Assembly: GCA_903914955.1 (NCBI GenBank)
Contig: CAIWRB010000205.1
Location: 6,208 to 70,207 of the forward strand
Reading direction: 5' to 3'
Origin: an uncultured Chloroflexota bacterium
GTDB lineage: Bacteria > Chloroflexota > Anaerolineae > Anaerolineales > Villigracilaceae
Length of the DNA stretch: 64,000 nucleotides
Part shown: positions 1 through 64,000 of the stretch, piece by piece
How the letters are laid out: each line of letters starts with the position of its first letter
Numbering within the stretch: position 1 is the first letter of the stretch
Notes under the pieces: generated by a model
Seen by the model: the letters and a program-made list of their open reading frames with translations, nothing else
What the model was told of the DNA's origin: nothing
Databases searched by the model: none
Made by a program: the position numbers and the translations under genes

Positions 1-1214
1 ACCAGCACAGGTCCAAAAATTTCTTCCTGTACCGTTGACGCCGCGGGGTCGAGACCTGTAATGAGCGTGGGTTTATAAAACAGCCCTTTTTCGGGCAACT
101 GAATATTCGGCTGAAAACATTCGCCGCCTTCCGCGATGCCCGTCTTCACCCAACCATCAATCGTGTCCCATTGCGACTGATCGACGATCGCGCCCATGTC
201 GATACATTTATCGAGCGGGTCGCCCACACGCATATGCTCCATGCGAGATTTTAATTTTTGGATGAACTTCCCTGCGATATTTTCCTGCACGATCAGCCTT
301 GATCCTGCGCAACAAACCTGCCCCTGATTAAACCAGATCGCATCAACCACGCCTTCAACTGCTCCATCCAAATCAGCATCGTCAAACACGACAAAGGGAC
401 TCTTACCCCCCAACTCGAGCGACAATTTCTTGCCAGAGCCGGCAGTCTGCTGACGGAGCGTACGCCCGACATCGGTGGAACCTGTGAAGGCGATTTTATC
501 CACATCGGGATGCGCAACAATCATCGAGCCTGCACTGCTGCTGCCCGTGATGACATTGACCACGCCCGCGGGCAACCCCGCTTCGGCGACAATTTCAGCA
601 AACAACAACGCCGTGAGACGAGTGTAAGAAGCGGGCTTGAGGACAACCGTGTTTCCCATTGCGATTGCGGGCGCGATCTTCCATGCCAACATCAACAGCG
701 GAAAATTCCACGGGATGATCTGCCCGACCACGCCAACAGGTTGATAATCGCACAGTTCAGTTTCCATCAACTGCGCCCAGCCCGCATAATAGTAAAAGTG
801 ACGCGCCAACAATGGCACATCGATATCACGCGACTCGCGAATCGGCTTGCCATTATCCATGGACTCAAGCACCGCCAGCAAGCGCGAATGTTTCTGAAGG
901 TTGCGCGCAATCGCATAAAGATAACGAGCCCGCACCACGCCAGGGGTCTTGCTCCAAATTTTGAACGCATCACGCGCCGCAGCGACCGCCGCATCCACTT
1001 CCTTTTGTCCAGCTTGCGTAGTCTCCGCCAGCAACTCCCCGTTCGCTGGATTAATAGATGAATAAAATTTCGCGCCCTTCGGCGTCACCCATTCATTATT
1101 AATGAAGAGGCCAAATTTACGATTGTGATCGTCCAGCCAAGCGTTGACAGCGTCAGGCGCTTCGGGCGCAGGTCCGTATTCCATAGTGTTGAAGATTTTA
1201 AGAATTTTGCTCAT
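1..1214 (-). CDS. Aldehyde dehydrogenase family protein (runs off the left edge; absent from the ORF track)
   Basis: Manual translation from ATG at 1214 (MSKILKIFNTMEYGPAPE...) gives GVVGQIIPWNFPLL, FTGST, LELGGKSP, NQGQVCCAGSR and EEIFGPV motifs; frame open to the window edge. Confidence 0.93.
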   Translation of the reverse strand, partial: MSKILKIFNTMEYGPAPEAPDAVNAWLDDHNRKFGLFINNEWVTPKGAKFYSSINPANGELLAETTQAGQKEVDAAVAAARDAFKIWSKTPGVVRARYLYAIARNLQKHSRLLAVLESMDNGKPIRESRDIDVPLLARHFYYYAGWAQLMETELCDYQPVGVVGQIIPWNFPLLMLAWKIAPAIAMGNTVVLKPASYTRLTALLFAEIVAEAGLPAGVVNVITGSSSAGSMIVAHPDVDKIAFTGSTDVGRTLRQQTAGSGKKLSLELGGKSPFVVFDDADLDGAVEGVVDAIWFNQGQVCCAGSRLIVQENIAGKFIQKLKSRMEHMRVGDPLDKCIDMGAIVDQSQWDTIDGWVKTGIAEGGECFQPNIQLPEKGLFYKPTLITGLDPAASTVQEEIFGPVL

Positions 1215-1230
1215 GATTTTATCCAATCTC

Positions 1231-1278
1231 GGTGGCCGGGTAGCCCCGAGTGTTTTTCGAGGGGCGTATCGAGGCTAC
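1231..1278 (-). repeat. REP-like palindromic element, copy A
   Basis: Reverse complement gtagcctcgatacgcccctcgaaaaacactcggggctacccggccacc aligns by eye with 44523-44566; outer stem gtagcc/ggctac. Confidence 0.65.
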
Positions 1279-1334
1279 AAATTCCAGGTAAATTTGTTAT
1301 TTCAATATGTACATCCAACTTATGGTCTCAATAC

Positions 1335-1355
1335 GGCGGCGACGAACACGCCGCC
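1335..1355. other. GC-rich hairpin between deoC and the aldehyde dehydrogenase gene
   Basis: GGCGGCG-acgaaca-CGCCGCC perfect 7-bp stem; no U-tract. Confidence 0.45.
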
Positions 1356-1377
1356 TACTCGGCCATCGGAATTCTCT

Positions 1378-2340
1378 TTATCCCATCGGCATGTGATGTT
1401 TCGCCGCGTAGTGGCCTGTGATGTAGTGATACAACTGCCGCTCGATGTCGGTCAATAGGCTGCTTGCGCCAATGCGGAACAAGTTATTCATCAGCCATTC
1501 ATCGCCGAGTTCTTCCTTCATCAGTGATTGCCACGCCATCGCCTGTTTCGCAGAACTAATTCCACCCGCGGGCTTGAATCCAACTTTGTAGCCGAAGCGA
1601 TCCAAATAATCGCGGATGGCACGCGTCATCACCAAGCTGAATTCCAACGTGGCATTGACTGTTTCCTTGCCCGTGGATGTCTTGATAAAGTCCGAACCTG
1701 CCATCATTGCCACGAGGCTGGCTTGATAGACCTGTTTAAGCGAACCCAAATCACCTGTCGCCAAAATCGTTTTCATGTGAGCCGAATCACCACAGGCAGC
1801 ACGGAATTGTTTGAGTTCATCGTAGAGGGAATTCCAATCGCCGGTTAAAACATGGTTGCGGGAAATGACCACGTCAATTTCGCGCGCGCCTGCTTCGACG
1901 GCTTGCTCGATCTCCTGAATTCGCTGCGGCAGAGGAGTCTGCCCCGCAGGAAAACCTGTCGCGACAGAAGCAACTGGAATGTTAGAACCTTGAAGCGCCA
2001 GCACTGCATCCGCAACACGGTTGGGATAAACACACACCGCGCCGACGGTGATCTTCTCGCCATCGAGTCCAAGTTTTGCCAGCATGTCCGCGCGGATCGG
2101 ATTTCTGGCTTTGGCGCATAATCTTTTCACGCGCCCTGGCGTGTCATCGCCCGCGAGGGTGGTCAGGTCTATGCAAGTGAGGGCGCGCAGAAGCCAGGCC
2201 GCCTGCCAGTCTTTTTTGACGGTGCGGCGTCCAGTCAATGTGGCGGTGCGCCGTTCGACCGCGCTTTTGTTGACGTGCGCGCCCATCACCCAGTCAAGGT
2301 CAAGAGGCGTGCCGGAATTTCGATTGTTTTGGGAAATCAT
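1378..2340 (-). CDS. deoC: Deoxyribose-phosphate aldolase, long eukaryote-like form
   Basis: IDLTTLAGDDT, VATGFPAGQ, EIDVVI, FIKTSTGK and GFKPAGGI motifs. Confidence 0.95.
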   Translation of the reverse strand: MISQNNRNSGTPLDLDWVMGAHVNKSAVERRTATLTGRRTVKKDWQAAWLLRALTCIDLTTLAGDDTPGRVKRLCAKARNPIRADMLAKLGLDGEKITVGAVCVYPNRVADAVLALQGSNIPVASVATGFPAGQTPLPQRIQEIEQAVEAGAREIDVVISRNHVLTGDWNSLYDELKQFRAACGDSAHMKTILATGDLGSLKQVYQASLVAMMAGSDFIKTSTGKETVNATLEFSLVMTRAIRDYLDRFGYKVGFKPAGGISSAKQAMAWQSLMKEELGDEWLMNNLFRIGASSLLTDIERQLYHYITGHYAAKHHMPMG

Positions 2341-2352
2341 GGGAGGAACCTT

Positions 2353-2658
2353 TTATTTTTTATTTTCATCAAACCATTCTGAAGGATTTGCGCCTTGTTG
2401 AGTTTTCCATTCATCAATAACCTGCTTATATATCTCGGGCAGATGATACCGCATAGATGCAACTAGTCCAGCATATCGTCTAAAAACGGTACGGTCAGGT
2501 TTCTGATGGTTATTTAAATCTTCATGAATGATCTTGAGGAAAACCAAAGCCAAGTCCGCTGTCAGCGTCTGGGAGTCAAACAACAACTGAAAAAAATTCA
2601 GCTTATCTTTTATGGTAGAGTTGCGGAACAATTCTTTGCGTTTTGATGAAGCAGCCAT
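2353..2658 (-). CDS. Hypothetical protein (101 aa)
   Basis: ORF with AGGAG-type RBS upstream, co-oriented with deoC; no recognisable motif. Confidence 0.6.
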   Translation of the reverse strand: MAASSKRKELFRNSTIKDKLNFFQLLFDSQTLTADLALVFLKIIHEDLNNHQKPDRTVFRRYAGLVASMRYHLPEIYKQVIDEWKTQQGANPSEWFDENKK

Positions 2659-2743
2659 CTTCGGTGAAAACTCCTAGTATCTTCCATATTATACAGTGAT
2701 TGCCAGAATCTCTTTGCGCTATAATTCAAAAAGGAATTTAAAA

Positions 2744-3280
2744 ATGACACACAACCTGACTCCCCCAACCAAGGAAGAGTACGCTCCATTTTATTCTGAT
2801 TACATCCAGCGCGCAATTTCTAGAAACGATGTGATCGCAGCCCTCGCTCAACAAGTTGACGAAATCAGAGCTGCGCTTGGAAATCTTTCTGACCAGCAAG
2901 CCCGCTTCAAATTCGGACCTTTGGAATGGTCCATTAAAGAAGTGCTCGGCCATCTGATAGATGGAGAGCGCGTTTTCTCCTATCGCCTCTTGCGAATCTC
3001 ACGCAATGACCAGACTCCGCTGCCAGGCTTTGAGCAGGAGGATTATGTCCGCGAAGCTGGGTTTGACAACTCTGCACTCGATGATCTGATCAGCGAGTTT
3101 GAATTCCTGCGCCGCGCTAATATTCTCGCCATAAAGAACATGAGCGACGAATCTGTCTCGCGGCTCGGCACAGCCAGCGGAGTGACCGTCAGCGCGCGGG
3201 CATTGATCTACATGCTGGTCGGCCACGTAGAGCACCACATGGCAAGTCTGCACGAGAATTATCTGGCCAAATTGAAATAA
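2744..3280 (+). CDS. DinB/YfiT-like (DinB_2) family protein
   Basis: WSIKEVLGHLIDGERVF and VGHVEHH metal-binding His pattern; start at ATG 2744 after AAGGA. Confidence 0.85.
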   Translation: MTHNLTPPTKEEYAPFYSDYIQRAISRNDVIAALAQQVDEIRAALGNLSDQQARFKFGPLEWSIKEVLGHLIDGERVFSYRLLRISRNDQTPLPGFEQEDYVREAGFDNSALDDLISEFEFLRRANILAIKNMSDESVSRLGTASGVTVSARALIYMLVGHVEHHMASLHENYLAKLK

Positions 3281-3350
3281 CATAGCAATTATGAAGTTCT
3301 TCTAGGAATTTTGGAGAACTTCTCATTTTAAAAATAAACCGAGGTAACCT

Positions 3351-3860
3351 ATGAAATCAGAAGAACTGCGCGCCATCCAAACTCCGCTTAAGGAAAAGTA
3401 TCGGGAAGATCCTGAAAAAGCTTTAATTACTCTCAAAGCAGAGGGAAAAATTGGTGAAGGTATTACCTGTAAAGTTGAAACCGGCAAAGCACTGATCGAA
3501 GCGGGTTTGCATGAAGCTACCGGCGGGACAGGATTGACAATTTGTTCAGGAGACTTGTTGTTGGAGGCACTGGTAGCCTGCGCAGGTGTGACTTTGAACG
3601 CGGTCGCGAGCGCAATTGGTGTGGAGCTTTTTAGCGCCACCGTCCGCGCCGAGGGAGATCTTGATTTCCGCGGCACACTTGGAGTAACCAAGGATGTACA
3701 GGTTGGATTTCAAAACATCCGCATCTACTTTGACCTGAGCACAAACGCAAACCAAGAACAACTTGCATCCCTCAAAAAATTGACAGAACGCTATTGCGTT
3801 GTTTATCAAACTCTTGTCCAATCTCCAAAGATCGAGACAAGTTTCCTTACTGTCACATAA
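3351..3860 (+). CDS. OsmC family protein
   Basis: CSGDLLLEALVACAGVT, EGDLDFRGTLG and TERYCVVYQTL two-Cys OsmC pattern. Confidence 0.85.
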   Translation: MKSEELRAIQTPLKEKYREDPEKALITLKAEGKIGEGITCKVETGKALIEAGLHEATGGTGLTICSGDLLLEALVACAGVTLNAVASAIGVELFSATVRAEGDLDFRGTLGVTKDVQVGFQNIRIYFDLSTNANQEQLASLKKLTERYCVVYQTLVQSPKIETSFLTVT

Positions 3861-3912
3861 CACGGCAAGACTTATACCATAAGCAGATTCTTACAATTTA
3901 CAGGAGAATAAC

Positions 3913-5973
3913 ATGTCATCATTTCCTATTGCGCCAAAACACCCGCACGAAATCGCCCAGCATGGTCAGACCCGTGTTGATAATTATTATTGGATGCGCG
4001 ACAGGAACGATCCTGAAACGATGAAACACCTGCGCGCCGAAAGCGATTATCTCGAAGAGATCATGCAGCACACAAAGCCGTTGCAGGAAAAATTATTTAC
4101 CGAAATGAAGGCGCGCATCAAAGAAGACGATTCAACTGTCCCTGCGAAAAGTGGTGGATATTTTTATTACGAACGCCACGAAGAAGGAAAACAGTATCCC
4201 ATCTTTTGCCGCAAACAAGGCGTGCTTGATTCAGCCGAAGAGATTTTGCTCGACCAGAATCAACTGGCAGAGGGTAAAACTTTTTGCAGCGTCGGCGCGT
4301 TCTCGGTCAGTCCCGATGGGAATAAGTTGGTCTATTCGGTTGATTATGGCGGACGTGAAATTTACACTCTCCATCTCAAAGATTTGAAAAGCGGAAAGCT
4401 GTATCCCGAAATGATCGAAAATACATCAGGTAGCGCTTACGAACACGGCGGCACTGAATGGGCAAACGACAACGAGACTTTTTTATATATCACTTTGGAT
4501 GACGCACAGCGACCCTGCAAATTATATCGGCATAAACTTGGCACTGACCCCGCGCAGGATGTGCTCATCTTCCACGAGCAGGATGAAACTTATTTCCTGT
4601 TCATGTTCAAAACGCGTGACGAAGCGTATATCATGACCTATCACTACAGCACCACAACACGCGAAATGCGTTTTCTCTCTGCTGATCATCCTGAGGAATA
4701 TCTGCGTGTGCTGCAACCCCGCATAAATGGGTTGGAATATTATGCCGCGCATCACAACGGAAATTTTTTCATTGTCCATAATGATAATGCGAAGAATTTC
4801 AAATTAAGTGTTGCGCCTTTGGGAAAACCCGAAAAGGAAAACTGGCGGGAGGTTATCCCCCACCGCGCAGATGTCCTCGTGGATGGCGTGGACACGTTCG
4901 CAGACTTTGTCGTTGTCCATGAGCGCAAGGGCGGGCTCAAACAACTTCGTATCAGCGCGCCCGATGGATTGGGGAACGTACGTTATGTACAATTCCCCGA
5001 GCCGGCCTATAACGTCAACCTTGAAACCAACCCTGAATTCAAAACAAATCTTCTGCGTTTTAATTATTCATCATTGATCACGCCCAATTCAATCATAGAT
5101 TATCACGTGGACAGCGCAGAATGGGAGTTAAAAAAAGAGGATGAGATCCCAAGCGGTTACGATAAGACGCAATATATATCCGAAAGAATCCATGCCACTG
5201 CTTCAGATGGCACACAAGTTCCAATTTCAATTGTCTACAAAAAGGGCTTGAATAAAGATGGGAATAATCCCACCCTGCTTTATGGATATGGTTCATACGG
5301 CGCGACCATAGACGCGACGTTTAGTTCCAACCGCTTCAGCCTGCTTGAGCGTGGATTCGTGTTCGCCATCGGACACATCCGCGGCGGCTCAGATATGGGG
5401 CGCGAATGGTACGAAGACGGCAAGATGCTCAACAAAAAAAATACTTTTACTGATTTCATCGCCAGCGCCGAGCATCTGATCAAGGCTGGATTCACATCCC
5501 CGCAAAAACTTGCCATCATGGGCGGTTCCGCTGGCGGATTGCTTGTCGGCGCGTGCGTCACCATGCGGCCTGACCTGTTCAAAGCCGTGATCTGCAAAGT
5601 TCCATTTGTGGATGTAGTCACCACCATGAGCGATCCGACAATTCCACTAACCACGCTCGAATATGATCAATGGGGCAATCCCGAAGACAGGGAATATTTC
5701 GACTATATGATGACGTACTCACCTTATAATAATATTCGCGCCACGGAATATCCGCATATGCTCATCACTACGGGTCTCAACGATCCACGTGTTGCTTATT
5801 GGGAACCTGCCAAATTCGCAGCCAAACTCCGTGAGATGAAAACGGATGATAACCTGATCATGATGTATACCAACTATGATTCAGGTCATGCGGGAGCGAG
5901 CGGACGATATGATTTCCTGAAAGAGATCGCTCAAGATTATGCGTTTTTGCTGGATAAACTTGATGTGAAGTAA
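3913..5973 (+). CDS. ptrB: S9 family peptidase, oligopeptidase B type
   Basis: DNYYWMRD N-terminus, HIRGG, GGSAGG nucleophile elbow, GLNDPRV, SGHAG catalytic His. Confidence 0.92.
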   Translation: MSSFPIAPKHPHEIAQHGQTRVDNYYWMRDRNDPETMKHLRAESDYLEEIMQHTKPLQEKLFTEMKARIKEDDSTVPAKSGGYFYYERHEEGKQYPIFCRKQGVLDSAEEILLDQNQLAEGKTFCSVGAFSVSPDGNKLVYSVDYGGREIYTLHLKDLKSGKLYPEMIENTSGSAYEHGGTEWANDNETFLYITLDDAQRPCKLYRHKLGTDPAQDVLIFHEQDETYFLFMFKTRDEAYIMTYHYSTTTREMRFLSADHPEEYLRVLQPRINGLEYYAAHHNGNFFIVHNDNAKNFKLSVAPLGKPEKENWREVIPHRADVLVDGVDTFADFVVVHERKGGLKQLRISAPDGLGNVRYVQFPEPAYNVNLETNPEFKTNLLRFNYSSLITPNSIIDYHVDSAEWELKKEDEIPSGYDKTQYISERIHATASDGTQVPISIVYKKGLNKDGNNPTLLYGYGSYGATIDATFSSNRFSLLERGFVFAIGHIRGGSDMGREWYEDGKMLNKKNTFTDFIASAEHLIKAGFTSPQKLAIMGGSAGGLLVGACVTMRPDLFKAVICKVPFVDVVTTMSDPTIPLTTLEYDQWGNPEDREYFDYMMTYSPYNNIRATEYPHMLITTGLNDPRVAYWEPAKFAAKLREMKTDDNLIMMYTNYDSGHAGASGRYDFLKEIAQDYAFLLDKLDVK

Positions 5974-5974
5974 C

Positions 5975-6012
5975 AAAAAAACTTCCGAGAAATTTAGCTC
6001 GGAAGTTTTTTT
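5975..6012. terminator. Bidirectional intrinsic terminator / REP-like palindrome
   Basis: AAAAAAACTTCCGAG-aaatttag-CTCGGAAGTTTTTTT between convergent ptrB and gltA. Confidence 0.85.
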
Positions 6013-6030
6013 GTGCCTATTGAAATCTAA

Positions 6031-7353
6031 TTACGCGGGCTGGACAGCGGCTTTTGCGACCACATCTTCCAGCATCTTCGTGGTGAGGGATTTCGGTCGT
6101 TCAAGGGGCATGCCAAGAGCGCGCGCCCAAACGTAGTTTGCGGTCACGCCAAGCGCACGGCCAACTCCGAACAACACAGTATAAAAATCAAAATCGCGCA
6201 CGCCGTAGTAATACTGCAAAGTGCCAGAGATCGCATCCACATTCGGGGCGGGATTCTTGGCTTTGCCTTGTTCGCGGAGAACGGCGGGAACCACGTCAAA
6301 AACCATGTCGGCCAGGCGGATGAGTTCGTCTTCGGGGAAGCGCTTCTTGGCGAATTCCATTTGCGCGGTGAAGCGTGGATCAGGCACACGCAAAACGGCG
6401 TGACCATAACCGGGGATGACATGTCCGCCGTTGAGGGTGTCCCATGCGAATTTGTACAAATCTTCGCGGGAGGGAACGCCGCCAAATTTCTGGTGAACTT
6501 CCATCAACCAACCAAGGCACTCTTGATTTGCAAGACCATGCAAAGGTCCAGCGAGACCGTTAAGCGAGGCGGAGAAGGAAAGATACGGATCGGAGAGAGC
6601 GGATCCAACGAGGTGCATGGTATGGGCTGAGACATTCCCAGCCTCGTGATCACTGTGCAAAATGAAATACAAGCGGGCGAGTTCAGAATAACCCTTCTTG
6701 TCAGAGATCTTCATCATCTTGGAAAAGTTCGCGCCGTAATCCAATTTGGCACTGTACTTCGGCTTGGATGTTTCTCCAAAATATTTCATGCGATAAATGA
6801 ATGCGGCAACGATCGGAAGTTTCGCAGTCAGGTCGAGGCTGTCTTCGAGGGCAGCTTCCCAATACGCATCCTTCTTCATGCTGTGATATCTGCTGGCGAA
6901 GACCGAACCGTTCTGCAAAGCGAGAACCGCCTGCGAGAAAAGCGTCATCGGGTGAGTCTCTTTCGGCATGGTCTTGAGCATCTTGAAAACATAATCAGGC
7001 ACAGCCGAGCGCTTCGCCCATTCTGCTTCCACTTCGAGAGCCTGTTCCTTGGTGGGAACTTCGCCGATCATCAACAGGTAATACAAGCCGCCGACCAACG
7101 GCATTTTATTGGCGCGACCTTTGGGAAGCGCCTTCAACAATTCGGGGATGGACAAACCGCGGAAGCGAATCCCTTCGGCTGGATCAACATAAGAAATATC
7201 GGACATAAGTGATTTAATGTCGCGCATACCGCCGACGATCTGACCTACGGTGACGTCTGCCACTTTTACTTCAGCATGTTCCTTCGAAAGGGACTTAATT
7301 CGTTCGCGCCACGCGGGCAGTTGAGCAGACATTTTTTCGTGAAGAATCATCAT
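6031..7353 (-). CDS. gltA: Citrate (Si)-synthase, eukaryote-like type
   Basis: LHSDHEAGNVSAH, GLAGPLHGLANQE, IPGYGHAVLR and PNVDA motifs. Confidence 0.95.
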   Translation of the reverse strand: MMILHEKMSAQLPAWRERIKSLSKEHAEVKVADVTVGQIVGGMRDIKSLMSDISYVDPAEGIRFRGLSIPELLKALPKGRANKMPLVGGLYYLLMIGEVPTKEQALEVEAEWAKRSAVPDYVFKMLKTMPKETHPMTLFSQAVLALQNGSVFASRYHSMKKDAYWEAALEDSLDLTAKLPIVAAFIYRMKYFGETSKPKYSAKLDYGANFSKMMKISDKKGYSELARLYFILHSDHEAGNVSAHTMHLVGSALSDPYLSFSASLNGLAGPLHGLANQECLGWLMEVHQKFGGVPSREDLYKFAWDTLNGGHVIPGYGHAVLRVPDPRFTAQMEFAKKRFPEDELIRLADMVFDVVPAVLREQGKAKNPAPNVDAISGTLQYYYGVRDFDFYTVLFGVGRALGVTANYVWARALGMPLERPKSLTTKMLEDVVAKAAVQPA

Positions 7354-7382
7354 TAACTCCTATTTATTTTTTCTAGTCAATA

Positions 7383-7431
7383 GTTGAAGGTCGAAAGTCG
7401 GTCTTTCGACCTTTGACTTTCGACCTTCAAC
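7383..7431. repeat. Palindrome built from heptamer repeats between mdh and gltA
   Basis: 17-bp perfect inverted repeat gttgaaggtcgaaagtc / gactttcgaccttcaac; units GAAGGTC/GAAAGTC and their complements. Confidence 0.8.
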
Positions 7432-7436
7432 AAGAT

Positions 7437-8426
<990 letters not shown>

Positions 8427-8434
8427 TCAAAAGT

Positions 8435-8470
8435 ACAAAATGTCACATGTTTTGACACACAAAATGACAA
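8435..8470. promoter_or_regulatory. Candidate operator upstream of mdh-gltA
   Basis: Inverted repeat TGTCA-N7-TGACA (8441-8457) overlapping near-direct repeats acaaaatgtca / acaaaatgaca. Confidence 0.35.
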
Positions 8471-8483
8471 AATTGGCCTAAAA

Positions 8484-8518
8484 AAGGCCTCCTTTGTGCC
8501 GATTTGGCAGGAGACCTT
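8484..8518 (-). terminator. Intrinsic terminator downstream of trxB
   Basis: aaggcctcct...aggagacctt stem with inner tgcc/ggca; A-run on + gives a U-tract on the minus transcript. Confidence 0.65.
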
Positions 8519-8634
8519 CTAATTACTCGATTGGAAAACGCATCACTGCAGACTAACGAGAGGAATCTTCAAGATTAGATTTCACCACTAATGCGAATCA
8601 ACCACCCGTCAAATGCACCGCTTCCTGCTTAACG

Positions 8635-9576
8635 TTAGGCTGATTCAGCTTCGAGAAAACGAGTCGCCTGAATGGCCGCCGCCGCGCCCATCCCCGCTGA
8701 TGTGATCACCTGGCGGAAATGAGGGTCAGCGATTTCTCCAGCCGCGTATACACCCGGAATATTTGTTTCCATTTTGTCGTTGATAATGACATAACCCAGA
8801 TCGCTCATTTCCAATTGACCTTTGAACATTTGTGTGTTCGGCACATGCCCAATAAAAACAAAGAAACCATCCGTATCAAAAGTGGATTCAACGGCGGTCT
8901 TCACATTTCTCAATTTCAAAGTTGTGACCTTATCCGAACCGATAACTTCTGTCACTACTGTATCGAGGATAAAATTCATCTTTGGGTGTTCTTTTGCACG
9001 CTTCTGCAAAACGGAGCTCGCCCTGAATTCGTCGCGGCGATGGATCACAGTCACGGAGGATGCGTAGCGCGTAATAAAGAGACCTTCTTCGAGCGCAGAG
9101 TCGCCGCCGCCCACGATCACAACTTTCTTATCCTTGAAGAACCAGCCGTCACAAGTGGCGCAATACGAAACACCGCGGCCAGTTAGCTCAACTTCGCCGG
9201 GAATATTTAGATGGGTTGGATTCGCACCTGTAGTGAGAATCAATGTGTCAGCGAGATATTCGCCGTTATCAGATGTCACCTTGTAAGGCCGCTTTGACAG
9301 ATCCACCTCGTACGCCATACCAAACTCCACTTTCGCGCCAAAGTTTTCAGCTTGCTTTTGGAACAACTCACCCAACTCCGGTCCGCCCACGCCTGTTGGA
9401 AAACCTGGATAATTTTCAATGGTGTGCGTCAGCGCGGCTTGACCGCCCAACTGCATCCCCGTCAACACAACCGGCTCAAGTTCCGCACGCGCCGCATATA
9501 GCGCCGCTGATAACCCCGCAGGTCCCGCTCCCAATACTAAAACTTTCACATGTTTTTCATTATTGTTGGTAGACAT
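8635..9576 (-). CDS. trxB: Thioredoxin reductase
   Basis: GAGPAG, GVSYCATCDG redox motif, GGGDSALEEG, HRRDEFRAS. Confidence 0.96.
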   Translation of the reverse strand: MSTNNNEKHVKVLVLGAGPAGLSAALYAARAELEPVVLTGMQLGGQAALTHTIENYPGFPTGVGGPELGELFQKQAENFGAKVEFGMAYEVDLSKRPYKVTSDNGEYLADTLILTTGANPTHLNIPGEVELTGRGVSYCATCDGWFFKDKKVVIVGGGDSALEEGLFITRYASSVTVIHRRDEFRASSVLQKRAKEHPKMNFILDTVVTEVIGSDKVTTLKLRNVKTAVESTFDTDGFFVFIGHVPNTQMFKGQLEMSDLGYVIINDKMETNIPGVYAAGEIADPHFRQVITSAGMGAAAAIQATRFLEAESA

Positions 9577-9665
9577 TATTGTTTCCTATTAGGTGAAGTT
9601 TACCTTTGATATTTTTATCAACCATATTCAGGACGATGCTTTGTCTCAGGTTATTACTGTCACGC

Positions 9666-9674
9666 ATTGTATCA
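9666..9674 (-). promoter_or_regulatory. Candidate extended -10 promoter element for trxB
   Basis: TGATACAAT on the minus strand, with TTTTCA 17 bp upstream of the TACAAT hexamer. Confidence 0.4.
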
Positions 9675-9738
9675 GATGCCAGAAAACGTGAAAAGTTACA
9701 AGCAGACAACTCTGGAGTCGCCCGCGCTGAATTTTTTT

Positions 9739-9814
9739 CTTACACTTCTCTTACAAGGTCTCCACAATCTCTCACTCACCCTTCCACAATTCCTCCACAA
9801 TGGATTGCTATTAT
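9739..9814 (+). promoter_or_regulatory. 11-bp-phased direct repeats plus extended -10 (OmpR-family box candidate)
   Basis: ACA cores at 9742, 9753, 9764, 9786, 9797 (TCCACAAT x3, CTTACA x2), followed by TGCTATTAT at 9806-9814. Confidence 0.65.
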
Positions 9815-9859
9815 AAGGGCGAAAGAACAAATCAAATCAATCACCTATTGGAGGTAAAA

Positions 9860-10321
9860 ATGTCTCGTAAAGGTCCTTTCATTGTTTTTAGACTGGTCGG
9901 CTTATTGCTCGTGATCGGTCTCATCGTTGGCGGAGGAGCAATGGCTTACCGCGCTGGAGTCTCTCAAGGAATTTCACAGGCTCCTGCAGTTGCCACCGCG
10001 ATCTCAAAAGCCGCAGAAAGCGGACAGGTCGCGCCAGTCCCACCGATGATGGGTCGCGAATATGGTTACGGATACGGATATGGCCCCGGCCATTATCCCA
10101 TGTACGGTCATCATTTTGGCTTCTTCCCATTCGGCGCGATCTGCGGCTCCATCTTCTTCCTCTTTTTCTTCTTCGGCTTCATGAAGATGATCTTCTTCCG
10201 CAGAATGTGGGGTGGACGTAACGGTCATCATGGCCCACCGTGGATGCACCAGCATGACCACGATTGCGAAGAGAAAAAAGACAGCGAAAAGAAAGACGAA
10301 TCACCTGAAGAAAAGAAGTAA
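9860..10321 (+). CDS. Membrane protein with Gly/Tyr/Phe/His-rich segments, upstream of the two-component genes
   Basis: GGAGG RBS, N-terminal hydrophobic helix, second hydrophobic helix, acidic/basic tail; start reassigned to ATG 9860. Confidence 0.8.
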   Translation: MSRKGPFIVFRLVGLLLVIGLIVGGGAMAYRAGVSQGISQAPAVATAISKAAESGQVAPVPPMMGREYGYGYGYGPGHYPMYGHHFGFFPFGAICGSIFFLFFFFGFMKMIFFRRMWGGRNGHHGPPWMHQHDHDCEEKKDSEKKDESPEEKK

Positions 10322-10331
10322 GAAGCTTAAA

Positions 10332-10364
10332 AATTCTGGCGACAGTTGCACTGTCGCCAGAATT
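10332..10364. terminator. Long hairpin between the membrane protein gene and the response regulator
   Basis: 15-bp perfect stem aattctggcgacagt-tgc-actgtcgccagaatt; no strong U-tract. Confidence 0.5.
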
Positions 10365-10392
10365 CCTAATACCCAATTCCTAATTCCTACTT
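10365..10392. repeat. Degenerate heptamer tandem repeat
   Basis: cctaata cccaatt cctaatt cctactt. Confidence 0.55.
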
Positions 10393-10404
10393 TATACTCC
10401 CCCC

Positions 10405-11082
10405 ATGCAAGAACTCATCCTCATCGTAGATGATGAACCCAAGATCGTGCGCCTCGCTCGTGATTATCTTGAGAAAAATGGATTTCGCGTCACCACCGCC
10501 GCAGACGGTCAATCTGCGCTGACAGCTGCCCGCCGCGAAAAACCAGATCTGATCGTCCTCGACCTTATGCTCCCCGTCTTGGACGGGCGCGAAGTCTGCA
10601 AGATCCTGCGCCGTGAGAGTGACGTACCCATCATCATGCTGACCGCCCTCGCCGAAGAAGTGGATCAGATCACGGGACTGGAAATCGGCGCGGATGATTA
10701 CATCACCAAACCATTTTCGCCACGCGCGCTGGTTGCTAGAATCCGCGCCATGTTACGCAGAACGCGCGGCGAGATCAAGACTCCAGCTGTCATCCGTGTA
10801 GGCGCGCTTGAAGTTGACTCTGAAAAGCATACGGTCACTTACAACAACAAACCCATTCAACTGACGCCCAACGAATTCAAACTGCTCACCCTTCTCGCAA
10901 ATCGCCCCGGACAAACTCTCACTCGAGAACAACTACTTGACGATCTGCACGGCGGCGCATCCAGCATTGACCGTAGCGTGGATTCCCACATAAAGAATCT
11001 GCGCCGCAAATTGGAAGCAGAATCAAAAACCTCATTGATCGACGCTGTATACGGAATCGGTTATCGCTATATAATCGTTTGA
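10405..11082 (+). CDS. OmpR/BaeR-family response regulator
   Basis: IVDDE, DLMLP, GADDYITKPF receiver plus LTPNEFKLL...IDAVYGIGY winged helix. Confidence 0.95.
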   Translation: MQELILIVDDEPKIVRLARDYLEKNGFRVTTAADGQSALTAARREKPDLIVLDLMLPVLDGREVCKILRRESDVPIIMLTALAEEVDQITGLEIGADDYITKPFSPRALVARIRAMLRRTRGEIKTPAVIRVGALEVDSEKHTVTYNNKPIQLTPNEFKLLTLLANRPGQTLTREQLLDDLHGGASSIDRSVDSHIKNLRRKLEAESKTSLIDAVYGIGYRYIIV

Positions 11083-11101
11083 ACGTTCAAACATTAAACC
11101 C

Positions 11102-12187
11102 ATGTCTCAACATAACCATCCGCATTTCCCACCCCGACACTGGAAAGGCAATCGCCGCTTTTTCATACTGCCATTTTTTCTTGTATTTGGCTTGATGAGC
11201 CTGCTCTTCATCGCGGGCATCGGCGCGATCATTTATCTCGTACTGACACAACGAGCGGAAATTATTCGTGGCGGATGGCTTTTACTATTTTGCGGCATCC
11301 CCTTTATTTTTATTTTCATCACTTCCATTATCGGCAACTTAACTTTTCGACGCTTCGGCAGGCCGATGTCGGACATTTTTTCTGCGATCGATTCCATTTC
11401 TGAGGGTGATCTCTCCACCCGCGTCCCTGAGAATTATCCGCGCCAATTCGGTCAACTTGCGCGGCGTTTCAATCACATGATCGCCGAGCTTGAACGTGCC
11501 GAACAGCAACGCCGCAATCTCACCGCTGATATCGCGCACGAACTGCGCACGCCGCTTCATATTATTCAAGGCAATCTCGAAGGAATACTTGACGGCGTTT
11601 ATCAGCCGAATTCCGAACATATCAACAACACTTTGGATGAAACCAAACTGCTTGCGCGGCTCGTGAACGACCTGCAAACCCTATCGCTTGCCGAAGCGGG
11701 ACAACTTCCGCTTCACCCTACTCGATTCCTGTTGGCTGACTTGCTAGCTGATCTCACTTCAAGTTTTTCCGCCCAAGCCGCATCCCTCGGCATTGATTTG
11801 AAAACTAACAATGCCGACCCATCCAAAGAATTTAGCGCAGACTATGACAGGTTGAATCAAGTGCTGTCCAATTTAATATCGAACGCGCTTCGGCACACAT
11901 CTCAAGGCGGGATAATTTCCATCGCAACAAGCACAGCTCCCTTCGGGGAATCAATGGTCAGTGGGATCAGAATTATCGTCAAAGATAGCGGCCAAGGCAT
12001 CCCCGCGGAAGAACTTCCTTTTATTTTCGATAGATTCTGGCGCGGTGATAAATCCAGATCTGAACGGACAAACAGCGGACTCGGCCTTGCGATTGCCAAA
12101 CAACTCATCCTCGCGCACCATGGGACGATCGAAGTGCAAAGCAAAGTAAACGAAGGCACAACATTTATTATTGAATTGCCCGATTAG
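11102..12187 (+). CDS. BaeS-like sensor histidine kinase (2 TM, HAMP, HisKA, HATPase)
   Basis: DIAHELRTPL H-box, NALRH N-box, DSGQGI, GLGLAI. Confidence 0.93.
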   Translation: MSQHNHPHFPPRHWKGNRRFFILPFFLVFGLMSLLFIAGIGAIIYLVLTQRAEIIRGGWLLLFCGIPFIFIFITSIIGNLTFRRFGRPMSDIFSAIDSISEGDLSTRVPENYPRQFGQLARRFNHMIAELERAEQQRRNLTADIAHELRTPLHIIQGNLEGILDGVYQPNSEHINNTLDETKLLARLVNDLQTLSLAEAGQLPLHPTRFLLADLLADLTSSFSAQAASLGIDLKTNNADPSKEFSADYDRLNQVLSNLISNALRHTSQGGIISIATSTAPFGESMVSGIRIIVKDSGQGIPAEELPFIFDRFWRGDKSRSERTNSGLGLAIAKQLILAHHGTIEVQSKVNEGTTFIIELPD

Positions 12188-12202
12188 GGGTAAAATTTTG
12201 GA

Positions 12203-13228
12203 ATGAATTTATTGCAAACGAATACGAACGTGAAGCGGCTGTTCTATTTTTTCACTCTTCTTTTTATATCCCTTTGTGTTTACAAAGTGATCGCGCAAAT
12301 CTACAGCCCGTACTGGCAGGATTTATCGGATACTGCCAGCGGAGTCTTGACAGGTCATCCACTATGGGTCGCGTATCAAAACCGCTTGCTGGGACCTTAC
12401 CTCGTCCATTTGATTTCTGCGATCGGAATTTCGAATGTATCGGCTATAAAATTATTCACGCTGTTGTCGATCACGATTCAAAACCTTGTTTTATTCGGAT
12501 TGCTGACAAAATCGAGGGTTTCTTACAATAGATTATTGAGCTACATCATATTCTATTCATTCATATTTATTTGCATTCAAGATTATGGCTTCTACACATG
12601 GGACAGTATTGACGCAATATTGTTTACTTTTTTTGCATGGGGAATATTTCAAGGCAGATCGATGATCTTTTTTGTTACCCTTTTCTTTTTTGCAATCTTC
12701 AATAGGGAGAGCGCGCTTTTTATCAGTTTGTATCTGGTTATTGACTCGTTCCAAATCCATAACGTGAAGATTCATCTTTCATCCAAGCCTAAGTTGGCAA
12801 TTGGGAGTTTCCTGACAATCGGCGGCATCATTTACACAAAGCTGATCCGTGATTATTTATTTATCAGCCGGCCAAACGGTCTGCTAGATACTGCCAATGC
12901 TCGGACAGGAAATCAGATTCATTTTCTAAAAAACATCCTTGATATCTTCTTCAACAACCTGACTTCGATCAACATCCTGAATTCAATATTTATTATAGGA
13001 TCGGTCATCTATCTCGTATATTTTATAAAATACTATACGGACCATCAGATCAAAGCTTTTGCTATGTTTATCATTCTGATAGTGAATATCATGATCTTTG
13101 GTGGGATCAATGAAACCAGAATGTACATCATTCTCATACCGTTTTTAATATTTTTTCAGATCGGATTAGGGGAATCAAAACCTGATACCGCAACAAGCGG
13201 TAGAATTGCCGCCAATGGAAATCTCTGA
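12203..13228 (+). CDS. Uncharacterised polytopic membrane protein, AT-rich
   Basis: Many hydrophobic helices; composition visibly more AT-rich than neighbours; 3' end overlaps the uvrC start. Confidence 0.75.
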   Translation: MNLLQTNTNVKRLFYFFTLLFISLCVYKVIAQIYSPYWQDLSDTASGVLTGHPLWVAYQNRLLGPYLVHLISAIGISNVSAIKLFTLLSITIQNLVLFGLLTKSRVSYNRLLSYIIFYSFIFICIQDYGFYTWDSIDAILFTFFAWGIFQGRSMIFFVTLFFFAIFNRESALFISLYLVIDSFQIHNVKIHLSSKPKLAIGSFLTIGGIIYTKLIRDYLFISRPNGLLDTANARTGNQIHFLKNILDIFFNNLTSINILNSIFIIGSVIYLVYFIKYYTDHQIKAFAMFIILIVNIMIFGGINETRMYIILIPFLIFFQIGLGESKPDTATSGRIAANGNL

Positions 13229-15092
13229 AAAACTACAGGGCATTCTTACCACATTGCCAGCCAAGCCAGGCTGTTATATCTACCACAATGCCGAGGGGAC
13301 GATCATCTATGTCGGCAAAGCCATCAGCCTGAAAAACCGCGTGCGGTCATATTTCCATTCAGACTCGAGTCACGATGCAAAGACACGCCGCCTCGTGCGC
13401 GAGATCGTGGATATCGAGTGGATTGTGGTCGGCTCGGAACTTGAGGCGCTCATTCTTGAGATGAATCTCATCAAGAAGCACCGCCCAAAATACAACATCC
13501 GCCTCAAAGATGACAAGCGTTATCCCTACATAAAAATTCACCTGAACGAGCCTTTTCCCAATGTGACGGTCACGCGGCAAATGGAGGAGGATGGTTCACG
13601 CTATTTTGGTCCGTACACTTCCGCATGGGCAGTTTATCAAACATTGGATGTACTGCGCCGAATCTTCCCATACCTGACATGTGACCGCGAGATCACAGGC
13701 CTCGACAAACGCGCCTGTCTTTACTTTGACATCAAGCTGTGCATTGCCCCCTGCATCGGAGCTGTCGACCAGACAGGATACCGCCAAATGATCTCCGATT
13801 TGATGGAGTTCCTAAGCGGACACAGCGAAGACATTGTGACACGACTCGAAACCGAAATGCAAAAGGCTTCTGAAGAAATGCGTTTTGAGAAAGCCGCGGC
13901 AGTGCGTGATCAACTAAAGGCTATCAGTTCCATTATTGAACGACAGAAAATTGTTTTCGCATCAGATTACAAAGACTCAGATGTGTTGGCCATGGCGCGC
14001 ACTGATGGTGAAGCCTGCGTGCAGATTTTCTTCATTCGCGGCGGAAAATTGATCGGGCGCGAATATTTCATCCTCGAAGGCACAGAAGACACGGATAATC
14101 AGGAAGTGATGGCAGAGTTCGTCAAACAGTTCTACACTGAAGCTGCGAACATTCCTGAGCAGGTGATGATCCCAGAAGAAATAAAAATGGAGGAAGCCAG
14201 TATCATCAGCCAATGGCTCAAGTCTAAACGAGGCGGTCAAAAAGTGGAAATATTCGTGCCGAAGGATGGTCAGCCGCATGAATTGGTTGAGATGGCCGCT
14301 GAGAACGCGTCTGAAACTTTGCAGGCGCTGCGCGCTCAATGGCAGGCGGATGCACACAAGCAGGAGCAGGCGCTCGGCGAATTACAATCCGCTCTAAAAT
14401 TATCGGCGCCGCCAAATCGAATCGAATGTTATGATGTCAGTCACACACAAGGTGTGGCAACTGTCGGCGCGATGGTTGTGTTTGAACAAGGCGTACCAAC
14501 CAAGAAACTTTATCGAAAATTCAACATTGACAGCACCAGCATCGGTGCGCCCGATGATTTTGCATCGATGGAGGAAATGCTCACGCGTAGATTCAAAAGA
14601 TGGCGATCTGCCGAAGAAACCGAACCAAGCCCGGGCGCGAAAAAAGACGCGTCATTTTCCTTCCTGCCTGATCTGATCATTATCGACGGCGGCAAAGGTC
14701 AGCTTGGACGTGTGGTCAAAGTCCTCGAGCAATTTGGCTTATTCGACAAAGTACCCGTTGTCGGACTCGCAAAACAGGAAGAAGAGATTTTCTTTCCGCA
14801 TAACAGCCAGCCGTTAATTTTGCCGCGCCACTCGCAGGGACTGTATCTCGTGCAAAGGATTCGCGACGAGGCGCACCGCTATGGGATCACTGCGCATCGC
14901 GCACGCCGATCAAAACAGGGACTGGCATCGCAGCTGGATTCGATCCCGAACATTGGGCCAGCGCGCAGAAAAGCCCTCTTGAAATATTTTGGTTCTATGG
15001 ATAAGATTAGAGAAGCAAGCGTTGAAGAACTAACCACGGTCAAAGGTATGAACATGAGTGCAGCAGAAAGTATAAAGGCCCATCTGGAATGA
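13215..15092 (+). CDS. uvrC: Excinuclease ABC subunit C
   Basis: GIY-YIG domain (PGCYIY...IYVGKA.SLKNRVRSYF), RIECYDVSH, IIDGGKGQ, RDEAHR, HhH tail. Confidence 0.96.
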   Translation: MEISEKLQGILTTLPAKPGCYIYHNAEGTIIYVGKAISLKNRVRSYFHSDSSHDAKTRRLVREIVDIEWIVVGSELEALILEMNLIKKHRPKYNIRLKDDKRYPYIKIHLNEPFPNVTVTRQMEEDGSRYFGPYTSAWAVYQTLDVLRRIFPYLTCDREITGLDKRACLYFDIKLCIAPCIGAVDQTGYRQMISDLMEFLSGHSEDIVTRLETEMQKASEEMRFEKAAAVRDQLKAISSIIERQKIVFASDYKDSDVLAMARTDGEACVQIFFIRGGKLIGREYFILEGTEDTDNQEVMAEFVKQFYTEAANIPEQVMIPEEIKMEEASIISQWLKSKRGGQKVEIFVPKDGQPHELVEMAAENASETLQALRAQWQADAHKQEQALGELQSALKLSAPPNRIECYDVSHTQGVATVGAMVVFEQGVPTKKLYRKFNIDSTSIGAPDDFASMEEMLTRRFKRWRSAEETEPSPGAKKDASFSFLPDLIIIDGGKGQLGRVVKVLEQFGLFDKVPVVGLAKQEEEIFFPHNSQPLILPRHSQGLYLVQRIRDEAHRYGITAHRARRSKQGLASQLDSIPNIGPARRKALLKYFGSMDKIREASVEELTTVKGMNMSAAESIKAHLE

Positions 15093-15466
15093 AACAAATC
15101 TGGATCGTTGACGATGACGAAGAGATGGGCAACGCGATCAGCTTGATGCTTAGCCTGCTCGAATGCCAGACAAAGCATTTCTATAATGCACGCAGCACAG
15201 CGCAGGCTTTACTGGCGGGCGGATTGCCTGATATGATGATCCTGGATATTAATATGCCCGAGGTCAGCGGACTGGATTTGCTGGAGTTTTTGCGCCGTCG
15301 TAAAGAGTGGAAGAATTTACCGGTTATCATGCTTTCGTCTGAGGCTGCGGATGTGACCGTTGACCGAGCTTTGCACTTGGGCGCGGATGGATACGTGATG
15401 AAGCCTGTTACAATTGACGAACTTGAAAAGGTAATGTCTCAAGCCTTTTACAAACATATCCTATAA
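15089..15466 (+). CDS. Single-domain CheY-like response regulator
   Basis: IVDDD, LDINMP, GADGYVMKP; ATGA overlap with the uvrC stop. Confidence 0.9.
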   Translation: MKQIWIVDDDEEMGNAISLMLSLLECQTKHFYNARSTAQALLAGGLPDMMILDINMPEVSGLDLLEFLRRRKEWKNLPVIMLSSEAADVTVDRALHLGADGYVMKPVTIDELEKVMSQAFYKHIL

Positions 15467-15477
15467 GTGAGTAGAAA

Positions 15478-15627
15478 ATGACTGGAAAAATTTCTAAAAC
15501 AAAAAAACAAACCAAACCCGCAGAAAATACCGCTTCGCGCCCGAATAGGTCCGCGCAGATTATGTTCGCAATTTTTGCGATCATTCTTATCTTATCGATG
15601 GTGCTCTCTGCAGTTTCAAAGTTCTAA
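15478..15627 (+). CDS. Small membrane protein (49 aa), below the ORF-track cutoff
   Basis: MTGKISKTKKQTKPAENTASRPNRSAQIMFAIFAIILILSMVLSAVSKF: basic N-terminus, single C-terminal TM helix, followed by a terminator. Confidence 0.7.
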   Translation: MTGKISKTKKQTKPAENTASRPNRSAQIMFAIFAIILILSMVLSAVSKF

Positions 15628-15653
15628 CTGATCTTGAAATATTATATTCCCAC

Positions 15654-15680
15654 GCGCGGCACATATGCCGCGCTTTCTTT
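15654..15680 (+). terminator. Intrinsic terminator
   Basis: gcgcggc-acatat-gccgcgc followed by tttcttt. Confidence 0.65.
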
Positions 15681-15753
15681 CGTAAAAAAATAATTGCGAG
15701 TGAGTGTACTTCGCGAACCAAGCAGCCTCTTCACCGTTGCGTAAGGATAATTC

Positions 15754-16830
15754 ATGCTCGACAAACTACATGCAATTGAAGAACGGTATGAACAACTCGG
15801 AAGCGAACTGCTCGAAGTGGGCAGTGACTATCAACGCGCCGGCGAGATCAACAAAGAACGCGTGGATCTGGAACCCATCTATGTAAAGGTGCGCGAATAC
15901 CGTCAGGCAATGAAAAGCTATGAGGAAGCCAAAGCCCTCATCGTCACAGAAAATGACGCGGAGTTGATCGCATTGGCAAAAGCGGACGTTGAGGAACTTA
16001 GCCCAAGGATCGAGAAGCTCGAAAAAGAGATTCGGGGCATGCTCGTGCCAAAAGACCCGCGTGATGACAGAAATGTGATCTTTGAAATTCGCGCGGGCGC
16101 GGGCGGTGACGAAGCCGCCATTTTCGCGGCAGATCTATTCCGAATGTATACTCGGTACGCCGAAGGCAAACGCTGGAAGATAGAAGCCATGTCTGAAAGC
16201 GCCATCGGTGTGGGCGGATTCAAAGAAGTGATCTTTGAGATCAAAGGCAAAGGCGCGTACTCAAAATTGAAATACGAGTCAGGTGTGCATCGCGTGCAGC
16301 GCGTTCCAACTACCGAATCGCAGGGACGCATTCACACATCCACCGCAACTGTGACAGTGCTCGCAGAAGTGGACGATGTGGAAGTGGACATTCCTGAAAC
16401 CGATATTATTATCGAAGTCTATCGCTCTTCAGGCGCAGGCGGACAGAATGTACAGAAGAATTCCACAGCCGTGCGCTTGTATCACAAACCAACAGGCATG
16501 ATCGTAACCTGTCAGGATGAACGCTCACAACTGCAAAACAAATTACGCGCCCTCAGCATTCTGCGCGCGCGGTTATTTGAAATTGCAGAACAAAAGCGCC
16601 GCACAGAACTCGAGGCGGATCGCCGCTCACAGGTTGGATCGGGGGATCGGTCGGAAAAAATCCGCACCTATAATTATCCGCAAAACCGTGTCACCGATCA
16701 TCGTATTGGATATTCAAGTTATAACCTGCCCACGGTCATGGATGGCGCGATAGATCAGTTCATTGATGAACTCTCCACCAGAGACGAATCAGAACGTCTC
16801 GCCTCGACTGGCGTGGACGACGACGAATAA
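15754..16830 (+). CDS. prfA: Peptide chain release factor 1
   Basis: VHRVQRVPTT (PxT), GGQ motif, SEKIRTYN. Confidence 0.97.
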   Translation: MLDKLHAIEERYEQLGSELLEVGSDYQRAGEINKERVDLEPIYVKVREYRQAMKSYEEAKALIVTENDAELIALAKADVEELSPRIEKLEKEIRGMLVPKDPRDDRNVIFEIRAGAGGDEAAIFAADLFRMYTRYAEGKRWKIEAMSESAIGVGGFKEVIFEIKGKGAYSKLKYESGVHRVQRVPTTESQGRIHTSTATVTVLAEVDDVEVDIPETDIIIEVYRSSGAGGQNVQKNSTAVRLYHKPTGMIVTCQDERSQLQNKLRALSILRARLFEIAEQKRRTELEADRRSQVGSGDRSEKIRTYNYPQNRVTDHRIGYSSYNLPTVMDGAIDQFIDELSTRDESERLASTGVDDDE

Positions 16831-16860
16831 AGAAAGTGGCTGCCAGCTTTTTCCATCCCC

Positions 16861-17718
16861 ATGAAAATTCAAGAACTGATTGAAACTACGGCCGCTCGGA
16901 TCGAGCCATTTGGTGACACTCCCCAACTCGATGCGCAAGTTTTACTTTCCCACTGTATTCAAAAACCACGCACGTGGGTAATGGCGCACCCTGAATATAC
17001 TTTGACAAAAAAAGAACAAGATCAACTTACCGACGCGCTGGAAAAATTGGCAGCGGGTGAGCCGCTGCCCTACGTACTGGGGAAATGGGAATTCTTTGGC
17101 CTCGAATTTGAAATTACAAGCGATGTTCTCATCCCGCGCCCCGAAACAGAATTACTGGTTGAGAAAGCAATCGCATGGCTGCGAGTCTCTCCCGAGCGCC
17201 GCACCGTGGCAGATATTGGCACAGGCTCAGGCGCCATCGCCACTTCCATTGCCGTGCATATCTTAGATGCGCGCATCCTTGCAACGGATATTTCATTTGA
17301 CGCGCTCAAGGTTGCACAGCATAACGCGCGCAAATTCCATGTGCAGCAACGTGTCGACTTTTTACAATGCGACCTTCTGCCGCAGCATATTGAACCTCTA
17401 TCCACAGATCGTCACTTCGATCTGATCTGCGCGAACCTGCCCTATATTCCCACAGATACATTACACCAACTTCCCATTTTTGGAAAAGAACCCACTCTGG
17501 CACTCGATGGCGGCATTGATGGACTCGAAATTTATCGCCGTCTATTCAAACTTGCGCCCAACTGGCTCGCCCCGCGCGGCATGCTGTTACTTGAGATCGA
17601 ATCCACACTTGGAGTAAAAGCCCTCAGCCTCGCTTATGATTCATTTTCCGATGTCACCATTCACATGCATCAAGATCTGGCTGGTAGAGATCGTTTACTC
17701 GAAATCATGTTTCCATGA
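16861..17718 (+). CDS. prmC: Release factor glutamine methyltransferase
   Basis: LIPRPETE, DIGTGSGAI, NLPY; follows prfA. Confidence 0.95.
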   Translation: MKIQELIETTAARIEPFGDTPQLDAQVLLSHCIQKPRTWVMAHPEYTLTKKEQDQLTDALEKLAAGEPLPYVLGKWEFFGLEFEITSDVLIPRPETELLVEKAIAWLRVSPERRTVADIGTGSGAIATSIAVHILDARILATDISFDALKVAQHNARKFHVQQRVDFLQCDLLPQHIEPLSTDRHFDLICANLPYIPTDTLHQLPIFGKEPTLALDGGIDGLEIYRRLFKLAPNWLAPRGMLLLEIESTLGVKALSLAYDSFSDVTIHMHQDLAGRDRLLEIMFP

Positions 17719-18320
17719 AAACCGAGATCATCCCCGCAAGTGAAATTCAAAACGCACTTAAGCTCCTGCAAAACGGCGGCATCATTGCCTTCCCCACGGA
17801 TACCGTTTATGGCCTCGGCGCACTGGCATTTGATACTGATGCGATTAATAGTATTTACATCGCAAAGAATCGTCCCATAGAAAAGGCAATTCCCATTTTG
17901 ATCGGAGACATGAGCGACCTCGACAAAGTTGCCAGCGACATCCCAAACATGGCACTCCATTTCGCCTTCCGCTTCTGGCCTGGACCTTTGACCTTCATCG
18001 TCCCCAAAAAGGAGACTCTCCCCTTGTCAGTTTCTGCCACTTCCACTGTCGCAGTCCGCATTCCTGATCATATTGATGCGCGCGCCTTGTTGCGCGCAGC
18101 TGGCCCCATGGCAGTCACCTCCGCTAATATTTCAGGTGGACAAAATCCATCCAGTGCGCAGGAAGTGTATGACCAACTCAACGGGCGCATCCCATTAATT
18201 TTAGATGGCGGAAAAACACAAGGCGGAATTCCGTCCACATTGGTGGATTGCACTGGAGAAAAACCGCTGATATTAAGAGAAGGCCCGATTTCATTGGATG
18301 AGTTGCTGGCGGTTTTATAG
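17715..18320 (+). CDS. tsaC: Threonylcarbamoyl-AMP synthase (TsaC/Sua5 YrdC domain)
   Basis: FPTDTVYGL, KNRP, FWPGPLT, TSANISG. Confidence 0.92.
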   Translation: MKTEIIPASEIQNALKLLQNGGIIAFPTDTVYGLGALAFDTDAINSIYIAKNRPIEKAIPILIGDMSDLDKVASDIPNMALHFAFRFWPGPLTFIVPKKETLPLSVSATSTVAVRIPDHIDARALLRAAGPMAVTSANISGGQNPSSAQEVYDQLNGRIPLILDGGKTQGGIPSTLVDCTGEKPLILREGPISLDELLAVL

Positions 18321-18401
18321 ATAAAACTCTCATCCGCCATTTATGTATTATTCAGGTTACGCTAAAGTGGCTGCATATAATTGTAATTACATTCTCCCTT
18401 A

Positions 18402-18443
18402 ACAGAACCGCCGATGACTTGGGCAAGTCATCGGCGGTTCTGT
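18402..18443. terminator. Hairpin between convergent tsaC and tsaD
   Basis: 19-bp perfect stem acagaaccgccgatgactt / aagtcatcggcggttctgt. Confidence 0.75.
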
Positions 18444-18465
18444 GTTAACTGGACATGCTTTATTT

Positions 18466-19494
18466 TCAGGAGAGCGGCCAAGTCGGCAATACATCCATAT
18501 CCATTTGCGATGTGTGACCATAGGCAAAGCGATAATAGCCCGCAGATGCGATCATGGCGGCGTTATCGGTACATAAAGTCAACGCGGGAATATGAACTGG
18601 AAATTCTGTTTGAGCTTTAAATATTTGACGCAAAGGGCGGTTGGCTGAAACTCCACCTGCGACCAATATTTCCTTTGCCTCAAACTCGCGCGCGGCATTC
18701 ATGGTCTTCTTGTAAAGCACATCAATTACAGCTTTTTGAAATGAGGCGGCCAGATCTACTACAGGCAATGACGTACTCTTCTTTTGCAACTCGCGCACTT
18801 CGTACAACACGGAAGTCTTTAATCCGCTGAATGAAAAATCCCAGGTTCCTTCGAGCCAGGCGCGTGGAAATTTAAATCGATTTGGGTCACCCTCTTCCGC
18901 GGCTTTTTGAATGGCAGGACCGCCGGGATAGCCAAGTTCCAACAGCCGGGCGACTTTGTCGAAGGCCTCACCAGCCGCATCGTCCAGAGTTGAACCGAGC
19001 CGTTGATACGTCAAATGATCGGTCATGAGATTGAGTTCGGAATGTCCGCCTGAGACGAGTAGAACCATCAAAGGGAATTGCGGCTCGGGCGGGACGATGT
19101 CATCTGAGTTGTAGACCCAGGCTGAATAAAGATGTCCCTCCAAATGATTGACGCCGACCAGCGGCAGGCCGGAGCCGAGCGCGAGTCCCTTGGCCATGTT
19201 CATGCCAACGACCAGCGAGCCTGCAAGACCAGGCCCCTGTGTGACGGCGAGCGCGTCAATATCTTTGAGTGTCATGTGCGCCTGCGCGAGCGCCTGCTCC
19301 ACAACAGGGGTAATACTCAAGACATGCTGACGCGAAGCCACTTCAGGAAACACACCGCCATACCGCGCGTGGATTTCCATTTGCGAGGCAACAACAGATG
19401 AAAGCAATGCGCGGCCATTTTCAATGATGGCGCATGCGGTTTCATCACAAGAAGTTTCAACGGCCAAAACGCGGGCGGGTTTTAGATTAGTCAT
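18466..19494 (-). CDS. tsaD: tRNA N6-threonylcarbamoyltransferase
   Basis: ETSCDET, GGVFPEVASRQH, NHLEGH, VSGGH, DDAAGEAFDK, CTDNAAMI; start moved to 19494. Confidence 0.96.
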   Translation of the reverse strand: MTNLKPARVLAVETSCDETACAIIENGRALLSSVVASQMEIHARYGGVFPEVASRQHVLSITPVVEQALAQAHMTLKDIDALAVTQGPGLAGSLVVGMNMAKGLALGSGLPLVGVNHLEGHLYSAWVYNSDDIVPPEPQFPLMVLLVSGGHSELNLMTDHLTYQRLGSTLDDAAGEAFDKVARLLELGYPGGPAIQKAAEEGDPNRFKFPRAWLEGTWDFSFSGLKTSVLYEVRELQKKSTSLPVVDLAASFQKAVIDVLYKKTMNAAREFEAKEILVAGGVSANRPLRQIFKAQTEFPVHIPALTLCTDNAAMIASAGYYRFAYGHTSQMDMDVLPTWPLS

Positions 19495-19581
19495 TAGTTT
19501 TAATTTTCCAGTATCAAATGGAGCACTGACTTTAGTCCGTTTTTTCAAAAATGTTGGAATGAAGTCCGCGCTCCATACTTT

Positions 19582-20832
19582 TTATTTCTTCCAGTTCTTC
19601 ATCGGCAAAACAAAATCATAGGGATACTCGGCGAGAGTTTCCATTTTTCCATCGGGACGAACCCAGAGTGTATCTTCAATGCGGAAGCCCATACCTTTTT
19701 CAGGATAATATAAGCCGGGCTCAGAGGTGATCACAACCCCGGGTGCAAGGCGATGATCGTCACCATTTGATAAACTGCTAAATGGACGTTCATGAATATT
19801 GAGTCCCACTCCATGTCCCAGCCCATGGACATACCCTTCAACAGGCGATTTGGTATGGAGAGGAGTTTTATGGCCTTTTGATTCAAAAAATTCACAAACC
19901 ATTTTCTGATAATTCTTGAAGGGTGCGTTCAAGTCAAAGTTGTCGTTCAATTTTTCAAAAATTTCTTTGACCTGATCAAAAAGTTCCTGCGCTTCTGGAG
20001 TGGCGTACCCCAAACTCCAGGTGCGAGTGAAATCATAGTAATAGCCGCCCCCAGCTTCGGCAGGATAAATATCAAAGACGATGGTTTGACCAAGCTTCAT
20101 CAAGTCAGTTGGGTTGCCTGAGGAGTGCGGTACACCCGCGTCATGACCGATCGCAAAGATAAAACCTGAGGGCAGTTCTGCGCCATGTTCCGCGACCCAC
20201 AAGCGGATCTTCGCGTGGACATCACCAACGGTAAGTGGAGAGCTATCGTCGTTCAGCAAAACTTCATCCGCGTTTACATTGCATGAGGTCAGGAAGTTTG
20301 CAATTTTGCCAACCACTTCTGTGGTGATCTTCCCCATCTTGCGGATGCGCGCCACTTCGGATTCATCCTTTGTTTCCATCGCATGCATGAAGATCGAATC
20401 TTCACGCGCTTCGCCGATAAATTCCATGGCTGGCATCAATTTCTGCAAATGTGAAAGTATTCCAAAAACTGCGCTAAGATCATACGTTCCATAAACGCCG
20501 ACACGACCCGAATTAACACCAGCATCGGCGAGCATCAATTCACAGCGTAAAGCGCCTGTCAACAAATCATCCTTGTTTGATTTTTTGCTCAAGGCGTCAA
20601 AATCATATTTGCTATAGGAAATCAACTTCAACCCGCTTTTTGCGGCTTCGTCGCGTTCCATATCGCCATGAAATAATATTGCTGCATCGCCTTGCTTTTT
20701 TATCAAGGTAGCATGACTGACATGCCCGCCGCCTGTCAAATAGGTCATCGGCGGATTGTGCTCGGCATTTCCAAACACAATGAGTGCATCCAAATTTCTG
20801 GTTTTCATGAGGGCGTCAAGATCTGATTTCAT
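19582..20832 (-). CDS. M24 family Xaa-Pro peptidase
   Basis: DFTRT, HGLGHGVGLNIHE, EPGLY, GFRIED. Confidence 0.9.
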   Translation of the reverse strand: MKSDLDALMKTRNLDALIVFGNAEHNPPMTYLTGGGHVSHATLIKKQGDAAILFHGDMERDEAAKSGLKLISYSKYDFDALSKKSNKDDLLTGALRCELMLADAGVNSGRVGVYGTYDLSAVFGILSHLQKLMPAMEFIGEAREDSIFMHAMETKDESEVARIRKMGKITTEVVGKIANFLTSCNVNADEVLLNDDSSPLTVGDVHAKIRLWVAEHGAELPSGFIFAIGHDAGVPHSSGNPTDLMKLGQTIVFDIYPAEAGGGYYYDFTRTWSLGYATPEAQELFDQVKEIFEKLNDNFDLNAPFKNYQKMVCEFFESKGHKTPLHTKSPVEGYVHGLGHGVGLNIHERPFSSLSNGDDHRLAPGVVITSEPGLYYPEKGMGFRIEDTLWVRPDGKMETLAEYPYDFVLPMKNWKK

Positions 20833-20886
20833 TGAATCTCCATTTATATATAACACCTGCACTTACGCCAGGTGCAAGTGTTCGCA

Positions 20887-22228
<1,342 letters not shown>

Positions 22229-22245
<17 letters not shown>

Positions 22246-22645
22246 CAGAAGTTGTAGGTTGTTTCCAATTCGCTTTTTCACGTAATCGAATAAAGTATTC
22301 AGTGGCGATCAAGCCACCCGCGAGGCCAAGGATGATGAAAATCGTAACGAGGCGCCCCAATTGAAGCCACGCAAGTGTGGCGAAATAAACGCCCACCCAT
22401 ATTGATTGCCGCACAAGGATGTTTGATTCTGCAGGCGGGTCACTGGTAAAACGATGATTCAAAAAATATACGATCGGCATGGCCGTGCCTGTGAGCGCCA
22501 TGATGCCAAAAACATAGAAACCCCAGCGTGACCAAACTAATGGAAGGGAAAAATAAAACAGTGCAGCAAGTCCGCCCCAACCAAAGATGATCAGGGTAAG
22601 TACGGATGGCAGGTAATTTCGGAACGTGATTTTTTGCGTGTCCAT
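22229..22645 (-). CDS. Hypothetical membrane protein (about four TM helices)
   Basis: Hydrophobic helices; overlaps the selA start; start assigned to MDTQKITF. Confidence 0.75.
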
Positions 22646-22840
22646 TGAGTGAATTATACTCGCAGAACAATTTTGACAAGCAGTCATTGGACTTATGCAG
22701 CTCAAAATCTGTTAACCGCGAGCACTTGCTCCGAGAGCCACATCATCCCGATGTACTTTCGATAGTGCGGAATCAGGGAACACAGTACAGTGATAGCGTT
22801 CGTGGGAGTTCTTGTGGTTTTGAGTAATTCCTAAAGATTT

Positions 22841-22875
22841 ACCGCAGAGATTTTTTAACTCGACACCTCTGCGGT
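22841..22875. repeat. Short inverted repeat downstream of the ammonia-lyase gene
   Basis: accgcagag ... ctctgcggt arms; related cgcaga(g/t) units occur near 29775 and 31058. Confidence 0.5.
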
Positions 22876-22899
22876 TAAAATATTCGGCTTGTTTTTCTT

Positions 22900-24426
22900 T
22901 CACTTCCCCAAAATCCCTATTTCGTTTTCAACTTCCTCTAAAATCTCACCGGATTTCACCAGAGCCTTCATCTTGTTATGATCGGTATAAAGCGGACGAT
23001 CCACTTCAAGATGATCGACATACCGGCGAATGACTTCGCGCGCTTTGAGCGAGCCCTTGCCCGGCGTGAACTCACGGAAGTCGAGCGCCTGCGCGGCGGC
23101 CATGAATTCAATACCAAGGATCCCATACGCGTTATCCAATATTTGACCATTCTTCAGCGCGGTGTTCATGCCCATTGACACAAAATCCTCCTGATCTGCC
23201 GCGGCAGGAATGGAAAGGATCGACGCCGGTGCGGAAAGAATTCTTTGCTCAACGATTAAATGATCGGCAGTGTACTGCGAGAGCATCAAGCCGGAATAAA
23301 AACCCGGCTCATGCGCAAGAAAATCTGGCAAACCTTGCGATAAAGCGGGGTTGGTCAAACGATTGAGCCTGCGTTCTGATAAAACACAAACCATCGTGAT
23401 GGCAATACCCGCCATATCCATCGGTAGTGAAACGGGCGAGCCTTGAAAGTTCGCCCCGGTCAAGGTCAGATTCAACTCAGGCACAAAGATCGGGTTATCG
23501 CCCACACCGTTCAATTCTATTTCAACCTGTACTCGCGCATACCCGATCGCATCACGCGCCGCGCCAATGACCTGTGGCGACGAACGCATCGAATACGCAT
23601 CCTGCACTTTCGTTTTCATCTTGCCGGTCGTCAAATCTGAGCCTTCGACTAGTTTCGAAATATTTTTTGCAGATGTGATCGCGCCTTTGAATCCGCGCAA
23701 CTCATGCAATTTGGTATTGTATGGTTTCATATTCCCAAGCAGCGCTTCAATAGACATGGCCGCGGCGATCTCTGTCTGCTTGATAAATCTTTCCATGTCA
23801 TAGATTTGAAGCGCCGACATGGCTGTCAGAAGATTGGATCCATTGATCGCGGCCAGACCATCCCGCGCCTGCAAGCCGGGGACTTCGATCCCAGCCCGCC
23901 GCATCGCCTCTGCGCCTGATAATTGCTCGCCGTTATAAAAGGCTTCTCCTTCCCCCATCAGCAGCAAAGCGGCTTGCGCCATCGGCGCCAGATCACCGCT
24001 AGCACCGACCGATCCTTTCTGACAAACAACCGGCGTGACACCCTTGTTCAACATCTCAACATAAGTCAATGTGATCTCGGGCCGGCAGCCAGAATTCCCG
24101 TGCGCGTGAACGTTGATTCGTCCTGCCAGTGCAGCACGAATATGCTCGATGGGCGCCGGGTCTCCAATTCCCGCCGCGTGGTTGTAGACGAGATATCTTT
24201 GAAATTCCTTTACCTGGTCATCGTTAAGCATCGTCTCAGAGAATTCGCCGATGCCGGTGTTCGTTCCGTACATAACTTCTTTTTTGGCAAGTTTATCTTC
24301 CAGCATCACACGACATATTTTGATGCGCTCCAAGGCTTCGGGGGCTAACTCAACTTTCTCGTTATACCGCGAAATGGAAACTAGTTTTTCAATTGTGAAT
24401 GACGAACCGTCAAGAATGATGGTCAT
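22900..24426 (-). CDS. hutH: MIO-dependent aromatic amino acid ammonia-lyase, most likely histidine ammonia-lyase
   Basis: MYGTNTGIG, GSVGASGDLAP (ASG MIO), QDAYSMR, DNP, QEDFVSMG; AGGAG RBS before ATG 24426. Confidence 0.8.
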   Translation of the reverse strand: MTIILDGSSFTIEKLVSISRYNEKVELAPEALERIKICRVMLEDKLAKKEVMYGTNTGIGEFSETMLNDDQVKEFQRYLVYNHAAGIGDPAPIEHIRAALAGRINVHAHGNSGCRPEITLTYVEMLNKGVTPVVCQKGSVGASGDLAPMAQAALLLMGEGEAFYNGEQLSGAEAMRRAGIEVPGLQARDGLAAINGSNLLTAMSALQIYDMERFIKQTEIAAAMSIEALLGNMKPYNTKLHELRGFKGAITSAKNISKLVEGSDLTTGKMKTKVQDAYSMRSSPQVIGAARDAIGYARVQVEIELNGVGDNPIFVPELNLTLTGANFQGSPVSLPMDMAGIAITMVCVLSERRLNRLTNPALSQGLPDFLAHEPGFYSGLMLSQYTADHLIVEQRILSAPASILSIPAAADQEDFVSMGMNTALKNGQILDNAYGILGIEFMAAAQALDFREFTPGKGSLKAREVIRRYVDHLEVDRPLYTDHNKMKALVKSGEILEEVENEIGILGK

Positions 24427-24479
24427 GGATATTCTCCTGAATGGGATATGTTTTATTGTACCTCCTCTTAAAAACAAAA

Positions 24480-24520
24480 TGCCCGCCGCTAGGATGAGGG
24501 GGGCATCCTAACGACGGGCA
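24480..24520 (-). terminator. Terminator-like hairpin in the leader of the ammonia-lyase gene
   Basis: Minus strand tgcccgtcgttaggatg-loop-catcctagcggcgggca followed by ttttgttttt. Confidence 0.7.
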
Positions 24521-24872
24521 ACCAAATAATACTACAAATTTATTTTTTTTACCACCCTAAAACAATTCCTGAAATTCTCGACATGAAAGCTCCTATTCAC
24601 GGATGATTAACATTTTCCCTCTCACTCGATCCGCTTCGGGGAATATCGTGGCGGGTGGCGACAGGGAACACGGTGTGATGAATGTCCGCGTGCCTACTAT
24701 ATTCGTATATGGGGAATCAGCTCAAAGGCAACCTTGCGCTGTAGTATTAGAAAAGGTTAATAAAATACGTCGTGTAATCGTCTGAGAGGCGTAGGACAGG
24801 CGTCAAGTACTATTTGCAGGTCCATGATAAAGTTACGGGCGTAAGGTGATTTCTCTTCTCCTCCTTGTGAAA

Positions 24873-24902
24873 GAGAGCCGGGCCTAGGCGAGCCCGGCTC
24901 TC
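24873..24902. terminator. GC-rich hairpin in the long intergenic region
   Basis: gagagccgggc-ctaggcga-gcccggctctc, 11-bp perfect stem. Confidence 0.55.
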
Positions 24903-24980
24903 TCAATTTAAAAGACATGCACATGGATAGTAGAACCGTCGTTTTTTTAACTCATATATTATTCGAGTAAAATACCTTCC

Positions 24981-25721
24981 ATGTCCAACGAAAAAGAATA
25001 CCTCCCCAAGATCGCGATGTCCATTCAAGCCCACCCTGACGATCAGGATTTTACTGTTGCTGGCACTTTAGCGAAATGGACCAAAGCGGGATGCAAAGTC
25101 ATCTGCGTGCTTATCACCAGCGGCGACTCCGGATCAAATGATGTCACCAAAGGCGCTGAATATAAACCAGTGCTAGCGGAATTGCGCGAGGCAGAGCAGC
25201 GAGCAGCGAACGCTGTGATTGGCATTAGCGAAACAGTTTTCCTTCATTATCCAGATGGAGAACTGGTGGCGAGTCTGGCACTACGCAAGGAGCTGACTCG
25301 CGTCATCCGCAAATACAAACCTGATGTGGTCGTCACTGGCGACCCTTCAGGCTGGTTCTACGGAAATGGATATATCAATCACCCTGACCATCGCGCCGCC
25401 GCAGAAGCCGCCGCGTACGCGGTCTTCCCGTCCGCTGGGACAAGGCTCATCTTCACCGATCTACTCGAAACGGGATATGAACCGCACAACGTTAAACGCT
25501 TATATATTCACGGCTCGGAAAAATCCGATACGTGGATCGATATCAGTGAAACCATCGACACCAAAATTGAAGCTTTGCAGAAACACATCAGCCAGGTGGA
25601 TACGCACGAAGTGGATAAATGGATACGCGATTGGGCGAAGGAAGAAGGCCAAGAAAAAGGCCTCGAGTTCGCCGAGGCTTATCGGGTGATGATCCTGCAA
25701 AACGAGGAAGAAGAAAAGTAA
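24981..25721 (+). CDS. PIG-L/LmbE family N-acetylglucosamine deacetylase
   Basis: AHPDD, TSGDSG, R.AE, YPDG, HPDH motifs. Confidence 0.9.
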   Translation: MSNEKEYLPKIAMSIQAHPDDQDFTVAGTLAKWTKAGCKVICVLITSGDSGSNDVTKGAEYKPVLAELREAEQRAANAVIGISETVFLHYPDGELVASLALRKELTRVIRKYKPDVVVTGDPSGWFYGNGYINHPDHRAAAEAAAYAVFPSAGTRLIFTDLLETGYEPHNVKRLYIHGSEKSDTWIDISETIDTKIEALQKHISQVDTHEVDKWIRDWAKEEGQEKGLEFAEAYRVMILQNEEEEK

Positions 25722-25762
25722 GTAGAAATTGAATTGATTTAGCCAGCCAGACAAAATAAAAA

Positions 25763-26494
25763 CTAGAAAAACAAACTTCCGATCAACACCGAAGCCAGAG
25801 TCATTGTGATGTTATCAATATCTTTGAAGTGCAATGATTCGACCACTGCGCCAGCGAGAGCAATTGCCGTAATGGGTAAAAGATAACTTGTGATCGGGGC
25901 AGGAAATATTCCAGCCAGAATATAAATAAAGATAATGACGAATGACATCAACCAGCCGCCGATAAAAACGCCCAATGTCCCCGCCATGGATTTTTTGCTA
26001 CTCCACGGGAGCTTTGCAGAAACGACGCGACGCCCCACTATATCGGCAATGCCGTCGCCGCCGCACATCATCATTAATGCGACAATGCCGATCGGGGAAT
26101 CTTTCCAATACAGCAATGTCAAAACCACGAACATAAGCCCATAAAAAAGTGGTCCGCGCAAAATTTCCTTCGGGTCACCCGTGCGAGACATGGCCTGGAC
26201 CGAGGCGTCATCCTTTATGACCCCAAACCCGATCAACGCAAATTGAAGAGTGATCGAAAACGGTACCAGCGCGGCCAACCAGCGAGCATCGGGTGTATCG
26301 CGAAAGAGCAACCAACACAGCACAAACAGCGGCCCCGTCCCAATGTGGATGACCTTGCGGCTAAGCTTGCTGTCCATCCAGCCGCGATGGGCAATGTAAT
26401 CCATGGAGCGAAGAAACAACATGGAAAGGGTAAAAGTAATAATGAGGGCAATATAATTATTCAAGGGGTTCTCCTGAAGGAATGGTTTACACAA
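25763..26494 (-). CDS. Phytol/farnesol/dolichol kinase-like membrane protein (CTP-dependent)
   Basis: SRKVIH, RGPLFY, GDGIADIVG, KSMAGT, DNIT motifs. Confidence 0.85.
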   Translation of the reverse strand: MCKPFLQENPLNNYIALIITFTLSMLFLRSMDYIAHRGWMDSKLSRKVIHIGTGPLFVLCWLLFRDTPDARWLAALVPFSITLQFALIGFGVIKDDASVQAMSRTGDPKEILRGPLFYGLMFVVLTLLYWKDSPIGIVALMMMCGGDGIADIVGRRVVSAKLPWSSKKSMAGTLGVFIGGWLMSFVIIFIYILAGIFPAPITSYLLPITAIALAGAVVESLHFKDIDNITMTLASVLIGSLFF

Positions 26495-26540
26495 TAAAAC
26501 CCGCGTTGAGCTAAAAAGATATTCCTGTAAAATATCTCCG

Positions 26541-26549
26541 TGCTATAAT
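26541..26549 (+). promoter_or_regulatory. Extended -10 promoter for the MBOAT operon
   Basis: Consensus TGCTATAAT about 115 bp upstream of the lipoprotein start. Confidence 0.55.
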
Positions 26550-26588
26550 CCGCATTTGTTTTTCAATAATCAACGCTTCAAAAAAGCA

Positions 26589-26636
26589 TAGTAACGACTT
26601 CAGTCGCTTTTGCCTGAACGACAGAAGTCGTTACTA
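26589..26636. repeat. REP-like palindrome in the probable 5' UTR
   Basis: tagtaacgacttcagtcg ... cgacagaagtcgttacta, one mismatch. Confidence 0.7.
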
Positions 26637-26665
26637 CAAGTTTAGTGATCTACTCGGAGTATTTT

Positions 26666-27055
26666 ATGAAAAAAATATTACTCGTTTGTATATTTGGGTT
26701 GGGCATACTGTTATCTGCATGTGGCTCGAAGGCTGCATCAAGCCCTGCGGCAGATGCAGTTGAAAACTATGTCAATGCGATCGTTGCTAACGATGCAAGC
26801 AAACTCTCTGCGCTTTCCTGCGCAGATTGGGAGTCACAGGCGCTGATCGAGCTGGATTCTCTACAAGCAGTGACATCTACCCTAGATGGTTTTTCCTGCC
26901 AACAATCAGGCGCAGCTGGAGAAATGATCTTGGTCTCTTGCACGGGAAAGATGATCCTTAGCTACAACGGTGAAAATCAGGAGCTTGACCTTTCCACCCG
27001 AACGTATCAAGTTGTACAACAGGGCGGCAATTGGTTAGTTTGTGGTGTGCTGTAA
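26666..27055 (+). CDS. Lipoprotein with four additional Cys
   Basis: Signal peptide with LSAC lipobox; first gene of the MBOAT operon. Confidence 0.8.
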   Translation: MKKILLVCIFGLGILLSACGSKAASSPAADAVENYVNAIVANDASKLSALSCADWESQALIELDSLQAVTSTLDGFSCQQSGAAGEMILVSCTGKMILSYNGENQELDLSTRTYQVVQQGGNWLVCGVL

Positions 27056-27060
27056 ATATT

Positions 27061-27177
27061 TTGAAACACATCTTCTCACGCGAGAATCATTGGGCATTGC
27101 TATTCTGTCTGATATTGATCGCTTTGGTGATCTTCACAGCGGATAGCAGCCCAACATGGATCTATCTGGGTTTTTAG
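27061..27177 (+). CDS. DltX-like small membrane peptide (38 aa), not in the ORF track
   Basis: TTG start; MKHIFSRENHWALLFCLILIALVIFTADSSPTWIYLGF*: one TM helix, polar linker, terminal WIYxxF; stop 1 nt before the MBOAT ATG. Start could alternatively be TTG 27040. Confidence 0.8.
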   Translation: MKHIFSRENHWALLFCLILIALVIFTADSSPTWIYLGF

Positions 27178-27178
27178 C

Positions 27179-28606
27179 ATGACGATCATTCAAATTCTGG
27201 TCATCGCGGCGGCCGCTTTGTTCTGGGGGCTGGTCATGCGTGAACGCGGCCGTTCCTATTTCCTCTTGATCACAAGCGTCATCGTGATTTTCTGGCTGCA
27301 GCCAAGCCTGCCTTTGCGCGGATTCGATTTTTGGATTCCCACTTCAACGCTCATCGTGGCGGTTTTCAGCTGGTACATCAGCGCATCTGAAGAATCGCGC
27401 CGCGAAAAAAAGAATTGGGGCACTATTTCAATTTTGGCGGGAATGATCTTATTCATTAATCTAACTCGCTTCCTTCCATTTGATTCGATAATCACGCGCT
27501 CCCGTCCGCCTCAAACTGTTTTTTTATTTATGGTTCTGGCGTTATCTGGATTGCTTTTCTTTTTTATAACACGCCTGAAACATTTCAATCCATCATTATT
27601 ATCCACAAGCATCATCGGACTTATTGCAGTTTTTCTTGCGCTCAAAGTTCCGGCGCTTGCTTACTGGGTCAGCTATGGAATTCGGTCACTCGCGAATCAA
27701 TCATTACTCGAAGCCGCGAGTACTGACTTGCGCTGGCTTGGGTTTTCATACATTGCCTTCCGTATTATCCACACCCTGCGTGACCGTCAAATGGGACGAT
27801 TGCCAGTGGTTGACCTCGCAGAATATGTGACCTATATTATTTTTTTCCCCGCTTTCACCGCGGGTCCCATTGACCGCATCGAACGATTTATCAAAGACCT
27901 GCGTACACCTCCCACTCCTGACAACGACGAATTATTAATTGCAGGTCAACGCTTTATGATGGGCCTATTCAAAAAATTTGTCATCGCCGACGCCCTGGCA
28001 TTGATCGCATTGAATGACACAAACGCATTACAAATCCGTTCGACTGGCTGGATGTGGATGTTACTGTACGCCTACGCATTTCAGATCTACTTTGACTTTA
28101 GCGGCTACACTGATATCGCGATCGGGGTTTCCCGCCTGCTGGGGATTCAGTTACCAGAGAATTTTTCTGCGCCTTATCAAAAGCCAAACTTGACCCAGTT
28201 CTGGAATAACTGGCACATAACGCTGACTCAATGGTTCCGCGCGTATTTCTTTAACCCTGTCACTCGCTGGCTGAGGTCTTGGAAAAAGCCCATGCCTGCG
28301 CCAGTCATGATCGCGCTGACACAGATCGCCACCATGTTGTTGATCGGTTTCTGGCATGGTGTCACCTGGAATTTTGCGCTGTGGGGTCTGTGGCATGGAG
28401 TCGGTTTGTTCATCCACAACCGTTGGAGTGACATGACCAAAGTCCGCGCTGCGGCATGGGCGACAACACCATCGAGAAAAACTTTATTAAATGTGAGCGG
28501 AATAATTATCACATTTAACTTCGTAGCGCTCGGCTGGATATTTTTTGCATTATCTTCAACGTCCACTTCAATGCAGGTATTTTTGAAATTATTTGGGTTG
28601 CGCTAA
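27179..28606 (+). CDS. MBOAT family O-acyltransferase (DltB/AlgI-like)
   Basis: GFSYIAFR, FFPAFTAGPIDR, YFDFSGYTDIA, FWNNWHITL, GFWHG catalytic His. Confidence 0.94.
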   Translation: MTIIQILVIAAAALFWGLVMRERGRSYFLLITSVIVIFWLQPSLPLRGFDFWIPTSTLIVAVFSWYISASEESRREKKNWGTISILAGMILFINLTRFLPFDSIITRSRPPQTVFLFMVLALSGLLFFFITRLKHFNPSLLSTSIIGLIAVFLALKVPALAYWVSYGIRSLANQSLLEAASTDLRWLGFSYIAFRIIHTLRDRQMGRLPVVDLAEYVTYIIFFPAFTAGPIDRIERFIKDLRTPPTPDNDELLIAGQRFMMGLFKKFVIADALALIALNDTNALQIRSTGWMWMLLYAYAFQIYFDFSGYTDIAIGVSRLLGIQLPENFSAPYQKPNLTQFWNNWHITLTQWFRAYFFNPVTRWLRSWKKPMPAPVMIALTQIATMLLIGFWHGVTWNFALWGLWHGVGLFIHNRWSDMTKVRAAAWATTPSRKTLLNVSGIIITFNFVALGWIFFALSSTSTSMQVFLKLFGLR

Positions 28607-28656
28607 TCGTCGTTGAGAGGGTGCTATCGCTTCTTGCAGCGACATAATGAGACTTT

Positions 28657-29751
28657 ATGAAAACACTTAATATCATCGTAAAAGGTTTGTCTCTTTTTAT
28701 TATTATCAATTTACTATTCACCATCCTGCAGCCAGAGATCGGGCGTCTGTCGGCTTATAACATCATATTTCCAGGGCGGGAACGATTGCCATTTGGAGAG
28801 AATTCTGCGAAGGCTTATAACCTGAGTCTCTTTGATCTGAATGCAATGTTCGCTTCACATAGAATCGATGGCGACCAGAAACAGGCTGATGAATTTCGTG
28901 TGATTTTGATCGGAGACTCTTCTGTTTGGGGGACATTGCTTAAACCTGAAGAGTCACTTGCGGGTCAACTTAATTCTGCAAACATTTCGGCGTGCGGAAA
29001 AAATGTGACTGTTTATAATCTTGGGTATCCGACCATTTCGTTGACGAAAGATTTGCTTTTGCTATCACACGCAATAAAGTATCAACCTGACCTGATCATT
29101 TGGCTGACAACACTGGAAGCATTTCCATTGGAGAAACAGATCGCATCGCCGTTGGTCGCTAACAATCAAGAGTCTCTCCTTCGTTTGGCAAACAGCTACA
29201 GGCTTAAGGTTGATTCGAATGACCCTGCCTTTAATCGGGACTCGTTTTGGGGCAGTACCATCATTGGAAAGCAGAGAGCGCTCGCAGATGTCTTCCGCTT
29301 GCAATTTTATGGTGTACTATGGGCCGCCACTGGCATTGACCAAATTTATCCATCTGATTTCACGAAGGCACAAACCGATTTTAAAGTTGACCAGAAATTT
29401 CATGAATTTGAGCCGCCTGTGCTGGATGAAAATTCGCTAGCAATCAACGCTCTCGAAACCGGAATGGATTTGGCGGGCGACACGCCTATAATAATCGTCA
29501 ATGAACCGATCTTGATCAGCGACGGAAAAAATAGCGACATCCGCTATAATTTCTTTTATCCACGCTGGGCATATGACCAGTATCGAGCCTTGATGGTTGC
29601 GCAAAGTAAAATAAATAATTGGAATTATGTTGATCTTTGGGATGCCGTGCCCGCGAATGAATTTACGAACAGCGCGATCCATCTCACCCCGCGTGGAGAG
29701 ACTCAACTGGCCGAAAAAATTGAACCTGTCATCACAACAGTTTGCAGATGA
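28657..29751 (+). CDS. Membrane-anchored SGNH-like protein (DltD/AlgJ-like acyltransferase candidate)
   Basis: N-terminal TM helix, IGDSSVWG block I, NLGYP block II, C-terminal FTNSAIHL. Confidence 0.7.
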   Translation: MKTLNIIVKGLSLFIIINLLFTILQPEIGRLSAYNIIFPGRERLPFGENSAKAYNLSLFDLNAMFASHRIDGDQKQADEFRVILIGDSSVWGTLLKPEESLAGQLNSANISACGKNVTVYNLGYPTISLTKDLLLLSHAIKYQPDLIIWLTTLEAFPLEKQIASPLVANNQESLLRLANSYRLKVDSNDPAFNRDSFWGSTIIGKQRALADVFRLQFYGVLWAATGIDQIYPSDFTKAQTDFKVDQKFHEFEPPVLDENSLAINALETGMDLAGDTPIIIVNEPILISDGKNSDIRYNFFYPRWAYDQYRALMVAQSKINNWNYVDLWDAVPANEFTNSAIHLTPRGETQLAEKIEPVITTVCR

Positions 29752-29831
29752 CCTTAGAGTTTGTTTCTGCCCGCAGAGTCACTAATTTGCGCAGATCAAT
29801 CTTTTTCGGCGAAACTGATTTAGGAGTATGA

Positions 29832-30779
29832 ATGGTTAAAGCTCGATATGCATTGTTGGTCTTGATCGCGTTTTGGATGGTTGCATGCAATAGTGGTGCC
29901 GTCCAAACTGCAATTACCCCCACGACGAAAAAAGCCACATCAACACCACATCAGGTTGGTGCACCTGTTGCAACTCAAACCTCTACTGAAACGGCGGCAA
30001 CTTCCACTCCCCACCCTACGCTCGCGGTGGATGAATGGGAAATCCTGCCAATCATCCCGACGGTCAGTGATACAGTACGCGAGATCTACCGTCGTGGACT
30101 TAAGTTGGGCAACGATCCAAACGCGTTTTCAAAAGTTGGCGACTGCCAAACCAGTACTGATTTCTTTCTGGTAAATTTTGAAAATCCCAAACAATATAGT
30201 TTGGGAGATGAGTATTCTTTTTTACAATCCACAATTGATTATTATCATGGCTCATTCTCGCGACAAAGCATGGCGGTCAAGGATGGTTTCAATGTGGCGG
30301 CAGTTCTCTCTCCGCTGCGGGCTGATCCGAAACTTTGCAATAAAGGTGAAACTCCGTTGGCGTGTGAAATTCGATTGAACCATCCATCGGTAATTCTCAT
30401 CAGCATGGAAACAAATTTTAATTTACAGACCGCGACAAAGTACGGCGGGTATATGCGCCAGATCGTTGAATATTCCATTTCGCAAGGAGTGGTGCCAATC
30501 ATTGCGACGAAGGCCGATAACAAGGAAGGCGATAATAGCATCAACGCCGAGATCGCCGAAATCGCCATTGAATACGATATCCCTTTGTGGAATTTCTGGG
30601 CCGCAGTTCATGACCTGCCAAATAACGGATTTGACCTGAGCCTTAATGATGGATTTCATCTTTCGCTTGGTAATAATTATTTTTTTGATGACCCAAAGAA
30701 TATGGACAGTGCCTGGCCCTGGCGAAATCTCACTGCTTTACAAACGTTGGATGCTGTCCGAAATGGGTTGAATAATTAA
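29832..30779 (+). CDS. SGNH-like lipoprotein with T/P-rich linker
   Basis: MVAC lipobox-like site, Thr/Pro linker, FSKVGDCQT block I, METN block III, DGFHLS block V. Confidence 0.7.
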   Translation: MVKARYALLVLIAFWMVACNSGAVQTAITPTTKKATSTPHQVGAPVATQTSTETAATSTPHPTLAVDEWEILPIIPTVSDTVREIYRRGLKLGNDPNAFSKVGDCQTSTDFFLVNFENPKQYSLGDEYSFLQSTIDYYHGSFSRQSMAVKDGFNVAAVLSPLRADPKLCNKGETPLACEIRLNHPSVILISMETNFNLQTATKYGGYMRQIVEYSISQGVVPIIATKADNKEGDNSINAEIAEIAIEYDIPLWNFWAAVHDLPNNGFDLSLNDGFHLSLGNNYFFDDPKNMDSAWPWRNLTALQTLDAVRNGLNN

Positions 30780-30802
30780 ACTATGAAACAGGAGAACAAC
30801 AC

Positions 30803-31048
30803 ATGACCGAAAACATAACCTCCACCCTAGCAAAATTTATCGCGGAAAAAATATTGAGGCAGGCGAATAAAATTGTGAAACCTGATGAAGCACTGATATC
30901 CAGCGGCTTGATCGATTCTTTTAGTTTGATGGATCTGGCATTATTCGTTGAAGATACTTTCAACGTGCGAATCGAGGACACCGAGTTGAATGCTCAGACT
31001 TTCGATAATTTATCCCAGCTGACAGACTTGATCGCCTCGCGGCAGTAG
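30803..31048 (+). CDS. Acyl carrier protein, DltC-like
   Basis: ISSGLIDSFSLMDL phosphopantetheine site (DSF), FNVRIED; AGGAG RBS. Confidence 0.9.
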   Translation: MTENITSTLAKFIAEKILRQANKIVKPDEALISSGLIDSFSLMDLALFVEDTFNVRIEDTELNAQTFDNLSQLTDLIASRQ

Positions 31049-31114
31049 AAATCAATTCGCAGATTTGGCAGATTGTACAGTTGATTTTCTGAAAAATCTG
31101 CGGACAGGGTATTA

Positions 31115-32794
31115 ATGACAACACTCTCAAACCTTCTACATCGCTCCTTTTTGGAAGTTCCTGAAAAAAGGAGCATTGTTTTGCAATTTGCAGGTCAACC
31201 CGATTCAGAGTTGACCTATCGTCAGTTGATCATTGGGGCAAATCAATACGCGTTGACTTATGCGCGCGAAGAAATAAAACCCGGCGAAGTGGTTCTGCTC
31301 ATCCTTCAACACGGTCAGGATCTGGCGTTCTCTTTTTGGGGCGCAATTCTTCATGGCGCAATCCCTGCAATTATGCCGTTCTTAAGTGAGAAGCTGTCAC
31401 CAGAGCGTTATCGCGCAGATTTGGCTTCGCTTATCTCAATTACGAAGCCAGCGGCAATCATCACATCTGCAGAATTTGAATCCGAGGCGCGTTCGGCACT
31501 CGCACCCGGCGACTCGATCCGCAAAGTTATAGTCACACATACTATTGAGTCACAATCCGAACCTGATTTTGATTCGCTGCCAGGCATGAAGACAGTGCCA
31601 GAAGATATAGTTATTCTACAACATTCCTCTGGGACTACAGGTCTGCAAAAAGGTGTGGCTCTTTCGCACAAGGCGGTGCTTAATCAACTTGAGGCGTACA
31701 GTAAGGCCATTCAACTTGACCCTGAAAAAGATGTCATTGTTTCGTGGCTTCCGCTTTATCACGACATGGGATTGATCTCCTGTTTCCTTATGCCGGTTCT
31801 TCTGCGCGTGCCGATCATAGAAATGTCGCCTTTCGATTGGGTGCGCGCGCCTTACAAATTGATGCAATCTGTCTCGCAATACAAAGGGACATTAAGCTGG
31901 CTTCCAAATTTCGCCTACAACTTTTGCGCGAATAAAATTCGCGAGCGAAACCTTGAAGGCGTTGACCTCTCCACTTGGCGCGCGATCATTAATTGCTCCG
32001 AACCCGTCCATGGCGAAAGCCATCGACTTTTTGCGGAGAAGTTCGAGAAGTTTGGATTACGTTCTCAGATATTGCAGACATCCTATGCGATGGCGGAAAA
32101 CGTCTTCGGGGTGACTCAAAGCTCATTGGAAGCCGGACCAACTGTCGTTGAGATCGACCGCGAGTCCTTTATGATGGAGCGCATAGTGACTCCACCGGTG
32201 GCTGGTCGCTCATCAATGAAAGTGATGTCGTCGGGACGTCCGCTCTCAAACACAAAAATCCGCGTGGTGGATTCAATTGGAATGGATATTCCCGAGCGTG
32301 TCGTCGGTGAGATTATGCTGCAAAGTGACTGCATGTTGACTGGTTACTACAACCGCCCTGACGCGACCGAACTGGCGATGCGCGATGGTTGGTACTTGAC
32401 CGGCGATTACGGCTTTCTTGCGAACGGAGAGTTGTATGTCTCAGGCCGCAAAAAAGATATGATCATCGTCGGCGGAAAAAATATTTATCCGCAGGACATC
32501 GAAGCGCTGACCAGCGAAGTGCCTGGCGTACATCCGGGCCGCACAGTGGCGTTTGGCATGTATGATGAAGAAGCAGGGACAGAGGAAGTCGTCATCATCG
32601 CCGAAGTGGACAGCGAAGAACCGTCCGAGCAGGAAGTCATCGCGGACGCGATCCGCAAGCATGTGACAAAAAGCTCCGCCATCGCACTACGACACGTCAA
32701 GGTGGTTGGAGAAAAGTGGATCGTGAAAACGTCCAGCGGAAAGACAGCGCGTTCGGCGAATAAGGAAAAGTTTTTGAAAGAACTTGAAATATAG
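31115..32794 (+). CDS. Fatty acyl-AMP ligase (FAAL)-type adenylating enzyme
   Basis: LQHSSGTTGLQKGV, SWLPLYHDMGLI, FAAL-type insertion EIDRESF...SSGRP, TGDYG, GRKKDMIIVGGKNIYPQDIE. Confidence 0.88.
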   Translation: MTTLSNLLHRSFLEVPEKRSIVLQFAGQPDSELTYRQLIIGANQYALTYAREEIKPGEVVLLILQHGQDLAFSFWGAILHGAIPAIMPFLSEKLSPERYRADLASLISITKPAAIITSAEFESEARSALAPGDSIRKVIVTHTIESQSEPDFDSLPGMKTVPEDIVILQHSSGTTGLQKGVALSHKAVLNQLEAYSKAIQLDPEKDVIVSWLPLYHDMGLISCFLMPVLLRVPIIEMSPFDWVRAPYKLMQSVSQYKGTLSWLPNFAYNFCANKIRERNLEGVDLSTWRAIINCSEPVHGESHRLFAEKFEKFGLRSQILQTSYAMAENVFGVTQSSLEAGPTVVEIDRESFMMERIVTPPVAGRSSMKVMSSGRPLSNTKIRVVDSIGMDIPERVVGEIMLQSDCMLTGYYNRPDATELAMRDGWYLTGDYGFLANGELYVSGRKKDMIIVGGKNIYPQDIEALTSEVPGVHPGRTVAFGMYDEEAGTEEVVIIAEVDSEEPSEQEVIADAIRKHVTKSSAIALRHVKVVGEKWIVKTSSGKTARSANKEKFLKELEI

Positions 32795-32888
32795 AATAAG
32801 GCTAAAAAGCAAGATGGGATTCAGCTTGTCTACTTCTATATTTCATAGTGACCTCGGAAGTCTATTTGATTCTTCTCACCGCCTTTTT

Positions 32889-33076
32889 CATTCCTGATAA
32901 TCCACTTTTCATAGTATATTGTCTCCCCTATGGCATTAATCAGTTTACAGGACGTGAGTCTCGGCTTTGGCGGACCGCCCGCCTATTTGACGGGTCAACC
33001 TACAGATCGAGCAGGGCGAATGGGTCGGCTTGCTTGGCCGCAACGGCATGGGAAAATCCACATTGCTTAAGTTAGT
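32889..33076 (+). repeat. Direct repeat copy 1 (~188 bp) of the uup upstream region and 5' end
   Basis: Near-identical to 35147-35333 with a few substitutions and small indels. Confidence 0.95.
32930..33076 (+). pseudogene. Frameshifted 5' fragment of uup
   Basis: MALISLQDVSLGFGGP then frameshift; the remaining DNA still matches the Walker A region of the intact copy. Confidence 0.9.
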
Positions 33077-33435
33077 AATGAATGGATTCACCAGTGAGTT
33101 AAAGGCTTATTATCAAACTAACCCACTCGGATACTCCCTCTGTGAGTTCAACTTGCGTAGATACTCTGGTGAAACACAAAATGTAGACCAACAAAAGAGC
33201 AATTGAATTGGCAAATTGCTCGTAGCCTTGCAAGAAACTTCTAAACTCATAATAATAAGTATCAGAGTGGCTACACCTGTTTTCTTTTTGACCCTTGTGC
33301 TTTCTCACTACGAAATCCTGTCATAATCATACACTCACTGGATGGTAAAATAATTAATGGTAACCCGCCATGCTGATTGATCTGGCATGGAAAAACATAA
33401 CCCAAATGATTTGCGATTGGATGACAGGTGAAATC

Positions 33436-34962
33436 ATGTTTCTGGTAAGAGATCGACTAAAGCCAATTACAAAACTGATGTTTATTGGATTGTGTATTTT
33501 CACTTTAGGATTCATTCTACGCGCGCGACAATACCTTGCAAATCGTTCATTATGGGGCGACGAAGCGAGTTTGGCAGTTAATATTGTCTCTCGATCATTT
33601 ATCGGCTTGACCGACCCGCTTGGATATCATCAAGCAGCCCCACTAGGTTTTCTATTCATCGAGAAATTTTTCATTGTTCTTTTGGGGAACAAAGATTATA
33701 TTCTGCGCCTTTTTCCGTTCATATCTGGAATTCTGGCATTTTATTTGATCTATCGCATCGCAATAGATTATTTTGGTGTGGCCGGAATATTTGCGCTTAT
33801 AATGTTTGCCCTTAACTCGTGGTTGATATTCTACTCTTCCGAGCTCAAACAGTATGGCAGCGATGTAATGGTCGCCCTATTGCTGGTTTATTTGTCTATC
33901 CGCTGTCTCAACGAGGAGCTACAGATAAGGGATATTATATGGTTAGGCGTTGCGGGTGTCATCACAATCTGGATATCCCACATAGCCGTATTCATTTTGG
34001 TAGGGGCTGGATTTAGCCTGGTTCTTGAAAAAATCGCGCAGAAAAAAAATATACCCGCCAGTTGGCTACTAAGTCTTGGTATTGCGTGGCTCATTTCATT
34101 TGGCATAGACTATCTTGTCGCATTACGACATACAGCTACAGATAAATTTTTTCAAACCTATTGGATGAAAGCCTTCCTCCCTTTACCCCCTTGGAGTAAC
34201 CCTTCCTGGTTTGTTAATGTCTATTATAAATTTGTACTTATAACCTTGAACAGAGCTGATGAGGTTTCATTTTATATGATCCTTGTTCTTGTGATTATTG
34301 GCAGTTTATCGCTTATTAAAAGGAGACAGAATATTGCCCTGATCCTCATTTCTCCATTCATTATGACCTTAATCGCCTCTGCCTGGCAAAAATACCCTCT
34401 TACATATAGGTTCATGCTCTTTCTGGTCCCATTGGCATTGCTATTAATGGCGGAGGGTATTGGAAGAATTTATTTACTCATTGCAAAGTGGCGGAGAGAT
34501 ATTGCTATATTTTTAATCGGAATTCCTATCGCGGTAATGTTTTTCTTTTCAATTCAAAGTGCTGTAGCTGATTTCAGATCTCCTCCTACAATCACAGAAA
34601 TAAAACCAATTATGAAATATATTGAAGAAAACAAGAAGCAGGGAGATGTTATTTATTTGTATTATGGCTCCGTCCCTGCCTTTATCTACTATGCTCCTTT
34701 TTATCATCTTGATACAGAAAATATCATCATGGGCATATACAGACAAAGCAATGTAAAAGCGCTCAACCGTTTTCTTGATGATGTAAAAGGGCTTAGGGGG
34801 AATAACAGGGTGTGGTTCGTCATAGCTGAAATTACCTATTGTGACAACTGTGTGGGTGATCGCAGACTGTTTTTCACTAACTACCTTGATAAAAATGGAA
34901 CGAATTTGCAAAGTATTTTGGCTACAAATGCGGAAGCATATCTTTACGATCTAAGCCCGTAG
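33436..34962 (+). CDS. GT-C fold glycosyltransferase (ArnT/PMT_2-like), AT-rich
   Basis: RSLWGDEA loop motif, ELKQY, about 11-13 TM helices and a C-terminal extracytoplasmic domain; start at 33436 or 33370. Confidence 0.82.
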   Translation: MFLVRDRLKPITKLMFIGLCIFTLGFILRARQYLANRSLWGDEASLAVNIVSRSFIGLTDPLGYHQAAPLGFLFIEKFFIVLLGNKDYILRLFPFISGILAFYLIYRIAIDYFGVAGIFALIMFALNSWLIFYSSELKQYGSDVMVALLLVYLSIRCLNEELQIRDIIWLGVAGVITIWISHIAVFILVGAGFSLVLEKIAQKKNIPASWLLSLGIAWLISFGIDYLVALRHTATDKFFQTYWMKAFLPLPPWSNPSWFVNVYYKFVLITLNRADEVSFYMILVLVIIGSLSLIKRRQNIALILISPFIMTLIASAWQKYPLTYRFMLFLVPLALLLMAEGIGRIYLLIAKWRRDIAIFLIGIPIAVMFFFSIQSAVADFRSPPTITEIKPIMKYIEENKKQGDVIYLYYGSVPAFIYYAPFYHLDTENIIMGIYRQSNVKALNRFLDDVKGLRGNNRVWFVIAEITYCDNCVGDRRLFFTNYLDKNGTNLQSILATNAEAYLYDLSP

Positions 34963-35187
34963 AGAAATCCGGGGTAAAGCCTCTCCTTTTTACTGGCAAG
35001 TGATCGGAGAAAGAGGCCTAATGCTCTTTTTCTTCAACCAAACTATTTTCTTGTTCAACTTTGTATTGCAATATTAATATCACCAAAGTTTTTGAGTTTT
35101 TTGATTTCTCAAACCTTATTATTTTTCTCCTTGCTACTTTTATTTCCATTCCTGATAATCCACTTTTCATAGTATATTGTCTCCTCT

Positions 35188-37026
<1,839 letters not shown>

Positions 37027-37029
37027 ATC

Positions 37030-38718
37030 TCAATGAGAGAGCTGGTGACGTATTGCGCGTGGAACCCATACGAGAATGGTGGTTCCTTCTCCACTCGCCG
37101 CTGAAATATCAATATCGCCCCCAACCGCGTGCGCGCGTGTTTGCATATTCGACAAGCCGTGACCTAGTGATGCCTGCATTGTATCAAGATCAAAACCTTT
37201 TCCGTCGTCTTTGATTTCCATCAAGGCGCGGTCATGGGTGGTCCATATTACAATTTGTACATTTTTTGCCTTGGCATGTTTTGCGGCATTTGCCAATGCT
37301 TCCTGACAGATATGGAATAAAGCCAATGACTGTGTGTGCGGCAGGTCTTTCAGATCAGCTTCAGTTCCGGTGAAGTTAACTTCAGAGAAAGTATGCGCAC
37401 GATATTCTGCGATCAGGTGTTTGATACCGATCAACAAACCTTCATTGCCGATTTGACGAGGCCGCAGGTCCAGAATGTAGGCGCGGATGTCTCGAATGGC
37501 CTGATTCAATCCATCGATCGAATGGCGGATCTGATCTTTAGAAGATTTTGGATCCTCGTCCAGCGTTAGTTTCGCGCCTTCCAGTACAAGCCCCACGCCG
37601 TAAATGGATTGAATAATTCCGTCATGCAAATCCATGCCGATGCGGTCACGTTCCTCCAGCACGGCCAGCCTGCGCGCGTTGGAATGCAGGCGGGCATTCT
37701 CAATGGCAAGTCCTGCCCAAGTACCCACTGCTGTGAGCAGTTGAATACTTCTTTCGTCAAATGGATCAGTTGCGCGGGTGGCCACGCTCATCACACCCAT
37801 CAGGTTTTCGCCTGAAAGCAATGGAATACACGCGATCTGTTGAAAGCCAGCCTGCACCACTTTATCGCGCAAAAAATTTGTATCACTCGCCAGATGCCTG
37901 CCGATCATCGGCTTGCGATTCTTGGCAACAATTCCAGGATAGCCCTCGCCGACCTGGAAAACATTTGCAGTCCAAAACGCTTCAGCGGCCTGCCCGCGAT
38001 GGAGAACCATTCGCAGGGTGGTCTTATCCTCTTCCAACAGAAAGATCTCACCCGCTTCCACTTTCATATAGTTCATCACAAGCCCAAGGGTCTTATTAAG
38101 GATCTCGTCGAGTTCCAGGCTTGAGGTCAATGTGGATGCGATCCCGTTGAGCAGTCCCATATCCACGTTGCGGCGAGTCAGCGCGAGGTCACGTTCCTTC
38201 ATCTGTTCGTATAACCGCGCATTTTGAAGAGCAGTGGCGGCGTAAGTGGCGAGCATCTGGATGATCATTTCATCATCTGCGGTAAATTCAAGTGCATCAA
38301 TTTTTTCGGTAAGGTAGATCTGCCCCAGCTGAATATCACCTGCGCGAATTGGAACTCCTAAAAAAGAAACCATCTTTGGGTGATGCGCGGGAAATCCAAT
38401 TGAGCGTGGGTGATTTGACAGAACCGAAATGCGCAAGGGAATTTCTGTATTCATCAATTCACCGATCAAACCTTTCCCAACAGGCGGGTGTGGCATTTTT
38501 TTGATCTGCGCTTCGGACATGCCGACTGAAATAAATTGCTTTAATTTGCCTTCGTCGTCCAAAACCCCCAGCGCAGCATAACGTGCACCAGCCTGCTCAC
38601 AAGCCGTGGTCGCAATTCGCTCGAGCAATGTCTCAAGCGAGACATCTTTTACCAATTCCAAACTTGCGCGATGTAGCGCAAGCAAACGATCCTGTAACTG
38701 TTCACGAGTAAGAAGCAT
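37030..38718 (-). CDS. GAF-GAF-HisKA_3 sensor kinase, DosS/DosT-like
   Basis: GFPAHHPKMVSFLGVPI in GAF-A, ERDRIGMDLHDGIIQ H-box, NAAKHA, DDGKGF; start assigned to MLLTREQ. Confidence 0.88.
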   Translation of the reverse strand: MLLTREQLQDRLLALHRASLELVKDVSLETLLERIATTACEQAGARYAALGVLDDEGKLKQFISVGMSEAQIKKMPHPPVGKGLIGELMNTEIPLRISVLSNHPRSIGFPAHHPKMVSFLGVPIRAGDIQLGQIYLTEKIDALEFTADDEMIIQMLATYAATALQNARLYEQMKERDLALTRRNVDMGLLNGIASTLTSSLELDEILNKTLGLVMNYMKVEAGEIFLLEEDKTTLRMVLHRGQAAEAFWTANVFQVGEGYPGIVAKNRKPMIGRHLASDTNFLRDKVVQAGFQQIACIPLLSGENLMGVMSVATRATDPFDERSIQLLTAVGTWAGLAIENARLHSNARRLAVLEERDRIGMDLHDGIIQSIYGVGLVLEGAKLTLDEDPKSSKDQIRHSIDGLNQAIRDIRAYILDLRPRQIGNEGLLIGIKHLIAEYRAHTFSEVNFTGTEADLKDLPHTQSLALFHICQEALANAAKHAKAKNVQIVIWTTHDRALMEIKDDGKGFDLDTMQASLGHGLSNMQTRAHAVGGDIDISAASGEGTTILVWVPRAIRHQLSH

Positions 38719-38793
38719 ACAGACATTATAATCAATCCGTCGCTTTTTGATAGAATTTGAAAGAAGCCAAACACTATACTTGGAACAACTCAC

Positions 38794-40080
38794 ATGACAA
38801 ATTCGCGCATCTCTGGATTTTACAATCTGACTATCGAAGAACGCCGCGTCAAACTTGCGGAAGCCGCGGGTCAGACTCCCGAAAGCCTGCTCCCGTTTAC
38901 TACAGGCGGTCTCTCTGCTGAATCAGCCGACCACATGATCGAAAATGTGATCGGCATGTTTGCGCTCCCAGTCGGCATCGGACTGAACTTCATGGTCAAC
39001 GGCCGCGATGTGTTGATTCCCTTTGTAGTGGAAGAACCATCAGTTGTAGCTGGCGCATCCTTTATGGCAAAACTGGCACGCGCAGGCGGCGGATTTATAG
39101 CCACCACAACCGAGCCTTTGATGATCGGACAAATGCAGTTGATCAACGTGGTCAACATGAATGAAGCGCGGCTGAAAATATATGAGCACAAAGCCGAGCT
39201 GCTCGCTGTTGCAGATTCCATTGACCCGATCCTGAAGAAATTTGGCGGCGGCGCACGCGATTTGGAAGTGCGTATGATCGAAGAATCGGCCATCGGCCCG
39301 TTCATCGTCATTCATCTTATTTATGACGTGCGCGACGCGATGGGCGCGAACGCGGTCAACACAGCCTGTGAAAAACTTGCACCACAAATTGAAACCATCA
39401 CAGGCGGAAAAGTCCATTTGAAAATATTATCAAATCTCGCAGATAGAAGAATTGCGCGCGTACGCGCCACCATCCCTGTCAGCGAGCTGACCGTTGGATT
39501 TGAATCCTTCAAAGGTGAAACCGTGCGCGATGGAATCATCGCCGCTTATGCTTTCGCCGCATCCGATCCCTATCGCGCCGCCACCCACAATAAGGGAATC
39601 ATGAACGGCGTGGACTCGGTCGTCATCGCCACGGGCAACGACTGGCGCGCCATCGAAGCGGGCGCACACGCTTACGCCGCTCGCAATGGACAATACACAG
39701 CATTATCCACTTGGGGCAAGGATAAAGATGGTAACCTGGTTGGCACACTCGAAATGCCGATGGCAGTGGGCATCGTCGGCGGCGCGACCAAAGTCCATCC
39801 CGCCGCGCAAGCCGCAGTGAAGCTCATGGGCGTGAAGACCGCATCCGAATTGGCTGAGATCATCGTCTCTGTTGGACTTGCTCAAAACATGGCCGCCCTG
39901 CGCGCGCTCGCCACCGAAGGCATTCAACGCGGACACATGTCCCTGCACGCAAGGCAGGTCGCCATCGCTGCTGGCGCATCTGGCGAGTTGATCGAAAAGG
40001 TGGCCGCGCAAATGGTAGCGGAGAAGGTTGTGCGCGTGGATCGTGCGGAAGAAATTTTGAGTGGAATGAAAAACAATTAA
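38794..40080 (+). CDS. mvaA: Class II HMG-CoA reductase
   Basis: ENVIG, EEPSVVA, DAMGAN, THNKG, EGIQRGHMSLH. Confidence 0.95.
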   Translation: MTNSRISGFYNLTIEERRVKLAEAAGQTPESLLPFTTGGLSAESADHMIENVIGMFALPVGIGLNFMVNGRDVLIPFVVEEPSVVAGASFMAKLARAGGGFIATTTEPLMIGQMQLINVVNMNEARLKIYEHKAELLAVADSIDPILKKFGGGARDLEVRMIEESAIGPFIVIHLIYDVRDAMGANAVNTACEKLAPQIETITGGKVHLKILSNLADRRIARVRATIPVSELTVGFESFKGETVRDGIIAAYAFAASDPYRAATHNKGIMNGVDSVVIATGNDWRAIEAGAHAYAARNGQYTALSTWGKDKDGNLVGTLEMPMAVGIVGGATKVHPAAQAAVKLMGVKTASELAEIIVSVGLAQNMAALRALATEGIQRGHMSLHARQVAIAAGASGELIEKVAAQMVAEKVVRVDRAEEILSGMKNN

Positions 40081-40117
40081 CCACAAAGAATACAAAAAAA
40101 ATCGTAGGAGACCTATT

Positions 40118-40813
40118 TTGAAAAAAGTTCTCGGCTGTATCTTTATCATAACTGTATTCATCTTATCCGCTTGCAGCTTGTCCGGGCAAACTGCTTCTTC
40201 TGAAGTTGTACCAACGATCACTGCGACTCAAACTCAACCCGCCGCAACATTTACCCCGATCCCAACATTCACTGCAATTCCAACCATCACCCCGATTCCT
40301 GGAACCATCGTTCTTGATTTCGCTGCGCAATTGTGCAATGCGAAATGGATGAATGGCGTACAAAAATTGGCATCCTGCCCGGATGCCAACGCTGACCATT
40401 CGGCTGGTTATGCCATAGTGATTGACCCGGCCTCTGAAGGCTTGCCCGCAGGCACACCCATCCTTCTAACCATCCCGGCCTTGAATTCATACTCAGCTTT
40501 ATTCCTCCGCTATCCAGCGTTGACCATTCAAGCCGGGGATCATTTCCGCGCCACACTCCAATGTCAATCTGCTTCCACAAATTGTGATGTCAGCTTTGGG
40601 CTGGATTATTATGACTCCGACGGAAAATATCACAGCCCCCTAGCAATGTGGGATCAAAACAGTGGAATGGCTCCCGCCGCTGTGGATTATGATTTAACAG
40701 CATTGGTCGGTCAAAACGTGGACATTGTTCTAGCTCTGCGTCCCAACAATGACACGCCACAATTCGATACCGGCTTGTGGATCGCGCCGCAGATTTTCCA
40801 CTTGAATCCGTAA
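40118..40813 (+). CDS. Lipoprotein with Thr/Pro linker
   Basis: TTG start after AGGAG, LSAC lipobox, PTFT-type repeats. Confidence 0.8.
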   Translation: MKKVLGCIFIITVFILSACSLSGQTASSEVVPTITATQTQPAATFTPIPTFTAIPTITPIPGTIVLDFAAQLCNAKWMNGVQKLASCPDANADHSAGYAIVIDPASEGLPAGTPILLTIPALNSYSALFLRYPALTIQAGDHFRATLQCQSASTNCDVSFGLDYYDSDGKYHSPLAMWDQNSGMAPAAVDYDLTALVGQNVDIVLALRPNNDTPQFDTGLWIAPQIFHLNP

Positions 40814-40846
40814 GTTGAATAACAACGAAGGAAGAAACACTGCCTG

Positions 40847-41353
40847 ATGGAAAACATCCTTGGCACTATCCTATCTACGATCACATTCCTGGTTGTGGTC
40901 GCCACCGGCCTATGGTTTGGTTATTTTGCCGTACTTATCACGTTCGAACAGATACAAGCTTGGCGACTGGCACGTCAAAGCGTTGACTGGGCCAGCACGT
41001 CAGGTATCATCCAGACCAGCGAGATCATCTATGAAGGTATTCGTAGACCCAGAGAACAACCGAAGATCACCTACACCTATCAAGTCAGCGGGATCAAATA
41101 CGAAGGCAACCGCATCAATTTCTCATTCGCTCAAACTTTTTCCAAAGAAGAAGCCGAAGATGTTCTCGCTACATACCCGCCCAACGCCATGATCACCGTT
41201 TATTACGACCCGTCCCAACCCGCTCAAAGCACTCTCGAGCAGCGCCACACCGGTCTGGCCAGCGGACTCGCGGTTGGTCTGATAATTTTCCTGCCTACCT
41301 GCCTCTGCCTTGCCACTGGATTCGCTGGCCTGACTGGTAAAGTGGGAAGATAA
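40847..41353 (+). CDS. DUF3592-like membrane protein
   Basis: TM helix, W.ST.G.I..S, YTYQVSG..YEG, VYYDPSQP, C-terminal TM helix. Confidence 0.75.
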   Translation: MENILGTILSTITFLVVVATGLWFGYFAVLITFEQIQAWRLARQSVDWASTSGIIQTSEIIYEGIRRPREQPKITYTYQVSGIKYEGNRINFSFAQTFSKEEAEDVLATYPPNAMITVYYDPSQPAQSTLEQRHTGLASGLAVGLIIFLPTCLCLATGFAGLTGKVGR

Positions 41354-41453
41354 AAAATCACAAGTTTATTCCTATACAGAAAGCCTTCCACACCGTGCAG
41401 ACAGGATTGACGTCAACGTTTTGTATGTGTAATACTTACAAGAGGATTTAACT

Positions 41454-41952
41454 TTGAGCAAAATAAGTTTTCTAACTAACGAGAGTATCTCGCAAACAAT
41501 GACAAGAATCATTAAAGAATCAAGTCATGTAAATGCAGGTATTGCCTATTTTGGAACAAATGGAGCAAAGTATTTTCCACTTAAGAAAAACAATTATTTA
41601 GTAATCGACATGAGCATAGGCAAAGTAAAATTAGGCTCGACTAATCCATTTGAAATCGAAAAACTGCTCAACAAAGGTGTGACTGTATTTAGTAGACGAA
41701 GTCTCCACGCCAAATTCCTAATTACGAACAAATCCTTACTTGTAGGCTCTGCTAATATTTCTAAAACCGCACGAGAAATACAACATGAAGCAGCAATTTA
41801 TTGTGAAGATAAACTCTCTATTGAAAAAGCAAAATATTTTTTTAACAAAAAAGAAAAATCCACCTACAATGGCTGTCCTAGACCCTTTACCTGCAGATGA
41901 ATTATTACGATTATGGATTCCTAAAGGTCGAATAGCAAGGAAAACTAAATGA
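41454..41952 (+). pseudogene. Phospholipase D-family (HKD nuclease-like) gene, apparently frameshifted or truncated, AT-rich
   Basis: LHAKFLITNKSLLVGSANIS motif; the main frame stops at 41900 while the +1 frame stays open to TGA 41950-41952, which overlaps the next ATG. Confidence 0.65.
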
Positions 41953-43028
41953 CAACTCCACAACTAAATTCCCCCACCCTACTCAAACCCATCAAGCCTG
42001 TCGGCATTATCGGCTACGGCGCGTACGTGCCGCGATATCGTCTGCCCGCGAAAGAAGTCGCGCGCGTATGGACAGGCAAGACCAGCGGATTTCCCATCAA
42101 AGAGAAAGCCGTGCCCGGCCTCGATGAAGATGTGATCACCATGTCCATCGAAGCGGCGCGCAACGCCATGCTCCGGGCTCAAATTGACCCGACAGAACTG
42201 CGGGCGGTTTGGGTCGGGTCAGAGTCGCATCCGTATGCGGTCAAACCAACTTCCACCGTAGTCGCCGAAGCGATTGGCGCAGTCCCCAACACACAAGGCG
42301 CGGATTTTGAATTCGCGTGTAAAGCTGGCACCGAAGCGGTAGTCGCCGCCATGGGATTGGTCGGCTCAGGCATGGGACATTACGCGATGGCAATCGGTAT
42401 GGATACCGCGCAAGGTAAGCCCGGCGACGCGCTCGAATACACTGCGGGCGCGGGCGGCGGCGCGTACATCATCGGTCCCGCCGAAGAGTCGCTGGCGATC
42501 ATCAACGCCTCGTATTCCTACGTCACCGACACGCCCGATTTCTGGCGGCGTGAATATCAAAAATATCCCGAGCACGGCATGCGCTTCACTGGAGAGCCCG
42601 CCTACTTCAAACATATCACCGAAGCCGCTACACATCTCATGGAAGCCAGCGGCACGACCGCCAAAGATTACAAGTGGGCGGTCTTCCATCAGCCGAACAC
42701 AAAATTCCCACAGCGTGTCGCAGGTCAACTCGGATTTTCTGCGGAACAAATCGCACCCGGGCTTTTGGTTCATACTATTGGAAATACTTATGCAGGCGCA
42801 GCCATGATCGGCTTGACAGCGACTCTCGACATCGCCCAGCCCGGCGACAGAATCCTCGTTATCTCTTTCGGCTCTGGAGCTGGCTCAGACGCCTTCGACA
42901 TAGTTGTCACTGACAAAGTCACTGCCCGCCAGGGTCTCGCGATGAAGACACAAGAATATATTGCAAGACGCACAGAAATCGATTACGCCACTTATGTAAG
43001 GTATCGCGGCAAATTGGCAATGAAGTAA
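41949..43028 (+). CDS. Hydroxymethylglutaryl-CoA synthase, archaeal type
   Basis: [20 protein letters not shown] catalytic Cys, [27 protein letters not shown]. Confidence 0.92.
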
Positions 43029-43044
43029 AAGGGTGATGATTTCG

Positions 43045-43437
43045 ATGAGACGAAACATCCCTTCTGTATTCATCTTTGCGCTGGGGATATCAGCCTGTAA
43101 CGCCATAACTCCTACGCCGACACCTGTCATATTTGCAGATAGTTTTTTCTCAGGCTATGCTTTTTTAGATACAAACGGAAACGAAGAACTCGACTCTACG
43201 GATACGCCCTTGAAGGACGCAATATTTATTGTTCAACTTGAAGGTGATTTACAGTTTGGCGGGTTGACCGATGAAACGGGGAATGCGTTTGTGACCATTC
43301 CTTCTGCTGTTCAATACCCCGTCACCCTGTTTATGAAACCGCCCGAAGATAACGGTATAACATTACTTGGTCCATCCATTATTTTTCTGCAAGAACCAGC
43401 AAGCGAAAAAAACAACTTCCTCTTTACATCAAAGTAA
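43045..43437 (+). CDS. Small lipoprotein with SdrD B-like domain
   Basis: ISAC lipobox-like site; GYAFLDTNGNEELD; TDETGNA. Confidence 0.7.
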   Translation: MRRNIPSVFIFALGISACNAITPTPTPVIFADSFFSGYAFLDTNGNEELDSTDTPLKDAIFIVQLEGDLQFGGLTDETGNAFVTIPSAVQYPVTLFMKPPEDNGITLLGPSIIFLQEPASEKNNFLFTSK

Positions 43438-43450
43438 CAAAAGGTGAATC

Positions 43451-44428
43451 ATGGCATTCTTCGATCTCTCCCTCTCTGAATTAAAAACCTACCGCCCCGC
43501 GCGCGAAGAACCCGCGGACTTTGACTCATTCTGGAAATCCACATTGGAAGAAGCGCGGACATTCCCGCTCAACACAACCTTTGAAAAAGTTGATTATGGT
43601 CTCACCGCGCAGGAAACCTTCGATGTAACTTTCTCAGGCTTTGGCGGACAACCTATCAAAGGCTGGTTGATTCTGCCCGCCAAGGCGCAACGCACAGGGA
43701 AATTACCCTGCATCGTTGAATACATCGGCTACGGCGGCGGACGAAGTTTCGCATTCGAGTGGCTCTTATGGGCAAGCGCAGGCTATGCTCACTTCGTGAT
43801 GGATACGCGCGGACAAGGCAGCAGTTGGTCGCCTGGAGACACACCTGATCTGTATGCCGAAGGCGGCAATCCACACATCCCAGGCAGTATGACCAACGGT
43901 GTCTTGGATCCCAATCATTATTATTACCGCCGAGTCTTCACTGATGCAATCCGCGCGATAGATGCAGCACACAGCCACCCCGAGGTGGATGCCTCACGCA
44001 TCGCTGTGACTGGCGGATCGCAAGGTGGAGGAATCACCATCGCTGCTGCTGGACTCGTCCCCGATGTTGTTGCAGCCATGCCCGACGTGCCGTTTCTCTG
44101 TCATTACCGTCGCGCCACCGAGTTGGTGGATACTTATCCATATAAAGAGATCGCAGATTATTGTCACATCCACCGCGATAAAGTGGATACAGTTTTCAAC
44201 ACACTCTCTTATTTTGATGGAGTCAACTTCGCAACGCGTGCGAAAGCAAAAACATTATTCTCCACTGGCTTAATGGATCAAGTCTGCCCGCCTTCGACAG
44301 TTTTTGCGGCCTACAATAATTGGGCTGGCGAAAAAGACATTAAAGTGTATCCATACAACGGTCACGAAGGCGGCGGGAGTTATCAGACGATGGAGAAAGT
44401 AAAATTTTTGAAGAATATTTGGAAATAA
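43451..44428 (+). CDS. Acetylxylan esterase / cephalosporin-C deacetylase (CE7)
   Basis: [39 protein letters not shown]. Confidence 0.92.
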
Positions 44429-44522
44429 AAATATTTCATCCACTTTTGCTAATTGAGTACATTGAATGCAGTTCTCACTCGTATCGAAACTAGCAATTAA
44501 AATAACATGCAATAACGAGAAC

Positions 44523-44566
44523 GTGGCCTCGAGTAACCCCGGCAAACACTGGGCTACTCGACCACC
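44523..44566 (+). repeat. REP-like palindromic element, copy B
   Basis: gtggcctcgagtaaccccggcaaacactgggctactcgaccacc; aligns with the reverse complement of 1231-1278. Confidence 0.65.
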
Positions 44567-44585
44567 AAGGTAAATTAGAGGATTC

Positions 44586-45746
44586 ATGACAGAAGTAGTT
44601 ATCGCAGGTATCGGACAAACACAAGTCGGCGAACACTGGGAGATCAGTTTACGCGATCTCGCTCTCAACGCCATTCAAGCCGCGCACAAAGATTCAGGCG
44701 GACTAAAACCGCAGGCATTATTTGTCGGCAATATGCTCGCGCCAAATCTTTCCAATCAGGCGCATCTCGGTGCACTCATCGCAGATTATGCCGGGCTGAC
44801 CGGCATCGAAGCCATCACTGTTGAAGCCGCTGGCGCATCGGGCGGAGCGGCTCTGCGTCAGGCGTATCTCGCCATCGCAAGCGGCATGGTGGACGTGGCA
44901 CTCGTGGTCGGCGTTGAAAAATTCACAGACAAAATCGGTTCGGAGGTTGAAGAAGCCATCGCCTCAACAAGCGATTCTGATTTTGAGGCTGTACAAGGTC
45001 TGACTGCCACCGCGCAAGCCGCGTTGTTGATGAAGCGTTACATGTACGAAAATGAAGTCACAGCAAATGGGTTTGCCAATTTTGCATTAACGGCTCACGC
45101 GAATGGTGTTGCAAATAAAAATGCGATGTTCCGCAAAGCAATTAAATCTGAGACGTATGCCAAAGCAGAAATGGTCAGCGACCAGCTCAATATGTTCGAC
45201 GTGGCCCCCATTGCGGATGGCACCGCCGCGCTCGTTCTGACTCGCCGTGACCTGCTCCCGTCCGATTATCAGAATCAGCTCGTGAAGATTGCTGGCTCAG
45301 CGGCCTCATCGGATACTTTGGCATTGCACGATAGAAAAGATATGTTGTATTTTGACACCGCGCAAATTTCAGCGGGTAAAGCCATGAAGCAAGCGGGAAT
45401 CATTCTGGATCAAATCAACTTCTTTGAATATCACGACGCATTCAGTATTTACGCCGCGCTAAGTTTGGAAGCGGTTGGGTTTGCAATTAAAGGTTGCGGT
45501 TGGAAACTTGCAGAAAATCATGAGATAAGTTTGAAGGGAAAAATCCCATGCGCCACCATGGGCGGCATGAAAGCGCGCGGATTCCCCGGAGGCGCTGCGG
45601 GCGTATATCAAGCCGTCGAAGCAGTCACACAGCTTCGAGGTCAGGCGGGAGCAAATCAAATTGCCAATGCAAAGTATGGACTCATCCAGTCTCTTGGCGG
45701 GCCAGCATCCACGGCAGTCAGTCATATCCTGCAAAGATTGGATTGA
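44586..45746 (+). CDS. Thiolase-domain protein (archaeal/SCP2-like) with degenerate active site
   Basis: Thiolase fold motifs present, but EAAGASG (no Cys) and GFP (no His); HDAF retained. Confidence 0.88.
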   Translation: MTEVVIAGIGQTQVGEHWEISLRDLALNAIQAAHKDSGGLKPQALFVGNMLAPNLSNQAHLGALIADYAGLTGIEAITVEAAGASGGAALRQAYLAIASGMVDVALVVGVEKFTDKIGSEVEEAIASTSDSDFEAVQGLTATAQAALLMKRYMYENEVTANGFANFALTAHANGVANKNAMFRKAIKSETYAKAEMVSDQLNMFDVAPIADGTAALVLTRRDLLPSDYQNQLVKIAGSAASSDTLALHDRKDMLYFDTAQISAGKAMKQAGIILDQINFFEYHDAFSIYAALSLEAVGFAIKGCGWKLAENHEISLKGKIPCATMGGMKARGFPGGAAGVYQAVEAVTQLRGQAGANQIANAKYGLIQSLGGPASTAVSHILQRLD

Positions 45747-45758
45747 GAAGACAAAAGT

Positions 45759-47819
45759 CTATCGCCCACCGTCTATATTCTTGAGATCGACATCCAAAGA
45801 ATTAATTTGTAAAATATCCCCGCTCAACTTCACTGAGTCAGATTCAAAACCAAAGAATGTCCAAAAGACTGCTTGGGATTGTTCTGTTTCCAGCATCGCG
45901 GAAAGAGCGGGTTCTTTGTGACCGTAATATCGCGAGCGCCAGCCGCGCGTGCTCTTTGGGTCTGCGCGGACAATAGAGATGCGCGCAGACCCAGCCAGTA
46001 ATCCCATTTGAATTTTATATTTATGTAATACAGGCCATAAGCAAATTGTGTTATCTTTTTGTGTGTATGGAAAATCGTTTAACAGCCAGTGAAGCGCATA
46101 ATGATGATGATGATGATGAGACTGCGCGCCACTGAGGTGGTCAAGGATAAGCCAGCGGTCATCATCAAGCATGAGGACAGTGCGTTTATGTGTGACTGGG
46201 CTATATCCATTATGTTCACCCTGCCAAAGTTTTTCACTTTGTTGAAGGACTTTTCCCTGCGCCCAATCCACCCATGTGAAGCGGCTGATCATTTTCATTT
46301 GATCTTTGGAATCTACCGTGATAGTATTATGCGCAGATGTATGTGCCAGTCCGTTTCGCCAAAGATCTTCGCCACTGTATAAATAAGTACCTGCATCACA
46401 AGCGATATTAATTCCGCGCCACCAAAGATCAACATGAAGTTGATCGGCGTGAGATGGGCGTTCTTGAAAATCTGTACAACGGATGATCGCCTTGCTGTTT
46501 GTGTTGTGTAAGATGTAGACTCCGCCGTTTGGAAAATTTGTTTTGTCTTGAATTTCCCTCTCCCTGAGAGAGTATGAGCTTTCGCCGCACAACCAAAATA
46601 GATCTTCATCCCACATACCTGACTTAAACAGAAGTTTGCCTTTTGTAATAAACGAACCCAACTGTATAACGGGACGGTAATCGGTGAAGTCGCATGAGTT
46701 TAGTGGAAGCACCAACGCGCCATCATTTGAGCCATAGACCGGCATTTGACCTGTCTGCGGATCGATCAATTGATACAAATAATCAACCGAGGAGGAGATT
46801 GATTGATAAAGAGATTCGGAAAAACGTGATCCATTCAATTCGCCTAATCTTATGGCATATAAATATACTTGAAGAACGAAGCGATGGTAATTAAGCGAGT
46901 ACATTGAATAACTGCCGTCGGGAAAAATCTGCTGAGCCGCCTCCCGTTCGAGAGACATGCACCCAAACGATAAATATTTTTCAGAGTCCTTCAATTCAGG
47001 AAAAAGTAATCCCGTCATCCACAGCCCGAGCGCTTCACTGATGGAATGATTTCCACGCGTGAAGATTGCGAAATCCGTATTGCTGTAGATCCGTTGCGCG
47101 TGAGACGCAATGACTATTGTTAAATCCGCAACATGTTGAGGCGTGGTGACGGGAGATTCCAAAAAAGTGTACAGGCCAAAAATCAATGCCATGAGACGCA
47201 ATGCTGCCTCCTGACCGTCCATCCAATTTGGTCCTGCGTTAGGAGGATTTGATTCAGTCCAGGATTGAGTCAATTGCCAGAATGCCTTTGCATATCTTTC
47301 ATCTTGATTAATTGCGTATGCGCGCGCCAGCGTATATACAAAACTAAATCGGCTGGCTTCCCAAATGAATTTGATATCCACTTCACCTTCATCAGAAAGT
47401 TGTGACCAATGTTTGTTTGAATCTAGATTGACACCAGTGACGGGATCTTTATGCCAATCTGGAGGAAATCCAATTTTCTGGAATTCGTGTGTAAAGTATT
47501 TCAACTCGCCTGATAAAATCCGTTCGGCTTCATCCACTGCGAGTTGCGGATTCCAGGGAACGTTATCAGGCAATTGATTTATATGTTCAAAAAAGAATTT
47601 TGGGGAATTTTTTTTGCGCCAAGTTCCGTAATCAACAGGCTGGGATGGGACTTTTTCTTTCAGCCATGTTTTCAGCGGACGGTCTGCCCATTGGTAAAGC
47701 GGCATTTGCAAGCGAACAAGTCCCGTGCGGATGCGAAATGCATAAGCGAAACGAAATGCCAACCAACGCAGACCAAGTTGACGGTAGAGCGAAGCGAGTG
47801 TTCGGAACTTAATCCACAT
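45759..47819 (-). CDS. Heparinase II/III family protein
   Basis: IKFIWEASRF, GNHSISEA, EMSLNYH-like MYSLNYHRF, GSNDG, HADQLHVDL, DAGTYLY, AHNTITVD. Confidence 0.88.
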   Translation of the reverse strand: MWIKFRTLASLYRQLGLRWLAFRFAYAFRIRTGLVRLQMPLYQWADRPLKTWLKEKVPSQPVDYGTWRKKNSPKFFFEHINQLPDNVPWNPQLAVDEAERILSGELKYFTHEFQKIGFPPDWHKDPVTGVNLDSNKHWSQLSDEGEVDIKFIWEASRFSFVYTLARAYAINQDERYAKAFWQLTQSWTESNPPNAGPNWMDGQEAALRLMALIFGLYTFLESPVTTPQHVADLTIVIASHAQRIYSNTDFAIFTRGNHSISEALGLWMTGLLFPELKDSEKYLSFGCMSLEREAAQQIFPDGSYSMYSLNYHRFVLQVYLYAIRLGELNGSRFSESLYQSISSSVDYLYQLIDPQTGQMPVYGSNDGALVLPLNSCDFTDYRPVIQLGSFITKGKLLFKSGMWDEDLFWLCGESSYSLREREIQDKTNFPNGGVYILHNTNSKAIIRCTDFQERPSHADQLHVDLWWRGINIACDAGTYLYSGEDLWRNGLAHTSAHNTITVDSKDQMKMISRFTWVDWAQGKVLQQSEKLWQGEHNGYSPVTHKRTVLMLDDDRWLILDHLSGAQSHHHHHHYALHWLLNDFPYTQKDNTICLWPVLHKYKIQMGLLAGSARISIVRADPKSTRGWRSRYYGHKEPALSAMLETEQSQAVFWTFFGFESDSVKLSGDILQINSLDVDLKNIDGGR
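46101..46118 (-). repeat. (CAT)6 trinucleotide repeat encoding His6
   Basis: atg x6 on the + strand, read as HHHHHH in the heparinase-family ORF. Confidence 0.95.
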
Positions 47820-48819
47820 TTTTTAATCGGGAAGCGTGACAGGACAAGAGAATCCAAATAAGCGGTAATCCCAAAAAAATAATCGGCGCAGCGAATTGAT
47901 GTCCGCGTGCCCATTGGTACGAAAGAATTCCACCGAAAAGAGTTAATAAAATATACAGAAAACTAACTGTTGAATGTTTATAACCGCCAATGACCAGGCG
48001 TTGAAATAAATGTGAACGATGCGCGGAAAAAACTTTTTCGCCATTACGCAAGCGATTGATAAAGGTCAAGCCAGCATCCATGATGAAAGTCCACATCAGA
48101 AGCGTGCCGAGCATCAACGCGTCCCCGCCCTTGTCAGCGGAAAGAAGTGAGAGAACCGCAAAACTATAGCCGAGAAATGTACTGGCAACATCGCCCATGA
48201 ATATTTTTGCGGGCGACCAGTTGTGAAAGAGAAAGCCCAAACTGCCAGCAGAGATCGCGAGGGCAATCCAGAACGCAAATGAATTACCACTTGCGGAAGA
48301 AAGCCACATCCAGCCCAGCCCCGCGCTGACGGCAACGCCGCCCGCCATGCCGTCAATGCCGTCCATAAAATTATAGGCATTGGTTAAACCGATGATCCAA
48401 AAAAACGTGATCACCACTCCGACAATCCCAAGTTGAAGTTCTCCAAACAAGGGTATTGTGACTGACTTGAAATATCCCATACTGATAATGGAAACGACTG
48501 CGACAATTCCTTGCACTGCAAAGCGCGTGATGGGAGAAAGTGACTTGACATCATCCTGCCAGCCCAACAATGCAATGACGATTCCGCAGACGACATAAAC
48601 CAAACTATGAGTCAACCCGGTTTGCGTGGCAGATAATAAACCTGCTCCCAGAACAATGACTACAATTGCCAATCCGCCGCCGCGAGGAATGGGAGTCGAA
48701 TGCATACTGCGGTCGCTTGGATGGTCGAGCAACTGATCTTTCGCCCCCCAGCGCCGAATTAATATGACTCCGCCATAAGAAAGTAATATCAGAAGAATAT
48801 ATATTGCAATTTGCGTCAT
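47809..48819 (-). CDS. Polyprenyl-phosphate sugar-1-phosphate transferase (MraY/WecA family)
   Basis: RSMHSTPIPRGGG, GWQDD, NAYNFMDGIDG, FMGD, HRSHLFQ. Confidence 0.9.
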   Translation of the reverse strand: MTQIAIYILLILLSYGGVILIRRWGAKDQLLDHPSDRSMHSTPIPRGGGLAIVVIVLGAGLLSATQTGLTHSLVYVVCGIVIALLGWQDDVKSLSPITRFAVQGIVAVVSIISMGYFKSVTIPLFGELQLGIVGVVITFFWIIGLTNAYNFMDGIDGMAGGVAVSAGLGWMWLSSASGNSFAFWIALAISAGSLGFLFHNWSPAKIFMGDVASTFLGYSFAVLSLLSADKGGDALMLGTLLMWTFIMDAGLTFINRLRNGEKVFSAHRSHLFQRLVIGGYKHSTVSFLYILLTLFGGILSYQWARGHQFAAPIIFLGLPLIWILLSCHASRLKNVD

Positions 48820-50036
48820 ACCTTCACCAAATTCTCAAGCAACTTCAATGTATCATTTAATTTATCACGGCGGTCAAGCTCCTTGACAAGATATGCCCGC
48901 GCATTTAATCCCATTTGTTTTACTCGCTGCGGATTATTTGAAAGTTCGAGGATAATTTTCGCCAGCTGTTCCTCGTTGCCTGGTGAAACGAACACTCCCC
49001 CGCCGGAAGATTCGATCACCTCACGAACGACGCCATCGATAACCAATACAGTTCCACGCGCGGCGGCCATGTAATCAAAAACCTTATTTGGATAGGTTGT
49101 GCGAAACATGGGAACATCCTGCAGGATCGCGAGGCATACATCCGAAGAAGCAATCACAAGCGGCATTTCCTTTTTGGGGCAAACGCCCGCAAAGATAACA
49201 TTCGTCAATTTCATCCGCTTCGATTCCGATTCGAGTCGCGCGCGTTCCTTGCCGTCGCCAAAAAGCACAAAGCAGATCTGCGGCTCATGATTCAATCTTT
49301 CCGCCGCGCGCAGGATGGTATCGATGTCGTTGGCTTGTCCCAACGCGCCTGCGTAAAGTACAACAAATTTATTTTCCAATCCCAATTTCTTACGGACAGG
49401 AGAGCCGTCGACATCGGGATTGAACATATCCACATCGGTGCCGTAGGGAATGTATGTGATCTTATTTTCAGGCACGCCTTTTCCGAGCATATATTCCTTA
49501 TACGCAGGCGAGTTGACGAGAATGTGCGTGGCACGCGCGTACAAGAAATTTTCAAGCCAGCGCGCGAGCGAAATCACGATCGGATTTTTCAAGACGCCCA
49601 TGCTCACGCCGAATTCAGGCCAAAGGTCGCGCACTTCCAATAAGAATGGTTTGCGCCGAATCAACGCAACGAACCAGGCAGATACTGCCTGAAAGATCGG
49701 CGGTGTCGTGCCCATGACAATGTCAACATTTTTTACTGTAAACGCGGTCCACACCGAAGTGAACATGAAACTAAGAAATGAAATGATGCGCCAAAAATAA
49801 CTGCGATGCAGCACGGGGAAAATATACGCGCGTAGGATCCGCACACCATCAATCATCTGCTCCGCAAAAAGCCCAGTCCGCTCCACCGTGCGTTGTCCCG
49901 TTTGATAATTTAAATCGCTGGCGACAATTACCAGCTCATGTTCACGGGCGCTCAAATATTGCGCCATTTCAAAATGACGTGTATGCCCCGGCTCGTCTGG
50001 CGAGACAAAGGCCTGATTGATCAACAAAATTTTCAT
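48816..50036 (-). CDS. GT4 glycosyltransferase (WbuB-like)
   Basis: EVRDLWPE, YAGALGQA, PNKVFDYMAA. Confidence 0.9.
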   Translation of the reverse strand: MKILLINQAFVSPDEPGHTRHFEMAQYLSAREHELVIVASDLNYQTGQRTVERTGLFAEQMIDGVRILRAYIFPVLHRSYFWRIISFLSFMFTSVWTAFTVKNVDIVMGTTPPIFQAVSAWFVALIRRKPFLLEVRDLWPEFGVSMGVLKNPIVISLARWLENFLYARATHILVNSPAYKEYMLGKGVPENKITYIPYGTDVDMFNPDVDGSPVRKKLGLENKFVVLYAGALGQANDIDTILRAAERLNHEPQICFVLFGDGKERARLESESKRMKLTNVIFAGVCPKKEMPLVIASSDVCLAILQDVPMFRTTYPNKVFDYMAAARGTVLVIDGVVREVIESSGGGVFVSPGNEEQLAKIILELSNNPQRVKQMGLNARAYLVKELDRRDKLNDTLKLLENLVKV

Positions 50037-50050
50037 GGACGAGATTCGAA

Positions 50051-51028
50051 TCACTCCGCGAGTTTAAGTTTCTTGAAGATCCATGGCGCGCCGCCAGCCA
50101 CCCAAAAGCCGATCAGTGTATAACGGACAAACCTCAGCAGGTAAAAGATGAAAGCATCGCCTTCCGGAAATATTTTTTTCAATCCCACATAGAGGATGAG
50201 AACTCCGATCAAGCCGATGACATAGCGAATGGCACGCTTCTGCAGTGAACCCGCAGCCTGATACCCGCCAACTGACATGATCCATGCTGCACCCACCGCC
50301 AACCCGAAGAGAATCCCCGCCGAGGTGAAGGTGCTGGTCGAGTCAATGGGATTAGGCGCGTCTGCCTTCGCGAGAGCAGCGTTGTTCATCCAATCTTCAG
50401 GGACTTGATAATCGCTTCTTAAAGTTGTCGCGCCAAATCCTAATACAATGAAAATCATTGAAACGATGAACGCGATCATGATTTGCTGGCTTAATGTTTT
50501 CGGTGCGATCCATACCGCAACTGGCTCCCAAAAACGAGTGACAATCCATAATAATATTGCGCCGATCAGCCAGCCAAAGACCACGTCGTGCGGGAAATGC
50601 GCAGCAAGAAATATGCGTGAAAAACCGATCAGGAACATGATCGCAATCGTTGTCACCCACAACCAGTTTCGTTTGTAATAAGCAGCGATCGTCCCCCAGA
50701 CAGAGACTGCGATTTGCGCGTGTCCTGATGGAATGCCAAATGAGGTTTCTGAAGTCCACAACGCGCGCACATGAGAGCTTGCCCAATAGGGGCGCGGTCC
50801 GGCAAAAGCCAATTTGAAAATATTGTTGAACAGATTACTCATTACAAGAATTATCCCGACCCGCAAACCTAGAGCAGAATCTACGCTCCAGTAGATGAGC
50901 GGCAATGCAAGCAAAAAGAATTCCTCATTGCCGAGGAAACTAAAGAATTTCATGGGGGCGATCAGCCAATCGCCCGCGCCTTGAAGGGTATAAATAAGGG
51001 CAATACCGAAATCGATCAGGGTTTGCAT
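50051..51028 (-). CDS. PAP2 family phosphatase (membrane)
   Basis: KLAFAGPRP, PSGH, SRIFLAAHFPHD; AGGAGG RBS before MQTL. Confidence 0.9.
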   Translation of the reverse strand: MQTLIDFGIALIYTLQGAGDWLIAPMKFFSFLGNEEFFLLALPLIYWSVDSALGLRVGIILVMSNLFNNIFKLAFAGPRPYWASSHVRALWTSETSFGIPSGHAQIAVSVWGTIAAYYKRNWLWVTTIAIMFLIGFSRIFLAAHFPHDVVFGWLIGAILLWIVTRFWEPVAVWIAPKTLSQQIMIAFIVSMIFIVLGFGATTLRSDYQVPEDWMNNAALAKADAPNPIDSTSTFTSAGILFGLAVGAAWIMSVGGYQAAGSLQKRAIRYVIGLIGVLILYVGLKKIFPEGDAFIFYLLRFVRYTLIGFWVAGGAPWIFKKLKLAE

Positions 51029-51090
51029 GGTATCCTCCAATATCTTTTTTTGAATTGACGAACAAGCTGCTTTTATTGTACACTCAAAGG

Positions 51091-53406
51091 ATGGAAAAAT
51101 CACCCGCGCGCTGGTGGGACCTGCCCTCTGCTATATTTTTATTTCTTGCGATCCTATTTTCCGCCTGGCATTTACAAGTCACCAGCTGGACTGACGGGCT
51201 TGAACACGTCCGTAACATGGCGCTGCTCGGTCTACTGGTTGGGCTAGCTTTGGGGCAAAGCACATTTCAAAAACGCGGAGTGATCTTTTTAGCCATTGGG
51301 TACATGCTAGTATTTTTAACCAGACAATTACTCGGCATGATCGAGTTTGGAGAAGCGGAAACATACCTGGGCAATAAGTTGATCATTCTGGCTGGCAGGG
51401 TATTGCTTGGTTTGAACGAATTCAGCGCAGGCCGTCCGGTCAAAGACCCATTATTCTTTGTGACTATTTTTTGCATTCCCTATTGGTTCGCCGCACTGAT
51501 TAGTGGCTATCAATTGACGCGTCACGCAAATGCGCTGGCGGCGGTTTTGCCAAATGGCATCATGATGTTCGTGATCTACTTCAATCATTACACCACACAC
51601 GATTATAGCTGGATGTTTGGTTTATACATTTTCGTTGCGCTGCTACTGGTAGGACGACAAAAATATTTGATCGACAGGGAGAACTGGCGCGAACGGCATG
51701 TTCACATATCTCCGGAAAGCGGAATAGATTTTAACAACACCATAATGGTCAGCGCGGCGATATTGATCTTACTGGCATGGATGGCACCCTCGCCTCTGGC
51801 ATTTAATGCGCAAGCCAGAACGGCCTGGCAAACGATATCGAAAAAAATATTTTCCAAAAACGAGCCATTCGAAAACATGTTCGCCGCAGCTAAAAAGGAA
51901 AAAATCCAGGTCGCCGATTTTTATCGAAATGAATTATCGCTGGGAACACAAGCCAAACAAAGCGCAGCCCTGGCATTCCTTGTTTATGTGCCGCCAACTG
52001 CAATTGAAATACCTCGCTTATATTGGCGCGGCCGTGTATATGACACTTTTGAAAACGGACACTGGATCACCACAGGCGTGGATGGATTGGACCATGAACC
52101 ACAGGATGGTGATTTCAAGATCCCTGATATAGAAAATCGTATCAGCATGAACTTTACGTTCAACATATATATCAAAGGACAAACCACTCTTTACTCTGCC
52201 GCACAACCTCTATGGGTTAGTCAACGCGCAAACATCGTGTACAAAAAAATCCCCAAAACGAAATCCATAGATATCGTGGTGGTGCAGGCGACACCGAGGC
52301 TTGAAGCGGGCGATAGCTATCTCGTCAAAGCTCTGGTTGCGAATCCAACCATCACTGAATTACGGACAAGCCGAGAAGAATATCCAAGCTGGGTTACAGA
52401 CCGATATTTACAACTTCCCAATGATTTCTCTTTACGTATTCAATCATTGGCATTTGAGATCACGGCCGGTCAAGAAAATATATACGACAAGGTTGCGGCC
52501 ATTACCAATTACCTACGAACCGAGATCAAGTACGAACCTTCGATCTCATTTCCAGCCGGGACAACCGATCCACTGGAATATTTTTTATTTGACGTAAAAA
52601 AGGGATTTTGTAACTATTCTGCCAGTGCTGAAGTATTGATGCTGCGCTCGATCGGCATCCCTGCGCGACTGGCTGTGGGCTTCGCTCAAGGCGAGGTAAA
52701 CTTACTAAAAAGATTTTATACCGTCCGTGAACGCGACGCGCACGCATGGCCTGAAGTATATTTTCCAAACTATGGCTGGATCGAGTTCGAACCAACCGGC
52801 AATCAGGACATTCTCAACCGTCCAGAAAAACGAGCAGACACATCCGCTGCAATTCCCATTCAACCGAGCGCACCTGAAGTGGATCCGATCACACAGGACA
52901 AACCTCTCTCAAGCCAGGATAAAGAAAAACCTGTCACAACGTTCACACGCACTCAGATCATTTGGATCAGCGTCCTGGCCGGCGGATTGTCGTTGGCTTT
53001 GATCACCTTCTTCCTTAAGAAACTTTTTGCGCCAAATACTCAAACCGCATTGATCTTGAAAAACATTGTTGAGCGGAATGGTTGGGAAGCCCCGATGTGG
53101 TTGAACCGATGGATACTTTGGAAAGATCTCTCACCGATCGAAAGGTCTTTCCAAAGTATTAACACAGGCTTGCGATGGATGGGAAAACCACAGCCTGTTC
53201 ATACCACACCTGCCGAGCGCGCCAGAATTTTAATGGAACTTATCCCTGGCGCCGCACCTGCCATAGAAATTCTATTGTGCGAACATCAATCTGCTTTGTT
53301 CAGTCGTCGCGCCGGCGATGCGCGGCTCTCCCGCCGCGCGGCCAGGAATGTTTTTTATCAAATTATATATTTGCAAATTAAGTTCTTCATCTTGGGATAC
53401 AATTAG
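51091..53406 (+). CDS. Membrane-bound transglutaminase-like protein (TgpA type)
   Basis: N-terminal TM bundle, YWRGRVYD, GFCNYSAS catalytic Cys, RLAVGF, HAWPEVYF, WIEFEPT. Confidence 0.88.
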   Translation: MEKSPARWWDLPSAIFLFLAILFSAWHLQVTSWTDGLEHVRNMALLGLLVGLALGQSTFQKRGVIFLAIGYMLVFLTRQLLGMIEFGEAETYLGNKLIILAGRVLLGLNEFSAGRPVKDPLFFVTIFCIPYWFAALISGYQLTRHANALAAVLPNGIMMFVIYFNHYTTHDYSWMFGLYIFVALLLVGRQKYLIDRENWRERHVHISPESGIDFNNTIMVSAAILILLAWMAPSPLAFNAQARTAWQTISKKIFSKNEPFENMFAAAKKEKIQVADFYRNELSLGTQAKQSAALAFLVYVPPTAIEIPRLYWRGRVYDTFENGHWITTGVDGLDHEPQDGDFKIPDIENRISMNFTFNIYIKGQTTLYSAAQPLWVSQRANIVYKKIPKTKSIDIVVVQATPRLEAGDSYLVKALVANPTITELRTSREEYPSWVTDRYLQLPNDFSLRIQSLAFEITAGQENIYDKVAAITNYLRTEIKYEPSISFPAGTTDPLEYFLFDVKKGFCNYSASAEVLMLRSIGIPARLAVGFAQGEVNLLKRFYTVRERDAHAWPEVYFPNYGWIEFEPTGNQDILNRPEKRADTSAAIPIQPSAPEVDPITQDKPLSSQDKEKPVTTFTRTQIIWISVLAGGLSLALITFFLKKLFAPNTQTALILKNIVERNGWEAPMWLNRWILWKDLSPIERSFQSINTGLRWMGKPQPVHTTPAERARILMELIPGAAPAIEILLCEHQSALFSRRAGDARLSRRAARNVFYQIIYLQIKFFILGYN

Positions 53407-53440
53407 AAAATAAATTCCGAAAGTTTGATGAAAATTTTTT

Positions 53441-55153
53441 ATGAACCCTGAACAAACACGTCCGACCACTGTCCACGATCAATTACTCACACTCGGCTTA
53501 CAGGCCGAGAAGATTCGCGTTGACCTGGAGGCGAGCAGACTCAGACTCCCCAAAAACACGCTTGACGATCTGCACAACCTTGAAACCACTCTTCCAATCA
53601 TCGGTGGGAAAATAGAAGCCTTCCAAAAAGAACATAGTAATATGCTGGCGCTGGCGGATACAGGGCAGGTGATCAACTCATCGCTGGAACTCGACGAAGT
53701 ACTGCGCATCGTGATGGACAACATCGTCCGTCTTACCAAAGCAGAACGCGGATTTCTGATGCTGCGCGATGACAAAGGCGATATGGTCACACGCATGGGA
53801 CGCAACTGGGAAATGGAATCGATCAACCCTTCCGAGTTGACCGTCAGCCGGTCAGTTGTAGGACGTGTCATCGAAAGCGGCGAACCCATCGTAACAACTA
53901 ACGCGCAGGAAGATAATCGATTCATTGGGCAGGAAAGTATTGTTGCTTTCAACCTGCGGTCCATTTTATGTGTACCTCTCAAAGTAAAAAATGAGATCAT
54001 CGGTGTGATCTACGCCGACAACCGTATCCGCTCAGGTATTTTTGCTGATTCTGAAAAAAATCTTTTGGTGGCATTTGCAAATCAAGCAGCTGTCGCCATT
54101 GAGAACGCGCGTCTGTTCTCATCACTCAAACATACACTCGAAGAAGTAACCGGACTCAAGAACCTGATGGAATCAGTTTTCGCATCCATTGCCAGCGGAG
54201 TCATCACTGCCGACGATCAGGATTATGTCACTCTTGCGAATCGAGCCGCTCAAAATATCATCGGACATAGCGCACCTGAGATACTCGGTCATCATCTTAA
54301 CGAAGTGCTTGGTTCCGTTTCGAAGGAGATCGCGCCGCATCTGATGGAAGTACGCACCAACGACAAACCCATCGTAGATCTGGAGATCAGCCACCACCTG
54401 CCCTCGCGCGGAAATGTGAACTGGCGGTTGAATTTTTCTCCGCTCAAAGATTCAAACCAGAAGACCCAGGGCGTGGCAATTGTTCTTGACGATCTTACCG
54501 AGCGCAAAAAACTTGAAGCCCAGCGCAGACTCTTCGAACGCATGGTCTCTCCCGCAGTAATCGAGCAACTTGACCCAAACAGCTTGCAACTTGGCGGCAA
54601 GCGCGCGAACATCACAGTGCTATTCGCGGATATTCGCGGATTTACAACGTATAGCGAGAATTTGTCACCGGAAAAATTGGTGTTCACTTTGAACCGCTAT
54701 CTCGCCGCAATGGCAGATGCCGTACTTTCGCAGGAAGGCACAATTGACAAGTTCATGGGTGATGCGATCATGGCCTGGTTCAATGCGCCCATCCAACAGA
54801 AAGATCACACCCTGCGCGCCGTCAAAGCCGCGCTGGCTTTACGGGATTCTGTTGAGGTTCTATATAAGGAACTGCCCGAAGATGAACATCTTTCCTTTGG
54901 TGTAGGCATTCATTTTGGCGATGCAGTATTGGGTTTGATCGGAACGGAAAAACGACTCGAGTACACCGCCATCAGTGACAACGTTAATGTTGCCAAACGT
55001 ATTCAAGAAAACTCCGGCAGGAATCAGATCTTGATCAGCAAGGAAGCGTACGAACGTGTCATGGAGGAGGTTAAAGTGATTCCTCATGTTGAAATGAGTT
55101 TGAAAGGCAAGACTCATCGAATTGATGTTTTTGAGGTGACGGGGTTGAAGTAG
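53441..55153 (+). CDS. GAF-PAS class III adenylate/guanylate cyclase
   Basis: GAF (SILCVPL, GVIYADN), PAS, LFADIRGFT, DKFMGDAIMA, EYTAI. Confidence 0.92.
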   Translation: MNPEQTRPTTVHDQLLTLGLQAEKIRVDLEASRLRLPKNTLDDLHNLETTLPIIGGKIEAFQKEHSNMLALADTGQVINSSLELDEVLRIVMDNIVRLTKAERGFLMLRDDKGDMVTRMGRNWEMESINPSELTVSRSVVGRVIESGEPIVTTNAQEDNRFIGQESIVAFNLRSILCVPLKVKNEIIGVIYADNRIRSGIFADSEKNLLVAFANQAAVAIENARLFSSLKHTLEEVTGLKNLMESVFASIASGVITADDQDYVTLANRAAQNIIGHSAPEILGHHLNEVLGSVSKEIAPHLMEVRTNDKPIVDLEISHHLPSRGNVNWRLNFSPLKDSNQKTQGVAIVLDDLTERKKLEAQRRLFERMVSPAVIEQLDPNSLQLGGKRANITVLFADIRGFTTYSENLSPEKLVFTLNRYLAAMADAVLSQEGTIDKFMGDAIMAWFNAPIQQKDHTLRAVKAALALRDSVEVLYKELPEDEHLSFGVGIHFGDAVLGLIGTEKRLEYTAISDNVNVAKRIQENSGRNQILISKEAYERVMEEVKVIPHVEMSLKGKTHRIDVFEVTGLK

Positions 55154-55176
55154 CAAGTAAAAAATTAAGAACTATG

Positions 55177-55211
55177 AAAACTTCCGAGGTGATGATCGCT
55201 TCGGAAGTTTT
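55177..55211. terminator. Bidirectional terminator / REP-like palindrome
   Basis: AAAACTTCCGA-ggtgatgatcgct-TCGGAAGTTTT between convergent genes; same arms as 5975-6012. Confidence 0.8.
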
Positions 55212-55227
55212 TGTTTGAATCAAATTT

Positions 55228-56349
55228 CTATTTTCCCACTTCCTCCACGAATCTCACGATTGAGCCCATTCCCTTTTCAATAGGCTCAACATCAATATAT
55301 TCATGTGTGGTATGCGCGCCGCCGCCCGTGGTGATTCCCATTACCACGGCAGGCATATTGCGACTTAATGGAATATTGGCATCGGTTGAGGCAGCTGTTA
55401 ATAAAGCGCTCAAGCCCTGTTCATGCAAACAGCTCTCAGCCAATTTCACCAGCGAATGTTCAGCGGGAATTTCGCCCGCAGGACGCTGCCCGATAATTTC
55501 AGCCAGCAGCGTGACCCCATCATGATCTGCATGGCGAAATAACTCCTCCACTTGGCCAATCAACTTTGTCAGTGCGTTTGGATCTTCAGAACGCAGATCC
55601 AATTCACATTTTGCTTCGGAGGCCAGCACGTTGACGCCAGTCCCTCCGCCGAACGTCCCGACGTTCATCGTCGTACGAGGTTCACACGGCAAGCGCAACG
55701 AGGTCAACTGTGTGACTAACGCCGCCATTTCATGCACCGCTGACGGCTTACCGTAATCAGACCATGAATGTCCACCCGCAGTTATTGCCGTGACGCGATA
55801 GCGCCTGACCCCAATCGCACGATGATAAACATGCCCAAGCGCGAGTCCTTCCAAAATAAGGTAACCGATCACATTCTTATCGAATCGCTCGACGACTGCG
55901 CGCATTCCGCAAAGGTCGCCGAGTCCTTCTTCGCCGACATTTGCCACGAACCAAATATCATGCGTCAACTCAATTCTTTTCTCGCGCAATATCCTTGGGA
56001 TGCCAAACAAAGCCGCGACGCCCAGTGAATTATCGCCAATACCCGGCGCGATGATTTTCTGCGCCTCCTTCTGGCGCAACCCCCTATGAGTAACCTGCAA
56101 GTTGATATTGTTTGGAAAGACAGTATCCAAATGGGCAGAGACGACCAGCGCTTTCGCTGTCTTCTGTCTGCCGGGCAAACGCGCATATACATTTCCAATT
56201 GAGTCGATGGAAACATCCTGAAGACCCTCGCTCACAAACATTCCGCGCACGAATTCAGCGCGCGCTCCTTCAGAAAATGTAGGCGCAGGGATCTGTTGGA
56301 TCTGAATGGCAAGGTCGAGAAGGTTGGAAAGTTGCAGGTTTTTATTCAT
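55228..56349 (-). CDS. M20/M25/M40 family metallohydrolase
   Basis: SAHLDTVF, GIGDN, VGEEGLGD, GGHSW, STDAN, AHT. Confidence 0.88.
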   Translation of the reverse strand: MNKNLQLSNLLDLAIQIQQIPAPTFSEGARAEFVRGMFVSEGLQDVSIDSIGNVYARLPGRQKTAKALVVSAHLDTVFPNNINLQVTHRGLRQKEAQKIIAPGIGDNSLGVAALFGIPRILREKRIELTHDIWFVANVGEEGLGDLCGMRAVVERFDKNVIGYLILEGLALGHVYHRAIGVRRYRVTAITAGGHSWSDYGKPSAVHEMAALVTQLTSLRLPCEPRTTMNVGTFGGGTGVNVLASEAKCELDLRSEDPNALTKLIGQVEELFRHADHDGVTLLAEIIGQRPAGEIPAEHSLVKLAESCLHEQGLSALLTAASTDANIPLSRNMPAVVMGITTGGGAHTTHEYIDVEPIEKGMGSIVRFVEEVGK

Positions 56350-56366
56350 AATTCATCTTTTGCTCT

Positions 56367-57383
56367 TTACACTTCCCGCGCCATATCTTTCAGCGAATGC
56401 AGACGCGCTTCGGCAAGACCGGACATTACGTCCAGCGGATAGAATGGTCCGCTTCCTTCAATTTTTAGCGAAGCGGAAACACTGCCGTATAAACCCGCAA
56501 TTAATGGATCATTTGTTTTTTGGAAGCCAGCCAAAAATCCACCGCAATATGCATCACCTACTCCGGTTGGGTCTGCGACTCTCGCTGAATAAGCGGGCAC
56601 TTCATAACGATGATTGCCTGCGGCGTCATAGATCATTTGTCCATATGCGCCGCGTTTTATAACAATAATCTGCGGACCGTATTCACTGATTTTGCGAGCC
56701 ATCTCCCAGAGATCATTGGTCTCGCCCCAGAAGAGCGCGCGCATTTCCTCTTCTGAGGGTTGGAAGATCGTAACGCCTTGCAAGACGAGTCTCAGGTCAC
56801 GCCAAAAGCCAGATGACATATAGCCGGGAGCAGGATCAAGACTGACGATTTGGTTTGATCCGCCTTTGAAAAGGTTGACCATCTGACTCTGGCTAATAAA
56901 GTCAAAGGGACAGAGGTGCACGTAGCAGACATCCCAATATTCTTTTGGCACATCCAGCGCGACAGGCGAAGTTATCTCTGGTTCACGCGAATCTCTGCGC
57001 GATGGTTCAGAAGGTTGATAACCAAGCAGTGCTTTTGGAAATTTAAGCTGGCGGCGCGCAAAATGTGAAACCAGACTAGATTGACTTGGCTCTTTGGCAT
57101 CGGTGTAAGCAATAAAAAAACGTATATCCATAATTTGCGAATCACGCATCGTGCGAATACCGCGCACATCAAAACCGCGACCCTCCAGATCACGCAGCCA
57201 TTGATGTGGATAATCCTCGCCCACGCGTCCGACCAAGCCTGCATCATTATTCCAGACAGCCAGGCCGCCCGCGGCATAAAGCAAACTTCCGCCGGGCGAA
57301 TCTAAAAGTGGATTTCCCGATGAGGGCAGAATATATTCGCGATTGAGTTTTCCTACAATTACAAAGGTTGGTTGTGTTGTCAT
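56367..57383 (-). CDS. PfkB family carbohydrate kinase
   Basis: GGSLLYAA, PSEEE, VIKRG, DPTGVGDAYCGGF anion hole. Confidence 0.88.
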   Translation of the reverse strand: MTTQPTFVIVGKLNREYILPSSGNPLLDSPGGSLLYAAGGLAVWNNDAGLVGRVGEDYPHQWLRDLEGRGFDVRGIRTMRDSQIMDIRFFIAYTDAKEPSQSSLVSHFARRQLKFPKALLGYQPSEPSRRDSREPEITSPVALDVPKEYWDVCYVHLCPFDFISQSQMVNLFKGGSNQIVSLDPAPGYMSSGFWRDLRLVLQGVTIFQPSEEEMRALFWGETNDLWEMARKISEYGPQIIVIKRGAYGQMIYDAAGNHRYEVPAYSARVADPTGVGDAYCGGFLAGFQKTNDPLIAGLYGSVSASLKIEGSGPFYPLDVMSGLAEARLHSLKDMAREV

Positions 57384-57389
57384 GACGAA

Positions 57390-57935
57390 TTATTTTCTCA
57401 TCCACGCTGGATGCAAGCCTGCCACCGTTTGATATACAGGACAGTGCTGCTCATGAGCTCCGGCCAAATATCCAGTAGACATAAGGAACTCGTTGACGAT
57501 TTCACCGCCGGTAAACACAAAAGTTTTTTTGAATAATTTTGTCCATTCATCTTTTGTGAGCGGATAATTTGCATCGAGCCAACCTTTGAAAGAACCATAT
57601 TCTTTTTTCAATTCAAGTATTTTCTGCGCGTTGACAATTGCTGCGTTAACTTTTAACCGATTCCGAATAATGCCGGCATCTGCCAGCAAACGGGCGCAGT
57701 CTTTTTCTGCATATTTTGCGATCTTTTCAACTTTGAATTTATCGTAGGCTTTGTGAAAGTTATCCGCTTTTTTGAGGATCGTGATCCACGAAAGCCCGGC
57801 TTGATTGATCTCTAGAACAAGACGTTCAAAAAGTTCATCATCGCTATTTAGCGGAAAGCCATATTGCGAATCATGATAGTTTTTATTGAACGTATCTTCG
57901 GGGTGAGAGTTGCAATAATCGCAATAGGTTGGCAT
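57390..57935 (-). CDS. tag: DNA-3-methyladenine glycosylase I
   Basis: YHDSQYG, LEINQAGLSW, IIRNRLKV, HEQHC. Confidence 0.92.
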   Translation of the reverse strand: MPTYCDYCNSHPEDTFNKNYHDSQYGFPLNSDDELFERLVLEINQAGLSWITILKKADNFHKAYDKFKVEKIAKYAEKDCARLLADAGIIRNRLKVNAAIVNAQKILELKKEYGSFKGWLDANYPLTKDEWTKLFKKTFVFTGGEIVNEFLMSTGYLAGAHEQHCPVYQTVAGLHPAWMRK

Positions 57936-57942
57936 ACGCTAT

Positions 57943-59049
57943 TTATCCAACCACCCGTATTTCTCTTGGCATGTCAGATAAACAATCCGCGCCGGTTTCG
58001 GTGATGACAATATTATCTTCAATACGCACGCCATTGCGGCCTGTGAGATAAATACCGGGCTCCACAGTGTATGCCATACCAGGTTCAAGCAATTGCAGAT
58101 TGTCACGGCGCATATAGGGATCTTCGTGACCTTCCATGCCAATGCCGTGACCTGTGCGATGCGTAAAATATTTTCCATAACCAGATTGTTCAATCACATC
58201 ACGTGTGGCTTTATCTATATCTGCGCACGGTACGCCGGGCTTGCCAGCCGCGCGCCCCGCCGCGTTGGCTTCCTGCACGATCTTGTGAATTTTTTGATAT
58301 TCATCGTCCACTACGCCCACAGCGAATGTGCGTGTAAGATCAGAGATGTAACCTTCATAGGCCGCGCCCCAATCCACGACCAAAAGATCGCCTGTCTGCA
58401 ATTTTCTATCCGTGGGTGAAGCATGCGGATTTGCGCCATTCAGTCCGCCAGAAACGATGGGCGCAAAAGGTATTTCAGGGTCTGAACCATTTTTCAACAA
58501 TTGGATCACTAATTCAGACGACAACTCACGTTCGGTCATGCCAATCTTAATGAGTGGAATGGTTGCTTCGAGCGCGGCCTGAGCGATCTTGACTGCGCGA
58601 CGCATCTTATCCACTTCGGCTTTATCTTTTTTCAAACGCAATGCGGATAACACATCGCTCGCATCGGGGAATTCTGATTCGGGAGCGCCGGCTTTTACAT
58701 AACAGAATTCCAGCAAGCGCAGTTGACGCGGCTCGACGCCGATGCGCTTCGCATCCAAGCCCAAAGCCTGTACCGCCTTTCGAAAAACATTTTCCCACTC
58801 TGAGGGATTCTCACCATACGCAAAGACCTGCACTTTGTATGGGAATAAGTCCACTTTGGGCAATTCAAGTTCGGGTAATACTAGCGCGGGGTCATGACCA
58901 GGCGCAACGAATAAAACAATAGGGCGTTCCATTAGATGAAACTGCACACCGCTAAGATAAGTCAGCGTGGGGCCGGGATTCAGAATAACCGAATCCAGTT
59001 TCGAAGTCCGCATTGAAGCGGTGAGATTGTTGAGTCGCGCAAGTGTCAT
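57943..59049 (-). CDS. M24 family Xaa-Pro peptidase
   Basis: SDLTRT, HRTGHGIGMEGHE, EPGIY, GVRIED. Confidence 0.92.
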   Translation of the reverse strand: MTLARLNNLTASMRTSKLDSVILNPGPTLTYLSGVQFHLMERPIVLFVAPGHDPALVLPELELPKVDLFPYKVQVFAYGENPSEWENVFRKAVQALGLDAKRIGVEPRQLRLLEFCYVKAGAPESEFPDASDVLSALRLKKDKAEVDKMRRAVKIAQAALEATIPLIKIGMTERELSSELVIQLLKNGSDPEIPFAPIVSGGLNGANPHASPTDRKLQTGDLLVVDWGAAYEGYISDLTRTFAVGVVDDEYQKIHKIVQEANAAGRAAGKPGVPCADIDKATRDVIEQSGYGKYFTHRTGHGIGMEGHEDPYMRRDNLQLLEPGMAYTVEPGIYLTGRNGVRIEDNIVITETGADCLSDMPREIRVVG

Positions 59050-59058
59050 GTGAGTCTC

Positions 59059-59868
59059 CTAATCCAATTTATGATTTTTTTTCGAGAAGGCGTATGTGAT
59101 CCAATCCACGACAACGGGGAAGAGCATATCAAAAGTGGTGACGATTCGAAACCACCACGGAATGATCAGGCTGCGGCGCGGACTTCTGGCGACATCCAGC
59201 ACACGGCGCGCAACATACTCGGAAGTCATGCGTGTGTTGAAAGATTTTCGTACCGAACCATAAGCGTTATTTTTACCAATATGCTGACCAAACTCTGTGG
59301 CGGCGGGTCCGGGATAAATTCCACTTACTTTGATTCCAAACGGTACAACCTCGCGACGAAGCGCATCTGTGAAGGCGCGCGCTCCATGTTTGCTGGCGGA
59401 GTAACTTGTAAGGAGCGGTGGGGCAATCAGCCCGGCAACTGAAACCATATTGATGATGTGTCCCTGACTGCGTTTTAACATGTGAGGCAAAACTGTACGG
59501 GTGACTTGCATAAGCGCAGTCAAATTGACCTGCACGAGAGAGTCAATATCACGATCCAGTGAATGGTTCTCAAACCAATCTACACGGCCAATGCCCGCAT
59601 TATTAAAGAGAATATCTATTTGACCATAATTTTCCAGTGTGGATTTCAGCATACTAGACACATCGGCCGGGTTTGTAATATCCACTTGAATGGCGATGGC
59701 TTCACCGCTAGCCTCTTGGATTTTTGCGGCGAGGATTTGCAAACGGTCAATTCGGCGCGCGGCAAGCACAACTTTACATCCTTCTTTTGCAAAGAGCAGC
59801 GCGGCATCTTCTCCAAAGCCTGAAGATGCGCCTGTGATGAGAACAACTTTGTTTTTCAAATTTGGCAT
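59059..59868 (-). CDS. Short-chain dehydrogenase/reductase
   Basis: TGASSGFG, NNAG, YSASK. Confidence 0.92.
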   Translation of the reverse strand: MPNLKNKVVLITGASSGFGEDAALLFAKEGCKVVLAARRIDRLQILAAKIQEASGEAIAIQVDITNPADVSSMLKSTLENYGQIDILFNNAGIGRVDWFENHSLDRDIDSLVQVNLTALMQVTRTVLPHMLKRSQGHIINMVSVAGLIAPPLLTSYSASKHGARAFTDALRREVVPFGIKVSGIYPGPAATEFGQHIGKNNAYGSVRKSFNTRMTSEYVARRVLDVARSPRRSLIIPWWFRIVTTFDMLFPVVVDWITYAFSKKNHKLD

Positions 59869-59952
59869 AAATGATTTTCCAATTCCGTAGGTTATGCTTT
59901 TAGCGTGACGGACTGATCTTATTAAGTGCTGCGCGCCCTATTTGCTAATAAT

Positions 59953-59992
59953 AAAAAAATCGGTGCGGGTAATTTTATCACTCGCGCCGATT
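59953..59992 (-). terminator. Intrinsic terminator after lon
   Basis: aatcggtgcggg ... ctcgcgccgatt stem with an adjacent A7 run on + (U-tract on the minus transcript). Confidence 0.65.
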
Positions 59993-60025
59993 GAAAATAA
60001 ATATTGGGAATAGAAAAATCAAAAA

Positions 60026-62500
60026 CTATTCTTCCTGACTGTCATCCCGCGCATGCTTCTTCGGTCTCGGCGGTTCGACCGTCACTTTGTCAGAAAGCGC
60101 GATTGCCAGAACATCATCCATGTGTTTGATGGGGATGATCTTCAATTCAGATCTGGCAGTCTTGGGAAGTTCCACCAGATCTTTCATATTCTTTTCTGGC
60201 AGCAGCACGGTCTTTAATCCTGCGCGATGCGCGGCGAGAACTTTCTCGCGCACACCGCCGATCGGCAGGATTCTTCCGCGCAGGGTGATCTCGCCAGTCA
60301 TGCCCACGTGACGCAGCACTGCCCGCCCCGTCAGCGCGGAGATGATGGCCGTCGCCATGGTGATGCCTGCCGAAGGGCCATCCTTTGGAATTCCGCCTTC
60401 AGGCATGTGGATGTGAATATCCAGCCGCTCAAAGACATCCAGATCAATTTTCAACGTGGCGGCTCGTGACTTGATGTAAGTCAGCGCGGCTTGACCTGAT
60501 TCCTGCATCACCTCGCCCATCTGACCCGTCATCTGCATGCTGCCTTTGCCTTCGAGGATGGCAACTTCGACAGACATGATCTCGCCGCCAGTTTCCGTCC
60601 ACGCGAGGCTGGTCGCGACTCCCACTTCGTCGGTGCGTTCCGCTTCGGATTGAAAGACTTGCTGGGGGCCGAGCAGTTTCTCGATCATATCTGGCGCAAT
60701 GGAGGTTGGATATTTTTTCCCTTCCGCTTTCAGACGCGCGACCTTGCGACTGACCCGTCCGATCTCGCGTTCCAGATTGCGCACGCCTGCTTCATAAGTG
60801 TATTCGCGAATAATGCGCTGTAACGCGGCGGGCTCAAAGAGCATGCCGAGATTGTCGATACCATTCTCTTCGATCTGTCGTGGAATGAGATAGCGGTTCG
60901 CGATCTCCATTTTTTCTTCTTCGATGTAGCCCGGGAACTCGATGACTTCCATACGATCCAACAATGGCAGTGGAATATTTCCCAAAGAATTGGCGGTGGT
61001 TACGAACATGACCTTTGAAAGATCAAACGGGAGTTCGAGGTAGTGATCGCTAAAAGCGAAGTTCTGCTCAGGGTCAAGCACCTCAAGCATGGCCGAGGCG
61101 GGATCACCGCGAAAGTCAGAATACAGCTTGTCAATTTCATCCAGCATAAATAGCGGATTTGCCGTGCCGGCGCGCTTCATGGTTTGGATAATACGCCCCG
61201 GCAGCGCGCCAATATACGTGCGGCGATGTCCGCGGATCTCGGCTTCATCACGCACGCCGCCGAGCGAGACGCGCACAAATTTGCGTCCCAATGCGTCCGC
61301 GATGGAACGACCCAAAGATGTTTTGCCAACTCCGGGCGGCCCAACAAAACATAAGATCGGCTGACGTTCCTTCTTCGGTTTGAGCGAACGCACCGCAATA
61401 TATTCGAGGATCCTTTCCTTGGCTTTCTTCAACCCATAATGATCGCGTTCCAAAATTTTCGCGGCATTCTTAACATCCAAATTATCAGGCGAGGAGTTAT
61501 TCCAGGGCAGGTCAACGATCCAGTCAATATACGTGCGGATCATTCCCACTTCAGGTGACATCGGCGGCATTTGATTCAAGCGCTCCAACTCTTTCAGCGC
61601 GACTTTCTTTGCTTCTTCTGGAAGATTGGCGGCATCCACTTTTTTCTTTAAGTCGGAAGCATCTCGTGAAAAAACATCGCCTTCGCCTAATTCGGTCTGG
61701 ATCTGCTTCATCTGTTCGCGCAGATAAAACTCGCGCTGGCTTTTATCCACTTCATTCTGAACACGGGAATGAATCTCGTCTTCCAGTTCAAGTACATCCA
61801 CTTCCTGCGCCAATAAACTATTCAACATTCCCAAACGCGCCTTGGGATCAAGGATCATAAGCAAACGCAATTTTGCTTCGTAGGTTAGCGAAAGCGAAGT
61901 GGAGATCATATCGGAGAGCCAGCCCGGTTCCGAAATATTCAACGCAAACAAATGCGCTTCTTCGGGAATGGAACGATCCAGTTGAACACAGCGCTCGAAC
62001 AGACTCAACGCGGAGCGCATCAACGCCTGTGTTTGCCTGTCACCTACTTGCGGCTCGTTGATCACGCGCGCACGCACTTTTAGATATGGCTTCGTGCGAA
62101 TAAATTCAACGATCTCCACGCGTTTGCGTCCCTGCACCAAGGCGGAGCGTGAGCCGTCAGGCATGGTCAACAAACGCCCGACCGCCATCTCAACACCGAT
62201 CGGCAGAAAATCATCGACGCTCGGTTCATCCAACTCGGAATCTTTTTGCGTAAGTCCGATCACAGTTTGTTCTTTGCGCTGCGCTTCCTGCACAGCAAGC
62301 AATGAAGCCTCGCGCCCGACAAAGATCGGCGAGACCATGCGCGGAAAAATGACCATATCGCGCAGCGGCAGAACCACGGCCTCGATCAAACCGTCAGCGT
62401 TCGGCTCCATATTTGGAACACGATACAACTCCTCGGTGCGCTGTGACAACGTCAGATCAAAATTATCTTCTTCTTCATTCCAATTAGATTGATGATTCAT
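60026..62500 (-). CDS. lon: ATP-dependent protease La
   Basis: GPPGVGKTS, DEIDK, KDGPSAG (Ser), GGVREK (Lys). Confidence 0.97.
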   Translation of the reverse strand: MNHQSNWNEEEDNFDLTLSQRTEELYRVPNMEPNADGLIEAVVLPLRDMVIFPRMVSPIFVGREASLLAVQEAQRKEQTVIGLTQKDSELDEPSVDDFLPIGVEMAVGRLLTMPDGSRSALVQGRKRVEIVEFIRTKPYLKVRARVINEPQVGDRQTQALMRSALSLFERCVQLDRSIPEEAHLFALNISEPGWLSDMISTSLSLTYEAKLRLLMILDPKARLGMLNSLLAQEVDVLELEDEIHSRVQNEVDKSQREFYLREQMKQIQTELGEGDVFSRDASDLKKKVDAANLPEEAKKVALKELERLNQMPPMSPEVGMIRTYIDWIVDLPWNNSSPDNLDVKNAAKILERDHYGLKKAKERILEYIAVRSLKPKKERQPILCFVGPPGVGKTSLGRSIADALGRKFVRVSLGGVRDEAEIRGHRRTYIGALPGRIIQTMKRAGTANPLFMLDEIDKLYSDFRGDPASAMLEVLDPEQNFAFSDHYLELPFDLSKVMFVTTANSLGNIPLPLLDRMEVIEFPGYIEEEKMEIANRYLIPRQIEENGIDNLGMLFEPAALQRIIREYTYEAGVRNLEREIGRVSRKVARLKAEGKKYPTSIAPDMIEKLLGPQQVFQSEAERTDEVGVATSLAWTETGGEIMSVEVAILEGKGSMQMTGQMGEVMQESGQAALTYIKSRAATLKIDLDVFERLDIHIHMPEGGIPKDGPSAGITMATAIISALTGRAVLRHVGMTGEITLRGRILPIGGVREKVLAAHRAGLKTVLLPEKNMKDLVELPKTARSELKIIPIKHMDDVLAIALSDKVTVEPPRPKKHARDDSQEE

Positions 62501-63813
62501 TTAATATTTTTCCATGCAGACATGACTTCCGCTGTGACAAACATGCTCCCAGCGGATAAGACAATGCTACCATCTTTTGATGACAATTCCAGCGCACGCG
62601 CCAATGCGGATTTTACGGGAGTGAGCGTTTCAGACTCCGCCCCAGCCTGCTCTGCCAACTGTTGAATTTTCTCCACTTCCAAAGCGCGTGGATGATCGGC
62701 GCGCGTGATGATAATTTTCTTGATCTTCGATTTCATTTCCGCAAACATCCCTGGAATATTTTTATCCTCCGATGCACCAAAGATGAGATAAACCATCTTG
62801 CCAGGAAAATATGTTTGCAAGGTTTCGTTCAACTTCGCAAACGAATCCTGATTATGCGCCGAGTCAAAGATCACAGGCGGATCGCGCCGCGCGATTTCAA
62901 AGCGGGCGCGCCATTGTACTTGAGAAAACCCTTTTTGTATCTGTTCGTCAGTGATGGGAATTCCGCTGGCTTTTAGAGCGGCATAAGCAGTGGCAGCGTT
63001 CTCAACTTGATGAGATCCAAGGAGGGGAATATTGAAGGGTGGAAGGTTGGAAGATTGGAAAGTTGGAAAGTTGAAACGTTGCCCATCCAAAGACGACTCT
63101 ATCAACTCAAATTTTACATCGCGTCCAACGAGCGTAAATCTTGAATTCTTAAACGCGGCGACACGCTCCAAAACTGCGAGGGCCTCTTCCTTTTGCGGGG
63201 ATGAAATCACTGGCACGCCATTTTTGATAATGCCAGCCTTCTCGCCCGCGATCAACGTCAATGTATTTCCAAGCACAGCTGTATGGTCATAAGACAATGA
63301 AGTGATGACCGAAACCCGCGGTGTGACAATATTGGTTGCATCCAGCCGCCCGCCCAAGCCTACTTCAAACACTGCCGCATTGACTCCATATTTGCCAAAT
63401 GCCAAAAATGCCAGCGCGGTTGTGATCTCAAAGGTCGTGAGCATTTCGATCTTCGCCACATACGGTTTGATCTCCTCCACCAACTCGATCAACTGCGTGT
63501 GCGAGATCGACTCACCGTTGATCTGGATTCGCTCGGTATATTCCAACAAATGCGGCGAGGTATATAACCCAACTTTATAACCTGCGACTTTCAAACTAGA
63601 AGCACACAACGCAGATGTTGAACCCTTGCCCTTCGTCCCAGCCACATGGATGATGGGATACGTATTTTGCGGGTTACCCAGTGACTGCATCAACGCGAAC
63701 ATACGGTCAAGGTTGAAATCCGCCTTGGCAAGTTCGGAAGAATGTTTCAGGCTATAATCCACGAAGGAATAAAGATAATCGAGAGATTGGTTGTATGCGA
63801 TTTCAATGTCCAT
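62497..63813 (-). CDS. folC: Folylpolyglutamate synthase / dihydrofolate synthase
   Basis: HVAGTKGKGST, YTSPHL, EVGLGGRLDATN, DSAHN, GSMFV. Confidence 0.95.
   Translation of the reverse strand: MDIEIAYNQSLDYLYSFVDYSLKHSSELAKADFNLDRMFALMQSLGNPQNTYPIIHVAGTKGKGSTSALCASSLKVAGYKVGLYTSPHLLEYTERIQINGESISHTQLIELVEEIKPYVAKIEMLTTFEITTALAFLAFGKYGVNAAVFEVGLGGRLDATNIVTPRVSVITSLSYDHTAVLGNTLTLIAGEKAGIIKNGVPVISSPQKEEALAVLERVAAFKNSRFTLVGRDVKFELIESSLDGQRFNFPTFQSSNLPPFNIPLLGSHQVENAATAYAALKASGIPITDEQIQKGFSQVQWRARFEIARRDPPVIFDSAHNQDSFAKLNETLQTYFPGKMVYLIFGASEDKNIPGMFAEMKSKIKKIIITRADHPRALEVEKIQQLAEQAGAESETLTPVKSALARALELSSKDGSIVLSAGSMFVTAEVMSAWKNIK
63034..63081. repeat. Six degenerate octamer repeats inside folC
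   Basis: gaagggtg gaaggttg gaagattg gaaagttg gaaagttg aaacgttg = 48 bp, in frame. Confidence 0.85.
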
Positions 63814-63824
63814 GCGAGAGATTG

Positions 63825-63852
63825 TAAATCGTTAATCAAATATCGTAAATCA
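63825..63852. repeat. Degenerate heptamer tandem repeat
   Basis: gtaaatc gttaatc aaatatc gtaaatc between divergent folC and the DUF503 gene. Confidence 0.6.
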
Positions 63853-63861
63853 AAAACCGCA

Positions 63862-64000
63862 GTGCTCGCCACCCTCACCCTCCACTTACACATCCCACTT
63901 TGTTCTTCGCTTAAAGACAAGCGCGGACGGATCAAACCGCTTATTTCACGCCTGCATCGCGAGTTCAACGTTTCGGTGGCGGAAATGGATTTGCAGGATA
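63862..64000 (+). CDS. DUF503 (YlxP-like) family protein, runs off the right edge
   Basis: GTG start; MLATLTLHLHIPLCSSLKDKRGRIKPLISRLHREFNVSVAEMDLQD matches the SLKxKR...FNVSVAE pattern. Confidence 0.82.
   Translation, partial: MLATLTLHLHIPLCSSLKDKRGRIKPLISRLHREFNVSVAEMDLQD

Follow-up and report, generated by a model that had tools for sequence, protein, structure and literature searches.

The window analyzed here, a 64 kb stretch of DNA from an uncultured Chloroflexota bacterium of the class Anaerolineae, carries genes for a small lipoprotein, a 38-aa microprotein, a DltB-like MBOAT, a transmembrane (TM)-anchored SGNH protein, an SGNH-like lipoprotein, an acyl carrier protein (ACP) and an AMP-ligase (Table 1). 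This order is kept in most related loci.

The microprotein ORF lies in the 123-bp gap (27056-27178) between the end of the lipoprotein ORF and the MBOAT gene. It reads (TTG)LKHIFSRENHWALLFCLILIALVIFTADSSPTWIYLGF* and its product is (M)KHIFSRENHWALLFCLILIALVIFTADSSPTWIYLGF. Its TAG stop codon (27175-27177) is followed by a single base (c, 27178) and then by the ATG of the MBOAT gene. The original prediction had placed a 38-aa ORF ending in WIYLGF in this gap, with its stop 1 nt before the MBOAT ATG, and both the coordinates and the translation agree with it. The product has a basic N-terminus, E8 and N9, a TM core at approximately residues 11-25, the polar linker TADSSPT, and the terminal residues W33-I34-Y35-L36-G37-F38. 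An N-in/C-out topology is predicted, for which the positive-inside rule was the one basis used. A loose regular expression (aromatic/aliphatic-x-Y-x-x-aromatic-stop) matched this ORF and nothing else in a six-frame search of the 64 kb window. A scan for promoters and terminators found nothing decisive.

In-frame alternative TTG starts would give versions of 45 aa and 48 aa (27031). We regard 27061 as the best start because in most orthologues the 38-39 aa position is an ATG; a TTG is found there in the window and in three related loci (L001, L003 and L005).

Table 1. Features of the microprotein-MBOAT locus, with positions in the window
Feature	Position	Strand	Basis and remarks
Small lipoprotein	26645..27055	+	MKKILLVCIFGLGILLSAC...; probable ATG start 26666; 5 nt upstream of microprotein
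Single-pass membrane microprotein, 38 aa	27061..27177	+	TTG start; window sequence and translation
DltB-like MBOAT, 475 aa	27179..28606	+	Pfam MBOAT 1e-22
TM-anchored SGNH/GDSL-fold protein, 364 aa	28657..29751	+	N-terminal helix residues 2-24; weak Pfam GDSL_2
SGNH-like lipoprotein, 315 aa	29832..30779	+	lipobox ...VAC; weak Pfam GDSL_2; synteny
Acyl carrier protein, 81 aa	30803..31048	+	Pfam PP-binding 5.7e-6; Ser motif GLIDSFSL; synteny
FAAL-like adenylating enzyme, 559 aa	31115..32794	+	Pfam AMP-binding 7e-42; synteny

Partner genes of the microprotein

The best NCBIfam model for the MBOAT is DltB, with 229 bits against an equivalog cutoff of 375, and DltB was also the only protein that it matched in PDB (6BUG, 8JEM; 3e-48). 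Its NNWH and GFWHG sequences align with the corresponding DltB motifs, and the His residues of both are invariant in 23 orthologues. Relative to DltB, the window MBOAT has an N-terminal extension of ~80 aa. Its C-terminus, ...MQVFLKLFGLR, lacks an aromatic motif.

In the TM-anchored SGNH protein, G86-D87-S88-S89 and H342 are invariant in the orthologue alignment, in which, on our reading, the canonical DxxH Asp is absent. Among 6129 homologues of this protein, some are named SGNH/GDSL. Its AF2 model (pLDDT 70.8, pTM 0.75) retrieved GDSL esterases as the best Foldseek matches, with a probability of 1.0. A Pfam search of the protein gave no DltD match, and it is not recognizably DltD. We propose that it acts as a DltD/PatB-like second transferase, which would take an acyl group from the Tyr of the microprotein. 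In the SGNH-like lipoprotein, G103-D104-C105 is invariant in 22 orthologues, such that a Cys residue occupies the usual position of the nucleophilic Ser; the same alignment shows that D273-x-x-H276 is kept. This protein is a putative accessory esterase or transferase.

The ACP matched generic ACP models of NCBIfam, whereas DltC models reached only 17-21 bits against cutoffs of 52-68. By analogy with DltC, we propose that it is the cytoplasmic acyl donor for the MBOAT. The best NCBIfam models for the ligase are FAAL subfamily models (347 and 341 bits), with scores below the cutoffs (347 vs 600), and its score on the amino-acid adenylation model was ~110 bits, as compared with 347 on FAAL. Its best PDB matches are the FAALs 3KXW and 3PBK (~1e-71), which aligned end to end. 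These similarities point to a FAAL-like enzyme, not DltA, that is proposed to load the ACP. Since the adenylating enzyme appears to be FAAL-like rather than DltA, a point absent from the original prediction, the pathway would be different from D-alanylation. The ACP and the FAAL-like ligase are syntenic in >20 loci.

The small lipoprotein, which is syntenic in most related loci, scored 35.8 bits on the NCBIfam model of the Rv0361-family C-terminal domain (cutoff 37) and could be an accessory protein or the acyl acceptor.

Conservation and coding signature of the 38-aa ORF

A search with the MBOAT as the query, in one genome per GTDB species, identified 50 loci. All but one were in Chloroflexota, mostly in Anaerolineales, with MBOAT identities of 43-96%; the remaining locus (L050) came from an Oscillospiraceae outgroup and had 30% identity. 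Presence of the microprotein was counted where the sequence upstream of the MBOAT was included, which was the case for 47 Chloroflexota loci. A small ORF occurs at the same position in 42 of them, with the consensus ...RENLxALLLCLILIALVIFTADSxP[TL]WIYQGF*. When the window was added to this set, W-I-Y was invariant in all 43 sequences, and the last residue was F in 42 sequences and Y in one. Besides W33, I34 and Y35, the invariant residues are E8, N9 and P31. The original prediction had staked itself on an open frame that persists in orthologous loci together with its Tyr and terminal Phe, and this is what the relatives contain.

Nucleotide variation in the last 33 codons has the pattern of a coding sequence. 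Entropy by codon position was 0.90/0.45/1.49 bits, the third position being the most variable, and uncorrected pN/pS was 0.33 in frame versus 1.07 and 1.90 in the shifted frames, with an in-frame pS of 0.77 that is close to saturation. Synonymous codons are exchanged at the most conserved residues, including Y35 (TAT 32/TAC 11), I34 (ATC 22/ATT 21) and F38 (TTT 26/TTC 16), and all four Pro codons are in use at P31. TAA, TAG and TGA all occur as the stop codon. The distance between this stop and the MBOAT start is -1 to +3 nt in 33 of 40 loci; in the other 7, the microprotein lies 44-111 nt from the MBOAT, and the frame relation differs from locus to locus. We considered and rejected a frameshifted N-terminus of the MBOAT: spacing and frame relation vary between loci and three stop codons are used. 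As the frame relation is not constant, the microprotein and the MBOAT are two genes.

The family extends beyond these loci. It comprises 290 clusters at 90% identity in a collection of 5.8 billion proteins, whose names are "hypothetical" or spurious and none of which has a Pfam domain. A family profile search of 1.84 billion representatives (E<=1e-3) retrieved 189 clusters at 50% identity. WIYQGF is the ending of 121 of the 150 representatives listed from these clusters; in the rest, where intact, the Tyr is retained in endings such as FIYQGF, FIYQAF, FLYEGF, LIYQGF, WLYQGF, WVYQGF, WIYQGY and others. The WIYLGF ending of the window was found in none of the 120 matches listed from the 290 clusters, and the best match listed was 89% identical. 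The TTG-start copies of the window and of its closest relative (L001, 96% identical) appear not to have been called as genes. The isolate Leptolinea sp. HRD-7 has a family member immediately before its MBOAT, annotated as a hypothetical CDS of 47 aa (BCY19582.1). The expectation that standard gene callers miss this ORF therefore appears to hold for the TTG-start copy of the window but not for the family, as both the 290 clusters and the HRD-7 CDS testify. In addition, a freshwater-sediment metatranscriptome contains an 843-nt contig (93% identical) that leads without a break from the lipoprotein gene into the MBOAT and has the intervening ORF intact. This contig hints at co-transcription in a close relative, with DNA carry-over as a possible source.

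Two readings deny the product any role of its own. One is a chance ORF in an intergenic spacer. The ORF is short, starts with TTG, has no obvious ribosome-binding site, and the window's own copy is absent among the protein-database matches listed; the conservation and codon evidence is all to the contrary, and we rejected this reading on pN/pS, codon-position entropy and synonymous codon turnover, leaving it next to no chance. In the other reading, the ORF would be an upstream regulatory ORF or leader that controls MBOAT expression by being translated (translational coupling), with no part played by its product. The close spacing of stop and start in most loci would suit such a role, as would the lack of a clear Shine-Dalgarno sequence before the MBOAT. 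However, the amino-acid sequence, which includes a TM helix and ends in an invariant motif, is under strong purifying selection with turnover of synonymous codons, and seven loci keep the peptide at a distance of 44-111 nt, all of which make a leader very improbable. Judged from these comparisons, the ORF at 27061-27177 is a real gene that evolves under purifying selection and is tightly coupled to the MBOAT.

Comparison with DltX, fused MBOATs and FAAL-ACP modules

The best described peptide of comparable design is DltX. As set out in two papers (PMC12148441, which summarizes Schultz 2023, and PMC13653941), DltB moves D-Ala from DltC to the Tyr of the C-terminal FxYxxF hexapeptide of DltX (FIYNEF), from which it passes to the Ser of DltD, an SGNH protein. 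In these papers, acyl-Tyr is reported as demonstrated for DltX (FIYNEF) and for PatA (FIYANF). The mechanism that the original prediction had attributed to DltX and PatA is in line with these sources. PatA/AlgI-type systems use acetyl-CoA as the donor and have the FxYxxF motif fused to their MBOAT (PMC12148441). According to the same paper (2025), MBOAT acylation pathways other than Dlt have neither a DltX-like microprotein nor a carrier protein.

The Anaerolineae peptide and DltX share several properties. Both have ~40-50 aa, a single TM helix, an N-in/C-out topology (for the former, the one predicted here) and a polar linker, and both end in a hexapeptide whose third residue is an invariant Tyr and whose last one is aromatic (FIYNEF versus WIY[Q/L]GF). 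The spacing between the TM helix and the motif is similar in the Anaerolineae peptide, DltX and fused MBOAT tails. Each gene lies directly upstream of a DltB-type MBOAT that lacks a motif of its own, and both operons include a carrier protein, an adenylating enzyme and a TM-anchored SGNH protein. On the other hand, the first residue of the motif is usually W in the Anaerolineae family (F in some members) and F in DltX, and the conserved residues in and next to the TM helix are RENxxA...C in the former and KTLFYF...LIYLY in the latter. The two systems also differ in their ligase (FAAL-like here, DltA in the Dlt pathway) and phylum (Chloroflexota versus Bacillota), and the Anaerolineae operon has additional genes relative to dltXABCD, namely the SGNH-like lipoprotein with Cys for Ser and the small lipoprotein.

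For direct comparison, we assembled a set of 45 real DltX sequences; all 45 carry PF12459, and their alignment reads ...KTLFYF..LIYLYxYxxxxGGxFIYNEF. No PF12459 match was detected for the window peptide (E<=0.1) or for 26 members of its family (E<=10), and an NCBIfam search with the window peptide gave no match. When the family alignment was compared with 25 real DltX sequences by hhalign, the probability was 7.9% and only the N-termini were aligned. The family profile did not reach Firmicute DltX among the 1.84 billion representatives, and in PDB it gave only a spurious TM match to FtsL and no DltX chain. No dltX adjoins the plasmid-borne dltB of Ligilactobacillus murinus, which is an orphan beside a bacteriocin gene. 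Because sequence homology to Pfam DltX is undetectable, we view the Anaerolineae microprotein as a probable functional analogue of DltX and an unannotated family, not as a demonstrable DltX member. The earlier label "DltX-like" is thus appropriate for architecture and motif but not as Pfam DltX membership, for which both PF12459 and hhalign failed. The microprotein may have originated independently (e.g., by a split of a fused MBOAT tail) or by extreme divergence, two histories that are indistinguishable at such short length.

A true, highly diverged DltX in a Chloroflexota D-alanylation (Dlt) operon would account for the layout of peptide, DltB-like MBOAT, SGNH protein, carrier and adenylating enzyme, which recalls dltXABCD, and for DltB being the best NCBIfam model and the sole PDB match of the MBOAT. 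Nevertheless, the three proteins by which a D-alanylation operon is recognized (DltA, DltC and DltD) have as their counterparts here a ligase that scores 347 bits on FAAL versus ~110 on amino-acid adenylation and whose best structures are FAALs, an ACP that matches DltC models weakly, and an SGNH protein with no DltD match. The MBOAT, too, falls below the DltB equivalog cutoff and has the N-terminal extension, and the peptide fails both PF12459 and hhalign. We therefore regard a diverged DltX as decidedly improbable. Somewhat less so, though still unlikely, is a structural or assembly subunit that ties the MBOAT to the TM-anchored SGNH protein or stabilizes the MBOAT, with the C-terminus serving as a binding epitope and no acyl group carried. 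In its favor, conservation of the TM core and of the juxtamembrane E8/N9 equals that of the C-terminus, DltX also scaffolds the DltB-DltX-DltD complex (PMC12148441), and five related MBOAT loci have no linked peptide. Against a purely structural subunit stand the MBOAT, which has no acceptor motif of its own, and the invariant Tyr, which follows a polar linker and is located three residues from the free C-terminus, at exactly the position that is acylated in DltX and PatA.

The second reference point is the fused MBOAT. In an alignment, the window MBOAT stops ~80 residues before the end of the fused-type MBOATs L050 and L054, which run on through two hydrophobic segments to the motif. As controls for the fused type, the Oscillospiraceae protein (L050) ends in FLYANF and that of Bacteroides finegoldii in FIYFQF. 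The two extra C-terminal TM segments and the motif that characterize fused AlgI/PatA-type MBOATs are thus both missing from the window MBOAT. The claim that it ends in LKLFGLR without a motif is borne out, and the alignment identifies what is absent as the ~80-residue F-x-Y-x-x-F module. The proposal made here for Anaerolineae has the logic of PatA/PatB and AlgI/AlgJ/AlgX in common, i.e., MBOAT His, C-terminal Tyr, SGNH Ser and finally a polymer. However, PatA/AlgI-type proteins carry the motif on ~80 extra C-terminal residues of the MBOAT and use acetyl-CoA and no carrier protein, whereas the Anaerolineae system has a separate gene for the motif peptide, together with linked ACP and FAAL genes. 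Features of the MBOAT-SGNH acyl-shuttle class (Schultz 2023; Anderson 2025) are found in the window as the MBOAT His, the motif in trans, and the Ser and His of the SGNH protein.

With regard to FAAL-ACP modules (FadD32, Legionella and E. coli FAALs), the window ligase aligns over its full length with FAAL structures and is likewise linked to a stand-alone ACP. Known FAAL-ACP pairs feed PKS/NRPS or cytoplasmic acyltransferases, whereas the Anaerolineae pair is linked to MBOAT-SGNH genes. Our literature search found no paper that links FAAL-ACP pairs to an MBOAT-SGNH export route.

A candidate acyl-shuttle route

The motif, the topology signals and the set of partners match the DltX/DltB/DltD logic. 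By analogy with these systems, we consider it likely that Y35 of the microprotein accepts the acyl group in trans, with the TM-anchored SGNH protein as its next stop. The interpretation of the ORF as a shuttle, offered in the original prediction, gains support from the conserved motif, the DltB-like MBOAT without a fused module and the TM-anchored SGNH protein downstream.

We infer every chemical step of the route, as well as the acyl group and its acceptor, as follows. The FAAL-like enzyme would adenylate a carboxylic acid, probably a fatty or other non-amino acyl group, and load it onto the phosphopantetheine arm of the ACP, which would dock at the cytoplasmic face of the MBOAT. The His of GFWHG in the MBOAT would then pass the acyl group through the membrane to Tyr35 in the extracytoplasmic WIY(L/Q)GF motif. 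A flexible linker of ~10 residues may bring the acyl-Tyr to Ser88/His342, the active site of the TM-anchored SGNH protein, and this protein would hand the acyl group to an acceptor in the envelope. Linkage of a FAAL and an ACP to the locus suggests an acyl cargo activated by the FAAL in place of D-Ala.

Not all related loci conform to this arrangement. The shuttle motif is not on the MBOAT; it is on the adjacent microprotein in 42 of the 47 loci, and it was not found in the other five. In these (L036-L038, L042 and L045), whose MBOATs are ~45% identical to that of the window and of which those named are Promineifilaceae or Candidatus Leptovillus, no motif peptide was detected anywhere in the 5-13 kb examined. 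An SGNH protein is present in four of the five and an ACP in three. The MBOAT of L038, the one read through among them, ends in GKLFGFGW and has no fused motif. In such organisms, the microprotein may be encoded elsewhere, or the MBOAT may work without it. In view of these five loci, the argument that the mechanism requires a separate peptide is too strong.

The acyl donor also varies. On the contig of L001, a second module located ~75 kb away consists of a PIG-L deacetylase, a 42-aa peptide, an MBOAT and a 368-aa protein, and neither an ACP nor a FAAL adjoins it. Five other loci (L014, L022, L028, L030 and L032) look like this PIG-L-type module without ACP/FAAL. It follows from the paralogous module that the acyl donor is not always a linked carrier protein, and from the modules without ACP/FAAL in general that the conserved core is formed by the peptide, the MBOAT and the TM-anchored SGNH protein, with a carrier-protein donor in one subtype only.

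A more complete version of the acyl-shuttle reading is considerably more tentative than the assignment of Y35, and we put it forward as a possibility that is more doubtful than probable. It would be an undescribed extracytoplasmic lipidation or acylation route of monoderm Chloroflexota, whose cargo would be neither D-Ala nor acetate but a long-chain or otherwise unusual acyl group, activated by the FAAL and borne by the ACP. This group would pass via the DltB-like MBOAT to the Tyr of a microprotein that originated independently of DltX, continue to one or two SGNH-type enzymes, one of which has Cys, and end on an envelope glycopolymer or on the co-encoded lipoprotein. A full-text literature search returned no description of a FAAL-ACP-MBOAT-SGNH cluster or of a shuttle microprotein outside Dlt; a paper on N-acetylation of lipoproteins in Bacillus concerned an unrelated matter.

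A stand-alone acyl-shuttle peptide has so far been documented only as DltX of Gram-positive bacteria. If its inferred role is correct, the microprotein of this study would represent a second such family, with ~190 clusters, unrelated to DltX in sequence, found in another phylum and linked to FAAL, and the Anaerolineae system would be a natural but unreported extension of known acyl-shuttle systems. A family hitherto unannotated and designated "hypothetical protein" thereby gains a testable function, and there is a case for annotating sub-50-aa genes that adjoin MBOATs. The Anaerolineae peptide and MBOAT would also offer a natural comparison of split and fused forms for the Tyr-shuttle mechanism. 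Anaerolineae are filamentous and abundant in lakes, sediments and wastewater sludge, and the locus points to a hitherto undescribed acyl modification of their cell envelope.

Genes around the peptide and its Leu36 codon

The features discussed here are listed in the table. The small lipoprotein gene lies 5 nt from the downstream peptide gene, and this synteny is kept in most loci. Its product scored 35.8 bits against the NCBIfam model for the Rv0361-family C-terminal domain, marginally under the cutoff of 37. The neighboring 243-aa membrane protein had no Pfam or NCBIfam family match, and its synteny is conserved in the nearest relatives (L001-L006, L010, L046, and L049). It contains the segments SRKxxHxxxG and GGDGxADxxGRR, a pattern that, on our reading, may be reminiscent of CTP-dependent polyprenol kinases. 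On the other side of the operon, the membrane glycosyltransferase gene is located closely 3' of the FAAL gene.

Codon 36 of the peptide (window 27166-27168) is CTG (Leu) in both the window and the closest relative, L001, whereas nearly all other members of the peptide family have Gln (CAA or CAG) at this position, i.e., WIYQGF instead of WIYLGF. The Leu36 codon is not a read error, since a lake-water DNA run matches the window sequence exactly.

Features in the window and in two comparison loci
Feature	Location	Strand	Basis or source
Selenocysteine synthase SelA	window 20887-22281	-	Pfam
Aromatic amino-acid ammonia-lyase	window 22900-24477	-	Pfam
PIG-L/LmbE-family deacetylase	window 24981-25721	+	best NCBIfam model BshB1, below cutoff
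243-aa multi-pass membrane protein, divergently transcribed	window 25763-26494	-	no family assigned
Small lipoprotein	window 26645-27055	+	synteny; NCBIfam match marginally under cutoff
SGNH-like lipoprotein, second SGNH-like protein of the operon	window 29832-30779	+	orthologue alignment
PMT_2/GT-C-type membrane glycosyltransferase	window 33370-34962	+	Pfam
HMG-CoA reductase	window 38794-40080	+	Pfam
PIG-L/LmbE-family deacetylase	L053 7243-7971		best NCBIfam model BshB1, below cutoff
Paralogous peptide-MBOAT module	L053 8001-10644		contig JAPLGS010000099.1, shared with L001
Orphan dltB	L051 3453-4861		Ligilactobacillus murinus plasmid pLmYK1

A cysteine in the second SGNH-like protein

In the SGNH-like lipoprotein, the position of the nucleophilic Ser of SGNH enzymes is occupied by C105, within a G103-D104-C105 motif present in the window and in all 21 aligned orthologues. 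The same alignment showed that the canonical D273-x-x-H276 is retained, and two additional Cys residues, C169 and C178, are conserved. The protein could be an SGNH variant that forms a thioester.

Related modules with and without a linked peptide

The closest relative carries a second module (L053) on the same contig, approximately 75 kb from that of L001. The 42-aa peptide of this module (MKKILNSIFTRENILALLLCLILIALVIFTADTSPTWIYQGF) is encoded together with a PIG-L deacetylase, a 470-aa MBOAT, and a protein of 368 aa; neither an ACP or FAAL gene nor a lipoprotein gene adjoins the module. Five other loci (L014, L022, L028, L030, and L032) seem to be of this subtype as well.

In the related loci lacking a linked peptide (L036, L037, L038, L042, and L045), no ORF with a terminal aromatic-x-Y-x-x-aromatic motif was found in the whole retrieved stretch of each. 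Their MBOATs are approximately 45% identical to that of the window (the L038 protein ends in GKLFGFGW), an SGNH protein occurs in four of the five and an ACP in three, and the named members belong to Promineifilaceae or Candidatus Leptovillus.

The dltB of L051 is accompanied by none of dltX, dltA, dltC, and dltD on its 14-kb plasmid. It adjoins a bactofencin-family bacteriocin gene and is presumably an immunity gene.

A deacetylase upstream of both modules

Both peptide-MBOAT modules are preceded by a PIG-L/LmbE-family deacetylase gene, which immediately adjoins the L053 module and is separated from the window module by 1.3 kb. In L001, L004, L005, and L049, a gene of this family likewise precedes the peptide, at a distance of 1.4-4.4 kb. 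Because this deacetylase lies upstream of both modules, the acyl acceptor, or its precursor, could be a de-N-acetylated amino sugar.

Follow-up and report, generated by a model that had tools for sequence, protein, structure and literature searches.

Archaeal thiolase works in a channelling complex with HMG-CoA synthase (HMGS) and a DUF35 protein. Thiolases are obligate dimers, and the Cys nucleophile is essential to their chemistry. Type II polyketide synthases contain a thiolase-superfamily paralogue that has no active-site Cys and is the obligate partner of a catalytic subunit; this chain-length factor (KS-beta) belongs to the ketosynthase family, pairs with KS-alpha and serves another pathway, and it offers only an analogy to the case described below. 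Structures 6ESQ and 6ET9 are those of the thiolase/HMG-CoA synthase/DUF35 complex of Methanothermococcus thermolithotrophicus (Vogeli et al. 2018). According to the passages of PMC12960953 that cite Vogeli 2018, subunits of the archaeal complex expressed singly give insoluble ACAT (the thiolase) and inactive HMGS, and HMGS and ACAT share a fused CoA site at their interface. HMG-CoA is no longer formed when the HDxF His of the archaeal ACAT unit is mutated (H284A), and thiolysis by Pseudomonas fluorescens ACAT is nearly abolished by the corresponding substitution H294Y (PMC12960953).

The tripartite architecture of the archaeal complex is also the source of that in PhlACB of Pseudomonas, MucABC of Streptococcus, and the ACAT/HMGS-DUF35 “intermediate” of P. 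fluorescens (Liao et al. 2026, PMC12960953). The Friedel-Crafts acyltransferase subunit of the first two systems, PhlC or MucB, keeps the Cys and the GHx motif and has lost HDxF, and its HMGS-like partner is devoid of the E-C-H-N tetrad (PMC12960953). Proteins of the SCP2-thiolase fold that bind DUF35 and have no nucleophilic Cys (it is Gly in Sal) are represented by the steroid side-chain aldolases Ltp2 and Sal (6OK1 and 9MYR), in which a Tyr conserved within YDHF/YDCY is catalytic and is joined by a second Tyr or Cys, namely Tyr344 or Cys304 (PMC12329534). We found no published description in the literature of a thiolase devoid of its catalytic residues in an HMGS/DUF35 setting, and the only related remark that we found is that the catalytic motif is missing from many archaeal AACT homologues, whose function is unknown (PMC6107057).

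Such a protein is encoded in the 64,000-nucleotide stretch of DNA from an uncultured Chloroflexota bacterium that was analysed here (“the window”). Its features are as follows.

38794..40080, + strand: class II HMG-CoA reductase, HMGR (Pfam HMG-CoA_red, 377 bits; TIGR00532, 432 bits), opening the ancestral HMGR-HMGS-X-DUF35 operon
41949..43028, + strand: archaeal-type short HMG-CoA synthase, 359 aa, presumed partner (PRK04262, 545 bits; TIGR00748, 532 bits)
43033-43437, + strand: 134-aa protein with no family match, between HMGS and the thiolase paralogue
43451-44428, + strand: AXE1/CE7 acetyl-xylan esterase (Pfam AXE1, 406 bits), between HMGS and the thiolase paralogue
44586..45746, + strand: Cys-less archaeal/SCP2-type thiolase paralogue, 386 aa (Pfam Thiolase_N and Thiolase_C_1)
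44832..44834, + strand: Gly83 codon GGC, in VEAAGASG, where thiolases have their Cys nucleophile
45432..45434, + strand: His283 codon CAC, in FEYHDAF, where the HDxF motif is still present
45582..45584, + strand: Phe333 codon TTC, in KARGFPGG, where GHx has its catalytic His

An earlier note on this DNA had described the gene at 44586-45746 as a full-length, intact frame with EAAGASG instead of EAACASG, GFP instead of GHP, and HDAF as the only motif left. This description is borne out by the translation, which is free of stops over its 386 aa and has GFP encoded by GGA TTC CCC (45579-45587), and by alignments with 7YVY of P. furiosus, 6ESQ chain A of M. thermolithotrophicus and the organism's own C/H/H paralogue (named for Cys and the HDxF and GHx His residues), in which Gly83 aligns with the EAACASG Cys and Phe333 with the His of GHP/GHA. 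His283 of HDxF is thus the sole catalytic residue left. The protein has the five-layer thiolase fold, of about 385 aa, by Pfam, AF2 and Foldseek: its AF2 model (pLDDT 93) matches 6ESQ chain A with a TM score of 0.95, an rmsd of 1.5 Å and no indels, and 7YVY with TM scores of 0.90-0.95. It belongs to the same family as the thiolase of the archaeal complex (219 bits). Unlike that ACAT, it carries Gly83 and Phe333 and scores below the NCBIfam subfamily and equivalog cut-offs, with 387.4 bits against PRK06064 (cut-off, 420) and 332 bits against AcCoTHIOL_METTL/NF053570 (cut-off, 600); PRK06064 scores are 451.5 for the organism's own C/H/H paralogue and 490.7 for one C/H/H copy from an operon. Hence, of the features of archaeal-type ACAT, the protein labelled in databases as acetyl-CoA acetyltransferase retains the HDxF His and lacks the Cys nucleophile, the GHx His and a score above the family cut-off. 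Without that Cys and that His, it should not be able to run the thiolase half-reaction that is channelled by the archaeal complex.

The partners expected from the archaeal complex are present in the genome. The HMGS of the window matches 6ESQ chain I with 435 bits and has an intact E-C-H-N tetrad (GSES, FACKAG, FHQPN and GNTY). It lies upstream of the Cys-less gene on the same strand, across a gap of 1.56 kb that contains two unrelated ORFs (43033..44428). In 75 related loci the median gap is 52 nt, and gaps of 1.1-1.7 kb occur only in the genus-level group of the query. Among 80 species-level loci, HMGS is immediately upstream of the Cys-less gene in 75 and DUF35 is downstream in 50. Most often, the genes of relatives run HMGR-HMGS-X-DUF35, X being the Cys-less thiolase, and this order also occurs in Herpetosiphon, Chloroflexales and family f22. 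The gene position of ACAT between HMGS and DUF35 is matched in relatives. The module is looser in the query genome, with HMGS 1.56 kb away and DUF35 on another contig, whereas the three genes are adjacent in relatives. As the earlier note had observed, neither an active thiolase nor a DUF35 gene is visible in the window. The search of the whole assembly that it proposed finds one of each: the sole other Thiolase_C_1 match, on contig C48 of the query genome (G000), is a C/H/H protein of 383 aa that is 46% identical to the Cys-less paralogue and scores above the PRK06064 cut-off, and the sole DUF35 match, on contig C359, gives 119 bits to the scaffold chain E of 6ESQ. In the solved archaeal complex, close orthologues of both the HMGS and the DUF35 protein of the query genome serve as subunits. 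The genome also encodes at least three bacterial thiolases II, all on contigs other than that of the window.

The missing catalytic residues, and nothing else, would speak for a decaying pseudogene, a strain-specific lesion or a sequencing error. This explanation is refuted by an intact frame, a dN/dS of 0.05-0.11, the same substitutions in 120 independent orthologue clusters and a clade spread over three orders, which leave it a negligible probability. The earlier note had supposed that the gene is under selection, which the dN/dS values bear out as strong purifying selection, and had suggested checking G and F in orthologues, naming close orthologues with Cys/His as what would count against its reading. 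None was seen. Position 83 is Cys in 0 of 120 close orthologue clusters, 0 of 80 species-level Anaerolineales loci and 0 of 115 Chloroflexales cluster representatives; Gly83 and Phe333 are unvarying across the 120 clusters, which were drawn from many samples, and the same substitutions are present in every orthologue examined. They are neither chance nor sequencing error nor a lesion. Within a set of 81 sequences of 55-100% identity, 68 of the 386 positions are at least 97% conserved.

All Chloroflexota Cys-less copies form a single old clade of 38 rows (SH-aLRT 97), with members from Anaerolineales, Herpetosiphon, Chloroflexales and family f22 that span three orders. The same operon slot is occupied by a C/H/H thiolase in 20 of 20 other Anaerolineae families. 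Among the 105 full-length representatives of 50% clusters that lie nearest to the query, a sample skewed to the query's own clade, 58 have no Cys, and the tree needs at least 7 changes. An extension of the pattern to archaea was dropped given this skew and the fact that the sole non-Chloroflexota case followed, P0152 (D/H/H), proved to be isolated, a lone sequence on a short contig amid C/H/H archaeal relatives. An HMGS tree was also built to ask whether the HMGS genes from operons with Cys-less copies descended as a single module; it is an unresolved polytomy, in which co-diversification with the Cys-less or C/H/H state is not visible.

Judging from sequence and gene order, the protein is probably a catalytically dead descendant of archaeal-type acetoacetyl-CoA thiolase that has kept its place and lost its chemistry. 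Its likeliest role is that of a non-catalytic partner of HMGS, not of the first enzyme of isoprenoid synthesis. Among the suggestions of the earlier note, the non-catalytic subunit of a thiolase/HMGS complex has the best support, from the C/H/H thiolase and the DUF35 gene elsewhere in the genome, the conservation of G83 and F333, the low dN/dS and the place between HMGS and DUF35 in relatives, and we favor with moderate confidence a subunit that holds the thiolase place in an HMGS/DUF35 complex. Such a subunit would still dimerize and bind HMGS and DUF35. It would complete, from the thiolase side, the fused CoA-binding chamber on which the short archaeal-type HMGS would rely, and it would carry out no Claisen condensation. 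The looser module of the query genome, the strong conservation of the former active-site loops and the HMGS tree without visible co-diversification weigh against this reading. Acetoacetyl-CoA would then come from other enzymes: in the query genome, from the C/H/H paralogue of contig C48, perhaps itself part of the assembly, and/or from the three or more thiolases II, and in genomes that have only the Cys-less copy, from thiolase II. All 19 genomes with a Cys-less copy in the operon encode thiolase II, versus 17 of 23 with a C/H/H copy there, a weak association (one-sided Fisher test, ~0.02) in a test that ignores kinship.

Since thiolases are dimers, the Cys-less protein might instead form an obligate heterodimer with the C/H/H paralogue, in the manner of KS-CLF, so that every dimer in the complex would combine an active protomer with a structural or regulatory one. 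Both paralogues are indeed present in the query genome and in nearly all genomes of its family, and the tandem HMGS-dead-DUF35-live of G031 (Cys-less and C/H/H copies, respectively), together with HMGS-DUF35-live in G025, where the C/H/H copy belongs to the same clade, suggests an ancestral operon with both. However, the Cys-less copy is the only one in the near-complete genomes G028, G030, G036 and G040 and in Herpetosiphon and Chloroflexales, the second copy in G037 is T/H/H, and in most Anaerolineales the C/H/H copy is unlinked, with neither DUF35 nor HMGS adjoining. With so many near-complete genomes that have only the Cys-less copy plus bacterial thiolase II, a universal heterodimer is rejected as the general mechanism. 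Pairing with the C/H/H paralogue is not the reason why the clade persists, although the query genome may still use it. Overall, we regard the obligate heterodimer as improbable.

The pattern of conservation bears on whether the protein has acquired a new function as an enzyme with Cys-independent CoA-thioester chemistry (an aldolase/lyase, decarboxylase or direct condensation), like Ltp2/Sal or TbSLP. Nucleophile-less proteins of the thiolase fold can be enzymes, as exemplified by the DUF35-bound aldolases Ltp2 and Sal (PMC12329534). The former active-site loops EAAxASG, ExxDxF and GGxKARGxxGGA stay strongly conserved, the polar residues E281, D284, H248, D249, R250 and K329 are invariant in the Cys-less copies, and Tyr283 of some orthologues resembles the YDxF aldolase motif; the conserved loops could equally signal a ligand pocket or some chemistry still in use. 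Out of 19 sites that are near-invariant in 82 C/H/H thiolases, among which the GHx His is invariant, 15 are still invariant in 105 Cys-less ones, and the only sites released are the catalytic 83, 283 and 333 and the neighbouring 328. Across the Cys-less clade, position 83 is G/D/E/A/Q, position 283 is H/Y/C/S/T/F/A/D/W (S/T/C in Chloroflexales and Herpetosiphon, with His kept throughout the query's genus) and position 333 is F/N/D/H/Y/E. These positions thus offer no conserved candidate catalytic residue among same-operon orthologues, and the dominant residue at 83, Gly, has no side chain; the aldolase-defining Tyr of YDHF/YDCY is missing, with HDAF in its place, and the operon points to the ordinary HMG-CoA pathway, where an extra reaction is unneeded. 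The different chemistry that the earlier note had offered as its alternative is weakened by the free variation of these positions among orthologues and survives as an unlikely explanation.

The Ltp2/Sal aldolases share the absence of the Cys and are distant (62 bits, 21-23% identity); membership among them is rejected, as their defining Tyr motif is absent here and variable in orthologues. A KSQ-like decarboxylase is rejected as well, with Gln83 found in only two sequences (P0123 and G036) and the required His pair unconserved. PhlC and MucB show low similarity (57-58 bits), and identity with this subunit is ruled out by the combination of a Cys-less protein that has HDxF and a partner HMGS with an intact tetrad. 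The likeness to PhlACB and MucABC lies in the tripartite architecture derived from the archaeal complex and in one thiolase-fold subunit that is stripped of catalytic residues and, at the Chloroflexota locus probably, retained as a structural partner. The roles are reversed: there, the HMGS-like subunit is dead, having lost E-C-H-N, and the ACAT-like subunit keeps its Cys, whereas here the HMGS has its tetrad and the ACAT-like subunit is the predicted dead one. It is doubtful, in our estimate, that the Cys-less subunit takes an active, non-covalent part in the reaction, with its conserved former active-site tunnel receiving acetoacetyl-CoA made elsewhere and passing the pantetheine arm to HMGS, or with Cys-independent acid-base chemistry of its own; if it were active in that way, the archaeal “channelling” complex would have been turned into a different kind of machine.

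In Chloroflexota, pathway reconstructions assign the first step of the mevalonate pathway to the Cys-less thiolase, and the affected labels include those in cultured Herpetosiphon, Oscillochloris, Chloroflexus and Leptolinea. Cultured carriers include Leptolinea tardivitalis YMTK-2 (WP_062421775), Herpetosiphon aurantiacus (ABX06504) and Oscillochloris trichoides DG-6. A dead protein would mean that this step has been mis-assigned in three orders and that the true source of acetoacetyl-CoA is a dispersed C/H/H paralogue or a bacterial thiolase II. As a mirror image of PhlACB/MucABC, the locus would be relevant to the engineering of such complexes. It would also represent a natural experiment on the thiolase/HMGS/DUF35 complex, in which evolution removed the chemistry and kept the thiolase protein, and this retention points to a structural dependence of the short archaeal-type HMGS on its thiolase partner.

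The earlier note had described a thiolase-like gene of the mevalonate cluster as lacking both the Cys nucleophile and the His of the GHx motif, and this description is exact. The gene (X in the operon formulas below) and its codons at catalytic positions 83, 283 (HDxF), and 333 (GHx), which read C/H/H in live thiolases, are as follows:

44586-45746, forward strand: the Cys-less ("dead") thiolase, an open frame of 386 aa
44832-44834, forward strand: GGC codon of Gly83, in ...TVEAAGASGGA...
45432-45434, forward strand: CAC codon of His283, in ...FFEYHDAFS...
45582-45584, forward strand: TTC codon of Phe333, in ...MKARGFPGGAAG...

The protein combines the Pfam domains Thiolase_N and Thiolase_C_1, and its best NCBIfam models are archaeal/SCP2-type thiolases. 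It scores 387 bits against PRK06064 (cut-off, 420 bits) and 332 bits against the Methanothermococcus thermolithotrophicus acetyl-CoA acetyltransferase equivalog (cut-off, 600 bits). Residue-by-residue alignments to the Pyrococcus furiosus thiolase (7YVY), the thiolase chain A of the M. thermolithotrophicus thiolase/HMG-CoA synthase (HMGS)/DUF35 complex (6ESQ), and the genome's own second thiolase all align Gly83 with the Cys of EAACASG and Phe333 with the His of GHP/GHA. The archaeal complex is the closest known system, and the dead thiolase is homologous to its thiolase, from which it differs in three defining respects: it has neither the Cys nor the GHx His, and it scores below the family cut-off. 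Judged by its sequence, it should not be filed as an acetoacetyl-CoA thiolase.

A search of 5.8 billion proteins yielded 120 clusters of orthologues (83 to 100% identity) from Anaerolineales and Chloroflexota MAGs. G83, H283, and F333 are present in 120 of 120, so the G and F singled out in the earlier note are indeed conserved. Together with dN/dS values of 0.05 to 0.11 (against 12 orthologues) and the open frame, this refutes a pseudogene or a sequencing error. Between this genome (G000) and the same-genus G009, identity is 81% for the dead thiolase, 87% for its live paralogue, 82% for HMG-CoA reductase (HMGR), and 92% for HMGS. Among 81 Anaerolineales sequences, the residues at the catalytic positions are distributed as follows:

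Position 83: G 71, D 8, E 1, A 1; never C
Position 283: H 50, Y 11, C 8, S 4, F 3, A 3, D 1, W 1
Position 333: F 38, N 33, H 4, Y 3, D 2, E 1

Despite this variation, 68 of the 386 positions are at least 97% conserved in the same set. In a comparison of 105 dead sequences with 82 live ones from Chloroflexota and archaea, the dead set keeps invariant 15 of the 19 sites that hardly vary in the live set, among them E281, D284, G326, G327, G332, G336, and G339. Only four (83, 283, 333, and the adjacent 328) are freed; constraint is likewise relaxed at M113 and F141, two residues that live thiolases conserve. An AlphaFold2 model made from 41 sequences (pLDDT 93, pTM 0.93) overlays 6ESQ chain A without indels (TM 0.95, 1.5 Å). 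With the catalytic sites varied and the other near-invariant sites and the fold kept, constraint has therefore been lifted from catalysis and not from architecture, which remains constrained, old active-site loops included. The conserved pocket loops might also indicate that the protein performs new chemistry, but this is disfavored because the old catalytic positions hold no residue conserved among orthologues; moreover, position 83 is mostly Gly, and the defining Tyr motif of the Ltp2/Sal aldolases is absent.

Gene order was surveyed in 80 species-representative loci of named genomes with 55 to 96% identity to the dead thiolase, the nearest with a species name being "Candidatus Villigracilis proximus" (88%); the cultured Leptolinea tardivitalis shows 62%. 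HMGS lies directly upstream of X in 75 loci (median gap, 52 nt) and DUF35 lies downstream in 50 (median gap, 123 nt), the most frequent order being HMGR-HMGS-X-DUF35. The module is looser in the window, whose relevant features are listed here:

40118-41900: three small unrelated ORFs between HMGR and HMGS
41949-43028: HMGS, 435 bits to 6ESQ chain I, E-C-H-N catalytic motifs intact
43033-44428: two ORFs between HMGS and the dead thiolase, one of 134 aa without a family match and an AXE1/CE7 acetyl-xylan esterase (406 bits)
45759-47819, reverse strand: heparinase II/III-like protein of 686 aa (Hepar_II_III_N and C)
47809-48819, reverse strand: Glycos_transf_4 (WecA/MraY-like) gene
48816-50054, reverse strand: GT4 glycosyltransferase

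In the window and its nearest relatives, DUF35 is displaced from the module, and some 1.1 to 1.7 kb of unrelated genes separate HMGS from X; these insertions are confined to the closest relatives, the gap elsewhere being about 50 nt. Thus, the upper mevalonate operon of the genus is broken at both junctions. Of the three ORFs between HMGR and HMGS, one encodes a DUF3592 membrane protein (55 bits) and another a PLD-like fragment of 148 aa (33 bits). The remaining one, of 231 aa and without a Pfam match, begins with a hydrophobic segment containing Cys and a run rich in Thr and Pro, which by eye makes it appear lipoprotein-like. The three reverse-strand genes suggest a polysaccharide locus; the heparinase-like protein has an internal six-His run, SHHHHHHY.

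The whole assembly (470 contigs, 98.7% complete) was searched for a second C/H/H thiolase and a DUF35 gene, as the earlier note had proposed, and both were found. The only further archaeal-type thiolase, on contig C48 (383 aa; EAACASG, LHDAF, and RGHPVG), is 46% identical to the dead one and passes PRK06064 at 451 bits. The single DUF35 gene, on contig C359, encodes a zinc ribbon (CxxC...CxxC) and an OB fold within 136 aa and scores 119 bits against the DUF35 scaffold of 6ESQ (chain E). The live gene (locus L001:1540-2766) is followed by genes for a PilZ-domain protein and a PlsC-type acyltransferase, with no HMGS or DUF35 nearby, and is equally isolated in G009, G033, and G038.

Nearly every genome of the order carries the dead copy, and most carry the dispersed live copy too. 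In other orders of the class Anaerolineae, all 20 sampled families have a single C/H/H thiolase, located within HMGR-HMGS-Thl-DUF35. Outside this class, the operon thiolase is Cys-less again in Herpetosiphon (G/S/D; H. aurantiacus ABX06504), in Chloroflexales (G/S or T/D in 115 cluster representatives; carriers include Oscillochloris trichoides DG-6, "Ca. Chloroploca," "Ca. Viridilinea," and Chloroflexus sp.), and in family f22. In an IQ-TREE analysis of 90 sequences, all Chloroflexota dead copies form one clade (38 rows, SH-aLRT 97); live-operon copies (23 rows) and the dispersed live copies of Anaerolineales (9 rows, SH-aLRT 99) form clades of their own. This is a conserved, single-origin pseudo-thiolase of three orders of Chloroflexota; the pattern is most simply read as a single ancient loss of the Cys, followed by decay of the two His residues that differed between lineages. 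The one archaeal-like Cys-less representative traced is an isolated sequence, and the conclusions drawn here concern Chloroflexota. A third type of archaeal-type paralogue, with Thr or Ser replacing the Cys and both His kept (T/H/H, S/H/H), forms its own well-supported clade (representatives P0144 and P0185); it occurs in G037 (contig C1:5254112-5255239; locus L047:8104-9240), with similar matches (43 to 45%) in G026, G027, G029, G033, and G034.

A KS-CLF-like pairing of the dead thiolase with its live paralogue is possible in G000, which has both, as does G031, where they are encoded in tandem (HMGS-dead-DUF35-live; contig C177, locus L034). However, the dead copy is the only archaeal-type thiolase in G028, G030, G036, G040, and G021, as well as in Herpetosiphon and Chloroflexales, and the second copy of G037 is T/H/H. 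Because dead-only genomes exist, such a heteromer cannot be what maintains the clade. In G025, which has neither a dead copy nor a bacterial thiolase II, the order is HMGR-HMGS-DUF35-live (contig C203, locus L043), and its live copy falls in the same clade as that of G031. These two genomes resemble alternative states of an operon in which ancestral Anaerolineales had both copies, a hint that makes mixed dead/live assemblies possible in G000.

With matches to Pfam Thiolase_C counted from 135 bits upward, bacterial thiolase II was detected in 19 of 19 dead-operon genomes tested, including G000 (contigs C340, C414, and C204), and in 17 of the 23 genomes with a live operon; the operon thiolase is live in all six genomes without it (G025, G151, G242, G203, G253, and G314). 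This distribution supports another source of acetoacetyl-CoA in dead-operon genomes, but weakly, since the association (one-sided Fisher test, ~0.02) is uncorrected for phylogeny.

Liao et al. (2026, PMC12960953), who cite Vogeli et al. (2018), describe the archaeal complex as dodecameric: DUF35 links HMGS to the acetoacetyl-CoA thiolase (ACAT), and the CoA site is fused where HMGS and ACAT meet. When expressed alone, ACAT is insoluble and HMGS is inactive. A fused site and subunits that fail alone would explain the loss of the thiolase chemistry but not of the thiolase protein: a lineage obtaining acetoacetyl-CoA elsewhere could drop the former and not the latter. The dead thiolase would then bind HMGS and DUF35 and contribute the CoA chamber while having no activity of its own. 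The reading as a non-catalytic structural subunit, one of the two offered in the earlier note, is supported by the conserved residues, the low dN/dS, and the HMGS-X-DUF35 order in relatives. With moderate confidence, we take the protein to be a non-catalytic subunit of an HMGS/DUF35 complex that has a structural role and helps to form the CoA chamber. PhlACB, MucABC, and the Pseudomonas fluorescens complex are the mirror image: in them the HMGS-like unit is dead and the ACAT-like unit is live. Hoshino and Gaucher (2018, PMC6107057) noted only that the catalytic motif is missing from many archaeal homologues of acetoacetyl-CoA thiolase, of unknown function, and literature searches on thiolase pseudoenzymes and on DUF35, Chloroflexi, and mevalonate yielded no description of such a case. 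What has been annotated as acetyl-CoA acetyltransferase in three orders of Chloroflexota is a pseudo-thiolase, and its assembly would be a variant of a known complex.
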